Assembly (NCBI GenBank): GCA_965261595.1
Contig: CBDHDG010000006.1
Span: forward strand, 896,001 to 960,000
DNA: 64,000 bases
Direction: 5' to 3'
Source: a bacterium
GTDB taxonomy: Bacteria; UBA8248; JACPRG01; G963555815
Shown here: positions 1-64,000 of the stretch, piece after piece
How the letters are laid out: each line of letters opens with the position of its first letter
Position numbering within the stretch: position 1 is the stretch's first letter
Made by a program: the position numbers and the translations under genes
Notes under the pieces: generated by a model
Seen by the model: the letters and a program-made list of their open reading frames with translations, nothing else
Databases searched by the model: none
Told to the model about the DNA's origin: nothing

Positions 1-442
1 TCCGCCGGATTCCAGGACTCGAAGCGCGTCCGACACCCGGCCGGACTCCACCCAGGCCCTGGCCGCGATGATCCGCGCCCGCGCCTTCCAGACGGAAAAA
101 CGCTCGGGGAAAACCTCCCGGTTCCGCCGAAGAAAACCCTCGGCCAGTCCAGCGGCCTCCTCGTAGGCCCCGTCCGCCAGCGACCGCAAGGCCGAGGACA
201 GGACCTTGGGAATCCGTTTGGGGCCGCCGGGCAAGTCTTCGACGGTCCAGCCGCCGGGGGGGGAAGGGGGGGGGGGGGGGGGGGAGCGAGGCGGACTCGG
301 AAAGGGGCCGGGCCGGAGCCGGCCGCGCCCCCGCCGCCCGGCGTGGAGACAGGATGCCGATGAGAATCAAAAAGCATAGAATGGACACAGCGGGGGCGGG
401 AAGGGATTTTCGGAGCGGCGGTTTTCGGCGAGTCGGGATCAT
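1..442 (-). CDS. 5' part of an exported helical (TPR-like) protein running off the window; frame across the poly-G tract unresolved
   Basis: Minus-strand ATG at 442 gives MIPTRRK...AVSILCFLILIGILS (signal-like); downstream reads ...LSSALRSLADGAYEEAAGLAEGFLRRN...ARIIAARAWVESGRVSDALRVLE; G runs at 256-284. Confidence 0.5.
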   Translation of the reverse strand, partial: MIPTRRKPPLRKSLPAPAVSILCFLILIGILSPRRAAGARPAPARPLSESASLPPPPPPFPPRRLDRRRLARRPQTDSQGPVLGLAVAGGRGLRGGRWTGRGFSSAEPGGFPRAFFRLEGAGADHRGQGLGGVRPGVGRASSPGIRR

Positions 443-598
443 TCTCAGCTTCCGGGACGGGCCGGGGAGCGGGGATGGACCGGCTCATTATCCATCGAGA
501 CGGATCGCTCAGCAAGCGGGGCGCTCCGGATTGTCGGTTCACCTCCCCGGAAGCCAGCGGACCGCCCCCTCATCGAATGTGCGGCGCGGCCGAGACCA

Positions 599-627
599 TT
601 GACTTTTCGGCCCGGCGTTGCTACGTT
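599..627 (+). promoter_or_regulatory. candidate sigma70 promoter of the tol-pal operon
   Basis: TTGACT-N17-TACGTT with TG extension, upstream of tolQ. Confidence 0.45.
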
Positions 628-663
628 CTCAGGCGGCAGGGAATTTCAAATCGAGAGCAATCA

Positions 664-1386
664 GTGCCTACCGTTACAGACCTTTCCCAAGGCGGCGTCT
701 GGAGTCTGATCTCCCATTCCGGGCCCGTGGTCCAATTGGTCCTCCTGATCCTCGTCGCGTTTTCCGTCGCCTCGTGGGCCATCATCCTCTCCAAGCAGCG
801 CACCCTCGTCCACGCCCGGCGTCGGACCGAGGAGTTCCTGGACGCCTTCTGGAAAAATCAGCGTCTGGACGCCCTGTACGATAAATCCGAAGCATGGATC
901 GACAGTCCCGTGTCCAAGGTCTTTCGCGCGGGGTACCGGGAGCTGTCCCGATTGCACGGCGTCGTCGTGAAAGCCGAGGCGGACGCCGATGTTGCGGCGG
1001 CGCCGGAATCGTCCATATTACAGAACGTGAGCCGGGCGATGTCCCGCGCTAGAAACCTGGAGACGACGCGCCTCGAGCGGGCGCTGACCTTTCTGGCCAC
1101 AACGGGCAGCTCGACCCCTTTCATCGGCTTGTTCGGAACGGTGTGGGGGATCATGAACGCCTTTCAAAGCATCGGGCTTTCGGGCGCGGCGAGCCTTGCC
1201 GTCGTGGCGCCGGGCATCAGCGAGGCCCTCATCGCCACGGCCGTCGGTCTGGCGGCGGCGATCCCGGCCGTGATCGCCTATAACACCTATCTCCGGCGGG
1301 TCGAAACCCTCACCATCGAGATGGAAAACTTCTCCGACGAATTCATGAACCTGGTCGACCGGTTCTACGCGGCCCAGTTAAAATAA
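664..1386 (+). CDS. tolQ: TolQ (MotA/TolQ/ExbB family)
   Basis: FLATTGSSTPFIGLFGTVWGIMNAF and APGISEALIATAVGLAAAIPA motifs; first gene of the tol-pal cluster; GTG start at 664 chosen. Confidence 0.93.
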   Translation: MPTVTDLSQGGVWSLISHSGPVVQLVLLILVAFSVASWAIILSKQRTLVHARRRTEEFLDAFWKNQRLDALYDKSEAWIDSPVSKVFRAGYRELSRLHGVVVKAEADADVAAAPESSILQNVSRAMSRARNLETTRLERALTFLATTGSSTPFIGLFGTVWGIMNAFQSIGLSGAASLAVVAPGISEALIATAVGLAAAIPAVIAYNTYLRRVETLTIEMENFSDEFMNLVDRFYAAQLK

Positions 1387-1425
1387 GGCGGGCCCGAGCC
1401 GAACAAGGGGAGTCAAGGTCAGGAC

Positions 1426-1842
1426 ATGGGAGCGAATTCGAAAAAGGGCAGGGCCTTGGCGGAGATCAACGTGACCCCCCTCGTGGACGTCATGCTGGTC
1501 CTGCTGATCATCTTCATGGTCACAGCCCCGATGCTTCAGCAGGGCGTCGACGTGGACCTGCCGGCGGTGGCCGCCCGCGAGCTCCCGCTCCAGAGCGGCC
1601 AACTCATTGTGTCCATCACCAAGGACCGCCGGGTTTTCCTCAACCGGGCCCTCTTGACCGTCCCGCAGCTGCGGGAAAAACTCATGGCGATTTACCGCGA
1701 AAAACCGAACAAGGAAATTTTCCTCCGGGCCGATCGGGATGTCCCCTACGGATTCGTCGTGGGGACGATGGCCGCCATCCGGGCCAGCGGCATCCACCGG
1801 GTCGGGATGGTGACGGAGGCCGCGACAGTGAAACAACCATGA
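1426..1842 (+). CDS. tolR: TolR (ExbD/TolR family)
   Basis: AEINVTPLVDVMLVLLIIFMVTAPM and LRADRDVPYG motifs. Confidence 0.93.
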   Translation: MGANSKKGRALAEINVTPLVDVMLVLLIIFMVTAPMLQQGVDVDLPAVAARELPLQSGQLIVSITKDRRVFLNRALLTVPQLREKLMAIYREKPNKEIFLRADRDVPYGFVVGTMAAIRASGIHRVGMVTEAATVKQP

Positions 1843-2849
1843 GGCGCGACGACCCGGAACCGAAAACCCGCTGGGGCCCGATGGTCCTGGCGTCCGTCGC
1901 GGTCCACGCCCTGGTCATCGGCGGGGTGGTGATTCTGGCGTCGGGCTCGCCCCCCCCCCGGCTGCTCTACGCCCCTTCCATGAGCGTGGGCCTGGTGAGC
2001 CCGGGAGAGGTCGGACTCCCTCCCGGGGGGGGCGGCGACCCCTCCGTCCCTCCGAACACAGATCGACCCAGCGGGAAATCCGCTCCCAAGACCAAGGTGA
2101 AAGCGCCCGCCGAAAGTCCCCGGCCGAAGGTTGAAAAACCCAAACCCGAAATCACCCGGGCCTTGTCCCTCAAGCTGGAGCCCAGAGCAAAGCGGCCGAA
2201 ACCCAAGACGGCAAAGCCGCCCAAAGCGGTGGTCCGGGTCCCGAAGAAGGCCCCGCGCAAGCAGCCGCCGAAGAAGAAACGGGCGGCCGCGCCGCGCGGG
2301 GACGCACCGCCCAAAAAGGTAAAAAAGAAACGCCGGACAAAAACGCCGGCGGTCTCCGCCAAGACCCGGAGGAAACCCGCCGCCGGAAAGCTCGCGGGAA
2401 AGGAGTTGGACGCGCTGGATCGGATACGCAAGCGGCTTCTGGCCCGGGCGAGCCGGCCCGCCGGACGCAGGGGCGGGGCCGAAACGAGACGGCGCGGGGG
2501 CGGCCCGGGCAAACCGGGCGGGGGCGGATACAGCGGACCCGGAGGGCGGGATTCCTATAAGAACGAGTTGGCCCGGATCTTCTACGCCGCGTGGGTCCTG
2601 CCGCGGTCCATTCCCACCGAGGGTCTCAAGGTCGATCTCATCATTCATATTGACCGCGGCGGCCGAATTGTGAAAACAGATATCAAGAGCCCATCCGGAA
2701 ATCGCCTCTTTGACGAATCCGTCCTGCGCGCCGTCGCCAAGGTGGACACCGCGGGCGGACTTCCCCCGCTGCCGCCGGGAATCCCCGAAAGCCCGCTGGT
2801 TCAGGGCTTCCGGTTCGACCCAAAATTCCATCGAGGATTCACACGCTGA
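1839..2849 (+). CDS. tolA: TolA/TonB-like envelope protein
   Basis: N-terminal TM helix with SxxxH (SVAVH), Lys/Pro-rich linker, C-terminal SGNRLFDESVLRAV domain; lies between tolR and tolB. Confidence 0.8.
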   Translation: MRRDDPEPKTRWGPMVLASVAVHALVIGGVVILASGSPPPRLLYAPSMSVGLVSPGEVGLPPGGGGDPSVPPNTDRPSGKSAPKTKVKAPAESPRPKVEKPKPEITRALSLKLEPRAKRPKPKTAKPPKAVVRVPKKAPRKQPPKKKRAAAPRGDAPPKKVKKKRRTKTPAVSAKTRRKPAAGKLAGKELDALDRIRKRLLARASRPAGRRGGAETRRRGGGPGKPGGGGYSGPGGRDSYKNELARIFYAAWVLPRSIPTEGLKVDLIIHIDRGGRIVKTDIKSPSGNRLFDESVLRAVAKVDTAGGLPPLPPGIPESPLVQGFRFDPKFHRGFTR

Positions 2850-4195
2850 AAACGCGCGTTTGCGGGAATATCACCCTTCGGCTTTTTCTCCTGGCCGCCC
2901 TTCTGGGGAGCGGACCCACGGGCGGGCTGGTTGGGGCCACGGCCGCATCGGCCCAACCCCAACCGAAGGACTACATCATCATCGGCCCCGGAGGCGGGCG
3001 GCAATTGCCTCTGGCGGTGGACGCCTTCCGCGATTTGGGTCCGGTCCCCTCCGAAACACCGCTGGGCCTGAAGCTCACACGGGTCATCACCGAGGACCTG
3101 AAGGCGACGGGGCTGTTCCGTCTCCTGGACTCCGTCTCGTTTCTCGAGGACCCCCTCAGCAACAGCATGTTGCCGGATCAGATCGATTTTCGGAGTTGGG
3201 CCACGATCGGCGCCGAGGCCTTGATCAAAGGCAGGTTCCGACTGAAAGGGGACCGCATCGAGGTGGAGGCCCGGCTGTTCGAGGTGGTCCGAAGCACGAT
3301 GGTGGCGGGGAAGCGTTATCAGGGCAAAGCATCGGATTTCCGGCGCATCGCCCACAGTTTCTCCAACGAGGTCGTCCGGTTCTTCACCGGCGAGCCCGGG
3401 ATTTTCGATACGCGGATCGCCTTCGTGTCCTCCCGCCGGGGAAGCAAAGAAATCTTCCTCATGGATTATGACGGATTCTCCCCCCGGCAGATCACCCGGA
3501 ACGGGACGATCAACCTGACCCCCAGGTGGTCGCCGGACGGGAACCGGCTGGCCTACACCTCGTACCGCGAGCGCCGTCCCGGCGTTTTTGTGACCGACCT
3601 CATCCGGGGCGGAACACGGCGGCTGGCCCTGAAAGCCGATTTGGCCACCGGAGCGGTCTGGTCGCCGGACGGCTCGATGATCGCCGTCGCGCTGGGCCGC
3701 CGGGGAAACACGGACCTCTTTCTTTTTCAGTCCGACGGCCGCCTGATTCGGCGGCTCACGACCCATTTCGCCATCGACGTGGACCCGTCCTGGTCGCCCG
3801 GCGGCAAGACCCTCGCCTTCACGTCCAACCGCTCCGGGTCTCCGCAGGTCTACCTGATGGACGTCACGGGAAAGAACATCCGGCGGATCACCTTCGAAGG
3901 CCGATACAACTCCTCGCCCGCTTGGTCGCCCAAAGGGGACCTCATCGCTTTCAACGGGATGAACAAGGGCGAGTTCAAGCTGTTCGTCATCCGTCCCGAC
4001 GGCACGGGAGCGCGGCGGCTCACCTCGGTGAAGGGGGGGCAGTCCGATCCGGCGTGGTCGCCCGACGGCCGGTTCCTGGCCTTTACGTTGGAGAGAGGAA
4101 GAAAATCGGTCTACCGGATGAATGTGGCTTCCGGATCCCTGCGGCGGCTGGGAGGGGGCGAGTCTCCGGCCTGGTCTCCCCGCAGGAAAAAATAG
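2846..4195 (+). CDS. tolB: TolB beta-propeller protein, probable CTG start
   Basis: Repeated PxWSPDG (PD40) motifs; frame extends upstream of 3005 through a signal peptide to CTG 2846, overlapping the tolA TGA. Confidence 0.92.
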   Translation: MKTRVCGNITLRLFLLAALLGSGPTGGLVGATAASAQPQPKDYIIIGPGGGRQLPLAVDAFRDLGPVPSETPLGLKLTRVITEDLKATGLFRLLDSVSFLEDPLSNSMLPDQIDFRSWATIGAEALIKGRFRLKGDRIEVEARLFEVVRSTMVAGKRYQGKASDFRRIAHSFSNEVVRFFTGEPGIFDTRIAFVSSRRGSKEIFLMDYDGFSPRQITRNGTINLTPRWSPDGNRLAYTSYRERRPGVFVTDLIRGGTRRLALKADLATGAVWSPDGSMIAVALGRRGNTDLFLFQSDGRLIRRLTTHFAIDVDPSWSPGGKTLAFTSNRSGSPQVYLMDVTGKNIRRITFEGRYNSSPAWSPKGDLIAFNGMNKGEFKLFVIRPDGTGARRLTSVKGGQSDPAWSPDGRFLAFTLERGRKSVYRMNVASGSLRRLGGGESPAWSPRRKK

Positions 4196-4312
4196 TGAAA
4201 ATGAATTGCGCAACACCTACGTACACATGATATCCTTAGCAGGCTATCGTGGTGGATTTTCCGTGTCCACCCGCGACTTGGCCAGAGAGATTCTGAAATA
4301 GGAGATAAATGC

Positions 4313-4894
4313 ATGTGGTTTAAAGGGGTCCGTGAACGCATCCCGTTCCTGCTGGTTGTAGGATTAGCCATTGTGTTGGTGGGCTGCCCCAAGAAAGCGC
4401 CACCGGTGAAGCCGGCTGAGCCCGCGAAGCCCAAGGAGGCCCCCGTCACCCGGGCGGAGGTTCCGAAACCACCCCCGGCGCCGCCGGCCGCCCCCAAGGT
4501 CGATGTAGAGGACGCAAACGCCAAGCGGGCCCGCGAGTTCCAGGGGGCCATGCGGGCCTTTGAGAGCGAGCTCGTTCACTTCGACTTCGACCGCTCGGAG
4601 ATCAAAGGCGGATCCAAATCGGTCCTCGCGCGAAAGGCGAACTTCCTGAGGAGGTTCGGGAATGTCCGGATTCAGATCGAGGGACATTGCGATGATCGGG
4701 GCTCCATCCAATACAACCTCGCACTGGGAGACCGGCGCGCCAACAGCGTAAAGGCCTATCTGGTCGCATTGGGGATCGCGACGAATCGGATCTCCACCAT
4801 CAGCTTCGGCGAAGAGCGGCCCATGGCGCGCGCCGCCAATGAAGCGGCTTGGGCCAAAAACCGCCGGGCGAAATTCGTCGTCATCGGGCAGTAA
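4313..4894 (+). CDS. pal: peptidoglycan-associated lipoprotein Pal
   Basis: Lipobox LVGC; OmpA-like HFDFDRS, IEGHCDDRGS, YNLALGDRRA, NRRA. Confidence 0.93.
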   Translation: MWFKGVRERIPFLLVVGLAIVLVGCPKKAPPVKPAEPAKPKEAPVTRAEVPKPPPAPPAAPKVDVEDANAKRAREFQGAMRAFESELVHFDFDRSEIKGGSKSVLARKANFLRRFGNVRIQIEGHCDDRGSIQYNLALGDRRANSVKAYLVALGIATNRISTISFGEERPMARAANEAAWAKNRRAKFVVIGQ

Positions 4895-4945
4895 TGGGTC
4901 GAGACCCTTCCGGGCCGGGCCGGGATCACGGGGATATTTGACGAA

Positions 4946-5884
4946 ATGGCGTGGCGGGCCGGTGTCATCCTGGCGGGTTTGTTGATCCTCCTGACGGGTT
5001 GCACCACCAACGAAGAAGTCGAGTTGCTCCGGTCGGATATCCGCAGGTTGAAGCGGGAAGTCCGGCAGGTCCGGGATGAAGGGAGCAAGAAAACCCAGGC
5101 CCTTCAAGCCGCGGTGAAGCCGGTTGCGGCCCGTCTCGAGATCCTGAATAAGGAGATCGAAAAAATACGCCGGACCCAGGCGGACTATGAAACCCGCCTG
5201 GAATCGACCCGGCGAGCGGCCACCAAGGCCACAGGCTCGGTGGAAGAACGCCGGTTTCGGTCGCGAAAGCGGGAACAGGAACTGCTCGATCAGCAAAAAA
5301 CGATGGCATCCCGTTTGGTGATCCTGGAGAAGGATCTGGCCTTTTTGAAACGGACCTTCGGCGTCAGCCGCCCGCCTCCGGGGACGGTCGCGGCCGCACG
5401 GCCGCCCGCGCCGGCCGCTCCGCCGCCTTCTCCTTCTCGCTCGGCCAGTCCGATTCCCCCTACAACGGCCGCTGTCCCGACGCCCCCTCCGGTGGCGCCG
5501 CCGCCTGTGATCGCCGACGATGCCCGGGCTCAGACGTCCGCGCTGACGCTTCTGAAGGGGGGGCAGCTGAAAGATGCGCGCCGCAAATTCCAAGAACTGC
5601 TCCGCCGTTTTCCCACCTCAAGGCTCGCCGACGACGCCCAATACTGGATTGGGGAAACCTATTACCTGGAGAAGCGGTACGACAAGGCCATTCTCGAGTA
5701 CGACAAGGTGGTCATTAACTACGCGAAGGGCGACAAGGTGCCGGGCGCGCTTTTGAAGCAGGGATTCGCGTTCCTCGCCTTGGGCGACAAAGCGTCGGCC
5801 AAGCAGTTGTTGAACCAGCTTGTCGGTGAATACCCCGATTCGGATGAGGCGAAAACGGCTCGGTCCAGACTGTTGAACCTGTGA
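4946..5884 (+). CDS. cpoB: Tol-Pal protein CpoB/YbgF
   Basis: Lipobox LTGC, coiled coil, TPR region ADDAQYWIGETYY / KVPGALLKQG; follows pal. Confidence 0.88.
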   Translation: MAWRAGVILAGLLILLTGCTTNEEVELLRSDIRRLKREVRQVRDEGSKKTQALQAAVKPVAARLEILNKEIEKIRRTQADYETRLESTRRAATKATGSVEERRFRSRKREQELLDQQKTMASRLVILEKDLAFLKRTFGVSRPPPGTVAAARPPAPAAPPPSPSRSASPIPPTTAAVPTPPPVAPPPVIADDARAQTSALTLLKGGQLKDARRKFQELLRRFPTSRLADDAQYWIGETYYLEKRYDKAILEYDKVVINYAKGDKVPGALLKQGFAFLALGDKASAKQLLNQLVGEYPDSDEAKTARSRLLNL

Positions 5885-6011
5885 GCATAGGCGCCCCACG
5901 CGGTCCTTTTCCGGTCAAAGTCCCTTACGGATCCAAGTCTCCGACCGCCGCGGCATGACGCTCGAAAGGTTCCGAAACACCCTGATGGGCCCGTCGTTTT
6001 TTTAATTCGAC

Positions 6012-8780
6012 ATGTGGAGAGCCAAGAAAAAGCGCTCGGCGGCGGGAAGGGTTTTCAAGGCTCTGGGAGTCCTTGTTCTTCTTTGTCTCGCCCTCCTTCT
6101 CGCGGTCCCCTACCTTGTCAATCTGGACGGATTCCGCACACGCCTCATCCGGGAGTTAAGCCGGCGGCTGGGCAGACCCGTTGAGGTGTCGTCGCTTCGG
6201 TTCCGGACGCTTCCCCGGCTGAGCCTCGACATCCTGGGATTGCGTATCCTCGACCCCCCCGAATTCGGAGGGAAGGCCGCCCTCACCGCCGAATCTCTTC
6301 GGGTGATCGTGCGCATCCTCCCTCTGCTCCGGGGGCGGGTGGAAGTTCAGAGGCTCGGCCTGGACCGGCCCATGGTGGTGTTCCGCCGCAACTGGGCCGG
6401 ATTCAATAACCTCTTCGGCCCCCGGTCGGCGCCCGCTCCCTCCGCGCGCCGGGTTCCGGCTGGCCCGCCTTCTCCCGCCGAGCCGCCTCCTCCCGAGCTC
6501 CCCGCCGAGCCCTCCTCCTTGTTAGCGGGTCTTCTCATCGGGGACTTGAACATCGAAAACGCCGGGTTCTGGATCGAGGACGCCAAGGCCGGCGCGCCCG
6601 TCATCCTGGACGGGATTCAGGTCGCCATCACGCGAACCGCCGCGGATTCACCGATCACCATCCGCCTCAAAGCCGAAAGGCCCGGTCTTCAAATCAATGC
6701 CGTCATCGGTCCGGTGAATTGGGGGGACATCCCCGCCACCCCGGCCGATGTCCGCATGACCCTGCGCCCGGGGTGGATCCGCGCCCTTCGGCCCTGGATC
6801 GACCGCACTCTCCGGGGCGGCCCCCTCCACATCAGCCAAGGAGAAATTTCCGGGGACCTGGCATTCCGTGGAAACCTCCGCCAAGCGACCGTCAAGGCGG
6901 ATATCTCCATAACGGGACTCGCGGGCCGAATCTTCTCCCTTCCCCTGAAAGGAGACCCGCAACTCGAGCTCCGGCTCAAATCAGACCTCGAAATTTCGAT
7001 GCCCGATTCCCGGACCTCCCCCGCCTTCAAAGCCGATGGAGAGGTCTCGGTCGGAGGCCTCCTCTTTCATTGGACGGCCCGGGGGACCACGGATTCCAAG
7101 AACCGGCGGTTCGAGGCGGAAATCCAAGGCACCCGCTTGCGAGGCGCGGACCTGGGGCCGATTCTGAAGGCCATCCTCCAAGAGAAGGCCGACCCCTTGG
7201 AAATTGCCGGCCTCCTCGGTTTCAACGTAAAGATCAAAAGCAAGGGCCGGGACGCCTCTGTGGACCTGACGCTCGACGCCGGGGAGGTCCGGGCGCGCTA
7301 CGGCGACCTCTTTCAAAAAGGCGCGGGAATCCCCCTGAAGCTCGCGGGGAAATGGGTCTCGGCCCCCAACCGGGTCGAGATCAAGCCCATCGCCTTTGAC
7401 TTGCGGCAACTCCGTTTCCGTGGAGAGATGCGGCAATCCGGAGGTCTCATGAGTCTGCGGGGCGATTTCGATCCCTTCGACCTGGAAGGCCTGGACACCT
7501 TGTTCCCCCGATTGAGGCCGCTGGGACTCGCGGGGAAAGTCCGAATCGGGTTGATCGCCAACGGCGCCCCGGCGGAAATCCTGAAGAAAAACGCCCAGCT
7601 CCAGGTGACTGTCGAGGACGGCGCGGCGACGCTTCCGGGCGGCCCCATCCGGATCCGGGACCTGGAGGCCTTTCTGCTGCTCACCCCCCGGTCCGCTCAA
7701 ATCAGCCGGTCGAAGGCGAGGATCGGAAAAAGCCGCCTGGAGCTGGAGGCCACGCTCGTCGACTTCAGCGCGCCGCGAATCCGCTTCGACCTGCGGGCGC
7801 CTTCATTTCTTCTCGAAGATTTCCTGCCCAAGAAACGGCCTCCCGACAAGGCCGCCGCCGCGGACCCGCCCCTCATCCAAAAAGCCTCTTTCTCGCCCCG
7901 CCGGCCGACCCGGTTGACCGTAGCGCAAACGCGGAAAGCCCCCCGGCGCAAGCCGACGTTGGCGGACTCCCTGAAGGGCGTCCGGGCGGAAGGGACCCTC
8001 CGAATCGAGAAAGGCGAAGCGCAAGGCGTGCGGTTCGAGAAACTGTTCGCCGCCCTCCGCCTCCAGGACGGAAAGGTGATCGCCGACCCCTTGAAGGCGC
8101 GGCTTTACGGCGGGACAATGAACGCCTCCGGGGAGTACGCCCTGGATCGTGAGCCCGCGGCCTTCCGGGGCCGACTGGCCCTGAGGGCCGTCCGGATCGA
8201 GGAGGCCATCGCCGAGCACGCGCCCGGGCCTCCCTGGGTCACGGGCCGCGCCGATCTCAACACCGACTTCGAAGGCGCGGGGACAGGGGCGGAGGCGCTG
8301 ACGCGTTCGCTTTCCGCCCGGGGGAAAATCTCCATCCAGGATGGAGAGGTGCGCAACATGGCGTTTCTGGCGAATGTGGAACGCCTGATGCACATGCCCG
8401 GAATCTTCGGCCTGAAGGATGGGAAAAAGCGGTTTCAGCGGCTGGAAGGGCCGTTCGAGATCCGCAAGGGCAAGGTGCGCTTCCCCTCGCTGAAACTCGA
8501 CTCGCCCGGACTTTCCATGACCGCGAAGGGCGAGGTCGGCTTTGACTTGCGAAGCCGGTTGGACATCACGGCAACGTTCGACAAGAAGGCCACCCGGACC
8601 CTCTCCAAGGGTCTTTTCGGGGCGCTGCTGGGGGCCGCCGAGAATTTAGAGATCCCATTCCACGTCCGAGGCCCTTTGCTCGCGCCCCGGGTCACCCTCA
8701 ACCCCCGATTCCTGAAAAAAAGCCTCGGGCGAAACCCGGAGAAATTCATCCGGGACGCCCTCGACAGGCTGCTGCGCTGA
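6012..8780 (+). CDS. AsmA-family protein
   Basis: N-terminal TM followed by LSRRLGRPVEV; beta-rich 922 aa; ARLYGGT motif and AsmA-like C-terminus. Confidence 0.8.
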   Translation: MWRAKKKRSAAGRVFKALGVLVLLCLALLLAVPYLVNLDGFRTRLIRELSRRLGRPVEVSSLRFRTLPRLSLDILGLRILDPPEFGGKAALTAESLRVIVRILPLLRGRVEVQRLGLDRPMVVFRRNWAGFNNLFGPRSAPAPSARRVPAGPPSPAEPPPPELPAEPSSLLAGLLIGDLNIENAGFWIEDAKAGAPVILDGIQVAITRTAADSPITIRLKAERPGLQINAVIGPVNWGDIPATPADVRMTLRPGWIRALRPWIDRTLRGGPLHISQGEISGDLAFRGNLRQATVKADISITGLAGRIFSLPLKGDPQLELRLKSDLEISMPDSRTSPAFKADGEVSVGGLLFHWTARGTTDSKNRRFEAEIQGTRLRGADLGPILKAILQEKADPLEIAGLLGFNVKIKSKGRDASVDLTLDAGEVRARYGDLFQKGAGIPLKLAGKWVSAPNRVEIKPIAFDLRQLRFRGEMRQSGGLMSLRGDFDPFDLEGLDTLFPRLRPLGLAGKVRIGLIANGAPAEILKKNAQLQVTVEDGAATLPGGPIRIRDLEAFLLLTPRSAQISRSKARIGKSRLELEATLVDFSAPRIRFDLRAPSFLLEDFLPKKRPPDKAAAADPPLIQKASFSPRRPTRLTVAQTRKAPRRKPTLADSLKGVRAEGTLRIEKGEAQGVRFEKLFAALRLQDGKVIADPLKARLYGGTMNASGEYALDREPAAFRGRLALRAVRIEEAIAEHAPGPPWVTGRADLNTDFEGAGTGAEALTRSLSARGKISIQDGEVRNMAFLANVERLMHMPGIFGLKDGKKRFQRLEGPFEIRKGKVRFPSLKLDSPGLSMTAKGEVGFDLRSRLDITATFDKKATRTLSKGLFGALLGAAENLEIPFHVRGPLLAPRVTLNPRFLKKSLGRNPEKFIRDALDRLLR

Positions 8781-8792
8781 GAGGATTTTCCC

Positions 8793-12103
<3,311 letters not shown>

Positions 12104-12250
12104 CGGTCCGGGCGATAGTTATTGAAACGGCCGAATCCCGGGGGAGGGAGGGGGGGGGGGGAACGCGAGCCCGGCCGGATTGATACATCGGGCCGCGACA
12201 CGGCCGGCGAATCGGGGGCGGCGCCTTCCACCGCCGGACAGGAGAGTTGA

Positions 12251-13114
12251 TTGAGAGTCAAGAAGGCCGTTTTTCCCGTCGCCGGGCTCGGGACCCGGTT
12301 TCTTCCCGCCACAAAGGCGTCCCCCAAAGAAATGCTCCCCCTGCTGGACAAGCCGCTCATCCAGTACGGCGTGGAAGAGGCCAAGGCCTCCGGCATCGAT
12401 GAGGTCATCTTCGTGACCGGCCGGGGCAAGCGCGCCATCGAGGATCACTTCGACGTCTCGGTCGAGCTGGAAAAGGCGCTGGCGGATAAGGGCCAGACCG
12501 AGCTCCTCGAAGAGATCCAGGCCATCTCCAACATGGTCAAATGCGTTTACATCCGGCAGAAGGAGGCCCTGGGCCTGGGACACGCAATCCTGTGCGCCCG
12601 GGACCTGGTGGGGGATGAGCCGTTCGTCGTCATCCTGAGCGACGACATCATCGACGCAGAAAAACCAGTTACGGCCCAGGCCATCGAAGTGTTCGACAAC
12701 CATGGTGGGTCCGTGGTTGCGCTGAAGACCATACGGCGCGAGGCGATCAGCGCTTACGGGGTCATTGCGGGGGAAACTGTCGAAGAGCGCGTCTGGCGAA
12801 TTCGGGACTTAGTGGAAAAGCCGGCCCCTGAAGACGCCCCTTCGGACCTCGCAGTGATCGGGCGGTACGTGCTCACCCCGGCGATCTTTGATATCCTGAG
12901 CAAGACGCAACCGGACCACCGCGGCGAGATCCAGCTCACGGACGGTCTTCGGGTCTTGTGTCGGGAAGAGCCCGTCTTCGGTCTGGCGTTCGAGGGGAAG
13001 CGTTACGACGCCGGAAACGTCTTGGGATTTTTGGAAGCGACGGTCGAGCTCGCGCTGAAGCGGCCCGACCTGTCGGAAACCTTTCGGACATACCTCAAGG
13101 GCCTTGCGCTCTAA
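12251..13114 (+). CDS. galU: UTP-glucose-1-phosphate uridylyltransferase
   Basis: KAVFPVAGLGTRFLPATKASPKEML, LGLGHAIL, VEKP, GEIQLTD. Confidence 0.95.
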   Translation: MRVKKAVFPVAGLGTRFLPATKASPKEMLPLLDKPLIQYGVEEAKASGIDEVIFVTGRGKRAIEDHFDVSVELEKALADKGQTELLEEIQAISNMVKCVYIRQKEALGLGHAILCARDLVGDEPFVVILSDDIIDAEKPVTAQAIEVFDNHGGSVVALKTIRREAISAYGVIAGETVEERVWRIRDLVEKPAPEDAPSDLAVIGRYVLTPAIFDILSKTQPDHRGEIQLTDGLRVLCREEPVFGLAFEGKRYDAGNVLGFLEATVELALKRPDLSETFRTYLKGLAL

Positions 13115-13319
13115 GGAAGGAGCCGGCCGGTCCGGCCGGAGGTCGCGCGCCTGGATCGACCCGCCGGACCCACCAACCATGAACACGGACCCGGACGAAC
13201 CTCCCGCCCGCGAATTTCTGTCGGTCGCCGCCCGCGATAAGCGGCGGCACGGCCGCCTCCGGCGGCGCGGCCTCGCGCCCGCCCCGATCCTCCTCCCCTT
13301 TTCCTCCCGCCGCGCCTAA

Positions 13320-14597
13320 ATGGAATCCTCCTTACTTCCCCGAATCATCGTTTTTATCATCCTGATGTGCCTGTCGGCCTTCTTTTCCGCTTCGGAGGTC
13401 GCCCTGTTCAGCTTGCGGCGGTCCCGCATCGACCACCTGAAATCCCAGGGACTGTCCGTCGCCCAGGTCATCTCAGACCTCCTGGCGCGGCCCCGGCGCC
13501 TCATCATCACCATCCTGATCGGAAATGAAACCGTCAACCTGGCCGCGGCGGCGATCGTCGCCGCGCTGGTCATCACCCTGGCCGGGGACGGATACAAATG
13601 GCTGGCCATTTTGATCATGACGCCCATTCTCATGATCTTCGGCGAGATCACCCCCAAGTCCTTCGCCCTGCGGCGCCCCGAGCAGGTCTCCCGGTGGGTG
13701 GGGCGCCCCCTTGCGGTCTTCGCCGTCGCGGCAACGCCGCTGCGTTGGGTTTTCCGGAACGCGTCCGAGTGGATCATCCGCATCCTCGGCGGAGGCCGCC
13801 AAACGGCCGACAACATCCTGTCCGAGGACGAGTTCCGCACCTGGGTGGACATGGGGCGCGAGGTCGGGGAGCTGGAGGAGCAGGAGCGCAAACTGATTCA
13901 CAACGTTTTCGAGTTCTCCGACACCCTGGTCTCGGAGATCATGGTCCCCCGGCCGGACATCTTCCTCCTCTCCTACCAGATGGAGATCCCCCGGATCCTC
14001 GAGGCCATCCGGAAGACCCCCCACTCCCGAATCCCCGTGTACCGAAGCCACTCCGGCAACGTGGCCGGCATTCTCCACACCAAGGACCTGCTGCCGCTCG
14101 TTCGCGGCTCGATGACCCCCAAAGCCGGATGGCCCCTGCCCCTGCGCGAGCCTTTCTTCATCCCCCCCAGCAAGAAGGTGAGCGACCTGTTTCACGACTT
14201 CAAGCGGATGAAGACGCACATCGCGTTGGTGGTGGATGAATTCGGGGACCTGGACGGGCTGGTGACGCTGGAAGACGTGCTGGAGGAGCTGTTCGAGGCC
14301 ATCTCGGACCCCCCCGGAGACAACGGGAGGAAGGCGTTCCAGACCCTCAAAGCCGGGAGCTATCTCGTGTCCGGGCGGATGACCATGCGGGATGTCCAGG
14401 AGAAGCTGAGCTTTGCGCTCCCGGACAGCCCGGCCGACACCCTCGGGGGACTCGTCATGGACCTCTTCGGCCGGATGCCGGAGGCGAATGAGCAGGTCGG
14501 CCGGAACGGGCTCCTGTTCACCGTGACCGAGATGCGCGGCAGGCGGATCCTGAAAGTCCGGATAGACATCCCCGAAAGCTGGGAGAGCCCCGCGTGA
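13320..14597 (+). CDS. CNNM/CorB (hemolysin-family) transporter, DUF21-CBS-CorC
   Basis: SAFFSASEVALFS, FGEITPKS, HSRIPVY, VVDEFG, TLEDVLEEL. Confidence 0.9.
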   Translation: MESSLLPRIIVFIILMCLSAFFSASEVALFSLRRSRIDHLKSQGLSVAQVISDLLARPRRLIITILIGNETVNLAAAAIVAALVITLAGDGYKWLAILIMTPILMIFGEITPKSFALRRPEQVSRWVGRPLAVFAVAATPLRWVFRNASEWIIRILGGGRQTADNILSEDEFRTWVDMGREVGELEEQERKLIHNVFEFSDTLVSEIMVPRPDIFLLSYQMEIPRILEAIRKTPHSRIPVYRSHSGNVAGILHTKDLLPLVRGSMTPKAGWPLPLREPFFIPPSKKVSDLFHDFKRMKTHIALVVDEFGDLDGLVTLEDVLEELFEAISDPPGDNGRKAFQTLKAGSYLVSGRMTMRDVQEKLSFALPDSPADTLGGLVMDLFGRMPEANEQVGRNGLLFTVTEMRGRRILKVRIDIPESWESPA

Positions 14598-15829
14598 GTC
14601 TGGAGTGGGCGCTGGTCATCATTATTGTCTGCCTGGCCGTGGAATTCTTTTGCTCGGGCGCGGAGATAGCCATGGTGGCCGCCGACCGCGGCCGTCTGAA
14701 AACCCGCGCCGACGACGGCGAGCGCGGCCCGGATCTGGCCCTGAAGCTCCTGGACACCCCCGAGCGGCTGGTCGCCACCACGCTGACCTGCCACAACATC
14801 GCCTTCGTGACCAACGTGACCCTCTCCACCTGGCTGATCCTCACCCTGGCCGGCCCCCGGTACGGCGAGCTCCTGACGCTCGCCGTGATGACCCCCATCC
14901 TGCTGATCGTGGGAGAGATCGTCCCCAAGAGCCTGTTCCGGGAGAAGGCGGACCAGCTCGCCCCCAAGGCCGCCTGCGTCGTCTGGGCCGCTTCCAAGAT
15001 TCTCGCTCCGGTCGTCGGCGTGGTGACGCGGATCACGCGCGCCTTCCTCAAAGAGGAGGCGCAGGGGCATTCCGTCTCCGTCACGCGGGAGGAGCTGGCC
15101 CTCATGCTTCAGGACTCGACCGAGGGCGGGGACGTCCAGCTGGAGGAGCGGAGGATGATCCACCGGATCTTCGGATTCGGCGACACGACGGTCCGGGAGG
15201 TCATGGTGCCGCTGGTGGAGGTGACCGACTTGCCCGAGACGGCGACGGTCGGCGAAGTGGCCCGGGCCATGGGGGAGAAGGCCTACTCCCGCCTCCCCAT
15301 CCACCGGGACGAAACCCACAACATCATCGGCATCGTCACCGCGTTTGAAATGCTCACCGCGCCGTCGGACGAAACGGGGATCAAGGAATATGTCCGCGAC
15401 GTTCCCTACGTTCCGGAATCCATGCGGGCCGACGACCTTCTGCGCAAGCTTCGGGACACGGACGAGAACCTGGCCGTGGTCGTGGACGAATACGGCGGCA
15501 GCGTGGGCATTGTCACGGTGGAGGATCTGATCGAGGAGATCGTCGGAGAGATTTACGACGAGCACCAGGAGGCGCCCACCCTCTATGAGCGGCTGACCGA
15601 CGGCTCGCACCGGATCGACGCCCGGATGGAAGTGGACGCCATCAACGAGACCCTGGGACTCGGCCTCCCGAAGGGCCGCGCGGAGACCCTGGGCGGCTTC
15701 GTCACCGAGACCCTGGAGCGCATCCCCCGGGAAGGCGAGACCTTCGAGCGCGGCGGCATGGAATTCCGAGTCACCGACGCCACGGCCAAGCGCGTGTTGG
15801 AGGTGATTGTCCGCAAGAAAGAGGCCTGA
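14594..15829 (+). CDS. CNNM/CorB (hemolysin-family) transporter, second paralogue
   Basis: [42 protein letters not shown]; overlaps previous stop (GTGA). Confidence 0.9.
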
Positions 15830-15861
15830 GGAGCCCCCTCGAAATCCCGAGGGATGGACGG

Positions 15862-16734
15862 CTACCCTCCTACCGGCAGATACACATCCAACCAATCCTT
15901 CATCATGGCTTCGGCGCGGGGTTTTTCGCCCGCGAGCGGCCAGTGATCGACATCGGACAGCAGGATCAAGTCCGTGGGTTGACCGGCGCGATCGAACATT
16001 CGCAATGACTGCTCGGTCGGCGTGACCGAATCCTCGGCGGCATGGAGAAGCATCAGGGGCCTCGGCGCGATGTTCCCCACAACGTCTTCGGCGTTGAAAT
16101 CGAACATGCTCCGGGCCGTTTCCACGGGGAACTCGGAAATCGCGTCCGATACCAGGTGTTTTCTCAGATGTTCGGGAATGGGGACGATGTCCCAGCGGGA
16201 CACCCAAAGGGACTCGCCCGTTTCTTCCTTGTGGCGTTTTCCCGCTTCCAGCATCGATGTGAATTTCTCCCACGCCTCATCCGTCGGATGCTGAAGGCGG
16301 AACTTTCGCTCGCCGTTGCCCCAGCCGCACGACGAGATGACGGCGGCGATCCGTTCATCCGTGCCGCCGGCATAAACGGCCACGGCCGCCCCGAAGCTTT
16401 GTCCGATCACGCCGACGCGATTCGGGTCCACGTCGCCGCGGGTCGAGATCCAGGTGAGCGCGTTGCGGGTGTCTTCCACCTCTTCCAGGCAAATCACGCG
16501 GCCGCGCTCGCCCGCGCTTTCCCCGCATCCCCTGTAATCGAAACGTAGCGCGATATACCCCCACCGGGCGAACATCTCACACGTCGTCTGAGAGCTGCCG
16601 CCTGTTTTGCTCGTGCCGAATCCGTGCAGGACCAGCATGGCCGGACGTTTTTCACCGGGCTTCAAGCCTTCCGGGGTGTGAACGATGCCCGAGAGCTTCA
16701 GGCCGCCAGAATCGAAAGTAACGGGTGTTTGCAT
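15862..16734 (-). CDS. alpha/beta hydrolase
   Basis: HGF, FDYRGCGES, nucleophile motif GQSFG, C-terminal Asp and His. Confidence 0.85.
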   Translation of the reverse strand: MQTPVTFDSGGLKLSGIVHTPEGLKPGEKRPAMLVLHGFGTSKTGGSSQTTCEMFARWGYIALRFDYRGCGESAGERGRVICLEEVEDTRNALTWISTRGDVDPNRVGVIGQSFGAAVAVYAGGTDERIAAVISSCGWGNGERKFRLQHPTDEAWEKFTSMLEAGKRHKEETGESLWVSRWDIVPIPEHLRKHLVSDAISEFPVETARSMFDFNAEDVVGNIAPRPLMLLHAAEDSVTPTEQSLRMFDRAGQPTDLILLSDVDHWPLAGEKPRAEAMMKDWLDVYLPVGG

Positions 16735-16954
16735 GGAGCGCTCCAGTAATCATGTTGGAAGGATAGCTCATCGCGGAAGGGCTGATGAGGTCAGGTATTC
16801 CGGTCCGACCTTACGGTTCCGCCGTGAAGTCATCGGGTCCGAATGGCGAGTCACAGACTTCACACCTGTCCATCCAAAATTCGGCGCGGCCGTATTCGGT
16901 GAAGACAGAGCAGTCCCATATCGTGGGTTCTCAGCGCTCCCGGCGGATCGCCCC

Positions 16955-17857
16955 TCAGGCCCGGCCGTGCGTCATTAACAATTCTTCCACTTCCTGAAGC
17001 CGGGGGATCCCCGTCCGGCCGCCGACGGACCGGCAGCACAGGGCCGCGAGGGCGTTGGAGAAATCCAGCGTTTTCTGAACGGGCCAGTCCCGAAGCACTC
17101 CGTAGCACAGCCCCGCGTGGAAGACGTCCCCCGCGCCCGTCGTGTCCACCGCACGCACGTCGAACCCCGGACTCTCGTAAAAATTCTCGCCGTCGTAGGC
17201 GACGGCCCCGCCCGCGCCCAGCGTCATCCCGACAACGGCCGGACACACCTCGCGGAGCGCTTCGAGGGACTCGCGCTGATCGGACTTGCCGGTCACCAGG
17301 GCGGGAAAATCCTGGCTGCCGATGACGATGGAGCATGACCCGAGCAGCGCTTTCGTCCCCTCCCTCACACGCTCCGCGTCGAAGACGACCGGAATCCCCG
17401 CCGCCCGGGCCCATCGCGCCGCCCGGATCTCCGCGGGCAGGTTGTGGCCGTCCACCAGAAGGCAGCGGCCGTTCAGGACCATCTCTTTCCTGAGATCGCC
17501 CTCCTCCAAACGGACGTCCCGATCCCAGACAATCGTCCTTTCCCCCGAGGATGAATCGATCAGCACCACGGCGCACTGGCTGCGCCTGCCCGGTTTGACG
17601 ACGACGCCGTCCACGTTCACCCCCTCCGCCCTCAGGGCCTCCAGAGAGAAGTCCCCGGCCGCGTCGTCCCCCACCGCGCCCACAAAGGCGGCCCGCAGCC
17701 CCAAGCGGGCGCACGCGACCATCGCCGTCGCCGCCTGGCCGCCGCCCTGCCGGTCGAACGCGGTCATGCCGGTTTTGGTGTTGCGCTCGGGAAATCGGGG
17801 AAGGGAGCAAAGATAATCGACCGAGACCAGACCGATGCCGACGACATCGAACCGCAT
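16955..17857 (-). CDS. PfkB-family carbohydrate kinase
   Basis: GGQAATA...ARLG; VDTTGAGDVF. Confidence 0.9.
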   Translation of the reverse strand: MRFDVVGIGLVSVDYLCSLPRFPERNTKTGMTAFDRQGGGQAATAMVACARLGLRAAFVGAVGDDAAGDFSLEALRAEGVNVDGVVVKPGRRSQCAVVLIDSSSGERTIVWDRDVRLEEGDLRKEMVLNGRCLLVDGHNLPAEIRAARWARAAGIPVVFDAERVREGTKALLGSCSIVIGSQDFPALVTGKSDQRESLEALREVCPAVVGMTLGAGGAVAYDGENFYESPGFDVRAVDTTGAGDVFHAGLCYGVLRDWPVQKTLDFSNALAALCCRSVGGRTGIPRLQEVEELLMTHGRA

Positions 17858-17915
17858 GTTTTTTCCCTCGGGAGATTCGCCCCCGAACGCCGGGACGAAG
17901 CGGGAGCGGCCGGAC

Positions 17916-18365
17916 TCAACGAATCGTGAGGCGCCCGGTCATCCCCGCTTCGGTGTGGCCCGTGACCGCGCACCGCAGATCGAATAGACCCGTTTGAACG
18001 GGAACGAAGAACCATTCGGCCCGCTTTCCGGGAAGCACCTCGATCTCCCGAACGGCGCCTTTCACCTCCATGTTCGCGTCCTGGACCTTCCGCGTCCAAA
18101 CGGCGGCCGCAAACCGCAGGGCGGTGAAGTAATGCTTCGAGGGCGAAGGGTTGATCAGAACCAGCTTGTACAGCCTTCCGGTCTCGAAGGTCAGCGCATC
18201 GGGTTTGAACGTCAGATGGCCGTCCCGGCTGCCGAGACGCACTTCGATGGTGACGGGACTCCGCTTGCTGAGGTCTCCCTCGGCTTCGGCGGGAGCGACC
18301 CATCCGGGTTGGAAAAAGACGCCCACCCCAAAAAGAAAAAGGACGGACCGCAGGGCGCTCATCAT
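17916..18365 (-). CDS. exported cupredoxin (blue copper) protein
   Basis: Signal peptide; His (KHYF) and C-terminal CAVTGHTEAGM type-1 copper motif. Confidence 0.8.
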   Translation of the reverse strand: MMSALRSVLFLFGVGVFFQPGWVAPAEAEGDLSKRSPVTIEVRLGSRDGHLTFKPDALTFETGRLYKLVLINPSPSKHYFTALRFAAAVWTRKVQDANMEVKGAVREIEVLPGKRAEWFFVPVQTGLFDLRCAVTGHTEAGMTGRLTIR

Positions 18366-18550
18366 CGATCGACTCTCCTCACTTGTCGGAAAAACTCAGG
18401 AAGCCGGAAGGGGGGCTTCACCGCATGAAGTATCATATCATTGGAACGTCGCCCCCGCCTTTCACCCTCCGGGGCGGGGAAGCCGGCGGGCGAAATCCGA
18501 TCCCCCGCGAGTCCGGCGGACGCCACTCTGAAGGGGGGGGGAGGTCCGAC

Positions 18551-19450
18551 ATGAAAAATCCCCGGGTTTCGCCCACCTTGATTCTGGCCGCCGTCCTGGG
18601 TTTGCTTCTCCTTTCGCGGGGGGGCCGTTCCGAGCCGCGGTATCCCAACGGCCATTTGCTCGTCGGCCCCGATTGGGTCCAAAAACGGCTCGGAAACCCG
18701 GCCGTGCGGTTTGTGGACCTTCGGGGAAAGGCCCGGTACGGCGCTGGACACATTCCGGGGGCGGTTGCCTTGGGTCTCGACCGGATCCAGGCGACCGTCA
18801 ACGGCGCGCCCGGCATGGCCGCTTCCGCCCGCCGGCTCTCCCGGGTGTTCGGGGCCCTGGGGATCGACGCCGAGACCACCGTCGTCGGGTACGATGACAG
18901 CGGGGGATTGCTCGCGGTCAGGCTTTTCTGGACGCTGGAGTACGCCGGACACCGCAAGGCCCGCATCCTCAATGGAGGATACGCGGCCTGGCTCGCCGCC
19001 GGGGGCGCGGTGAGCCGGAGCGCCGCCTCCCACCCGGCCAAACGGTTCGAGGTCCGGCTCGACCTTTCCCGCGTCATCTCGGCCGGGGAGATCCGCTCGA
19101 AGCTCGGGCGGAAGGATGTCGCGATCGTGGACGCGCGCGGCGCCGGAGAATTCTCCGGACGGGTGAAGCGCGCCCGGCGGGGCGGGCGCATCCCCGGCGC
19201 CGTTCATATCGAATGGGTGCGAAGTCTCGCGAATCGAGGAGGCCGCTGGCTTCCTCCGAAAGCGCTCGCCCGCCTTTACGCCTCCCGGGGGGTGACACGG
19301 GAGAAGGAGATCATCCCCTACTGCCAGACCTTCGTCCGCGCCGCCCACACATATTTCAGCCTGAGGCTCCTGGGCTACGAAAAGGTGAGTGGATACGACG
19401 GCTCTTGGGCGGAGTGGGGGAACCGGCAGGACCTGCCCGTGGAAAGGTAG
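18551..19450 (+). CDS. tandem-domain rhodanese/sulfurtransferase with signal-like N-terminus
   Basis: GHIPGA, LNGGYAAW, GRIPGA, YCQTFVRA, YDGSWAEWG; RBS GAGG. Confidence 0.88.
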   Translation: MKNPRVSPTLILAAVLGLLLLSRGGRSEPRYPNGHLLVGPDWVQKRLGNPAVRFVDLRGKARYGAGHIPGAVALGLDRIQATVNGAPGMAASARRLSRVFGALGIDAETTVVGYDDSGGLLAVRLFWTLEYAGHRKARILNGGYAAWLAAGGAVSRSAASHPAKRFEVRLDLSRVISAGEIRSKLGRKDVAIVDARGAGEFSGRVKRARRGGRIPGAVHIEWVRSLANRGGRWLPPKALARLYASRGVTREKEIIPYCQTFVRAAHTYFSLRLLGYEKVSGYDGSWAEWGNRQDLPVER

Positions 19451-19511
19451 GGGGGGAGGGGGAGAGGAAGGAAGGGCGGCCTTTCAAACAGCGCCCCCCG
19501 GGGGGGGGGAA

Positions 19512-20315
19512 TCAATCTTCTTTGTCGAGCTTCGCGGCCGCCCGCGCATAAACGGCCAATCCCGCTTCAAGGAGTCCCGGGACCATCCGCGCCAGGAGCG
19601 CCATGCAGGCCAGGCTGAAGGGCATGACGACCAACCCCCGGTTCGCGCGAATCGCGGCGAGAACCTTCCGGCTCACCTGAGCGGCCGTCAGGGTCGGCCC
19701 TTTCCTGAACCGGGCCGGTTTCCGGAGGCTGGGATGCGTATCGAAAAAAGGGGTTTTCACGGTTCCCGGACAGATGGTGCTGACGCCCACCCGGAAGGGT
19801 GCCAATTCATGCCTCAACGCGCGGCTCATGGCGACCATGGCGAACTTCGACGCCGCGTACGCGCCCAGAAAGGGCGGCGGGATGAGGCCCGCCACCGAGG
19901 CGACGTTCACGATGTGCCCGGACCGCCTCCGCTTCATCCTCGGGGCGAACGCGAAAATGCAGTAGACCGCTCCCAGATAATTGGTCCGCGTGAGGCGCTC
20001 GATCTCCTCGGGACTGGACCGAAGGAGCGGACCGGCGAATCCGAACCCGGCGTTGTTGATCAGGATGTCCACCGGACCCGCCGCGAGGATCGCTCCCGCC
20101 GTCTCCCGCACGCTTTCGTTGTCGGAGACGTCGCACGGGAAGACCTCGGCCTCGCCGCCCGCCTCCGCAATCTCCTCTCTCAACCTTTCCAGGAGACCCG
20201 CCCTCCGCGCCAAAAGAACCGGCGTCGCCCCCTCCCGGGCAAGGTCCAGGGCCAGTTGTCTTCCGATGCCCGAGGACGCCCCCGTCACCACCGCGCGTCG
20301 CCCCCGCAGCCGCAT
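19512..20315 (-). CDS. short-chain dehydrogenase/reductase
   Basis: TGASSGIG, NNAG, YAASK. Confidence 0.9.
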   Translation of the reverse strand: MRLRGRRAVVTGASSGIGRQLALDLAREGATPVLLARRAGLLERLREEIAEAGGEAEVFPCDVSDNESVRETAGAILAAGPVDILINNAGFGFAGPLLRSSPEEIERLTRTNYLGAVYCIFAFAPRMKRRRSGHIVNVASVAGLIPPPFLGAYAASKFAMVAMSRALRHELAPFRVGVSTICPGTVKTPFFDTHPSLRKPARFRKGPTLTAAQVSRKVLAAIRANRGLVVMPFSLACMALLARMVPGLLEAGLAVYARAAAKLDKED

Positions 20316-20528
20316 GCGTCCCCTCTCCTTCCATCCGGACCCGAAGCCCGGCGCTCCTGAATTCGGCCGGACGACACGGTCCGACACCCGCCACTATGCA
20401 CAAAGAGCGCTCGCGGACAAGGATGACTTTTGGAGTTTTTCGGACGGAACCCGCCGCGGCGGACCCGGCGGGCAAGAGGCGGTTCGCGATCAACCGTTGG
20501 ATTGAGCCGGATCTTCAAACTGTTTTAT

Positions 20529-21578
20529 TTACACAGAGTCTTTAGGCTGCGAACGGAACATCATGACGAACTTTTCAAAAAGCTCCGGGTCATAGAACCC
20601 GACGTTTTCCTCTTTCATGATGGACAGGGCCTGAAACGTGGTCATGGCCTCCTTGTAGGGCCGCCTGGAGGTGATGGCGTCAAAGCCGTCCGTGATCGCG
20701 GCGATCCTGGAGATGACGGGGAGCGTGTCTCCCGTGAGGCCGTAGGGGTAACCCGTGCCGTCCATCCGCTCGTGATGGTACAAGGTGATGTGCAGGACGT
20801 CCCGCTTCCGAATCCCCATCTCCTGAATCATCTGGGCGCTATCGGCCGGGTGTTTTTTGATGGCTTCCCATTCGAGGGGGGAGAGGGGACCGGCCTTTTT
20901 CAGAATACTCGCGTCGACGAGGCTCTTGGCCAGGTCGTGGTAGATAAACCCTTCCCCGAGCTCGTGGAGGTCGTCCAAAATGGGCTTCGCCTCCAGGATC
21001 CGCTTATCGGCCAGAACGCTCTGTGAAAAGCCCACACCCAGGATGCACACGTGCAGGCTGTGCGAATACGTATTGTAATCCCGCTGGGCCAGATTCATCA
21101 TGCTGAGGGCGCCCTGCTCGTTGGAATGGGCCAACAGGACGATGTTGCCCACAAGCTCCTGCGTCTTCTTGTAGTTTTCCGTGGATTCCGGGCGTTTGAA
21201 AAACGCCTCCATCACATTCTCCCCTTTTTCATAGAGGATGGAGGCCCGTTTCTCCAGGTCCACGGATTCGTCGGTCAGAATCTCTTCAAAGTTGTTTTCC
21301 ACGCTCATCGCGTAGGTCTTCAGGTGCTTCTCCTTGGTGTAAACGGCCAAGCCGTCGCGGCGGAGCTGTTCACGAATTCTTTTCGATAATCCGGCCCCCT
21401 GATTCGTGACCAGGATCAACTTGCGTTCTGGTCCCCGCCCAACCTGTCGGAAGATCGGAAAAGTGAGCTTGATGTTCACCGGAACAAGGTCGAGGTCGAT
21501 CGGGGCCAGCTCCTCGCCGAATTCCGTTTGCGGAGTCGGCTCGCCTTTCACCTGCTCATCGACCAGCGTGGGATTCAT
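20529..21578 (-). CDS. HD-GYP domain protein (c-di-GMP phosphodiesterase-like)
   Basis: TYSHS, HDLAK, HHERMDGTGYP, RRPYK; start uncertain (21578 or 21587). Confidence 0.85.
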   Translation of the reverse strand: MNPTLVDEQVKGEPTPQTEFGEELAPIDLDLVPVNIKLTFPIFRQVGRGPERKLILVTNQGAGLSKRIREQLRRDGLAVYTKEKHLKTYAMSVENNFEEILTDESVDLEKRASILYEKGENVMEAFFKRPESTENYKKTQELVGNIVLLAHSNEQGALSMMNLAQRDYNTYSHSLHVCILGVGFSQSVLADKRILEAKPILDDLHELGEGFIYHDLAKSLVDASILKKAGPLSPLEWEAIKKHPADSAQMIQEMGIRKRDVLHITLYHHERMDGTGYPYGLTGDTLPVISRIAAITDGFDAITSRRPYKEAMTTFQALSIMKEENVGFYDPELFEKFVMMFRSQPKDSV

Positions 21579-21828
21579 CCGCTTCATTCCTCTCAAAAGG
21601 ATGCCTGGCTTCAATCCCCAATGGACGGGGGGGGCGGCCGGAAGCCGATATTCTTCGAACAGAGCGCTCCCCGCGGTCGCCTTCGCGCTCTTGAAGGCAT
21701 ATGGTCCTATCGGGAAACTCGCATGTTCCCTTAAGCCGAATCTTCGCGCCGCCTTCCTGTTGACGGGGCTCGCGCCCATCCGGTAACATCGCGCTCTTTC
21801 CGAACACCCGCCCAAGGAGGTCAGGCGC

Positions 21829-22833
21829 ATGTCCCCGTCCGTGCGATTCGGCGTCAATGTAAATACGCGCCTTCCCGTGATCTTCCCCGAAGATTACGGC
21901 CTGGATCAGCTCCTGGATCTGGCGGTCCAGGCCGAGGAGCTCGGTTACGAATCCGTTTGGGTGGGGGATAACTTCTTCTCGAAAGCCCGTCTGGAATCCA
22001 TCACCACGCTTTCGGCCATCGCGGCCCGGACGCGGCGCGTCAGGCTGGGCACGGCGGCGCTCATCTCTCCGCTCCGCCACACCGTGTGGCTGGCCCTGGC
22101 CTGGGGGACGCTCGACCGAATCTCCAAGGGGCGGACCCTCCTCGCCATCTGCGTGGGCGGGGGGAGCGCCGAGTCGGGCGGCCCGGGGTTCACGGCGGAG
22201 TTCGATGTCGCCCGCATCCCCTACAAAAAGCGGGGCCGGCTGTTGGAGGAGCAGATTACGATTTTGCGCGAGTTGTGGTCGGACGGGCCGGTCCAAAGAG
22301 ACGATGAATTTCACACCCTGCCGGGTCTGGACCTGGAGCCCAAACCCGCGCAGTCGGGGGGTCCGCCAATCTGGATCTCCAACAACCCGCAGGTCTTTGA
22401 TCTCGACGCCCCCATCGTGGAGCGAATGCTCCGCCGGGTGGCCCGCCTCGCCGACGGCTGGATGACCTGCACGGCGACCCCCGAAGAGTTCCGCGCGCTT
22501 TGGGGCCGGGTCCGGGAATATGCCGACGAGTATGGCCGTCCGGAGGACGCGGTGACACCCGCGTATCAAATCACGCTGAACGTGGGGAAGGACCGGGCCT
22601 CCGCGCGGGCCGAGGCCCTGGAAGTCCTGAACCGGTACTATTCGACCGAGCACCGGGATCTGTCCGAGGGCATGTGGGAGCGGGACCCCTTCGGCGCGCC
22701 CGGGGAAGTTCAGGATCACCTGGGCGGGATGATCGAGGCCGGCGTCCGCAAGTTCATCCTCCGGTTCGCCTCCCGCAACCAGGCGGAGCAGGTCGAGCGG
22801 TTCACCGATTCGGTCTGGCCGGCGTTTCGATGA
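21829..22833 (+). CDS. LLM-class flavin-dependent oxidoreductase
   Basis: AEELGYESVWVGD, LSAIAARTRRVRLGT, PPIWI, RVARLADGW. Confidence 0.88.
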   Translation: MSPSVRFGVNVNTRLPVIFPEDYGLDQLLDLAVQAEELGYESVWVGDNFFSKARLESITTLSAIAARTRRVRLGTAALISPLRHTVWLALAWGTLDRISKGRTLLAICVGGGSAESGGPGFTAEFDVARIPYKKRGRLLEEQITILRELWSDGPVQRDDEFHTLPGLDLEPKPAQSGGPPIWISNNPQVFDLDAPIVERMLRRVARLADGWMTCTATPEEFRALWGRVREYADEYGRPEDAVTPAYQITLNVGKDRASARAEALEVLNRYYSTEHRDLSEGMWERDPFGAPGEVQDHLGGMIEAGVRKFILRFASRNQAEQVERFTDSVWPAFR

Positions 22834-22865
22834 GGCCGTTTGGAAACGCCGGGGAGAAAATCCGA

Positions 22866-22895
22866 TTGACACGCCCGGAAGGCCTCGGTTAAGAT
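22866..22895 (+). promoter_or_regulatory. candidate sigma70 promoter of the permease gene
   Basis: TTGACA-N18-TAAGAT. Confidence 0.4.
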
Positions 22896-23024
22896 TCTGT
22901 ACACGGTCCAGTTCAATGTCCTTTTCGGCATCGGGAAAGTGGGGAAGGGCGATTCATGGGGCCTCCCGGAGGGTCGGGTTCCGGGTTGAGCCGAAGCATA
23001 TAACCCCCGAGAGATGAGGATGGG

Positions 23025-24419
23025 TTGATGGTCAAGTCCAGAGCTCTATCGAAAACGGGAATCTTGAGCTTCGTCGTCGTCTTGGTGCTTTGGCTCCTCA
23101 AGGCGTCAGGCGGCATCACGGAAACGGGTATCTTTTACTCGGTCCTGACCCCCCTCGGCGCCATCCTCTTGATGGTCGTCGTGTATCTACTGGTCCTCGG
23201 GGCGGGGCAGGCGTATTTCCACAACAACCAGGCTTTGCGCCGGATCAGCCCGTTGTTGACCGGGGTCTGGGCATATTTGCTGCTGGCGCCTTTGTCGGTG
23301 GTGGCGCAATGGATGGAGTACTTTCCCGAAGGCACCTCCACTATCATCCTGTGGGCGATGGTCGGGATCGGGGTGTGGGTGGTTCTGATGTGGCTGTTCA
23401 GCTTCGTCCTGACCAAGATCGTGCCGACGATCAACGCGATCCTGGCCCAGGGTTTTACGGCGATCTGGGGGGTGGCCCTGATCATCGGGGCCACCTACTT
23501 CTTCGCGTCGGTGAAACTGGCCCCCCCGAACTTGGGCTGGCAAGTGGCGCTGTTCTTCATCCTGTTCGCGCTCTGGCTGGGGCTGGTTTACCCGGGATAC
23601 TTCTTCATCCGAGGCCTGGTCGCGAATGAACGCATCCGTCCGGGAACGGATCGCATCCTGACGACGCTGTGGAGCATCGTGATCCTGGTCTGTTTGTGGG
23701 AGGTTTGGGTCAATGTCGCCAATATCCCGCAGTTCCTTGTTCCGTCCCCTTCGGACACGGCGAAGGAGATGTATGAGAAGGCCCATCTGCTCGGCACCCA
23801 CGTCAACACGACCCTGCTGGAAACCATTCTGGGGTACCTGCTCGGGATCCTGATCGGCATCCTCTCGGCGGTCTTGATCGTCTGGTATAAGTTCCTCGAG
23901 GATGTCCTGTATCCACTCCTTGTCATCCTTCAGATCATCCCCAAGATCGCCATCGCCCCCCTCCTGCTCATCTGGGTGGGCTACGGGGCGACCTCCAAGG
24001 TGTTGATTGCCTTTCTGATCGGCTACTTCCCCATCGTGGTGAGCATGATTACGGGGCTGCGGCTGGTCGAGGCCGATCTGCTTGATCTGGCCCGCTCCTT
24101 CCGCGCGACCAAGTGGCAGATCCTGTCGAAGATCAGGTTCCCCAACTCGCTCCCCTTCCTGTTCAACGGCTTGCAGATCTCCATCACCCTGGCCGTCATC
24201 GGGGCCATCGTCGGGGAGTTCGTCGGCGGAAGCAAGGGGCTGGGATACCTCATCATCGTCTCCAACTACGAGTTGAACACGCCGCTCATGTTCACCTCCC
24301 TGTTCCTTCTCTCGATCATCGGCCTGTCGCTGTTCGGACTCATCGTCAAGCTGCAAAAGATAATGATTCCGTGGGCGGTCCAGGAAGAGGGCGATTTGCC
24401 GGTGGTGGGCGGCGGTTGA
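23025..24419 (+). CDS. ABC permease (NitT/TauT-type) with extra N-terminal multi-TM region
   Basis: C-terminal half has IPKIAIAPLL, EAA-loop-like ARSFRATKWQ and IVGEFVGGSKGLG; ~200 aa hydrophobic extension. Confidence 0.82.
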   Translation: MMVKSRALSKTGILSFVVVLVLWLLKASGGITETGIFYSVLTPLGAILLMVVVYLLVLGAGQAYFHNNQALRRISPLLTGVWAYLLLAPLSVVAQWMEYFPEGTSTIILWAMVGIGVWVVLMWLFSFVLTKIVPTINAILAQGFTAIWGVALIIGATYFFASVKLAPPNLGWQVALFFILFALWLGLVYPGYFFIRGLVANERIRPGTDRILTTLWSIVILVCLWEVWVNVANIPQFLVPSPSDTAKEMYEKAHLLGTHVNTTLLETILGYLLGILIGILSAVLIVWYKFLEDVLYPLLVILQIIPKIAIAPLLLIWVGYGATSKVLIAFLIGYFPIVVSMITGLRLVEADLLDLARSFRATKWQILSKIRFPNSLPFLFNGLQISITLAVIGAIVGEFVGGSKGLGYLIIVSNYELNTPLMFTSLFLLSIIGLSLFGLIVKLQKIMIPWAVQEEGDLPVVGGG

Positions 24420-24435
24420 TTCTGAACGACACCCC

Positions 24436-24481
24436 GCCCCCGGGACGATGGTCGGAAAACCGCCGTCCCGGGGGCTTTTTT
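24436..24481 (+). terminator. Rho-independent terminator after the permease
   Basis: GCCCCCGGGACG...CGTCCCGGGGGC followed by T6. Confidence 0.7.
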
Positions 24482-24677
24482 CGATGGGATTCCCGAAATG
24501 CCTGGATTCTCCGGGCGGGAGCGTGGGCGTGAATCCCACGCCGCGCAGGGGTTTCTTGACTCGCGCCCGGCGGGGTGGCAAGATCGAAGGCTCCCAAAGA
24601 CGGGCGAAATCCAAAACCCCTTGAGGGGCGCGCCGGAATTTCGGCCGGCCATCCGATTCGGCATTCAGAGGAGCATC

Positions 24678-26126
24678 ATGAACCCAGTCGCCACTTACAC
24701 CCCGGATCTTCGGGGATTCATCGAGTACCTGGAGGAAAAGCATCCCGATCAGGTGATCCGGATCACAAAGGAGGTGGACCCCCGCTTCGGCGTGACGGGC
24801 ATCATCGACCGCCTGGAAAGGGAAAACCAGTTTCCTCTGGTCATCTTCGAGAACGTGAAGGGCTCCAAGATCCCGCTCATCGCCAACATGCACGCCGACT
24901 TCAAGCGGCTGCGCCTTTCCCTCGGGATGGAAGAGGGCTCGGTCAAGGATTTCCTCACCGAGTACCACAAACGCGAGTCAAGCCCCATCGCCCCGGAGAT
25001 GGTCGAGACCGGCCCCGTCAAAGAGGTCATCAAGATCGGCGACGAGGTGGACGTCAATGAGCTGCCCATCTGCACCTATCACGAAAAGGACGCCGGCAAG
25101 TACATCACAGCGGGGTTGGACCTGATGCGGGACCCGGATACGGGCGTCAACAACATCGGCATCTACCGCTTGATGGTGAAAGACCGCAACAGCTTCGGCA
25201 TCCAACTCTCAGAGACGGCCCACGGCAACTACATCTGGAAAACGTATGAGAAGCGGGGGCTCCCCTGCCCGATGGCGGTCATCATCGGGCACCATCCCGC
25301 ATTCTTTCTGGGGACGCTGAGCTTCACGCCGCTGCAGACGGACGAGATCAACATCGCCGGGGGCATCCTGGAGCGGGCCGTCCAGATGGTGAAGTGCGAA
25401 ACCATCCCCCTGGAAGTGCCGGCCGACGCGGAAATCGTCCTGGAGTGCGAGATCCTTCCGCACATCCGCGAGGAAGAGGCCCCCTTCGGCGAATACCCCG
25501 GGACGTACGGTCCCATGCGGATGAACCCGGTGGTCAAGGTCAAGGCCATCACCCACCGGAAGGACCCGCTGTATCAGAACGCCTTCGTCGGCCATCCCGA
25601 CAATCTCCTCCTGTCCGGGCTCATCCGATCGACGTTCATCGAGGACACGGTGAAGATCGCCTGTCCGACCGTGAAGGGGGTTCACATGCCCCGGGCGGGG
25701 CGCTTTCGCTTCATCTGCTACATCGCCATTGAAACGATGATTGAAGGCGAGGCCAAGCAGGCGGCCATGGCGGCCTTCGTGGCCGACCCGTTCCTGAAGT
25801 TCGCCATCGTCGTGGACCATGACGTGGACATCACCAACGACACCGAAGTCCTGCACGCCATCGGGAACCGGGTGCGGGGGGACCGCGACATCTTCATGAT
25901 CACGTACGCGAAGGGATCGCCGCTCGACCCGGCCTCCTACGACCCGGCGGGAGGCTCCCACCTGGTCACCAAGGTGGGGATCGACGCGACCCGGAAATCC
26001 AACTACCCGGACGAGATCTCCGTGCCGGGCGTGGACGAGATCAATCTGGCGGATTACATCGACGGCTGGCAATCCTCGGGCGAAGTCCGAAGGGGGCTGT
26101 ACGGAACCGGTGTGGATTTGCCTTAA
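24678..26126 (+). CDS. UbiD-family (prFMN-dependent) decarboxylase
   Basis: DLRGFIEYLE, NIGIYRL, VPADAEIVLE, EAPFGEYPG, VVDHDVDI, KVGIDAT; RBS GAGGAG. Confidence 0.9.
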   Translation: MNPVATYTPDLRGFIEYLEEKHPDQVIRITKEVDPRFGVTGIIDRLERENQFPLVIFENVKGSKIPLIANMHADFKRLRLSLGMEEGSVKDFLTEYHKRESSPIAPEMVETGPVKEVIKIGDEVDVNELPICTYHEKDAGKYITAGLDLMRDPDTGVNNIGIYRLMVKDRNSFGIQLSETAHGNYIWKTYEKRGLPCPMAVIIGHHPAFFLGTLSFTPLQTDEINIAGGILERAVQMVKCETIPLEVPADAEIVLECEILPHIREEEAPFGEYPGTYGPMRMNPVVKVKAITHRKDPLYQNAFVGHPDNLLLSGLIRSTFIEDTVKIACPTVKGVHMPRAGRFRFICYIAIETMIEGEAKQAAMAAFVADPFLKFAIVVDHDVDITNDTEVLHAIGNRVRGDRDIFMITYAKGSPLDPASYDPAGGSHLVTKVGIDATRKSNYPDEISVPGVDEINLADYIDGWQSSGEVRRGLYGTGVDLP

Positions 26127-26161
26127 GACCGGCGCTCTTTAATCGAGAGGGAGAATTCGAA

Positions 26162-27028
26162 GTGAGAAACTTCGAGTGGCTGGAGCCGACAAGCGTGGCC
26201 GAGGCCGGGCGAATGGTCACGGAAAACGGGGAGGGGGCGAAGATCATGGCCTCGGGAACCTCGCTCCTTCTCCTCATGCGCCAGCGGATTTTCAGCCCGA
26301 CGCACGTGGTGAGCCTGGGCGCGGTCGACGGCCTGGATTACATCCGGTTCGACGGCGGCGACCTGCGGATCGGCGCGCGCACGAAACACCGGAGCATCGA
26401 GCATGACCCGGAAATCGCGGCGCAATTCCCCATGATCGCCGAAATGGCCCGCCGCGTGGCCAACCCGCAAATCCGAAACATGGCGACCATCGGCGGAAAC
26501 CTGGTCCACAACGATCCGGCCTCCGACCCGCCAGCCTGCTTTCTGGCCATGGACGCGACCGTTGCGGCCGTGCGCGAGGATCAGGAGCGCGAAATACCGC
26601 TGGAAGAGCTCTTCGTCGACTTCTACGAGACCTCCCTGGAGCCGGGGGAAGTGCTGACGGAAATCCGGATCCCGGCCCTGTCGGCGGATTCCGTGGGCGT
26701 CTACACCCGGTTCACCACCACCCCGGCCGAAGACCGGCCGCTTCTGGGCGTGGGGATGGTCCTGACCCTGGACAAAGACGGAACGTGCACCGACGCACGG
26801 ATCTCGTTGGGGGCCTCCACCCCGATTCCTGTCCGGGCCCGGGCGGCGGAAGAAGCCCTGAAGGGCCAACCGGCGACGGAGGAGGTTTTCGCCAAAGCGG
26901 GGCTGGCCGCTTCTGAAGAAATCACGCCGCTGGATGATTTTCGGGGCTCCGCGGATTACCGGCGGGAGATCATCAAGGTTATCGTCAGGCGAACAGCGAT
27001 GCGGGCGCTCGAGCGCGCCCGGGGATAA
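26162..27028 (+). CDS. xanthine dehydrogenase/CoxM-type FAD-binding subunit
   Basis: ASGTSL, QIRNMATIGGN, DPASD, DFRGSADYRR. Confidence 0.9.
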   Translation: MRNFEWLEPTSVAEAGRMVTENGEGAKIMASGTSLLLLMRQRIFSPTHVVSLGAVDGLDYIRFDGGDLRIGARTKHRSIEHDPEIAAQFPMIAEMARRVANPQIRNMATIGGNLVHNDPASDPPACFLAMDATVAAVREDQEREIPLEELFVDFYETSLEPGEVLTEIRIPALSADSVGVYTRFTTTPAEDRPLLGVGMVLTLDKDGTCTDARISLGASTPIPVRARAAEEALKGQPATEEVFAKAGLAASEEITPLDDFRGSADYRREIIKVIVRRTAMRALERARG

Positions 27029-27042
27029 GGAAGGATCGGGAC

Positions 27043-27534
27043 GTGAAAAAACGACTGATCACGCTTCGCGTCAACGGTGAAGAGCACGAAATCGCGGTCG
27101 AGCCCCGTCGCCTGCTGGTGGAAGCCATCCGGGACGACCTGGGATTGACCGGGACGAAGCGCGGGTGCGAATCCGGGGTCTGCGGGTGCTGCACCATCCT
27201 TCTGGACGGCCACAACATCAAGGCCTGCCTCATACTGGCCGTTCAGGTGCAAGAGGACTCCGAGGTGACGACCATCGAGGGGCTGCGCGGCGATGAAGGC
27301 GGCCTGCACCCCATCCAGGAGGCGTATGTGAATTACGGCGCCCTTCAGTGCGGCTATTGCACGCCGGGGTTCATCATGACGACCAAGGCCTTTCTGGATG
27401 AGAATCCCAAACCCACCGAAGCGGAAATCCGCGAGGGCCTGGGGGGCAACATCTGCCGTTGCACGGGTTACGTGAAGATTGTGGAGGCCATCCAGGCCGC
27501 CTCCGGACAAGAGGTGTCCCACGCACATCCTTGA
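27043..27534 (+). CDS. CoxS-type [2Fe-2S] subunit
   Basis: GCESGVCGCCT, QCGYCTPG, GNICRCTGY. Confidence 0.92.
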   Translation: MKKRLITLRVNGEEHEIAVEPRRLLVEAIRDDLGLTGTKRGCESGVCGCCTILLDGHNIKACLILAVQVQEDSEVTTIEGLRGDEGGLHPIQEAYVNYGALQCGYCTPGFIMTTKAFLDENPKPTEAEIREGLGGNICRCTGYVKIVEAIQAASGQEVSHAHP

Positions 27535-27583
27535 GGACCCCGACCGAAGGATTCAACGTCGGCCACGCCCGCGGTTGTTCACG

Positions 27584-27619
27584 AAGGAGACCTCCTTATC
27601 TACGGGGTCTCCTTTTTTT
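27584..27619 (+). terminator. Rho-independent terminator after the CoxS-like gene
   Basis: AAGGAGACC...GGTCTCCTT followed by T-tract. Confidence 0.6.
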
Positions 27620-27635
27620 CTGACGGAGAAGTCCT

Positions 27636-28415
27636 ATCCGACTGACGATCCTGGGTTCCTATGGCGGCACGACCGATCGGTGCCTGCCGACCTCCTTCCT
27701 GCTGAATGAGACCCTCCTCCTGGACGCCGGCTCGGCCGCCGCCGCGCTCTCGCTCGACGCGCAATCCGCCATCGGGGACGTCCTGCTCTCTCACGCCCAC
27801 ATCGATCACGTGGCGGGCCTCTGCTCCCTGCTGGACAACACCTTCGGGCAACGCGCGGAACCCCTCCGCGTATGGTGCCTGGATGAGACGGCGGAGGCCC
27901 TGGAGTCTCACCTGTTCAACGACAAACTCTGGCCGAATCTGGTCGCGGGCTCATCCGGGGGTTCGCCGGTGATCGAGCTCCGTCGGATCGCCCCGGGCGA
28001 AACTTTCCGCCTCCCCCAGAGCGGCGTGACGTTCGACGTCACCCCCTATCCGGTCAACCATACCGTTCCGACCGCCGGGTTCATCCTCCGGGCGCCGGAA
28101 GGCGGCCTCCTGTTCACCGCCGACACCGGACCGACGGAGGCCATCTGGGAGGCCGCCGGGGACGGGGGCGAGCTTCGGTGCATCATCACCGAAACCTCCT
28201 TTCCGGATGAGCTGGGGGAAGTCGCCCGTTTGTCCGGCCATCTGACGCCCGCCCTGCTCCAGGCGGAGCTCCGGAAGATGCCGCCCGAGGTTCCGGTCTT
28301 TCTGTATCACGCCAAGCCGGCCCACCTGGAGACCCTCCTCAGACAGGTCCACGCCCTGGGAGAGCCCAGGGTCCGCTGGCTCGAACAGGGAGAGACGTAT
28401 CACTTCGGCCGTTGA
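27636..28415 (+). CDS. metallo-beta-lactamase-fold 3',5'-cyclic nucleotide phosphodiesterase (class II-like), non-ATG start
   Basis: Frame reads (M)RLTILGSYGG...LLDAG...SHAHIDH...VNHTVP...FTADTG...SGHLTP...YHAKP; upstream in-frame TGA at 27621; GGAG RBS precedes ATC 27636. Confidence 0.8.
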   Translation: MRLTILGSYGGTTDRCLPTSFLLNETLLLDAGSAAAALSLDAQSAIGDVLLSHAHIDHVAGLCSLLDNTFGQRAEPLRVWCLDETAEALESHLFNDKLWPNLVAGSSGGSPVIELRRIAPGETFRLPQSGVTFDVTPYPVNHTVPTAGFILRAPEGGLLFTADTGPTEAIWEAAGDGGELRCIITETSFPDELGEVARLSGHLTPALLQAELRKMPPEVPVFLYHAKPAHLETLLRQVHALGEPRVRWLEQGETYHFGR

Positions 28416-28485
28416 ACGGCTGTCGGCCCGGCTCCGACAACTTCCGCCCGTCCAACCGTCAGCGAACGCGGGATCCTGGCACACA

Positions 28486-29133
28486 ATGGCTTCAACCGAA
28501 AAGGACGACACGGTGAGCGAACCCGCCCGGTTCACGGAAGATGAGCTCGCCCTCATCGCGGACAAGGAGTTTTTCCGGAGAAAGCTCGAGGTCAGCGGGA
28601 AGATCCGGGCGGGCTTTACTGAGCTGCGAAGTGATCTGCTGGACCATATGAAGCCGGAGCGGTATCTCGCCCCCCAAGGCGTGGATTTCACCGAGGGGAA
28701 GTTGAGCGGAGGCGAGAAACATTACGATCTCCCTTACCTCTTCCTGGATTTCCCGCGCCGGTTCTCAAAGGAGTTCATATTCGCCTACCGGTCGATATTC
28801 TGGTGGGGACACCATTTTCTGTTCACCCTGATCCTCTCGGGGGAGCATCTCTCCGAATATCAGAGTCGGGCCTTCGCCGGTTGGGACGGCCTGGCGGCGC
28901 GCGAAGACTGGATCGCCGTCACCCCGGATCCCTTTGAGTGGCGGCGGGGGGAGGAGTTCTTCCGGCGCATCCGGCCCGGCGGACCGGGCGACCTCGAGGA
29001 TGTTCTCCGGCAGCTCCCTTTCCTCAAGCTGATCCACTTCGTCCCGTTCGACGACCCCCGGGTCAAGGACGGCCGATGGGTCCGGACCGGGCTTGAGACC
29101 TTCCGGGACTGGGAGTTCGTGATTTCCCGCTGA
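28486..29133 (+). CDS. hypothetical protein
   Basis: 215-aa ORF with native codon style; KLSGGEKHYDLPYLFLDFPRRF and YRSIFWWG look like conserved blocks. Confidence 0.7.
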   Translation: MASTEKDDTVSEPARFTEDELALIADKEFFRRKLEVSGKIRAGFTELRSDLLDHMKPERYLAPQGVDFTEGKLSGGEKHYDLPYLFLDFPRRFSKEFIFAYRSIFWWGHHFLFTLILSGEHLSEYQSRAFAGWDGLAAREDWIAVTPDPFEWRRGEEFFRRIRPGGPGDLEDVLRQLPFLKLIHFVPFDDPRVKDGRWVRTGLETFRDWEFVISR

Positions 29134-29228
29134 TGGCGGATGCCCGATCCCATCACGCGCGTGAGCCATCCCCACGCGGAAGCCGGGGTAGGATAAGGTG
29201 GGGCGGGAGAAAGTCGGCCGGCGGACAC

Positions 29229-29261
29229 AAAAAACCTCCCGTCCTCAGAGAACGGGAGGTT
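29229..29261 (-). terminator. Rho-independent terminator after the ferredoxin
   Basis: Minus strand AACCTCCCGT-TCTCTGAGG-ACGGGAGGTT TTTT. Confidence 0.7.
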
Positions 29262-29283
29262 GGATTCGATTTTGCGCCGGGAT

Positions 29284-29586
29284 TCAGGTCCGGAACCGCG
29301 ACAGGTCCGGCGTCAGGTCCGCCAAGTCCGGAACGTCCTTGTCCGGATGGATTGCTTTGGCGCGGCCCAACAAGAGCTCTTCCGTCTCCTCGTTATTGGG
29401 GTCCGCAACGCAGCAATCGACCGGGCAGACGACGGCGCACTGCTCTTCGTCGTGGAACCCCACGCACTCCGTGCACGTGTTGGGATCGATGACGAAAATG
29501 TCTTCCCCTTCGGTGATGGCTTCGTTGGGGCATTCAGGCTCGCACACCCCGCAATTGATGCATTCATCCGTGATCATGGTTGCCAT
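29284..29586 (-). CDS. YfhL-family 2x[4Fe-4S] ferredoxin
   Basis: ITDECINCGVCEPECPN and CTECVGFHDEEQCAVVCPVDC. Confidence 0.92.
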   Translation of the reverse strand: MATMITDECINCGVCEPECPNEAITEGEDIFVIDPNTCTECVGFHDEEQCAVVCPVDCCVADPNNEETEELLLGRAKAIHPDKDVPDLADLTPDLSRFRT

Positions 29587-29809
29587 ACAAGTTTCTCCCG
29601 CTTTGATTCGGAATTTACACACAGCGCGATCCAAAAAGACTCGCCCCTCTGGCGCCAGTGTCCTTTGAACCGCAACTTTCAACCCCTGCCGCCGTGTCAA
29701 ACGGCGGATGGGCATTCCCTCACTTTATCGGCGGCGCCCACGGGATTCGTTATAACGAATTCGGGCATCCCCCCCCCCTCGCCACGCCCCTCCGGATCCC
29801 GTTCCTCCT

Positions 29810-30817
29810 TCAAGGCCCTCCGGACGACCCGGCCGCCTTCAGTTTGTTTTCTTCACGCAGGCCGATGGCGTGGTCGATGACGGACCGTAAAATCTCATCC
29901 AACTGGATTTGCGCCTCCCAGCCGATGATGTTCTTGATCTTCGTCGTGTCCGGCACCCGCCGCCTCATGTCCTCGAAGCCTTGGCCGTACGCCTGCTCGT
30001 AGGGGATGATTTGGATCTCCGAGTCGCTTCCGGTCATCTCCTTCACGCGGCGCGCCAGTTCTACAATGCTGATCTCCACGGGATTGCCGATGTTGAAGAC
30101 CTGCCCCGGCGCGTCCGGGTGGTCCATCAACCCCACCAGGGCGCGGACAACGTCGGCAATGTGGCCGAAGCAGCGGCTTTGCGCGCCGTCGCCGAACACC
30201 CGGATCGGCTCACCCGCGAGGGCCGACTCGACGAAGTTCGGGATCACCATCCCATACGCGGCCGACTGGCGGGGTCCGACGGTGTTGAACAAACGCACGA
30301 TGACGACGGGAAGCTGGTATTCGTTCCAGTACGCAAGGGCCAGGGACTCATCCAGGGTCTTGGTGTTGGCGTAGGCCCAGCGGTGTTTCATGACGGAGCC
30401 CATCACCCGGTCATCGTCCTCTTTCAGCGGACCGGCGCTGTTCTTGCCGTAGACCTCCGAGGTCGACGCGATCAGGAGTTTTTTCTGATGCCGGTGGGCG
30501 GTCTTGAGAACCACCTCGGTTCCCCCGACGTTCGTCTCGATGGTCTCGACGGGCTTCTCCATGACCAGCTTGACGCCGACCGCCGCGGCCAGGTGGTAGA
30601 CCTCATCGGCCCCGCTCACGAGAGGGTCCGTCACGCCCGCATCGGTCAAGGAGCCTTCCACGAGCTCCAGATTCGGGTTATCGAACAAATGCTCGATGTT
30701 CCCGGCCTCCCCCGTGGAGAGGTTGTCCAGGATAGTGACCCGGTCCCCCCGGGCCAGGAGCGCTTCTGTCAGATGAGAGCCGATAAAGCCGGCCCCCCCG
30801 GTCACCAAAATATGCAT
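29810..30817 (-). CDS. NAD-dependent nucleotide-sugar epimerase/dehydratase
   Basis: LVTGGAGFIGS, HLAAAVGV, ASTSEVYG, YANTK, RLFNTVGPRQ. Confidence 0.92.
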   Translation of the reverse strand: MHILVTGGAGFIGSHLTEALLARGDRVTILDNLSTGEAGNIEHLFDNPNLELVEGSLTDAGVTDPLVSGADEVYHLAAAVGVKLVMEKPVETIETNVGGTEVVLKTAHRHQKKLLIASTSEVYGKNSAGPLKEDDDRVMGSVMKHRWAYANTKTLDESLALAYWNEYQLPVVIVRLFNTVGPRQSAAYGMVIPNFVESALAGEPIRVFGDGAQSRCFGHIADVVRALVGLMDHPDAPGQVFNIGNPVEISIVELARRVKEMTGSDSEIQIIPYEQAYGQGFEDMRRRVPDTTKIKNIIGWEAQIQLDEILRSVIDHAIGLREENKLKAAGSSGGP

Positions 30818-30898
30818 GAAGCCGATCTCCGGAAACAAGATGAGGGCGGGACCCCGTCCGCTGTCCCATATCCAACCCGCACGTATTCTAGAATTCTC

Positions 30899-32164
30899 TC
30901 AGCCGTCCGGCAAGCCCCAATCCTGTTGATACAAGGCCGAAAGGTCCGCCACGAGGCGCTCCACGCCGAAACGGGCCTCCACATACCGCTTTCCCGCCCG
31001 AGAGCGGATCCGGGCGCCTTCCGGGTCGTCTCGAACCAACCGGAGGGCCTCGGCCAGGGCCGCCGGATCGCGCGGCGGAATCATCAACCCCCGCTCGGCC
31101 GCCTCCCACCCTCCGGCGGGAAGTCCCCCCCCCCCCCCCTCCCCTTTCCCGCGCCGGCCCAGGAGGTCCCCGACACCGCCCACGGCCGTGGCCACGACCG
31201 GCCGGGACGCCGCCAGGGCCTCGATCAGCGAGACCGGCGTCCCCTCGTTCAGGGAACAGAGGACCACGGCGTCGAGGCCGCGATAGACACCGGGGAGATC
31301 GAACCTCCAGCCGGCGAAATGCGACCGGCCGGCCGGAAGGATGTCTTTCGCCAGGCCCTCGAGCTCCTCTCTGCGCTCCCCGTCGCCCACAACCGCCAGG
31401 TGCGCGTCCAGCTCACCTTCAATCAGCAGCTTGACGGCCTCGAAGAGGGTTTCGTGATCCTTCACGGGGACCAGGCGGCCGACGATCCCGACCGCGAAGG
31501 CCCCGTGCGGAATCCCCACCGAATCGCGGAAATCGCCGCCCGCGCCCTCCTCCACGGCGGCGAACTCCGCCAGCTCCAGGCCGAGAGGGACGACGGTGAT
31601 CTTCCCGGCAGGCGCGACACCCAGGCCGGCAATCTCGTCCCGGAGGCCCTCGCTGAGGGTGATCAGCCGCGTCGTGAACCGGGCGAGGACGCGCTCCATC
31701 CACCGGAAGACCAGGCTTTTCAGCGGACCGAAGTACCCGCGGAGGACGTGGCCGTGAAAGGTGTGAAAGACCTTCATCCGTCTGCCGCCCGGGGTCGTCC
31801 ACCGGTAGAGCCAACCTGCCGGCCGGCCCAGGGCCCCGGCCTTCGCGGTGTGGGTGTGAAGGATGTCGGGGCGCTCTTTTCTCAGCAGCCGGAAGAGTTT
31901 CCAGAAGGCCACCCAATCGTCCGCGGCCCGGATCTCCCTTCCCAGCTCGGGAAGATAGGCGCACCGCACACCGCGCTTCTCGGCCAGGTCCTCCATCGTC
32001 CCTTCGGCTTCGGCTTCAGCGCCCTTGACAAGGATTGTCCGGAAGGGTCCCTCATTCATCCGCTGGGTCAGATAGATCACATGCCGCGCCGGCCCGCCGA
32101 TATTGAGTCGGGCGATGACGCGGAGGATCTTGAGGGGACGTTTCTCTTGGCCGGAATGGACCAT
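30899..32164 (-). CDS. GT4-family glycosyltransferase
   Basis: IARLNIGGPA, HTHTAKAG, HTFHGH, SLNEGTPVSLIEA. Confidence 0.9.
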   Translation of the reverse strand: MVHSGQEKRPLKILRVIARLNIGGPARHVIYLTQRMNEGPFRTILVKGAEAEAEGTMEDLAEKRGVRCAYLPELGREIRAADDWVAFWKLFRLLRKERPDILHTHTAKAGALGRPAGWLYRWTTPGGRRMKVFHTFHGHVLRGYFGPLKSLVFRWMERVLARFTTRLITLSEGLRDEIAGLGVAPAGKITVVPLGLELAEFAAVEEGAGGDFRDSVGIPHGAFAVGIVGRLVPVKDHETLFEAVKLLIEGELDAHLAVVGDGERREELEGLAKDILPAGRSHFAGWRFDLPGVYRGLDAVVLCSLNEGTPVSLIEALAASRPVVATAVGGVGDLLGRRGKGEGGGGGLPAGGWEAAERGLMIPPRDPAALAEALRLVRDDPEGARIRSRAGKRYVEARFGVERLVADLSALYQQDWGLPDG

Positions 32165-32353
32165 CGGTCTGCGTTCGAAAGTCGGTCGAGGGAAGAAAAT
32201 CCAGAGGGTCGGACAGAATTATTCCGTCGGAGGTAGAACGCCCAACCAAGATGCCGCACGCCAATAGATTATCATCATCACGAACGTAGAAGCCACCCAG
32301 CTCCCGAACGCCCTCTGATTCGCCGATTTCGGAATTTTCCGAAGCCGACCCTC

Positions 32354-32887
32354 TCACATCGGCCGGGCGAGGCTACCGAACAGGCTCATCACGAGGCCGA
32401 AGACGACGAGCTGGATAACGAACCCGATGGCGCAGACGCCGATGGCGCGGCCTGTGCTTTTGTAATCCAGGGCCTGGCGGACGGCGACGACCATGGCGAC
32501 GATCATCCAGATGGAAGCCACGAAGAAGACCACGCCCCGGAGGCCCGGTATGACGCCGAGGACGCGGAGCAGACCGGGCGCGCTGGAAAAGCCCGTGGTC
32601 CGCAGGAGCTCGCCCACGTCGGCCTTCGTCTGGGGCTCGGGCAGCAGGCGCGTCCCGATCCAGTACGTGATGAACGCCCAGACGTACCAGCCCAAAAGCG
32701 CGGCGGCGGTCTGAAGGACGAAACCCCCGATCCCGGCCCGCATCCCCGCGCCGATCCCGGCGGCCAGACTCGCCAGCACCACGACCCCCATCGCCTGGCC
32801 GAGGGTCTGCTTGTCGGCCTCGACCTCCTCATAGAGGCTCACATCGAGCTTTGACGCCCGAACCATCCGCTCCCAAAAAACTGACAT
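32354..32887 (-). CDS. YIP1-family membrane protein
   Basis: LYEEVEAD, LLRTTGFSSAPG, VAVRQALDY; about 5 TM segments. Confidence 0.8.
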   Translation of the reverse strand: MSVFWERMVRASKLDVSLYEEVEADKQTLGQAMGVVVLASLAAGIGAGMRAGIGGFVLQTAAALLGWYVWAFITYWIGTRLLPEPQTKADVGELLRTTGFSSAPGLLRVLGVIPGLRGVVFFVASIWMIVAMVVAVRQALDYKSTGRAIGVCAIGFVIQLVVFGLVMSLFGSLARPM

Positions 32888-32934
32888 GTCGAGATCCTTT
32901 AACCTCCGTGACCAAAACGCCGCCGCCATCGAGG

Positions 32935-34531
32935 CTATCTTACCCCCGGCTCCGGATCAAGAACCTGTGTGGTCCCCGATGAACGCCCGGCCGCGCCGCG
33001 GTTTGACCGACTCCCCTCCGCTCCCGGGGGGCGGGTCAAGTCGACGATGATCCCGTCCCGTCCTTCCTCCAGAAACCGGTAGCGCTTCCGCAGATACCCG
33101 TCAAGCGCGGGGTTCCACCGCTTGAGCCCGGGGGGGGGACCGGTTGACGTAATACCGAACGCCCCGCTTCCGGTAGGACTCCAGCCCGGTTTCATCGATC
33201 TTCGTCCGGTGGCTCACGTACCAGCCTTTGCGGTCGGCGTAGTAGAGCAGATCGGTGTGGTGGTTGTCCTGGACCAGGAGCCGGTCCGCGGAAGAGGTCA
33301 GGGCGTCCACCCGCCGGCTGAGTCGCAGGACGGACAGGTCCGTCCTCAGTCGCTCGCCGACCTTCCAGATGGAATGGACCGGGACGAACAGGAGCAACGC
33401 GGCGACGGCCCACATGAGCGGATCGCGGCCCAGCCGGACTCCCCGCCGCCGCGCTCGCCTCGCCGCCGCGCTCGCCGCCTTTCCCGCGAAGAGACACCCC
33501 ACGGGAATGACGGGGAGCTGATAATACTCGTGGATGTAATTCCCCTTCGCGACAACGAAAAAGTAAAGCAGCACCGCCCCAAGCCACACGTGGAGGAAAT
33601 ACTCTCTCCGGCCCCGAACGGAAAGGCAGATCCCGGCCAGGAAGAGGGGAAAGGCCGCGAAGGCGAACATCTTCTCTCCCAGCCGGGTCAGAAAAATGAG
33701 CCGGTAGAACTTGGGGCGCAGCAGGTATTCGACACCGATGAGCTTGTCGTTCTGGAGCCAGAAGTTCCCTCCGCCGAGAGCCGCCCGCGCCTGCGCGCCC
33801 ATATAGGCGTACCAGAGAAGGGGCGGAACCAGGACGAGAACCAGGAAAAGCCAGAGCCGGCCGTCCCGCACGGCCCTTCCCCCGAGCTTGTCCCGCGCCA
33901 GGAAGGCCAGCGGGAACAGCAAGTATAACGCGGGCGCCTTCACCCCGACGGCCAGGCAGATCCCAAGCGCCGCGAGGGCGTAGTCCCACCCCCTTCCCCC
34001 CCCCTTTTTTTCACCGTCCAGCCACCGGCCGAAGTGGTGCAGGCCCATCACGGAGAAGAAGAGGAGCGAGGATTCGGGCATGAACGTCCGGGTGTAATAG
34101 ACGGCCATCGGCAGGACCGCGAACAGGCCGGCGGCGACCAGGGCGGCCGGCCGGTCCAGATATTTCTTTCCGAGGGCGTACAGATAGGCCAGCGTCCCCA
34201 TCGCGAAGAGCGCCGCCGCCAGCCGTCCCAGCCACTCCTTGACGCCGAGCGCTTGATAGAGGACGGCGACCAGGTAGGGAAAAATCTGAAACTCGAATTC
34301 GAAGTAGGGCGTCAGGTCGTCCAGCCGGGGGGCGAAGATGTTCATCCCGTCGCGGAGGAAATTCCGCGCCACCATGGCGGTGAGGGTCTGCCGCCAGGCG
34401 TGAAAATCCAAAAGCGGATTGAACAGCCCCCACATCCGGAAGGCAAAAGCCGCCGTGAAGATCAGCGCCAGGGCGATGAGCACATTCCGGTTGTCCGTCG
34501 CCCATCCGGAGGTCCCGGCGAAGTCCGACAA
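32935..34531 (-). CDS. GT39/ArnT-like membrane glycosyltransferase; frameshift in the G9 run at 33130-33138
   Basis: HAWRQTLTAMVARNF, YTRTFMPES, HEYYQLP, multi-TM; C-terminus continues in the alternate frame (GLKRWNPALDGYLRKRYRFLEE) to the stop at 32935. Confidence 0.8.
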
Positions 34532-34676
34532 CCGTGCCCCAGGGGTATGGGTTTTGGGTTGAAAGCCCAGTTTCTCTTGCCTCCCAGAGATAAGGACGTG
34601 AAGCCGGAGAAATGACCATAATGTACCACTTCGTGACTCATCCGGGAAAAAATTCGCTCCCTTTCAAGAAAACAGG

Positions 34677-34723
34677 TTGACAAATCGGAAAAGAGGGAGG
34701 ATACTTGAGTGAACGCTTACTCA
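34677..34723 (+). promoter_or_regulatory. tetR promoter and palindromic operator
   Basis: TTGACA(34677)-N17-GATACT followed directly by TGAGTGAACGCTTACTCA (34706-34723). Confidence 0.65.
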
Positions 34724-34811
34724 TATACTGTGGTGGAGGCCTATACAAAGCCGGAAAGTCCCAAGAGACCAAGACAGGATCAGGAAAAGGGACCACCGCA
34801 ACGGGGAGTCT

Positions 34812-35378
34812 ATGCGAGACGGCGCCAAGACCAAATCACTCATCGAAAGGACGGCCCTGCGCCTCTTCGTCGAAAAGGGGATAAGCGAAACCACGGTCCG
34901 GGACATCGCCTCAACCGCAGGGATCGCCGAGGGGACGATGTACCGGCATTATGCCAGCAAAGAAGAGCTCGCGGGGACCCTGTTCGAGGAGAATCTGGCA
35001 GCGTACGTGCGGGAGCTGGATCGCCTGCAACAGGAACACCCAACGGTCAGGAGGAAGCTGGAAGCGATGATCCGCTTCACGTGCGCTTTTTTCGACAGCG
35101 ACCGCCACCTATATGCTTATCTCGTTCTCTATTTACACGGACAGCACAGGAGGGTGACTCCGGACATGCCGCATCCCGAGTTGTTGGTCCGCAACGTAAT
35201 CGCCGACGGGATGGAGCGGGGGGAGATTTCCGAAGGGGATCCGGACGTATCGGCGGCAATCGTGGTGGGGATCGTGAGGCAGATGGCCGTTTCCATCTTA
35301 TACGGACGGATCAAGCGCACCCTTACCAGTGTTGCGGATACCCTTGTGTCCGCAAGCTGGCGGATTCTGAACGGCTAG
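34812..35378 (+). CDS. TetR/AcrR-family transcriptional regulator
   Basis: ALRLFVEKG...TTVRDIA...GIAEGTMYRHYASKEEL HTH. Confidence 0.93.
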   Translation: MRDGAKTKSLIERTALRLFVEKGISETTVRDIASTAGIAEGTMYRHYASKEELAGTLFEENLAAYVRELDRLQQEHPTVRRKLEAMIRFTCAFFDSDRHLYAYLVLYLHGQHRRVTPDMPHPELLVRNVIADGMERGEISEGDPDVSAAIVVGIVRQMAVSILYGRIKRTLTSVADTLVSASWRILNG

Positions 35379-35429
35379 TGCTTCCTTTCTGAGGAAGGCG
35401 TATTCCATTTCGAGGAGGGGTGCCGGAGT

Positions 35430-35485
35430 TGTAGCCGCGATTTGAGCGCAGGGTCAACCGACCCGGAGCGGAGTTCGGGGCTACA
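35430..35485. repeat. REP-like palindromic element
   Basis: TGTAGCC...GGCTACA ends with inner GGGTC/GACCC stem. Confidence 0.4.
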
Positions 35486-35539
35486 CCCGAAAATCGATAC
35501 GCGAATTTATGCTGGTCCTCGCTTTGTGGGAAAAAATCA

Positions 35540-35557
35540 TGAGTGACCGCTCATCCA
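35540..35557. promoter_or_regulatory. TetR-type operator copy 2
   Basis: TGAGTGACCGCTCATCCA, similar to copy 1. Confidence 0.45.
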
Positions 35558-35834
35558 CCGGGTTCAAATCGGGTCCGCCCTCGATTGGGCCGGGCGTTAA
35601 TCTCCTTGTCTATTGTGTCAACAAAGTTATCAACCTGGCGACCCAAATCCGGCATACAACTCATACGATATCCATAAATCACGTTAATTCAAGTGGATAC
35701 AGATCCATCGTGTTTCGGCATCGCTCTTGCTATTGGGTCTGTCGTGACATTCATCGGGACTTCACGAAAATGGGATGTGCAACGGTGTGTGAAAGGAGTG
35801 GATACTGAGACGGGATTTTTTTTCGGGCAAATAA

Positions 35835-35852
35835 TGAACGAATGTTCACTCA
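35835..35852. promoter_or_regulatory. TetR-type operator copy 3
   Basis: Reverse complement TGAGTGAACATTCGTTCA. Confidence 0.55.
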
Positions 35853-35900
35853 CGAGGCAATCGCCTGAAACCGGGGTCCGTTCACAGCAAGGAGGGCGCG

Positions 35901-36125
35901 ATGAATCTCAAAAGATCAAGCAGTAGGCGCACGGGCAGTAATGAAGCCGGCTTCCATTTCTCCTTAAAAGACAGAGGGCGTAGCTCCATGAAGGAGTCTT
36001 TCATAGATGTCGCGCGCGCTTTCGCCGAAGCCGCCCGGGAATTCAAGAGTGACCTCGACTCGGTGAATAGCAAAAAGCCCTATCACGAACATAAACTGAC
36101 TCAGGACCAAGAGGATATGGTCTGA
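35901..36125 (+). CDS. small hypothetical protein (74 aa)
   Basis: AAGGAGG RBS before ATG; downstream of operator copy 3. Confidence 0.45.
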   Translation: MNLKRSSSRRTGSNEAGFHFSLKDRGRSSMKESFIDVARAFAEAAREFKSDLDSVNSKKPYHEHKLTQDQEDMV

Positions 36126-36229
36126 TATCGGGTGGTCTCACCCGGGTCCTCAAACCGCGAAATAGTCGCTTTTGGCTTGCCTTGGCAGGCGTAAGTGAGT
36201 GACGAGAGGGAAAAATTTGGCCATGATAG

Positions 36230-36247
36230 CGAGCGAATATTCACTTA
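36230..36247. promoter_or_regulatory. TetR-type operator copy 4
   Basis: Reverse complement TAAGTGAATATTCGCTCG, upstream of the lipase. Confidence 0.5.
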
Positions 36248-36414
36248 CTTATCAAGGCAAATATCCCGCTGGGCGGCGGGCAAAGGGGGGGGATGATAGA
36301 TGACAAGCGTGTGATCGGGATCCGTCTAGGGATACGGAAACCATCGGGGATGGAATCAGGTCAACGGGAATTGGGGATGCTTGAACCAATTCTCAACCAA
36401 AAAGGGAGAGAACA

Positions 36415-37704
36415 ATGAGAGTAACGACCCGGAAAAAGAATGGTGCGAAAACCTTTTGGAAGTATCTCGGGATCCTCTTCGTCGCAGCCGGTCTGGCGGC
36501 GCCCGTCCCGAACGCCTGGGGGGACTCGTCGAAGAAGGCCGATCTGTCCCGACTCCTGGTCGTCGGCGATTCGCTCGCAGTGGGATTTCAAAACGGATCG
36601 CTCCTCGCCCGGCAACAGGTCAACGGCTTCGCCAGCCTGCTGGCCGACCAGGCGCAGGTGGCGCTTTCGCTTCCCCTCATCGCGGAGCCGGGCATCCCGA
36701 ACGTCCTGACGCTGGTGGATCTCGGTCCTCCGCCGGTGCTTGGCCGGGAGCCCGGGGTCTCGACCGGACGGACCAACCCGACGGTCCAGGCGACGAACCT
36801 GGCGGTGCCCGGGGCCACGGTGCAAGATGCGCTGACCACCCGGCCCGACTTCCTCTTCGACGACCTGACCGACCTGGTATTGGGACTTCCCGGTGTCTTC
36901 TCCGGAATCTCCCGCAGCCAGGTTGAATGGGCGGAGGCGCTTGCCCCCACCACAATCCTGATCTGGATCGGGAACAACGATGTCCTCGCCACCGCGATTC
37001 AGGCGGACGCCTCGCTCCTCACACCCGTTGCGGACTTCGAAGCGGCCTACGCGGAAGTGATGGATCGGCTGGCGGCGACGGGAGCGACGCTGGTGGTTGC
37101 GAACATTCCCGACATCTCCAGCATTCCGTTCCTGACATCGGCGGAAGAAGTCGCTGCGGTCATCGGGCTTCCGCTCGATTTCCTCGGCCCGATCCTGGGG
37201 ATCGGCCCGGGAGATCTCGTGACGCCCGACGCCTTCGAACTGATCGGCGAAATCCTCCGAGGCAGCGCGGGGCCTCTGCCCGATAACGTCGTCCTCGATG
37301 CGGACGAGGTCGCCGAGATCCGGACCGTCACCGAGGCCTTCAACGCCTTCATCGCCCGGCAGGCGGCGGCGAAGGGCGCGGCGCTGGTCGATTTCAACGC
37401 CCTGACCGACTCCATCGACGCCGACGGATTCGTCGTGGGCGGCCAGCGTCTCACACTCTCCTTCCTCGGCGGCGTGTTCTCGCTCGACGGGATCCACCCC
37501 ACGAACACGGGGCATGGACTGATCGCCAACGAGTTCATCAAGGCGTTGAACACGCGTTTCGCTGCGGGCATTCCTCCCGTGTCGATTCGGCGGATCCAAA
37601 AATCCGACCCGCTGGTTCTTCCGGGCATCGGGCATCCGCCTTCGGCCTTCGGGTCCATGGGCGCGGCGGCCGTCGCAGCCGTGCGCGCAGTCCTGGCCCG
37701 CTGA
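36415..37704 (+). CDS. exported SGNH/GDSL hydrolase
   Basis: Signal peptide, VGDSL, NLAVPG, WIGNND, DGIHP. Confidence 0.88.
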   Translation: MRVTTRKKNGAKTFWKYLGILFVAAGLAAPVPNAWGDSSKKADLSRLLVVGDSLAVGFQNGSLLARQQVNGFASLLADQAQVALSLPLIAEPGIPNVLTLVDLGPPPVLGREPGVSTGRTNPTVQATNLAVPGATVQDALTTRPDFLFDDLTDLVLGLPGVFSGISRSQVEWAEALAPTTILIWIGNNDVLATAIQADASLLTPVADFEAAYAEVMDRLAATGATLVVANIPDISSIPFLTSAEEVAAVIGLPLDFLGPILGIGPGDLVTPDAFELIGEILRGSAGPLPDNVVLDADEVAEIRTVTEAFNAFIARQAAAKGAALVDFNALTDSIDADGFVVGGQRLTLSFLGGVFSLDGIHPTNTGHGLIANEFIKALNTRFAAGIPPVSIRRIQKSDPLVLPGIGHPPSAFGSMGAAAVAAVRAVLAR

Positions 37705-37905
37705 GCCGCCCTCTGAGCGGCCTTAGCGGGAATGCGCGGTGAACCTCCCGCCCTCTTGATAAGGCCGCGGGGGAGTCGGACCGGATTGCGGGGGGGGGGC
37801 CTGAACAGCGCTGAAAGAGTCGTCTTCTCCGGGAGCGAAGAAGAGCGAATCACCGATCAAGCGGCGCCCGGACATCGGCGCAAAGCGGAAGAAAAGGAGG
37901 GGGCA

Positions 37906-39648
37906 ATGGACGCAGGTTCTCCATTCCGGTTCAAAATCGCAACCGAGCCGTGGGAATTCGCGCAGATCCACCGACTGAACTACAAGACCTTCGTAGAGGA
38001 AATTCCTCAACACGCTGCGAACCGGCTCAGGACTCGGGTCGACAAGTTCCATCATGAGAATACGTACGTCATTTGCCTCCTCGGTGATCGGGTGGTCGGC
38101 ATGGTGGCCGTTCGATCCGGGCACCCCTTCTCGCTCGACGAGAAGCTCGAAGACCTGGATTCCTACCTGCCCCCCGGCCGTTCGGTCTGCGAGCTCCGGC
38201 TCCTTTCCATCGAAAGGGATTACCGCAGGGGCGTCCTCTTCCATGGACTCCTGAGAGAGTCGGTGCTGCACTGCACCGCTCAAGGGTATGACCTGGTCGT
38301 CATCTCCGGGGCCCTGAGCCAACAGAAACTGTATGAGCGCCTCGGGTTCGTGCCGTTCGGACCCGTCGTCGGAACCCCCTCGGCGAGGTATCAACCCAGG
38401 TTCGTGACCTCGGAGAGATTTCTGGAAAAGGCCGGGAAGTTCCTCCCGGACCTCACCGGAGACTCCGCCGCTTCGAACCCCGTGAACCTGTTGCCCGGTC
38501 CGGTCGAAATTCGCCCGGAAGTCCGAAAGGCCTTCCAGGAAGCTCCAATTTCCCATCGGTCGGACATCTTCATGCGGGACTTTCACCAGACGAAGCGGCT
38601 CCTTTGCGAACCGCTCGGTTCCGGACGGGTCGAGATCTTTTCCGGTTCGGGCACGCTGGCGAACGATGTCATCGCCGGCCAACTGTCGTTGATCCCGGGG
38701 CGGGGGGGGCAAGGGTTGATCCTGAGCAACGGCGAATTCGGAGAGCGGTTGATCCTCCACGCAACGCGCTTTCGACTCCCATTCGAGACATTCCGCCTCG
38801 AATGGGGGGACACGTTCGATCGTGCACCGGCTCCGGCGTCTCCTGGACCGGGGTTCAAACATCCGGTGGTTGTGGGCCGTTCATTGCGAAACCTCGACCG
38901 GCGTCCTGAACGACATCGAGGCGTTGAAGGCGATCTGTGCGGAAAGAGACATCCGCCTCTGTATGGATTGCATCAGCTCGATCGGCACGGTCCCCATCGA
39001 CCTGGACGGCGTGTACCTCGCATCCGGGGTGAGCGAAAAGGAATCGGCGCGTTCCCGGGGTTGTCGCTGGTGTTCTATCACCACAAGGTCCTTCCGGCCC
39101 CGTCCGCGCTTCCGGGGTGTCTGGACCTCGGCCTCTACAGAGAAAGAGACGGGGTGCCGTTCACGATTTCCTCGAATCTTCTCTATGCCTTGCGCTCGGC
39201 CGTGAAGCGGCTTCACCAAAAAAGGCCTTTCGATGACCTTGCCGCACTCTCGATCCGGCTGAGGTCCGGGTTGCTCGAGGTCGGGTTTCGAATTGTCGCC
39301 CCCGAGGCGCACGCCTCCCCCGCTGTGGTCACGATCCCGTTGCCCGAATCGATAAGCTCCGAGGAGGTCGGGCGTCGGCTGGAAGAGCGCGGCTATCTCC
39401 TGCATTACAAGAGCGGCTATTTGGTCGAGCGAAACTGGATTCAAATCTGTCCAATGGGAAAATTTCCGAAGGAGGCGTTGTGTTCCCTGCTGAAGTCCCT
39501 GAGGGAGGCGGCCAACCCTGAAAATTTTCGTGATGTCACTCAGCCGTGGAGACCGCCCGAGAATTTTTTGGCTGATTTTGTGAGTGATTATTCACGCATA
39601 AATCCGCCGGAGCTTTCGGCTGATCGCGGGAAGGACCCAATTCAATGA
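37906..39648 (+). CDS. GNAT-like domain fused to a class V PLP aminotransferase-like domain; two compensating frameshifts (~38820 and ~39035)
   Basis: QIHRLNYKTFVEEIPQH...LYERLGF; NLLPGPV, GSGTLAND, SNGEFGERL; conserved WAVHCETSTG/DCISSIG block lies in the +1 frame (ORF 38822). Confidence 0.8.
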   Translation: MDAGSPFRFKIATEPWEFAQIHRLNYKTFVEEIPQHAANRLRTRVDKFHHENTYVICLLGDRVVGMVAVRSGHPFSLDEKLEDLDSYLPPGRSVCELRLLSIERDYRRGVLFHGLLRESVLHCTAQGYDLVVISGALSQQKLYERLGFVPFGPVVGTPSARYQPRFVTSERFLEKAGKFLPDLTGDSAASNPVNLLPGPVEIRPEVRKAFQEAPISHRSDIFMRDFHQTKRLLCEPLGSGRVEIFSGSGTLANDVIAGQLSLIPGRGGQGLILSNGEFGERLILHATRFRLPFETFRLEWGDTFDRAPAPASPGPGFKHPVVVGRSLRNLDRRPERHRGVEGDLCGKRHPPLYGLHQLDRHGPHRPGRRVPRIRGERKGIGAFPGLSLVFYHHKVLPAPSALPGCLDLGLYRERDGVPFTISSNLLYALRSAVKRLHQKRPFDDLAALSIRLRSGLLEVGFRIVAPEAHASPAVVTIPLPESISSEEVGRRLEERGYLLHYKSGYLVERNWIQICPMGKFPKEALCSLLKSLREAANPENFRDVTQPWRPPENFLADFVSDYSRINPPELSADRGKDPIQ

Positions 39649-39876
39649 GCCGCAGGCGCTCGAATCGATGCTTCGTCGTTGGGGCTGACATCCGGTTGGC
39701 CTTCTGGAGAGACTTCCGAAGGAGCAATAGGGACGGTCTGTCATGCGAAGGTCTTCCGTAGACGTCTCGCCCGCATTCGGCGAGGCCGTCCGAGAAATGA
39801 CCGATGCCCCTGACCCTCCGAATAGAGTGCAGTCCGATCGGAAGCGTGAAACCTATCCCCGTGAGGAGGAGAACTC

Positions 39877-40344
39877 ATGAAAGGTGAAAGCAAGACCCGG
39901 TTACCGTTGTTCATGGCCCTTGTCTTGGGTTTGGTCCAGGGCTGCGGGTGGGCATTTCATTACCCTCCCACACATGAGCCTCCCTTTCCGGAAATGTCGG
40001 CGCCTGGGAAAGCGTCGCCTCCCATCCCTCTGAAAGTGGCCTTCAAGGTCAGTGAGGATCTTCGGGGTCCAAGCGCAGCCATCTACACGGATTATACCGA
40101 AAAGTTTCACCGGGCCTTCGTGAATGGATTCATCTCGGCGAGACCTTTCTCCAAGGTCGTGGAATTGAAGGGAGATATCAAGATGGCCGACTACGACCTG
40201 TATCTGGAGATTGGCTTTGAGCCCGAGTATGATTTTCGAAACAAGTACTACGAGATTTCAAGCGGGTCCCTTCTCCCCGGAGCCCGCTATCAATTCGGCA
40301 CCTGGAAGTCCGCATCTTCGCAACCTCAAATCGAGAGTTCTTAA
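39877..40344 (+). CDS. hypothetical lipoprotein, possibly truncated
   Basis: GAGGAGG RBS; lipobox-like VQGC; 3' end looks degenerate. Confidence 0.5.
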   Translation: MKGESKTRLPLFMALVLGLVQGCGWAFHYPPTHEPPFPEMSAPGKASPPIPLKVAFKVSEDLRGPSAAIYTDYTEKFHRAFVNGFISARPFSKVVELKGDIKMADYDLYLEIGFEPEYDFRNKYYEISSGSLLPGARYQFGTWKSASSQPQIESS

Positions 40345-40921
40345 AGCGTTACTACTTCAAGACAAAAACCAAAGGTGTGGGCTGGGTCTGGGGGTTCTCC
40401 ACACTGCCCAGCGTGACGATGGAGGATTGGGGGTACGGGTTTGCACGGCGATTGGGATTGAGGCTATTGCAAGACCGAGGGTTCTTCGAAGGACTCGAAC
40501 AACCGTCAAAGCCCCGAAAATCGTAGGTTCCCGGCCCTTGCGAAACCGATGGCAGCCGCTGCCGGGCGCGTGCAGGATTCAGCCGACCCGCATCCCGTCT
40601 CTTGAGCAACCGTGAGCGCTTTTTCATGCAGGAGCGGGGCGCGGGGTCTTATTTGCAGGCGCCATCCAAAGAGTTTGCCGTTGGCGGCTTGTCCGCCGGC
40701 GCCTCCTCCTGTCTTCTCCCGATGGCACGGGAGGGTGACTTTCACCCACCCGCACGCTCGCACCCATTTCCGTGGCTCAAATCACCCGCTCGTTCCCCCC
40801 GTCCACCGGGACCTGCGCGGCGGTGGTCTTGGCGAAGAGCGGACCGCACATCTCCGCGGCCGGCTTCAGCAGGTGGTCCGGACGCACGGGCGCTAAAGGC
40901 CAGGCCCACCGACGCGCTCCC

Positions 40922-41857
40922 CTACGGCAAGAGCGCCTTCTCCACCGTGGCGTGAACGCCTTTGTTTCCATTCACCACCTGGGTGATGCGGAGGTCCACG
41001 GCGGCGGTGCAGAAGACGTAGGCGTCTTCCCGGCTGAGGCCGTGCTCATCGCTCAGAAAATTGATCATCTCCCGCAGGGCGGTCTTGGACGCGTTGTCCA
41101 GATCCCGGTCGAACCCCATCGTGATGTAGTGCGTCGGCGTCTCGGACCGGGGGAGGCTCAGCTTCATGTCCTTGCGGACGGTGAGGCGCACCGTCCCATC
41201 CATGCAGGTCTCGACGGCCGTCTGGTTGACCTCGCCGTCGCCCTGGACGGCGTGGCCGTCTCCGATGGAAAACCCCGCGCCCGGCTTCCAAACGGGAAGG
41301 TACACGGTGCTTCCGGCCACCAAGTCCTTGTTGTCCAGGTTCCCCCCGTGGACGTGGGGCGGGTTGCTGGGGATCTCGCCGAAACTTTCCGGCGGACAGA
41401 CGCCCAACTGGCCGAAGAACGGCTTGAGCGGAACCTTCCATCCCGAGACCACCTCGGCGGTTCTCCCCTCCAAGTCCAGGTCGATGACGCGGCAGGTGTT
41501 GTACGGGAAATCTTCCGGCAGGGCCCCGCCGAAAATCCGAATCAAATTCCATGCCCAATCGCACGCGAGTTTGATCTCCTCGACGGCGACCTCCAGGACG
41601 TCCCCCGGCTCGGCCCCTTCCACCGTGATGGGTCCCGTGAGGATGTGCGGACCGGCGCCGTGCCGGGACCGGGCGAGGATGTCGGTGAGCCCTTTCGGGA
41701 TTCTCCCGGCGTCGTCCGGCAGGAAGCCGTCTCGGCCCGAGACAGTGTGCGCGATGACCCGGTCGCCCGACTCGACGGTCAGGACGGAATCGAGCCGGTA
41801 ATCGTAGTAGCCGTAATGGACCGTTTCGGGCGTCGCGAAGAGCTCGTGGGTCTTCAT
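40922..41857 (-). CDS. acetamidase/formamidase family protein
   Basis: GPHILTGPI, HGGNLDNK, GDGHAVQGDGEV, TAVE. Confidence 0.9.
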   Translation of the reverse strand: MKTHELFATPETVHYGYYDYRLDSVLTVESGDRVIAHTVSGRDGFLPDDAGRIPKGLTDILARSRHGAGPHILTGPITVEGAEPGDVLEVAVEEIKLACDWAWNLIRIFGGALPEDFPYNTCRVIDLDLEGRTAEVVSGWKVPLKPFFGQLGVCPPESFGEIPSNPPHVHGGNLDNKDLVAGSTVYLPVWKPGAGFSIGDGHAVQGDGEVNQTAVETCMDGTVRLTVRKDMKLSLPRSETPTHYITMGFDRDLDNASKTALREMINFLSDEHGLSREDAYVFCTAAVDLRITQVVNGNKGVHATVEKALLP

Positions 41858-41883
41858 GGGTTGGGTCTCCTGATCGTTTCTAG

Positions 41884-42059
41884 TGTAGTGTCTCCAAAAT
41901 AAATTGACACTTCACAAATTGCAGAGAAGCCGGGCAAGATGCCCGCCCTACCTGTTTTGATAACACCGGCTTTCCATCGCACGGTAGGCCGGGCATCTTG
42001 CCCGGCTGGAAAAGGACCATTCGGGTCACAATATGTAAAACCATTTACGAGACACTACA
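41884..42059. mobile_element. MITE (176 bp) with CTAG target duplication
   Basis: 26-bp imperfect TIRs (20/26; first 11 bp TGTAGTGTCTC identical); CTAG at 41880-41883 and 42060-42063; no ORF. Confidence 0.75.
41928..42007. repeat. inverted pair of GTAG-type REP-like units inside the MITE
   Basis: 41928-41952 and 41983-42007 are reverse complements at 24/25; each is GTAG plus a GGGCA/TGCCC-centred hairpin. Confidence 0.7.
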
Positions 42060-43052
42060 CTAGGATGTAAGACCGAACAGCCGCCCGACGTTGCCGCCGA
42101 GGACCCGGGCCTCCGCCGCCGCGCCGAGGTCCGCCCGCTTCACGTCCCCGACGGGGTCGGGCGGGGTCATGTCATAGGGGTAGTCGCTCCCCAGGAAAAC
42201 GTTCTCCGCGCCCATCTCACCAACCAGATACGAAATGGCCGGGGGGTGATAGAGCAGACTGTCCCACCCGAGCCGCGAGAGGCCTTCGGCCGGCGGACTC
42301 GATAGGTGTTCGCGGACTTCCTCCGAGATGTCGTAGATGTGGCCCCAGCGCCCCTGGAGGTAGGGGACCGTCCCGCCCCCGTGGGCGAAAATCCAGCGGA
42401 TCCGCGGAAAACGCTCCAGCGTTCCGCTGAAGAGCAGATTCCCGACGGTCAAGGAGGTCTCCAGCGGAAATCCGACCCCGTTCCACAGCCGGTAGGCCCG
42501 CATCTTCTCGAAGCCCACCGGGGCGATGGGGTGGACGAACACGGGCATGCCGTGGGCGTTCAGCGTCTCATAAAGAGGATAAAAATCCTTCGCGCCCAGG
42601 TGTTCGCCTTTCACGTTGGAGGGCAGCATCACCCCGTGAAGCCCCAGCGCCCGCACCCGCTCCAGCTCCCGGGCCGCCAGGGCGGGATCCTGAAGGGGCA
42701 ACACCCCGAGGCCGATGAACTTCCCGGGGCGGGCGCGGACCAGATCGGCATAGGCTTCATTGCTTTCCCGGCAAAGCTCCCCCGCCAGGCCGGGGTCCGC
42801 GAAGAGAACGTTGGGGCGGGAGGAGTGATGGATGACCTGGACGTCCACCCCCATGGCCTCCATGTCCCGCAGCCGGACCTCGACGTCGAAGAACGGCCGA
42901 AGGGGCGGATGGAGAAGCCCCTGGAGCCGAAGCTCCCGCTCCCCCTCCCCCCCGGCGTCCCGGGTCAGCTCGACCCCGTATGCGGAACCCTCCCGCTCCA
43001 CCAGGTCGAGATACTTTTCCGGAAAGTAATGCGTATGAACGTCGATGATCAT
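42060..43052 (-). CDS. amidohydrolase-2 family (ACMSD-like decarboxylase/hydrolase)
   Basis: IDVHTH, PVFVHP, AHGGGTVP, LGSDYPYDM. Confidence 0.88.
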   Translation of the reverse strand: MIIDVHTHYFPEKYLDLVEREGSAYGVELTRDAGGEGERELRLQGLLHPPLRPFFDVEVRLRDMEAMGVDVQVIHHSSRPNVLFADPGLAGELCRESNEAYADLVRARPGKFIGLGVLPLQDPALAARELERVRALGLHGVMLPSNVKGEHLGAKDFYPLYETLNAHGMPVFVHPIAPVGFEKMRAYRLWNGVGFPLETSLTVGNLLFSGTLERFPRIRWIFAHGGGTVPYLQGRWGHIYDISEEVREHLSSPPAEGLSRLGWDSLLYHPPAISYLVGEMGAENVFLGSDYPYDMTPPDPVGDVKRADLGAAAEARVLGGNVGRLFGLTS

Positions 43053-43155
43053 TCCCGCTCCCCCGATACCCGGGTGCATCCGGCCTCCATTCGATCATTG
43101 AGGTTGCCGGAAATTCCACTTACAATGCAACCCACCTGAAGAAGGAAGGCCGCCC

Positions 43156-44108
43156 ATGCCGATTCCGGGTCGAAAAAGGGAGGCGCCATCCTCCTTCCAA
43201 GCCTCCCCTCCTCCGTTTTCCTCCGGCGCCGCCGATTCCATCCCCGGACCCATCCGGGGATAAGGTCCTCGTCGGGACGGCCGGCTGGATTTACAAGGAC
43301 TGGGAGGGAACCGTCTATCCCAAACCCGCGCCCCGCGGGTTCGACCCCCTGGTGTTTCTCCTTGAATACGTGGACGCCATCGAAGTCAACAGCACCTTCT
43401 ACCGCCCCCCTTCAGCATCCTCCGCCCGAAGCTTGGCGGCGAGGGCGGCGGTCCATCCCCGGCGCCGGCTGACCGTCAAGCTCTGGCGTGGATTTTCTCA
43501 CGAAAGAAGGGGGATCACGAAACAGGACGTCACCCTGTTTCGCAAGGGGATCGAGCCTTTGCTGGAAGAGGGGCTGTTCGGCTGTCTCCTGATGCAGTTT
43601 CCGTGGTCGTTCAAGAATACGGAGGAAAACCGGGTCTGGCTGAACACCCTGTTCAAGGCGTTTGAGGGGCTGCCCCGGGCGATGGAGATTCGTCATGCGT
43701 CCTGGAACCGACCGGCGCTGCTGCGTTGGCTCGCGGACAAGGACATCGGTTTCGTGAACATCGACCAGCCGGTGATCGGACAATCCATCGGACGGACCGC
43801 GCACGCTTCCGGGCCGGTGGGGTACGTCCGGAGGCACGGCCGGAACGCCGGCGACTGGTTCCGGGAGGACGCCGGACGGGACGCCCGATACGACTACCTC
43901 TACACCCGGGAGGAGATCGAGCCCTGGCTTTCGAGCATCCGCCGAATCGCCGGGGCGGCGCCGGAAACGTATGTCATCCTCAACAATCATTTCCGCGGAC
44001 AGGCGTTGGTCAACGCCATACAGATTCGGCGTCTGCTGACGGGGGCAGCCGCGCAAAGTCCCCGCCGATTTATTGAGACATTATCCGGAGCTGGATGAAA
44101 CCTTTTGA
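43156..44108 (+). CDS. DUF72 protein, with frameshifts near both ends
   Basis: VGTAGWIYKDW, IEVNSTFYRPP, LMQFPWSF, EIRHASW, HGRN, YDYLY, NNH; ATG 43156 and the tail VPADLLRHYPEL are out of frame at G runs. Confidence 0.8.
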
Positions 44109-44317
44109 TCCGCGCGGCCCCATGCCGGCCCGGACGCCGGGGCGCCCGGCGGGAAACGGCGGCCGATTTCTCCATTTCACCACAGGTGAATTTCCTGTAG
44201 ATTCTCAAAAGGGATTGCCGCACAGGATGCACTCGGCCTCATCGATCCACGTTGGTGATTCTCACCCTTCAGGAAGGGTGGGCCTGTCCGTGAGGTGCAA
44301 CGTTATGAGGAGGCAAG

Positions 44318-44842
44318 ATGACGGATCTCTACGTCAGTTGGTCTGAGTACAACAAGAAAATCGAGGATCTCGCGCATCAGATTGGGAGCAGCGGATGGAA
44401 ATTCAATCAAATCATCTGCATCGCCAAAGGGGGGCTGAGGATTGGGGATATCTTCAGCCGTTTGTTCGACCAGCCGCTTGGAATCCTCTCGGTGGAATCC
44501 TACACGGGTGAGCACCGGACCGATCGCGGCAACATCATCTTCGCCCGCGACCTGGCCAAGACCACGCCGAACCTCGGGTCCCACGTCCTGGTGGTCGACG
44601 ACCTGGTCGACTCGGGCATCACCCTGAAAAAGAGCGTGGAGTGGCTGTCACACTTCTACGGCTTTTATGTCGAGGAAATCCGGACCGGGGTGTTGTGGTA
44701 CAAGGCTGTTTCTACGTACCGCCCGGACTACTACGTGGACCACCTGGAAGATTCACCCTGGATCCATCAGCCGTTCGAGAAGTATGAGCAGATGAGCGTG
44801 GAGGATTTCGCCCCGAAATCCCCGGCGAAAAATCCGTCGTAG
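44318..44842 (+). CDS. type I phosphoribosyltransferase (purine PRTase-like)
   Basis: IAKGG, LVVDDLVDSGIT PRPP loop, WIHQPFE; RBS GAGGAGG. Confidence 0.88.
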   Translation: MTDLYVSWSEYNKKIEDLAHQIGSSGWKFNQIICIAKGGLRIGDIFSRLFDQPLGILSVESYTGEHRTDRGNIIFARDLAKTTPNLGSHVLVVDDLVDSGITLKKSVEWLSHFYGFYVEEIRTGVLWYKAVSTYRPDYYVDHLEDSPWIHQPFEKYEQMSVEDFAPKSPAKNPS

Positions 44843-44915
44843 AACTTTCACCGGAAGAACGGATTCCCCGCGGTCTCCCGCCCCGGACTCGAAGCCCGGC
44901 TCACCGGCGTCCGCC

Positions 44916-45389
44916 TCAAAGTCCGGCGTACTTCCCCTCGTAAAAGAGAAGGGGCTTTCCGTCCCGCCCGCCCGCCGCGTCCTCCACCTGTCCGATGAAG
45001 ATGGCGTGATCGCCTCCCGGGAAATCGCCCACGATCCGGCACTCCAGATACCCGATGCAGCCGTCAATCCGGGGCGGGCCCAACCGGCCGGGCCGGTGGG
45101 AGACCCCCTCGAACTTGTCCTCAATCTTCGACGCGAAACGACTGGAAATCTCTTCTTGATCCTCGCTCAGGATGTTGATGACGAAATTGCGGTCCCGGCG
45201 GAAGCAGGAGTAGATTTGGGCCGTCAGGTCGACGCACACCAGAACCAGGGGGGGGTCCAGAGACACCGAAGCCAGAGAGTTCACCGTAAACCCCCGGGGG
45301 GCTCCATCGGCGTCCAGGAGGGTGAAAACGGTGACCCCCGTCGCGAACCGGCCCATGGCCCGTCTGAGATCATCGCCGCTGACCGGCAT
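44916..45389 (-). CDS. flavin reductase family protein
   Basis: RRAMGRFATGVT, SVSLDPPLV, GDHAIFIG. Confidence 0.9.
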   Translation of the reverse strand: MPVSGDDLRRAMGRFATGVTVFTLLDADGAPRGFTVNSLASVSLDPPLVLVCVDLTAQIYSCFRRDRNFVINILSEDQEEISSRFASKIEDKFEGVSHRPGRLGPPRIDGCIGYLECRIVGDFPGGDHAIFIGQVEDAAGGRDGKPLLFYEGKYAGL

Positions 45390-45450
45390 TGTCCGTTGTT
45401 CCCCCATTCTTTCGTTCGGCATCCGGCGGTTCTCGGAAACCCGAACCGCT

Positions 45451-45984
45451 CTATCGGGAACGGTTTTCCCCTCCCCCCAAACCCACAAAGAGCCCGTTGC
45501 CCGACTGGTACACGCCCCACGCCAGCACCCGGCCTTGCGAATCCACAAATTCCACCCGGGCCCGCTCCGGACCTGCCGGCTGGATCACCGCCACCCAAGT
45601 GCGGGCCAGGACGACGGCGTCCGCCTCTTTGATCCCGGGTTTGAGCAGGGTCCACCCCGGCCTCATGATCACCCGGACGTCGTAGGGCCCCTTTCCCTTC
45701 CGCGCGGAATCCACCCTTCCAAACGTCTTCCCCCGCAGGTTCCTGACCCGGACCTGAAAATCCCGGGCCGGATGATCGACCCGGACCGGCTCACCGAATA
45801 ACAAGCCGCATCCACCAACGGCCGTCAGGGACAACGCCGCGAGGATCCAGCTCGTCAAAATTCCGTAAACACGCCGGTTTCGTCCCCCAGTAGATCCGCC
45901 GGGTTCGCCTTTCCGAAAAACGCGGATCGGCGCGACGCCCTTCTTCCCGCCCTCCGGCGGGCCCGCCCTTTCGGTTTCTTCCAT
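45451..45984 (-). CDS. hypothetical lipoprotein
   Basis: Hydrophobic stretch ending AVGGC; start uncertain. Confidence 0.5.
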   Translation of the reverse strand: MEETERAGPPEGGKKGVAPIRVFRKGEPGGSTGGRNRRVYGILTSWILAALSLTAVGGCGLLFGEPVRVDHPARDFQVRVRNLRGKTFGRVDSARKGKGPYDVRVIMRPGWTLLKPGIKEADAVVLARTWVAVIQPAGPERARVEFVDSQGRVLAWGVYQSGNGLFVGLGGGENRSR

Positions 45985-46374
45985 CGTTTCACCCGGAATG
46001 GGTTCACCGGTCACTGAGCCGCCTCCGGAATGTTTGACGGCCCTTGCGGCCGCCGTTCCCCGCCTCCCGCTTCCGGGCGGGGGGATTGGGGGGGCGCGCA
46101 CCGCGGAATGTTATCCCTCCCGCGCCGTGAAGTCCACCGGGCGGCCGCCTCAGTGAATCCCGATTTGCGTCGGCTGAGCGGCGCCGGCGATCGTGAGAAC
46201 AGGCGCTGTCAAACGTCTGCCCCGCGCCGTCCGGATGAAGAGAATCATTCCCCGGAACCGGCGTCACAACCGACTCCTTCGGCGCTTCGTTTTTCACGCG
46301 CGGAGAAAATTGGGGACACCCCAGGTCGTCCGCCCAAAGACCCCGGGCGGCCGACGACGAAACCGAGGATTGCC

Positions 46375-46403
46375 TTGCCTCCTCTGCATCTCTCACATAT
46401 ATT
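46375..46403 (+). promoter_or_regulatory. candidate sigma70 promoter
   Basis: TTGCCT-N17-TATATT upstream of the 46473 ORF. Confidence 0.5.
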
Positions 46404-46472
46404 GGCAAGGGAAGACCACAAATTCCGATTTCCCGGGCCGATTCATCAGATCATCAGGAGGACGGCGATTTC

Positions 46473-47063
46473 ATGAGCACCCTGAAGGAACAGTTGTTTC
46501 TGGAGTTCGCTTCCGATGCGCTCTCCGGTCTCACGGACGAATTTCGCGGGAAGTTCACGTCCAAGAAGGGGGATCGGTTCAACATCCAAGGCGTCACATA
46601 CGAGTTGGGCTCGCCGTTGCTCGAAGAGAATGTCATTCGATTCGAGATCAGCTCCAAGATCCCCCAGGACGAGTTTGCCGAAAACATGACGCAGACCAAA
46701 TACTTCAACGCCGTCAAGGCGATTGTCCAGAAGGGCAAGAAAAAGCCGCAGGCCATCGACATGGAGAACATCGTCCGGGAAACCCGTGATGACTCCCGCA
46801 AAGAGCGCGATTACGTGAAGGTGACCTACCAATACAAAGAAAAAGACCTCTACAGCGATAAAGAGATCGCCAAGTCCGTTGCGGAGATTTCCAAAGGCGC
46901 TTCCAAGCTGAAATTGCCCGAGGTGCCCGGCATCCCCACACTGGGGGGCCGCGTTCTCCTGGTGGCCCTCCGGGACAACCTCCGGCGGATGGCCGGAGAG
47001 AATGTCCAGCTTCTCATCGACGCCAACAACCAGGTCCGGAAAAAAATGAAGGCGCGCAAATAG
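46473..47063 (+). CDS. hypothetical protein (196 aa, Lys/Glu-rich)
   Basis: AGGAGG RBS, own promoter, native codon usage; no motif recognised. Confidence 0.8.
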   Translation: MSTLKEQLFLEFASDALSGLTDEFRGKFTSKKGDRFNIQGVTYELGSPLLEENVIRFEISSKIPQDEFAENMTQTKYFNAVKAIVQKGKKKPQAIDMENIVRETRDDSRKERDYVKVTYQYKEKDLYSDKEIAKSVAEISKGASKLKLPEVPGIPTLGGRVLLVALRDNLRRMAGENVQLLIDANNQVRKKMKARK

Positions 47064-47089
47064 CGAATCCTCCCCCAGGTCCGCGGAAC

Positions 47090-48328
47090 ATGGCTCCCCC
47101 CCCCTCCCCCTCCCCCCACCCGATCCTTCTTCGGGGCGGCAAGGTTTACACCCCGGAAAGGACCTTCGTCCCCGCCGAGCTCCTTCTTCGTCAGGGGCGG
47201 ATCGAGGCCTGTGAATCCCGTCTTGCCCCGCCGCCCGGCACGCGCGTCGTCCATGTGGACGGGGGTCTCGTGGCGCCGGGATTCATCGATCTTCAGGTCA
47301 ACGGCGGCGGCGGCCGGGCCATCTTGGAAGGCACGGAGGACGCCGTCCGGGCGACGGCCCGAAGCCTGTCGGCCTCCGGGACGACGGCGTTCCTGCCCAC
47401 CCTGATCAGCGCGCCTGAGTCCGCACTGCTCGACACCTTCTCGGCCATTCGCTCGGCCGCGCGTGCCGCTCCGGACGGAGCGGATGAGCCCGCGGCCGCC
47501 TCCATCGCCGGCATCCACCTGGAAGGCCCCTTTCTCAACCCGGAGATGGCCGGCGCGCATCCTCCGGAGCACATCCGGCCGCCCGACCCCGGCTTGTTCG
47601 ACCGGCTCTCGAACTCCTGGGCCGGAGCGGATGGATCGCCCGCGGCCCCCGCCCTCATCACTTTGGCGCCCGAGCTGCCCGGCGCCCTCGACCTGTTGAA
47701 AACCGTTGTGCAAAGGGGTTGGCTAGCCGCGTTCGGCCATACGAAGGCCACGTATGAAGAAGCGGAGAGAGCGGTCCCCGCGGGCGTCCGGGTGGCCACC
47801 CACGTCTTCAACCGGATGGGGGAATTCCACCACCGGGAACCGGGGGTCCTGGGTCTGGTCCTGACGGATGCGCGGGTGACGGCCGGATTCATCGCCGACG
47901 GGATCCATGTCCACCCCGCCGCCCTCCAGGCGGCCCTTCGGCTCAAGGGGACGGGGGGGGCCTTTCTTGTGTCGGACGCCACGCCGGCCGGGGACGCCGC
48001 GCCGGATGGCGGGGAAGGGCCGGCGGGATTTCAGATGGGCGACACGCGAATCCTTCAGGAAGGCGGCCGGCTCCTCACGTCCGGCGGAAGGCTGGCGGGC
48101 GCGCTCCTCAGCATGCGGCGGGCGCTGGCCAACGTCGTCCGGCATTGCGGCTTCAGCGTCGAGGAGGCGCTTCCCTGGGTCACCGAGACCCCCGCCCGCG
48201 TTCTCGGGCTTTACGGAAAAAAGGGCGTTCTGGCGCCCGGAGCCGATGCGGACATCGTCGTTCTGGACGCCGACCTGGAAGCCCGGTGGGTCGCCGTGGG
48301 CGGCCGCGTGGCCGTGGACCGGCTTTGA
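47090..48328 (+). CDS. nagA: N-acetylglucosamine-6-phosphate deacetylase
   Basis: PGFIDLQVNG, HLEGPF, TLAPE, THVFN, ADGIHVHP, LAG. Confidence 0.9.
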   Translation: MAPPPSPSPHPILLRGGKVYTPERTFVPAELLLRQGRIEACESRLAPPPGTRVVHVDGGLVAPGFIDLQVNGGGGRAILEGTEDAVRATARSLSASGTTAFLPTLISAPESALLDTFSAIRSAARAAPDGADEPAAASIAGIHLEGPFLNPEMAGAHPPEHIRPPDPGLFDRLSNSWAGADGSPAAPALITLAPELPGALDLLKTVVQRGWLAAFGHTKATYEEAERAVPAGVRVATHVFNRMGEFHHREPGVLGLVLTDARVTAGFIADGIHVHPAALQAALRLKGTGGAFLVSDATPAGDAAPDGGEGPAGFQMGDTRILQEGGRLLTSGGRLAGALLSMRRALANVVRHCGFSVEEALPWVTETPARVLGLYGKKGVLAPGADADIVVLDADLEARWVAVGGRVAVDRL

Positions 48329-48532
48329 GATCAGCGTCAGGCCGCGGAAGCGGGAGCGGGTTCCTCATCATATCAACCCCGCCGGGCCCAGATGAAGTTC
48401 GAAAATACGGCCCCGGTGTCTCCTATGTCTTGAACCCATACAACAGCTTGTTCGTGACGCGGATAGGCGGATAGAATTGGGGAGGGGGGAGTCTGGCCGT
48501 CCGCCTTGGAGCGGAGCGGCCGGAGGTCGAGA

Positions 48533-50173
48533 TTGTCTGATCGGTATGACATCCTGTTTCAAGACGCCACCGTCTACGACGGCGCGGGCGGACCTCCCTT
48601 TCGGGGGGACGTGGCGACCCGGGGCGATGAAATCGTCTCCGTCCGGCGCACTTCCGACGGGGGGGAGGAGGAGGGGGGCGGGTCCACGCGGCCGGTTCGC
48701 ACCCTCTCCCTGAACGGCAAAGCCCTGGCGCCCGGGTTCGTTGATATCCATTCCCATTCCGACTACTCCCTTCTCATCAACCCCCTGGCCGAAAGCAAGG
48801 TCCGCCAAGGGGTGACGACCGAAGTGGGAGGGAATTGCGGGTATTCGGCCGCGCCCATCGGCGGCGAAGCAAAGGCCGAGCGCCGGAAGCTCTACCGGGA
48901 ACGGTACGGACTGGATCCCGATTTCTCCGATGTGAGGGCCTACCTCGACCGTCTGGACGATTCGGGGCTCTCGGTGAACTATGTCCACCAGGCGGGACAC
49001 AACACCATCCGGCAGTCCGTCATGGGCGGCGACAACAGGGCGCCGACGGGGGCGGAGCTTCAAAGCATGACCGCGATGGTGGAGCGGGGGATGTCCGAGG
49101 GCGCCTTCGGCCTCTCCACGGGGCTGGTGTACGCACCGGCCTGCTTCGCCTCCCCTGAAGAAACGGCCGCCCTGGCCGAAGTCGCCGCCGAACGCGCCGG
49201 GTTGTTCAGCGTCCACATGCGCAGCGAGGGGGCCGGACTCCTGGAGGCCATCGAAGAGGTGCTCAACATCGCGCGCCTGAGCGGGGTCCGTCTCCAGATC
49301 TCCCACCTCAAGACGGCGGGACAACCGAACTGGTCGAAAATCGACGACGCCATCCATCTCATCGAGCGGGCCGCAAAATCCGGAATCGACGTGGCTTGCG
49401 ACCGCTACCCATACACGGCTTCCAACACCCACCTCTCCGCCCTGCTGCCGGACTGGGCCCACGAAGGCGGAAAGACAATGACCCTGGCCCGGTTGCGCGA
49501 CGCCGCCCACCGGTCGCGGATCCGCGAGGCCTGGGGGGAAAGGAATTGGGACAACGTCGTGATCTCCCTGGTGAGCCGTCCCGAGAGCAGGCGGTTCGAG
49601 GGCCGGAGCGTCTCGGCGTGCGCGGCGCTCACCGGCCGGGAAGCGGCCGAATGGGCGATGGACCTTTTGCTCGCCGAGGATCTCTGGGTCGAGATCCTTC
49701 TGCTCAACCTCATGGATGAATCCAACCTCCGGAAGATTTTGCGAAAGCCCTACGTCTTCATCGGCTCCGACGCGGAGGCGCGGGCCCATTACGGCGTGCT
49801 GGGCGAGGGCGCTCCGCATCCGCGCGGGTTTGGAACCTTTCCGCGGGTTCTGGGAAGTCTCGTCCGGGGGGAGGGTCTGATGCCGCTCTCCGAAGCCATC
49901 GCCCGGATGACTTGGCTCCCCGCCCGCAGGGTGGGCATCTCGGACCGGGGCCGCGTCTCGCCCGGCATGAAGGCCGATCTCGTCGTCTTCGATCCGGAAC
50001 GAATCACCGACACTTCCACGTTTGAATCGCCGATCCGCTATCCGGAAGGAATCGACTTCGTGATGGTCAACGGCGAGTTGACCGTGGAAGATGGGGTCCA
50101 CCTCGGCGTCCGGGCCGGGCGCACGCTGCGCGGCGCGGATCGACTTGCGCCAAACGGGGAAGAGACGCCATGA
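48533..50173 (+). CDS. N-acyl-D-amino acid deacylase (D-aminoacylase)
   Basis: PGFVDIHSHSD, GNCG, GLSTGLVYAP, HMRSE, SHLK, HPRGFGTFPRVL. Confidence 0.9.
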   Translation: MSDRYDILFQDATVYDGAGGPPFRGDVATRGDEIVSVRRTSDGGEEEGGGSTRPVRTLSLNGKALAPGFVDIHSHSDYSLLINPLAESKVRQGVTTEVGGNCGYSAAPIGGEAKAERRKLYRERYGLDPDFSDVRAYLDRLDDSGLSVNYVHQAGHNTIRQSVMGGDNRAPTGAELQSMTAMVERGMSEGAFGLSTGLVYAPACFASPEETAALAEVAAERAGLFSVHMRSEGAGLLEAIEEVLNIARLSGVRLQISHLKTAGQPNWSKIDDAIHLIERAAKSGIDVACDRYPYTASNTHLSALLPDWAHEGGKTMTLARLRDAAHRSRIREAWGERNWDNVVISLVSRPESRRFEGRSVSACAALTGREAAEWAMDLLLAEDLWVEILLLNLMDESNLRKILRKPYVFIGSDAEARAHYGVLGEGAPHPRGFGTFPRVLGSLVRGEGLMPLSEAIARMTWLPARRVGISDRGRVSPGMKADLVVFDPERITDTSTFESPIRYPEGIDFVMVNGELTVEDGVHLGVRAGRTLRGADRLAPNGEETP

Positions 50174-51930
50174 CAGACACCATGCTGACGCTTCTCATCG
50201 TTTCCTTCCTGATCGGCGTGGGCATCGCCGCGGTTCTGGTTCTGGCGTTCCGGTCGAGGAGAATCCTGAAAGGCCTTCAAAGCGGCCGGGGGCCCGATCG
50301 AGAGCTGATCAATGAGGACCGCATGGAGGGGCCGATCGAGGGGATCGAGGAAACCAGGCTGCTCAGCCGCCCGGGGAAAGGGATGCCGAAACCCTTATCG
50401 GCAAAGAACAGCTTGGGGGCCGGCTCGATCAACTTCGGAACCGGGTCGAGCGAATCGCGGACCGCGGCGCCTTCCATGGAGGCGGAGACACCCGGCTCGA
50501 TCATCGCCGGGCCGGAGCCGCCCGAGCCGGATATTCAGCCATTGCATCCGACGGAAACTCATCCACCGGAGGATGAAGGCTTCTCCGAGCCTCAACTGAT
50601 CGAGACGGATCGTCCGCCTTTCGGCGACCCGGAGGGGGAAGAGGAGGAGGATCAACGCGCGCCGGCCGTTGACGCGCCGGCCGCGGTTTCCTCGGAGGCC
50701 CCTCCTTTCCAGGAGGGGAGGTTGTTGAATCAGCCTTCGGAGCTGGTGGTGAAATACAAGCTGCCCGATCTGCCGCTGCTGGAGTCCTGGCGTCCGCCGG
50801 GGTCTTCCAAATCCGAGGGTGGAGAGGAAGCCGACACCACCTCTCCCGGCATTCAACTGCCCCCGACCTTTTTGGACGAGTGGGTCGAAGTCCAAGCGGC
50901 CATCGATAAAGAAGAACGCAAGGGCGGATTGCTCCCGCCCGAAACCCATTTCCATCTGGCGCTCCTGGCGTATTTCGCTGGGGAATTCGAGTCTGCGGTG
51001 GCCTATTCCCAGTTGACCCTGGACGCGGGCGCGGCCCCCGGCGCGGTGCTGCATCTTCTCGGACTGACCTATCACTTGCAGGGTTATGAAACCGAGGCGG
51101 AGGGCAGGCTCCGCGAGGCCGCGGAGACGGTGAACGTTTCGCCGGGCGACCGGGCGATCATCCTGACCAACCTGGGGCTGGTCTCCACCTACCGGCGCGC
51201 TCCCGACGACGCGCTGGGATATTTCGGACAGGCGCTCGAAATCCACCGCCGCCGGGGAAACAAACGGGAAGAGGCCGAAACCCTCAGCCGAATAGGCCGG
51301 CTCTGCCGGGCCAAGCAGTCTCTGTACGAGGCCTCGAAGTACCACCTTGAAGCCCTGGAGGGTTGGCGCACTTTGGGGGACCGGTCCAAAGTGGCGTTGG
51401 AGCTTCGGTTGATGGCCGCCGTGTTCCGCGAAAAAGGGGACTACGCGGAAGCCCTGAAACTGAGCGAGCGGGCGCTGGCCATGAACCGGGAATCGGACGA
51501 CGTGCGCGAAGAGGCCATCAACCTCGGGAACATCGGGTTGATTTACAGCCTGGAAAAGGATTTCACGAAGGCGCTGGAGTTTTTTCGCACCGGTCTTTCC
51601 CTCCACCGACAGGTGAGAAACCCGAAGGGCGAGGCCAACAACCTGGGCAACATCGGAAACATCCTCTTTCTCCAGGGTCAGGCCGAAGAGTCGCTTCAGT
51701 CCTGCCTGGGCGCCCTGGAGATCAATCGGAAAATCGGCTACGCCTGGGGCGAAGCGGTTGACCTCGGAAACATCGGAAAGATTCAGATGCACAAAAATGA
51801 TCGGGCCGCGGCCGGGGAGAACCTGAAAGAGGCCCACCGGATATTCACCGGGCTGAACGCCACCGCGCAGGCGGAAGCCATCCAGAGCGCCCTGGACCGG
51901 ATCAACGACGGGGACGCCCGGAAACCCTAA
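50170..51930 (+). CDS. membrane-anchored tetratricopeptide repeat protein
   Basis: N-terminal TM, acidic/Pro linker, repeated EAxxLGNIG...ALEI TPR units. Confidence 0.85.
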   Translation: MTDTMLTLLIVSFLIGVGIAAVLVLAFRSRRILKGLQSGRGPDRELINEDRMEGPIEGIEETRLLSRPGKGMPKPLSAKNSLGAGSINFGTGSSESRTAAPSMEAETPGSIIAGPEPPEPDIQPLHPTETHPPEDEGFSEPQLIETDRPPFGDPEGEEEEDQRAPAVDAPAAVSSEAPPFQEGRLLNQPSELVVKYKLPDLPLLESWRPPGSSKSEGGEEADTTSPGIQLPPTFLDEWVEVQAAIDKEERKGGLLPPETHFHLALLAYFAGEFESAVAYSQLTLDAGAAPGAVLHLLGLTYHLQGYETEAEGRLREAAETVNVSPGDRAIILTNLGLVSTYRRAPDDALGYFGQALEIHRRRGNKREEAETLSRIGRLCRAKQSLYEASKYHLEALEGWRTLGDRSKVALELRLMAAVFREKGDYAEALKLSERALAMNRESDDVREEAINLGNIGLIYSLEKDFTKALEFFRTGLSLHRQVRNPKGEANNLGNIGNILFLQGQAEESLQSCLGALEINRKIGYAWGEAVDLGNIGKIQMHKNDRAAAGENLKEAHRIFTGLNATAQAEAIQSALDRINDGDARKP

Positions 51931-52487
51931 TCCATGCGAAGCCCTTTGAGAGTCCTCCCGCCGGCGATGTGGCTCCTCCTCCTGGCGCCGGGCTGGCCAA
52001 CGGCCGCCCGGGCGGATGTCACCCTCCACCAGCGCGTCACCTTCCGGTTTCTCGATGCCCGACCCCGTCCGCCCCTGAAAGTGATCTTCTACGCCAAAGG
52101 GCGGCGCGCCCGGTACGAGGTCGACGGCCGGCGGAAAAAACCAACCATCGTTCGTTTCGACAAGGGGCTGATTCTGCGTCTCGATCCGAATCGGAAGACC
52201 TACGCGAAGATCTCGATCAAGGATTTGGAAGAGGTCCTGAAGGGCGTGAGGAACATCGTCAAGGGCGTGGACGAATTCCTGGCCGGCGGAAAATCGGCCC
52301 GCCGAAAAAAGGCCTACCGCCTCGTGCCGACCGCGGAGACAGACAAGGTGCACGGGCTGGACGCGAGGGTTCACCTTCTGCGGCAGGGAAAAAAGCGTGA
52401 TTATGCCTTTGACGCAGTAAGACACAAGATATAGGTGCGATTTTGAGACACTACATGTTGTGGTTATCCAACAGGAGGGGGTCACTT

Positions 52488-52703
52488 TTAGGGACCCGTG
52501 GAACCACATATCCTCCCATTGATGATGGCTGGTGGCCCGACGTAAGAGCCCCGAATTTCGAGTGGGATGCGTTTCTTCGGCGGTTTCTTATTCCTTATCC
52601 CCATCAAGTAGAAACCCGCATAGAATAGAAGATCAATAACCCTAGAGGCTGCTTCGGAGATGAACCATTCAAAAACGTCAAATCCTTCGCATTTTGCTTC
52701 CAT
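52488..52703 (-). CDS. passenger ORF 2, 71 aa, hydrophobic segment followed by basic tail
   Basis: Strong AAGGAGG RBS upstream of ATG. Confidence 0.5.
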   Translation of the reverse strand: MEAKCEGFDVFEWFISEAASRVIDLLFYAGFYLMGIRNKKPPKKRIPLEIRGSYVGPPAIINGRICGSTGP

Positions 52704-52742
52704 TGCCCCAGTCCTCCTTCAAGGTTGGGTGGTGATGGAACC

Positions 52743-52774
52743 GCAGCGCCAGGGGCGGGATCCCCTGGCGCTGC
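52743..52774. terminator. perfect 13-bp hairpin between the passenger ORFs
   Basis: GCAGCGCCAGGGG-cgggat-CCCCTGGCGCTGC; no clear U-tract. Confidence 0.45.
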
Positions 52775-52796
52775 ACTTGTAAATCTTATTTTCCAC

Positions 52797-53147
52797 TTAT
52801 TTGCACGAGATGAACTCGCACAACGTCTCAAAAACCTTGAATTCCCCTTCAAAACGGAAAGTCGTAGAGCCAGGGATGCTCTTCAGGTATTGGAATCCTT
52901 TTGGATGCTCACTCACCATGAAAATACGCCATTTCTCCTTTGCGTTTCGGTATCCAAGTTTATACAAAGCTACCAAATCGCGATCGTCCAACATGCGAAG
53001 TATGAGTTTTCTTCGTTCCAAATCCACATAAGCGGGGCTGTACACCGCACCTTTTCCGATAAAACAGGCCTTGTTGGATTCTCCAGCCATGACGGCGGAA
53101 GATGCGATGAGGGCAGTTGTAAGTATGCAACCGCCGATAGTACGCAT
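52797..53147 (-). CDS. passenger ORF 1, 116 aa secreted hypothetical protein
   Basis: MRTIGGCILTTALIASSAVMA signal peptide; GGGGG RBS-like run. Confidence 0.65.
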   Translation of the reverse strand: MRTIGGCILTTALIASSAVMAGESNKACFIGKGAVYSPAYVDLERRKLILRMLDDRDLVALYKLGYRNAKEKWRIFMVSEHPKGFQYLKSIPGSTTFRFEGEFKVFETLCEFISCK

Positions 53148-53852
53148 GGGCAGACCCCCAGAAAATCGAGGTTGACACGGGCTTGGGGATTTGCTACAAG
53201 GAGGGTCTGTGAGGTCCTCTCTTGTAGCAACGCCCCGGGGTTCCCTCGGGGCTTCCACCCTTTGAAGTTCCATATACCACATGTAGTGGGTCGGATTCAA
53301 TTTTCGAGGGACCACCATATCTTGTGTCTTACTGCGTCAAGGGCATAATCACGGAAAAAAGGACAAGGTCCGGGCGAAGATCTGGATCACACCGGAGTCG
53401 GACGCGGGCAAAGAGATATACATCCTCCAGCGGGAGATCGCGAGGATCTCCGCCAACCTGCTGGCCCCCATAGACCCAATGCTCTTCGACGAGCTGGAGC
53501 GCATCGGCGGAACGGCCGTGCGGATCCTTCTGCTCGGAAAGATGGGGCCTTCGGGCCGGTGCGGACGGACTGGGTGGTTGAGAAGATCGATCGTCGGGAG
53601 CTGGACAAATCCCTCTTTGAAGTTCCCGAGGGCTACCGGGAGGAAAAAGACCCGGACGAGCCTAAGGCCGGGGGGCGAAGAAGGAAACCCTCCGCCGTCG
53701 AACGGCAATTAAAAACCCTGAAAAAGCTCTTCCGGTAGAGGACCCCGCGCTTCGGCCGGGCCTTGGAAATTGATGACGCGCAAAGGGGGAGGGATTGAGC
53801 GGGGGCTCAGTATCAGCCGACGAGGCTGGATTCGCCCTCGGTGAGGGACCGG

Positions 53853-55388
53853 TTATTCGGGGATGTCGTTCTTGGGCAGACCCCGGAGATGGGATTTCCA
53901 CGCCTGAATCTGCCTTTTTCGACCCAGCTTAGCGGCGATTTCCTTCCACTCTTTTAAGGTCCCCATCATGGCGTCCCGGGGGGAAAGGGTCCCGGGGACG
54001 GCCTCGAACAGGTTGCGGCTCAGGACCTCATGGTATTCGGCCGCCCCCACGAGCGGGATCTCAGGGACCATGACCTGCATCAGCCCCTTGAGGATTCCGA
54101 TCAGCTTCGGTGTATACGAAGCCTTGACCTTCGGGTGTTCGAAGTGGGTGGATCGGTGGGGCGTAAAATTCGAATTCGGCCTGGCCACCAACCCGGTGGA
54201 AACCTTGGGGGACGTAAGCCACTGGGCGAGCCAGTAGGCCGCCTCCGGATATGGGCTGTACCGGCTGATCTGCCAGAGAACGGAGCCCATGGACAACGCC
54301 CTGCGGAACGGCCCCCCCCCGACCAGTGAACCGGGCACCGTGCAGAACTTCACCTTGTTCGCAACCTTGGAGCGTCCGGGACGTTTGATGGCGTGGACCG
54401 CCGAGGCAACGGTGAGAATGGAAAACACCTTGCCCTTCAGGAAAGCGGAAACGGTCTCCTCCCGCGTCCAGGCCATGCTCGCCTCCGGCATGTATTTGCT
54501 GATCTCGACATATTCCTTCGTGGCCTCGACAGCTTCCGGGGAATCGAGCGTCGGGTTCATCTCCTCATCAAACGGGGTTTTTCCCTTGGAATAGTAGCGC
54601 TGGAGCCACCACCGCCATCCCTGGCCAAGGGATCGGACCCCCAGGGCGCCGTAATACTTGGAAGCATTCTTCTCATCGGTCGACTCACGCGTAAAAAACT
54701 CAGCCAATTGCTTCCACTGCAACCAACTATCCGGGCAGTCGGGATCCCAACCATATTTCCGCTTAAAGGTGGACCGTTCCGCGGGCAACGCCATCAAATC
54801 ACGCCGAATGACCAAAACCAGGACTTCCGTGTTGGCGAACAGGCCGTACGTCTTCGACCGGTATCGGCCCAGGCTCCGGAACGCGGGGACTTCCGCGTTC
54901 AAGTCCGGCCGGCCCACCCGAATCAAATCGTCCAACGGCAAAAGCGCCCGGCTTTCGACCCCTTCGGGTATTCCGGTCGAAGGCGCGAGAAACAGATCCA
55001 GGCGGCCGGCCTTGGAAGTTGCCTCGGCCCTCATCCGCCGAAGAACATCACGCTCGCTCACGACCAGCATGTCCTTCACAGTGATCCCGGTTTTCAGCCG
55101 GAACTCCTCGACTGCTTTCCCCAACGTCTTCGCATAGTGTTGCGGGACCACAATCGTCAGATCGACGGTCTTGACCCCCCGGCGCATCAGGGCGGCCTTT
55201 CCCCCCGAAAGGGCCCGGGCCGCCGGCGTGGCGCCCAACATCTGGCCCGCCGCCCAATCAGCGCCCAGGACCGCCCAAAGACCCAGGGCGGCCGCGAGAA
55301 TGGAACGCCTCCGCGGGGGCTGACGCCTCCGCCGGCCGCGCGGGGTCCGGGATTTTCCAGGCTGATCCATGTGATTGTCCACAAACAT
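53853..55388 (-). CDS. ABC sugar-type extracellular solute-binding protein
   Basis: Signal-like region, RRDL, PDSWLQWKQLAEFF, LDSPEAVEA, AFLKGK, AYWLAQWLTS; start uncertain. Confidence 0.82.
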   Translation of the reverse strand: MFVDNHMDQPGKSRTPRGRRRRQPPRRRSILAAALGLWAVLGADWAAGQMLGATPAARALSGGKAALMRRGVKTVDLTIVVPQHYAKTLGKAVEEFRLKTGITVKDMLVVSERDVLRRMRAEATSKAGRLDLFLAPSTGIPEGVESRALLPLDDLIRVGRPDLNAEVPAFRSLGRYRSKTYGLFANTEVLVLVIRRDLMALPAERSTFKRKYGWDPDCPDSWLQWKQLAEFFTRESTDEKNASKYYGALGVRSLGQGWRWWLQRYYSKGKTPFDEEMNPTLDSPEAVEATKEYVEISKYMPEASMAWTREETVSAFLKGKVFSILTVASAVHAIKRPGRSKVANKVKFCTVPGSLVGGGPFRRALSMGSVLWQISRYSPYPEAAYWLAQWLTSPKVSTGLVARPNSNFTPHRSTHFEHPKVKASYTPKLIGILKGLMQVMVPEIPLVGAAEYHEVLSRNLFEAVPGTLSPRDAMMGTLKEWKEIAAKLGRKRQIQAWKSHLRGLPKNDIPE

Positions 55389-55576
55389 CACGCCCATTCC
55401 TTCCAACCCGCCGGCCTCGCGGCAACCACCGGCCATTGGATCATGGTAGTCTCGCAACCCGGGTGTTGTTCGCAAGTTGACCGGCGGCCGCGCCGCATGG
55501 GCGCGGCTCCGGCTCGAAGCGGAACCGTCTCCGCGGGCGTCGGGCCGGTTTCGCGTCCGGAAAGGGACCGTTTCGG

Positions 55577-55962
55577 ATGACTCGACTCATCGGCTGTTTG
55601 CTTTTCGCGATCGGGTTCTTCTGGATGAGCCCCGGCCCGCTCAGCGGGCAATCGGCCTTCCGGCTTCCGGCCGTATTGATGATCAACTTTCTCAACCGCA
55701 CACAGCAAATCGCGTATGCCATCGGTCTGAGCGACTGGGAGCGATTGCGGTCCGAAGCCGAAGGGTTGGCCGCTGAAACAGAAAGATACGCAAAAATCGT
55801 TCCATCCCGAATTCCCCTGGGAAAAGACTGAAGGATTTTCGCAAAGACGTGGACGCGCTGATCCGGGCGACGCAAAGCAGGGACAGAGAAGCCGTCGGCC
55901 GGTCGTTCGGACGAATCGAATCCGGCTGCATGACGTGCCATAAATTGTATCGGGATTTGTGA
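55577..55962 (+). CDS. cytochrome c'-like (class II) protein split by a -1 frameshift at ~55820-55825
   Basis: Signal peptide in frame 0; -1 frame continues RLKDFRKDVDAL...IESGCMTCHKLYRDL* with C-terminal CxxCH. Confidence 0.75.
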
Positions 55963-56120
55963 GAACGAACGTGACTTTCAACCGGGCCCAGGTCTAATGA
56001 ACTCGGGCCTTTCCCTTCACCCTCGAATCGGGGGCGCCCCCGCGAGGGCCTTCAGACCGCCTGTTTCCGCCTCATATTGAGGGAGGCGGGGGGGGGGAAG
56101 AGGCGAGAGATGGCGGACGC

Positions 56121-56447
56121 TCATGCAGGCGTCCAGGAATACTCGAGTCGCTCGACCCGTCGGCCTTCGCTCATGGCCTCCATGATTTCGGGAACGTCGT
56201 CGGGCTGGATCCCGCAATACCACGTGCCCTCCGGATAGATGACCACCGTCACCCCCGCGCCGCACGGCCCGAGGCAGGAGACGGAGGCCATCATGACCTT
56301 ATCCCAGAGATTCCGCTTGCCGACTTCATCGGCGAATCGCATCATGCAATCCTGGGATCCCTGGGGCCCGCAGGACCCCCTGGGGTGGCCTTCCGGACGC
56401 TTGTTGTTGCAGATGAAGATGTAATGGGCCGGCCCTTTGGGTTCCAT
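56121..56447 (-). CDS. thioredoxin-like [2Fe-2S] ferredoxin
   Basis: FICNN...GSC...SCLGPC...VVIYPEGTWY. Confidence 0.9.
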   Translation of the reverse strand: MEPKGPAHYIFICNNKRPEGHPRGSCGPQGSQDCMMRFADEVGKRNLWDKVMMASVSCLGPCGAGVTVVIYPEGTWYCGIQPDDVPEIMEAMSEGRRVERLEYSWTPA

Positions 56448-56643
56448 CCTTCAACACTCTCCTCAAAACCGCACCCGGCTTTCCGATCCCTCTACGAGGG
56501 GGCACCCTCCGCAGGGGGGGGCGTCGGGCGTGAACCTGTATGAAAGGGGGGCGGATTTCCGCCCCCCCTCCGGCGACCGGGATTAAGCTTGTCCGCGCGC
56601 CTGCGGGCATTTTCCCCGAGGCGTCGTTGCGGATGCGTTCGGG

Positions 56644-57255
56644 TTACTTCGCCGCGGCGAGGCGGGCGTTCACCTCATCCCAGTTGATGACGTTCCACCA
56701 TGCGGCGATGTAATCGGGACGGCGGTTCTGGTAATTCAGGTAGTAGGCATGCTCCCAGACATCGATGCCGAGAATGGGCGTCGCTCCCTCAGTCCGGGGG
56801 CTGGTCTGGTTGGGCATGGCCATGATCTCGACGGCGCCGCCCTTGGCCACCAGCCAGCACCAGCCGCTTCCCTTCACCCCGATGGCGCCCTTGGTGAACG
56901 CATCCTTGAAGCCGGCAAAATCGCTGAAGGCGGAATTGATGGCGTCGGCCACGGCACCCGCCGGCTCGCCGCCGCCGCCCGCCTTCATGGTCTTCCAGAA
57001 GATGTTGTGATTGTCGGTCCCGCCGCCGTTGAAATTGACACCCGCGCGGGAATCCTCGGGGACTTTGTCGATGTTGGACAGAAGGTCTTCGACCGACATG
57101 CCGGCGAGGTCTCCCCCCAGCTTCTCCAGAATCCCGTTCACGTTGTTGATATAGGTCTGGTGATGCTTGGAGTGGTGGATCTCCATCGTACGGGCGTCGA
57201 TATGGGGCTCCAGGGCGTTGTATGCATAGTCCAAATCCGGCAGTGCGTAGGCCAT
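56644..57255 (-). CDS. sodA: superoxide dismutase, Fe/Mn family (Mn-like signature)
   Basis: ALEPHID, HHSKHH, NGGG, PNQ, DVWEHAYY. Confidence 0.9.
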   Translation of the reverse strand: MAYALPDLDYAYNALEPHIDARTMEIHHSKHHQTYINNVNGILEKLGGDLAGMSVEDLLSNIDKVPEDSRAGVNFNGGGTDNHNIFWKTMKAGGGGEPAGAVADAINSAFSDFAGFKDAFTKGAIGVKGSGWCWLVAKGGAVEIMAMPNQTSPRTEGATPILGIDVWEHAYYLNYQNRRPDYIAAWWNVINWDEVNARLAAAK

Positions 57256-57465
57256 GTCTGATTCTCCCTCTTCGGAATCAAATGACGCAAGGGAAGCCGA
57301 AGCGCTTCGCGCCACGCCTCCTCTTCACATCAAAGCTCGCCGTCCCTCATAAGGATGAGGACCGGCGAATGCTCAATGAGAGTTGGTTCGCAGACCATTT
57401 TAATACGGTCCGGAGCGTTGTCAACTTGATACGCCGGGGAGAGCCGGATCAATCCGCCGGATGGA

Positions 57466-57494
57466 TTGAAAATCAAAAAGTCCGGTGATATCCT
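57466..57494 (+). promoter_or_regulatory. candidate sigma70 promoter of the BMP gene
   Basis: TTGAAA-N17-TATCCT with TG extension. Confidence 0.5.
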
Positions 57495-57605
57495 ACCTGT
57501 TATAGATGATTTAGCGATCGACGAACCGCTACCGGGGGAAACCTTGGGGACGTTGGAGAAAGCGATCCCGCTTTCAATGATGTCCCAGAGCGCAAGGAGG
57601 CATGC

Positions 57606-58727
57606 ATGAAACAGTGGAGCCGGAGAGAGATTCTCGCATTATTCGCCGAATCGATGGCCGCCATGCCGGCCGCGGCCGTCCTGTTGGGCGCGAAACCCGC
57701 TTGAGCCATCAAGCCCAAGGCGAAGATCAAGGCGGCTTTCGTCCTGGTCGGTCCGGTCGGAGACGCCGGATGGAACTACGCCCATGACCAGGGGCGTCAG
57801 TATATGGACAAGATGCTTCCCTACGTCTCGACCGCCGTCACCGAGAATGTCCCCGAGGGGGCGGAGGCCGAGCGGGTCATCACCCAATACGCCCGCAAGG
57901 GTTACAACCTCATCTTCACGACCAGCTTCGGTTACATGGACCCCACCATCAATGTCGCCAAGAAATACCCGGAAGCGGTCTTCATGCACTGCTCCGGTTT
58001 CAAGACGGCCCCGAACGTGGGAACGCATTTCGGCCGGATGTACCAGGCCAAATACCTCGCCGGGTTGATCGCCGGCCGAATGTCCAAGAGCGACACCTTC
58101 GGCTATGTGGCGCCCCACCCCATACCCGAGGTCATCCGCCACGTCAACGCGTACGTCCTGGGTGTGAGGGAGGGTCGTCCCAACGCCAAAATCCACGTCG
58201 TGTTCACCAACACCTGGTACGACCCGGCAAAGGAGCGGGAGGCGGCCGAGAGCCTGCTCGACATCGGCTCGGACATCATGTCCCACGGACAGGACTCCCC
58301 GGCCACCATCCAGGCGGCGGCCAAACGGGGCAAGTACGTCTTCGGCTACGACTCGGACATGACGAAGTTCTCCCCGAAATACCACCTGACCGCGCCCATG
58401 TGGAACTGGGGCATCATCTATGTCCAGATCGCCAAGGCGGTCCACGCCGGAACCTGGAAAAACGATCAGCTCTGGCCGGGCATGGAGAGCGGCGTCGTGA
58501 CCCTGGCACCTTTCAACAAGGCCATTCCCGCGGGTGTCCTGTCGCTGGTCAAGAAGAAGAGGGCGGCCCTTGTGTCGGGTAAAATGAAGGTGTTCCAGGG
58601 CCCCATTCAGGACCAGAGGGGCAAAATCAAAATTCCCGCCAGGCGATCCGCCACCGCTCAGGAAATGCTCAGCATGAAATACTTCGTTCGGGGCGTCGTG
58701 GGAACCCTTCCCGGGGAGAAAAAGTAA
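57606..58727 (+). CDS. BMP-family (PnrA-like nucleoside) ABC substrate-binding protein; in-frame TGA at 57702
   Basis: AAGGAGG RBS, SRREIL twin-Arg-like leader, VGPVGDAGWNYAHDQG, IFTTSFGY, WYDPAKE. Confidence 0.85.
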
Positions 58728-58813
58728 CCATCCACATTGATCGCCGGGAAAGGGGGCTTCCTGAAAGGGGCTCCGGCTGAAGAGGGCTCCGGCTGAAGAA
58801 CTTTCATGGTGCG

Positions 58814-58844
58814 AAAAAGGGCGGCCGGAAACGGCCGCCCTTTT
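58814..58844. terminator. bidirectional terminator between convergent genes
   Basis: AAAAGGGCGGCCG-GAAA-CGGCCGCCCTTTT. Confidence 0.75.
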
Positions 58845-58896
58845 CTTCGTATGCCCGGTGAGGCCGGGACGATCGACGCGGGGGCCAGCCGGTCCG

Positions 58897-60051
58897 TCAG
58901 GCCACGGTCGCCGCCGCTTCTTTCCTGAAGTGGGACATCACCCCCTCGGCGAACAACTCCAGGTTCTTTCGGGCCAGGTCGTGGGGCAGGCTCCCGAAAT
59001 GAAGGACCGCCACCAGCAGTCCCAAGCCGGATTCTTTCCGGCATTCTTCCAGTTGTTGACGCACGGTCTCCGCGCTTCCCACAAGGATCATCCGCTTCTC
59101 CAGGAGGCCGCGCGGCTCCACCCTTTTGCCCATTGTCTTCAATTTGTCCCCCAGGATTCGGGCCATCGACTTTTCCGAGACATAGCCCGGAGGAAACAGC
59201 AACTGGGGCGTCATTCTCAGGTACCTGTTGAAGAGGCAATCGATGTGGGGCTCGGCCTCTTTCCAGGCGATTTCATCGGTCTCGGCCACGTAGATGGGGA
59301 CGGCCCAGCCCAACTGCTCGGGTGAGGCCTCATAGCCGAATTTTCGGGCTTCTTCTTTGTACTCTTCATGCAGGAGCTTCACTTGGGAGAAGGGGCTGAA
59401 GATCTGGATGTAAGGGTAACGGTGCTCGGCCGCGAAAGAGATCGTCTCCGCGCTTCCCATCGAGGGCATCCAGATGGGCGGGTGCGGCTTCTGGTAGGGA
59501 CGCGGCCATGGGTTGACGTAGCGGAAGTTGTAATGCTTTCCCTCGAAGGCGAAGGGGCCCGGCTCGGTCCAGGCGCGCAGGATCAGGTCGAGGGCCTCAT
59601 AGAACCGGTCCCGCGATGTGGTGGGGTCCATGCTGAATGAAGTGAACTCGGACCCGATGCCGCGCACGACGCCCGACACAATCCGCCCCTTGGTGATCAC
59701 GTCCAGCATCGCCACTTCTTCCGCCACCCGCAGGGGGTGGTCCCGCAGGTTGATGGCGTTGCCGAGGATGGCGATCTTCGACCGGGAGGTCCGTCTGGCC
59801 AGCGCCGCCGCGATGACGTTCGGCGAAGGCATCAATCCATAACAGGTCTGGTGATGCTCGTTGACGCAAATGGCGTCGAAGCCCAGCTCGTCGGCCCGCT
59901 CCAGGATGTCGAGGTACTCGTTGTACAACTCGTGCCCGAGCTCGGGGTCGTAGTAGGTGTTGGGTATGGTCGCCCACGACGTCCCGAGCTTTTCGACGTA
60001 ATCTTCGGGCATATGGATGTAGGGCATCAGGTGGAAGTAGCTGAACAGCAT
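58897..60051 (-). CDS. LLM-class flavin-dependent monooxygenase
   Basis: ADELGFDAICVNEHH, PLRVAEEVAMLD, PYQKPHPPIW. Confidence 0.9.
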   Translation of the reverse strand: MLFSYFHLMPYIHMPEDYVEKLGTSWATIPNTYYDPELGHELYNEYLDILERADELGFDAICVNEHHQTCYGLMPSPNVIAAALARRTSRSKIAILGNAINLRDHPLRVAEEVAMLDVITKGRIVSGVVRGIGSEFTSFSMDPTTSRDRFYEALDLILRAWTEPGPFAFEGKHYNFRYVNPWPRPYQKPHPPIWMPSMGSAETISFAAEHRYPYIQIFSPFSQVKLLHEEYKEEARKFGYEASPEQLGWAVPIYVAETDEIAWKEAEPHIDCLFNRYLRMTPQLLFPPGYVSEKSMARILGDKLKTMGKRVEPRGLLEKRMILVGSAETVRQQLEECRKESGLGLLVAVLHFGSLPHDLARKNLELFAEGVMSHFRKEAAATVA

Positions 60052-60243
60052 TTCGCGAACCCCCCTTATCGCGCGGTGAATGGCGCCGCCATATATTCGG
60101 CGCGTCCAGGAAAAGCCAAACTCCGGTGCGGACTTGCCTCAAGACGCTCGGACCGTCCCGGCTTCCTTTAGACAAATCGCGGCCGGGGCGGACCCCACCG
60201 ACGCGGGTCCCCCCCCCGGCCCTACGGGTCCCCTCCCCCGGCC

Positions 60244-60975
60244 CTATCGGGCGTCGGGATTCCCCCCGGTTCCGCGCCCCCTCTTCAGGAAGCGGGACTT
60301 CCTCTTGAAGCGGATTTCCGTCTCGCCCAGGTCGTTACCGATCCGCAAGATGAAGGGGATCGGCGCGTGGCGGTCGAACCCACCTAGCTGGAGCCCCCTG
60401 GCCCTGATCCGGAACCTCCCGTTCCGGCGGATTTTCACCCGGGTGACGCCGCCGACATTTCCCTTATAGCGAAAGCCTTTGGCCGCCCCATCTTCCCCCG
60501 CGATCACCTCGCGAAATCTGACAAAGGACCCGGCGGGAATCGTCTCGCTAAATCCTCCGAACGTTACGGTCACGTCTTCATGGAGGGGGTCGATCCCGTC
60601 GCTTCCCTCGCCCAGAGAGAAACTCCCCTTGAGGCGGAACCGGTCTCGGTAAGCCTTTTCGCTCACCTTGAGACGGACCTTCCGGACCTTGAACGCGGTG
60701 AAACGCACAACCGGACCCTCCGGCCGAACCGCCGGCCCGGGGAGGCGCTCGTCCCTGAGACCGGGCCGCTCTCCCGACCCGGCGGCCAAACAGGCCTCGC
60801 TCTCCTCCGGGGTGATCCGCGCTTGTCGGCCGCCCCCCCCCGGGGCGGCTCCTGTCAGTCGAATCCGGGCCCGGGTCCGCCAATCGCCTCGACTCCAACA
60901 GGAGAAGTCCAACTGAACCTCCGGCTCATAAAAGCATGCCGGAGCCCACCCGCGCAATTCTTCCACACCACTCAT
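60244..60975 (-). CDS. hypothetical protein or remnant with a beta-rich C-terminal domain
   Basis: Protein-like tail FSLGEGSDGIDPLHEDVTVTFGGFSETIPAGSF...LRIGNDLG; no convincing RBS or signal peptide. Confidence 0.4.
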   Translation of the reverse strand: MSGVEELRGWAPACFYEPEVQLDFSCWSRGDWRTRARIRLTGAAPGGGGRQARITPEESEACLAAGSGERPGLRDERLPGPAVRPEGPVVRFTAFKVRKVRLKVSEKAYRDRFRLKGSFSLGEGSDGIDPLHEDVTVTFGGFSETIPAGSFVRFREVIAGEDGAAKGFRYKGNVGGVTRVKIRRNGRFRIRARGLQLGGFDRHAPIPFILRIGNDLGETEIRFKRKSRFLKRGRGTGGNPDAR

Positions 60976-61000
60976 CGCCGCTCAAGCGACCCGCCGGCGG

Positions 61001-61792
61001 CTACGACCAAGGCGTCACCGGCTTGGGCGCCCGCTCTCCGTCTACATCAATCACGTCCATATGCTCATCGAAAAAACAGAGCAGGTCCTTGATTTTCGGA
61101 CATTCCGCGATGGGATCGGGATAGCTCCAGACGATGTCCGCCCGAACCGCGCCGCCCGCCCGGACCGACCAGTAGCGCGCGGTCCCTTTATAAGGACAGC
61201 GCGTCGATGTCCGGGTCGGATCGAGCAGCTCCATCCGGACATCTTCCATCGGGATGTAATAACGAACCGGAAGTCCGGTCTCCAACACAAGAGAAGGCCG
61301 GCGGGTTTCGGCGACAACCTCCCCCCCGACCATCACCCGGACGTGGCGGGCGCTCTTCAGGACATCCACCCGTTTGTACGGATCGCGGGCGTGGACGAAA
61401 ACCTCTTCCTCCTCCTCGGTCCAGGCGTCCATCGCGTTCCATTCGAACGCCAGACAGCCCCGGATGTCCGCGCCCTCATCGGAGGGATTCAGATAACTCC
61501 AAACCGCGTTCTCGGCCGTCCGGCCGCCCGCTTTGAGCGTCCACCTGGCGGCGTCGCCGAGCTTCGGGTGATGCGCGCCGGGGCCGCTTTCCTCCATCCA
61601 GTCCGTTCGGACGTCTTCTTTCGGAAAGAAGTAGATCGGCACGCGCTTCGCCTCGCGAAGCAACATGACGCCCTTGCTGTCCACGACGGTCTCCCCGCCG
61701 AATTCAACCCGCACGCGCCGGGGGCTCGGCTCGATATGGATCCATGGGCCGTCATCCTCCCGAACGCCCGGGGCGCCCGTCCTTCCATCCAC
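61001..61792 (-). CDS. tandem DUF427 protein
   Basis: Two repeats; ENAVWSY, HARDPYKRVD, ETGLPVRYY, TRCPYKG. Confidence 0.88.
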   Translation of the reverse strand: MDGRTGAPGVREDDGPWIHIEPSPRRVRVEFGGETVVDSKGVMLLREAKRVPIYFFPKEDVRTDWMEESGPGAHHPKLGDAARWTLKAGGRTAENAVWSYLNPSDEGADIRGCLAFEWNAMDAWTEEEEEVFVHARDPYKRVDVLKSARHVRVMVGGEVVAETRRPSLVLETGLPVRYYIPMEDVRMELLDPTRTSTRCPYKGTARYWSVRAGGAVRADIVWSYPDPIAECPKIKDLLCFFDEHMDVIDVDGERAPKPVTPWS

Positions 61793-61989
61793 CGATCTTC
61801 TCCCCTCGCCGTCCGAATCGCTCTCAAAAGACTAACATGCCCCAACATCCGCCGGGGCGCGCAAGAAACGTCGCGGAACGGAAGACTCTCCCCGCCGGTC
61901 GCGGTCCTCCCCAGGTGGTCATCCCCGGCGGCCCGGCCTATAATCTCCGCGTTCCGAGCGCGCCTGACATCCTTTTCAAGGGAGATGAG

Positions 61990-63177
61990 ATGGGACCGTT
62001 GGAGGGCATTCGCGTCCTCGACCTCTCGCAGGTCGTTGTGGGGCCATATTGCACCATGCTTTTGGGCGATCTGGGGGCCGAGGTCATCAAGGTCGAGCGG
62101 ACCGGCCGGGGGGACGACACCCGGTCGTGGGGGCCTCCCTTTCTGGAAGGCGAAAGCGCCTACTTCCTCAGTCTCAACCGCAACAAGAAAAGCGTCACGC
62201 TGAACCTCAAAGACCCGAAAGGGCTGAGTGTCCTCCTGGACCTCGCGGCGAAGAGCGACATATTCATCCAGAACTTCAAGCCTGGAACCATCGACCGGCT
62301 GGGCGCGGGATACGGGGCGGTCTCCGGTGTCAACCCGAAGGTCCTCTACTGCTCGATCTCCGCCTACGGCTCGACGGGGCCTTACAAGGACTACGCCGGG
62401 TACGACGTGATCGTCTCGGCCATCGGCGGGATGATGAGCATCACGGGCGAACCGGACGGACCCCCGACGAAGGTGGGCGTGGCCATCACGGACGTGGCGA
62501 CGGGGATGCTGGCGCACGGGTCGATCCTGGCGGCGCTCTACGCCCGCGAGCGCACGGGCAAAGGGCAGCACATCGAGCTCTCGCTCCTGGAGACCCAGGT
62601 GGCCGTCCTCATCAACCAGGCGAGCAACTACCTGGTGGCCGGGGTGGTCCCGCAACGCTGGGGGACCCGCCATCCCTCGATTGTCCCTTACCGGGCCTTC
62701 CAGGCGAAAGACAATTACGTCGTCATCGGCGCGGGAAACGACAGCCTTTATCAGCGGTTCTGCGGGGCCGTCGGACATCCGGAATGGGCCGAAGACCCGC
62801 GCTTTGCGGCCAACCCGGACCGCGTCCAAAACCGGGACGTCCTGGAGGGCATGATCCAGGAGGTTATTCAGACGCGCACAGCGGATGAATGGTTCAAGAC
62901 CATCTCGGACGCGGGGGTGCCTTGCGGGCCCGTGAACACCATCGACAAGGCCCTCCGGGATCCCCAGGTCCTCCACCGGAACATGGTGGAGGAGATCGAT
63001 CACCCGACCGCCGGACGGATCAAGCTGACGGGGATTCCCGTGAAGATGTCCGGCACCCCCGCCGAGATCCGCCTTCCGCCCCCGACGCTCGGCCAGCACA
63101 CCGATGAGGTCCTGCGGGACGTTCTGGGCTACGATGAAGGCCGCATCGGGACACTGCGCTCCGCGGGGACCATCTGA
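61990..63177 (+). CDS. CaiB/BaiF (class III) CoA-transferase
   Basis: PLEGIRVLDLS, LGDLGAEVIKVE, NRNKKS, PPTLGQHT. Confidence 0.93.
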   Translation: MGPLEGIRVLDLSQVVVGPYCTMLLGDLGAEVIKVERTGRGDDTRSWGPPFLEGESAYFLSLNRNKKSVTLNLKDPKGLSVLLDLAAKSDIFIQNFKPGTIDRLGAGYGAVSGVNPKVLYCSISAYGSTGPYKDYAGYDVIVSAIGGMMSITGEPDGPPTKVGVAITDVATGMLAHGSILAALYARERTGKGQHIELSLLETQVAVLINQASNYLVAGVVPQRWGTRHPSIVPYRAFQAKDNYVVIGAGNDSLYQRFCGAVGHPEWAEDPRFAANPDRVQNRDVLEGMIQEVIQTRTADEWFKTISDAGVPCGPVNTIDKALRDPQVLHRNMVEEIDHPTAGRIKLTGIPVKMSGTPAEIRLPPPTLGQHTDEVLRDVLGYDEGRIGTLRSAGTI

Positions 63178-63209
63178 CGCGAAATTCCCTCCAAGAGGAG
63201 ATGGTTCAA

Positions 63210-63608
63210 ATGGTCCACAAAGAAGTCATCGCCCCCTCGGGTCTCGGGGAGCCCATCGGGCCGTTCGTGCGGGGGATCCGCGCGGGCGGTGTCGCGGTGA
63301 TCTCGGGGACGAGCGCGCTCTCCCACGTCAAAGGCCCGTTCGAATCGCGCGAGATGCCCGGCGATTTCGAATCCCAGGCCCGCCTGACATTCAAAAATCT
63401 GGAGGTCGCCCTTCAAGCGGCCGGCCTGGGCTGGGAGGACGTGATCAAGATGATGGTGATCGTCAAGCGGCGGGAGGACTACGCGCGGATGAACGCCATC
63501 CGGAAAGAGCTCTTCGAGGACATCCCGATGGCGAGCACGACTTTCGTCGCGGAGCTCATCAGGGAGGACATGCTCATCGAGGTGGATGTCTGGGCGGTCG
63601 CGCCGTAA
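63210..63608 (+). CDS. RidA/YjgF family protein
   Basis: ISG, QARLTFKNL, MNAIR, ASTTFV, LIEVD. Confidence 0.85.
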   Translation: MVHKEVIAPSGLGEPIGPFVRGIRAGGVAVISGTSALSHVKGPFESREMPGDFESQARLTFKNLEVALQAAGLGWEDVIKMMVIVKRREDYARMNAIRKELFEDIPMASTTFVAELIREDMLIEVDVWAVAP

Positions 63609-63619
63609 GGCCTAAAACC

Positions 63620-63651
63620 TTGGGGGGACATTTTGAAAATTGTCCCCCCAA
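63620..63651. repeat. intergenic palindrome (REP-like or terminator-like)
   Basis: TGGGGGGACA-ttttgaaaat-TGTCCCCCCA. Confidence 0.45.
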
Positions 63652-63879
63652 TCCCCCCCTCAAAAACTTTCGTTGGAAATCTTCGAGTTGGTACAAGGAC
63701 CAGCCCCTCCGAGACTTTAGCGCGTCATGTGCGCAGGGGTCGTCTCCTCGGAGTTGGACTTTCTGCACTCGCCTACCGACTCGTTAACTTATCGGAGGAC
63801 CATGCGCCGGGGAGGTTGTGAAAAGCACGATCACCTCCACCCGCAACTTGGCCGGCGCGCAAGCGCCCCCGCGTGAAAT

Positions 63880-64000
63880 TCAGTTCAGCGTCTTCCAGTG
63901 GCCGTTGATCACCTTCAGGATATAGGACTTCTTTTCCGCGTCCTGGTGACCGCCGATGGTGACGATGCCCGTCGGTCCGCGGAACCCCTTCACCTTCGCC
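63880..64000 (-). CDS. 3' end of a periplasmic binding protein (LivJ-like), partial
   Basis: AKVKGFRGPTGIVTIGGHQDAEKKSYILKVINGHWKTLN*. Confidence 0.6.
   Translation of the reverse strand, partial: AKVKGFRGPTGIVTIGGHQDAEKKSYILKVINGHWKTLN

Follow-up and report, generated by a model that had tools for sequence, protein, structure and literature searches.

The question raised by this locus is whether a 958-bp segment at positions 52396-53353 of the window (the whole 64,000-nucleotide stretch analysed, G000:C6:896001-960000, from a genome of 6.17 Mb in 7 contigs) is a mobile element and, if it is, how it could move and what it carries. A first-pass annotation had described it as a recently inserted, transposase-less IS1595-type cassette with orphan cargo, an overall reading that is supported by further copies, their target-site duplications, empty sites and homologous ends. 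All boundaries proposed there are confirmed. The segment lies between two exact copies of an 8-bp target-site duplication, GAAAAAAG (left copy 52388-52395, right copy 53354-53361), and ends in 37-nt terminal inverted repeats, at 52396-52432 on the plus strand and 53317-53353 on the minus strand, whose arms are 97% complementary with a sole mismatch (T/C at position 13). The arm sequence is found at two places only in the window, both at the cassette, and was matched in none of 100 shuffles (0/100). The reported drop in GC also holds, with 0.46-0.53 in the cassette interior against 0.56-0.68 in the flanks. Inward of the arms we found a subterminal repeat, CACTACATGT (52449-52461, plus strand), with its inverted partner at 53276-53288; subterminal motifs of the CCACAACATGTAG type also occur in related ends, and the pair is possibly a second transposase-binding site.

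The window copy was inserted very recently, into a DUF4412-like gene that it divides in two. The 5' part of this plus-strand gene (51934-52395, 154 codons) breaks off after codon 154, whose last base is 52395; the 3' part (53362-53738, plus strand) is in frame from 53362 until it shifts after 53543, where a G run is one G short relative to other samples. The ortholog in a sister species, which has a weak DUF4412 match, is an uninterrupted protein of 279 aa reading ...LLRQGKKDKVRAKIW... across the insertion site. Empty sites, which the first-pass annotation had suggested looking for, are present in X6 and X7, runs of two other studies, on 14-kb contigs. In these contigs 52386 is joined to 53353 and exactly 966 nt are absent, corresponding to the cassette plus one copy of the duplication; a single copy of the duplication is kept, and the flanks are otherwise free of base substitutions. 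A contig of run X4, from a further, independent study, contains the occupied site without any difference, and read depth over the cassette in the probable source run is ~10x the flank depth. None of the 40 relatives searched (0/40) carries the cassette. The empty sites, the intact ortholog, the duplications proper to each copy and the result for the relatives together indicate that the insertion is recent, and neither an old fixed feature nor an artefact.

The first-pass annotation had itself named findings that would tell against it, namely a genome without related ends or an IS1595 transposase together with an ancient fixed locus, or else a misassembly. Related ends and transposases are present elsewhere in the genome (see below), and an old fixed feature of the locus or an assembly artefact has a negligible probability. 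Nothing speaks for these last two explanations apart from possible homopolymer errors in the assembly, such as the one in the G run after 53543, whereas the empty site recurs in two other studies, the occupied site is independently assembled in a further one, the element is missing from all 40 relatives, the ortholog is intact, and ten copies sit in differing flanks. An old feature or artefact is thus already refuted by the relatives, the empty sites and the intact ortholog.

The ten copies fall into three forms. Form A comprises six copies of 958 bp that differ only at element position 231 (T in the window copy, G in the other five), form B is a single copy of 958 bp with a different middle, and form C comprises three identical copies of 1315 bp. 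The left 293 nt and the right ~195 nt are common to all forms. Partial copies are also present: one 221-bp piece of the right end and two pieces of the left end, a 58-bp remnant and a 57-bp solo end. Form C consists of the right part of A and the left part of B with the junction at a shared AAATGC, and is therefore a recombinant of the two 958-bp forms that later transposed. A perfect, distinct and AT-rich 8-bp duplication flanks each of the complete copies with intact flanks (9/9), the mean GC of these duplications being near 31% compared to 63% for the genome. The tenth copy, at C6:1438540, has rearranged flanks and no duplication, and the 57-bp solo left end lies 29 bp upstream of it. One copy of form C, at C6:873312, splits a 1404-bp IS, and an intact copy of that IS reads straight across the site. 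The different flanks of the ten copies and the empty sites provide the evidence for movement. Further copies with other duplications had been predicted from the window alone and are borne out by all nine complete copies with intact flanks; the accompanying prediction of copies with other cargo is borne out by forms B and C, and by a sister element encoding a methylase-Mrr fusion.

The cassette itself does not encode a DDE transposase, in agreement with the first-pass annotation. The genome has 54 matches to PF12762, the IS1595 DDE domain, none of which (0/54) is inside any cassette copy; a Pfam search of all ORFs of the cassette gave no match, and profile comparison of its long plus-strand ORF with the local IS1595 transposases (hhalign) returned a probability of 0.1%. 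As no transposase is encoded, the cassette can only be a derivative of the IS1595 family and not an IS in its own right. Three ISs in the same genome have an 8-bp duplication, a transposase gene and a passenger gene, namely ISa (1815 bp, 3 copies) and ISb (2101 bp), with transposases of 295-296 aa, and ISc (1751 bp), with a 295-aa transposase, a single intact copy at C7:637984-639734 and one interrupted copy. PF12762 and PF12760 are present in all three transposases; for that of ISc, the score is 127 bits against PF12762 and 200 bits against NF033547 (cut-off 75). The three ISs have a common layout, in which a small conserved ORF beside one end is read outward and the passenger gene runs inward from the far end.

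Twelve ends were compared, and all of them align without gaps, including both arms of the window copy with the ends of ISa, ISb and ISc. Over 37 nt, identity to the cassette right end is 30 and 28 for the two ends of ISc, 29 and 24 for ISa, 28 and 25 for ISb, 32 and 30 for the methylase sister, and 26 and 24 for a second sister element of 908 bp, which is present in 11 copies. In the best IS match (ISc, 30/37) the first 18 nt are identical. The ends of ISa, ISb and ISc contain TTGACA-17-TATATT; the cassette keeps TTGACG at positions 14-19 of its left arm, the place of the -35 box of a built-in promoter in the related ISs, and has a poor -10 box. The cassette ends begin with CGTGATT, which fits what we take to be the terminal consensus of an IS1595 subgroup, CcTGATT. 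The missing transposase and the gap-free alignment of the ends with those of three passenger-carrying IS1595-family ISs identify the element as an IS1595-type mobile insertion cassette. Passages on the IS1595 family in one source give as its traits an 8-bp target-site duplication and a transposase with Zn_ribbon_IS1595 and DDE_Tnp_IS1595 domains (PMC8101967); the cassette has the duplication, lacks the transposase, and has ends that share homology with the ends of IS1595-transposase-encoding ISs.

An autonomous IS1595 element with the same ends had also been expected, and this expectation held in part: three transposase-bearing ISs with homologous ends were found (best 30/37), and in none of the transposase-bearing ISs of the genome do the ends match the cassette at every position. 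The transposase genes of the related ISs are apparently intact, with ends only 24-30/37 identical to the cassette. We regard the 295-aa ISc transposase as the most likely helper, giving it about an even chance; the enzymes of ISa and ISb are the alternatives. The helper could also have been lost from this genome, since no transposase-bearing IS in it has the exact ends of the cassette.

The coding strand of the cassette is the minus strand, and the two small ORFs noted in the first-pass annotation are real features of it, at 52797-53147 and 52488-52703. Upstream of them is a candidate promoter, TTGAAT, 18 nt, TATATG (53271-53300, minus strand), that aligns with TTGACC-18-TAGGTT in a 362-bp fragment (G006) found twice in one genome of the same family, from another genus (g4). 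A scan for consensus promoters and terminators found none in the cassette. The candidate promoter is followed by a structured 5' leader of ~120 nt (53148-53269, minus strand) with two predicted hairpins and a stem pairing CCCCA with GGGGG, the ribosome-binding site of the first gene, Y. Its folding energy is -53.8 kcal/mol (z -3.58), and ~90 nt of it are conserved in the G006 fragment, where one compensatory pair is seen in each of two stems, one of these being the first hairpin. An Rfam scan of 52000-53800 returned three sub-threshold hairpin matches only.

Gene Y (52797-53147, minus strand) encodes 116 aa with a hydrophobic N-terminus, a ~95-aa domain and conserved Cys28 and Cys115; the hydrophobic N-terminus is probably an export signal, and Y and its counterpart X would then be exported. 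It is followed by an intercistronic hairpin with a 13-bp perfect stem (52743-52774). Gene S (52488-52703, minus strand), the last gene of the operon and present in forms A, B and C, encodes a 71-aa protein that has a single hydrophobic segment as well as a basic tail, and its Shine-Dalgarno sequence, AAGGAGGA, is at 52712-52719, 8 nt before the ATG. Alignment of S with the small ORF adjoining the transposase gene in ISa, ISb and ISc is gappy, at 28% identity. In form B, Y is replaced by X (118 aa, 36% identical to Y), with a hairpin at the same place as that of Y, different in sequence and with the structure kept. The gene order in form C is Y, then X without its hydrophobic N-terminus, then S.

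The assignment of the coding strand is based on several comparisons. X and Y are identical at 41/113 positions in the minus frame (BLOSUM sum 198) versus 24/113 in the plus frame (sum 60), and purines occupy 60% of first codon positions in the minus frame. The sole polymorphism among the six A copies is synonymous in S and creates a stop in the plus frame. Despite their 36% identity, X and Y have kept the frame, both cysteines and their ribosome-binding sites, and in forms A and B the hydrophobic N-terminus as well; on the minus strand, a ribosome-binding site is found in front of each of Y, X and S.

A long ORF also occupies the plus strand (52443-53348); it begins 48 nt in from the left end, terminates at a stop in the right arm, and has its codons in register with those of the minus-strand genes. 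In the window copy it is broken by a TAG at 52626-52628, and it is open in five of the six A copies, in B and in C. The first-pass annotation is silent on this ORF, which spans the cassette in the other copies. Public gene calls hold it as a protein of 297 aa in forms A and B and of 416 aa in form C. The public 297-residue ORF is most likely an antisense shadow ORF, as judged from the conservation of the minus frame, the 60% purine bias, the silent polymorphism, the ISc antisense ORF, the broken frame of the G006 fragment and the lack of any family match. The genuine transposase gene of ISc has its own in-phase antisense ORF of 306 aa, indicating that such shadow ORFs are normal in this element family, and in the G006 fragment the plus frame is not continuous between leader and cargo.

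It is very unlikely that the cassette is instead autonomous, with the plus ORF encoding a new kind of transposition protein and the small genes overlapping it on the other strand. An ORF that spans the element, as transposase genes do, and that gene callers picked would fit such an arrangement, as would its openness in 5/6 A copies, B, C and the only outside relative, P0008, a selected case in this respect as P0008 was found through its protein. The plus ORF also has fewer TTA, CTA and TCA codons than chance predicts (P ~4e-4), and an open plus frame across the 345 non-coding nt would be expected by chance with P ~0.006. However, it matches no family and has a 0.1% probability of likeness to IS1595 transposases; its middle third is replaced in B and doubled in C, which an enzyme would hardly tolerate; the X/Y paralogs are much better conserved in the minus frame; the window copy has a plus-frame stop that is silent on the other strand; the ISc transposase gene has a comparable shadow; and the frame in G006 is discontinuous. 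Because the stop depletion and the open non-coding frame exceed chance, we retain with very low probability a form of dual coding, in which the plus ORF yields a protein with conserved N- and C-terminal parts for the element's own transposition or control, the whole being an autonomous element of unknown type that shares IS1595 ends.

With the minus strand taken as coding, database searches gave no relatives of the predicted proteins. An X+Y profile had 0 matches among 1.84 billion representative proteins, a 173-aa reading had 0 matches in a set of 5.8 billion proteins, and S found only itself in the latter set. No Pfam, NCBIfam, PADLOC or PHROG family was found for Y, X or S. An AlphaFold model of Y, with X as the only alignment partner, is unreliable (pLDDT 43.5), and the best score for Y in the ESM Atlas, 0.85, is below the level at which a match is meaningful. 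The claim that the cargo is assignable to no family therefore stands, with no relative in ~1.8 billion proteins or in the family libraries searched. In RNA runs X18-X20 only 7-8% of words are present. Given the absence of relatives and the unreliable model of Y, the case for Y, X and S as functional genes is made from evidence internal to the elements.

That evidence bears on the possibility that the cassette is mobile and has no working genes, being a large MITE-like remnant of a passenger-carrying IS whose small ORFs are decaying. We consider this improbable. The empty library searches for Y, X and S, the poor structure prediction for Y, the lack of a consensus promoter and the loss of the hydrophobic N-terminus from X in form C are what decay would produce, but X and Y at 36% identity keep their frame, cysteines and ribosome-binding sites, with substitutions that favour the minus frame, the hairpins after X and Y retain their structure while differing in sequence, and conservation of the leader extends to another genus, where compensatory changes are seen.

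A hint as to the role of Y, X and S comes from related elements. The sister cassette with the closest ends encodes an N6/N4 methylase fused to an Mrr-type nuclease domain; it has no duplication and has in turn been interrupted by the 1404-bp IS. The passenger of ISb has a match to the defence candidate PDC-S42 (E 1e-40). Since the identifiable cargos of the sister elements are defence-type genes, we tentatively propose, at low probability and by analogy, that the cargo could be an envelope-associated accessory or defence-type module. The broader idea that IS1595-type cassettes and ISs might act as a shuttle for small defence-type genes, with a fixed platform (promoter, leader and S) and a cargo swapped by recombination, seems to us slightly less probable still.

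Outside this genome, three related finds were made. The G006 fragment combines a related end and the leader with a zinc-ribbon ORF of 37 aa. P0008 is a 227-aa protein on a 44-kb ENA contig and represents the plus-frame reading of a fourth cargo variant; a search with it found no match in 50 other genomes of the class and phylum (0/50). Runs X6 and X7 also hold a related end. A scan of the genome collection with the 18-nt end motif matched 84 stretches, of which 80 were examined, and 79 of these 80 loci look like chance. The one true IS1595 end is in L037, a MAG from another phylum, immediately upstream of a split gene for an IS1595 transposase. Over the 27 positions outside the motif, identity is <=15 in the 80 loci, compared to 19-23 for 11 of the 12 ends studied here (13 for the twelfth). 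A JGI metagenome scan with the plus-ORF alignment gave 199 pattern matches, none of which was confirmed. A 20-nt leader motif was found at five metagenome and two viral loci, which are unrelated outside the 20-mer and were rejected; in several of them the sequence reads like a promoter of the sigma-54 type with a ribosome-binding site after it.

Taken together, the segment is very probably a non-autonomous, passenger-carrying derivative of the IS1595 family, that is, a mobile insertion cassette (MIC). It would retain only the two 37-bp ends and the short subterminal repeats that a transposase recognises, and a DDE transposase supplied by a related IS elsewhere in the genome would bind these ends and mobilise it in trans. 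Insertion would proceed at AT-rich sites via an 8-bp staggered cut, giving rise to the 8-bp duplication. The passenger would be a minus-strand operon with a weak promoter and a folded leader that may hide the first ribosome-binding site. Downstream, the operon would encode one or both of the small exported paralogs Y and X, with a hairpin after each gene, and lastly the constant membrane protein S. Such a layout corresponds to that of the putative helper ISs minus the transposase gene, with a small ORF beside one end and the passenger directed inward from the other. To our knowledge, MICs are rarely documented and almost never annotated. A single IS-laden genome here shows the whole group in action, comprising the 958/1315-bp cassette, the 908-bp sister, the methylase-nuclease cassette and three passenger-carrying ISs, complete with empty sites and a datable recombinant. 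It suggests that small accessory genes are spread by IS1595-type ends without a linked transposase, and that the public gene calls for the cassette have probably picked the wrong strand. Should the orphan exported proteins be functional, for example in the envelope or against phage, they would constitute a family without known relatives.

The cassette can be compared with three known types of element. MITEs are usually under ~500 bp and non-coding. The cassette resembles them in being non-autonomous, multi-copy and more numerous than its putative helper, with IS-type ends and duplications; at 958-1315 bp, with two or three ORFs bearing ribosome-binding sites, it is not a short non-coding MITE. 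Siguier, Gagnevin and Chandler (cited in PMC3129680 and PMC8101967) reportedly described in 2009 'transporter ISs' of the IS1595 family, these being ISs with passenger genes. ISa, ISb and ISc are such elements, and the cassette shares their end architecture, 8-bp duplication and passenger directed inward from one end; it differs in having no transposase gene and in its 10 copies, more than any single putative helper (1 to 3). A literature search on IS1595 MICs and defence passengers returned general definitions only. As MICs and transporter ISs are defined in passages of two papers (PMC3129680, PMC3281130), the traits of a MIC are found here: IS-type inverted ends and a duplication without a transposase, coding sequences not concerned with transposition, and evidence of movement. 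A close counterpart is MIC231, a group of Bacillus cereus cassettes with their origin in IS231, of the IS4 family (De Palmenaer et al., 2004, as cited in PMC3129680 and PMC3281130). As far as those citing passages describe it, MIC231 likewise has the inverted ends of an IS, no transposase, passenger coding sequences and a modular make-up, and its movement in trans is attributed to a cognate IS of the same genome, as we infer for the present cassette. Going by the same passages, the two differ in that the present cassette has IS1595-type ends and an 8-bp duplication, and carries orphan small proteins, probably exported, where MIC231 carries identifiable genes.

Public gene calls for the cassette and its copies (window 52455-53348; P0005, P0006) are plus-strand ORFs of 297 aa and 416 aa, with the 71-aa minus-strand gene S additionally called in the window copy. 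The paralogous minus-strand genes Y and X are absent from the public calls for the cassette and its copies, and the plus-strand calls have probably picked the wrong strand. In the plus-strand host gene split by the cassette, empty-site contigs from runs of two other studies (X6 and X7) carry one extra G relative to the window in the G run at 53543-53547. With this additional base, the frame of the intact sister-species ortholog is kept past the run. The shorter run in the window therefore reflects either a genuine frameshift, in a gene that was already disrupted, or an assembly error at a homopolymer. Elsewhere in the source genome, the flanks of one copy of the 958-bp form (form A; C6:1438454-1439497) were checked and are without a target duplication. 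A 57-bp duplicate of the copy's own left end is located 29 bp upstream, and this copy may be a nested or aborted insertion.

The same genome contains 11 copies of a 908-bp sister cassette, one at C4:174445-175352 (L139) and 10 elsewhere, with inverted ends of ~80 bp and AT-rich 8-bp duplications. Some of these duplications are exchanged between copies, which suggests inversions. The sister cassette has its own promoter (TTGACT-17-TACAAT) and a 160-aa membrane-protein ORF for which a family search returned no match. A further element (L140; C5:447433-450663) has the ends closest to those of the cassette (32 and 30 of 37 positions identical), and its cargo is an Mrr-type nuclease domain fused to an N6/N4 DNA methylase. 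Target duplication was looked for at its ends and is absent, and the element is interrupted by one copy of a 1404-bp IS. This IS has overlapping ORFs of IS3-type (e.g. C4:434045-435448) and numbers 178 near-full-length copies genome-wide, all at least 98.9% identical, which make up ~4.3% of the genome. Together with a genome size of 6.17 Mb, as against 3.7 Mb in the other species of the genus, this copy number looks like an ongoing IS expansion.

Three passenger-carrying IS1595-family ISs of this genome (ISa, ISb and ISc) have cassette-like ends. The minus-strand passenger gene of ISb (L137:1305-2051; element at C6:703409-705509) has a match to PDC-S42, a defence candidate in PADLOC (E 1e-40), and to LAPAL_fam in NCBIfam (E 7e-39), making it, by sequence similarity, a candidate defence gene carried within an IS. 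All three ISs also have a conserved, charged ORF of ~52 aa (46-52% identity) between the transposase gene and the promoter-bearing end, oriented outward on the opposite strand (ISa, L136:1539-1694, plus; ISb, L137:60-212, minus; ISc, L138:46-213, minus), which may encode a regulator.

Outside this genome, a member of another genus of the same family (G006) contains a 362-bp repeat (L031:1364-1725 and L032) with an end related to that of the cassette, the conserved leader and a 37-aa ORF with four cysteines. Self-comparison detected no second end within the 3.1-kb locus, and by our reading of the DNA the repeat adjoins another IS. A Bryobacterales MAG contig (JANXQZ010000337.1) carries an IS of the IS1595 family whose transposase gene is frameshifted (L037:1597-2695). 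An end of this IS has the 18-nt motif GATTATGTACTTGACGCAG in common with the cassette end, and also a promoter of its own (TTGACG-17-TATAGT).
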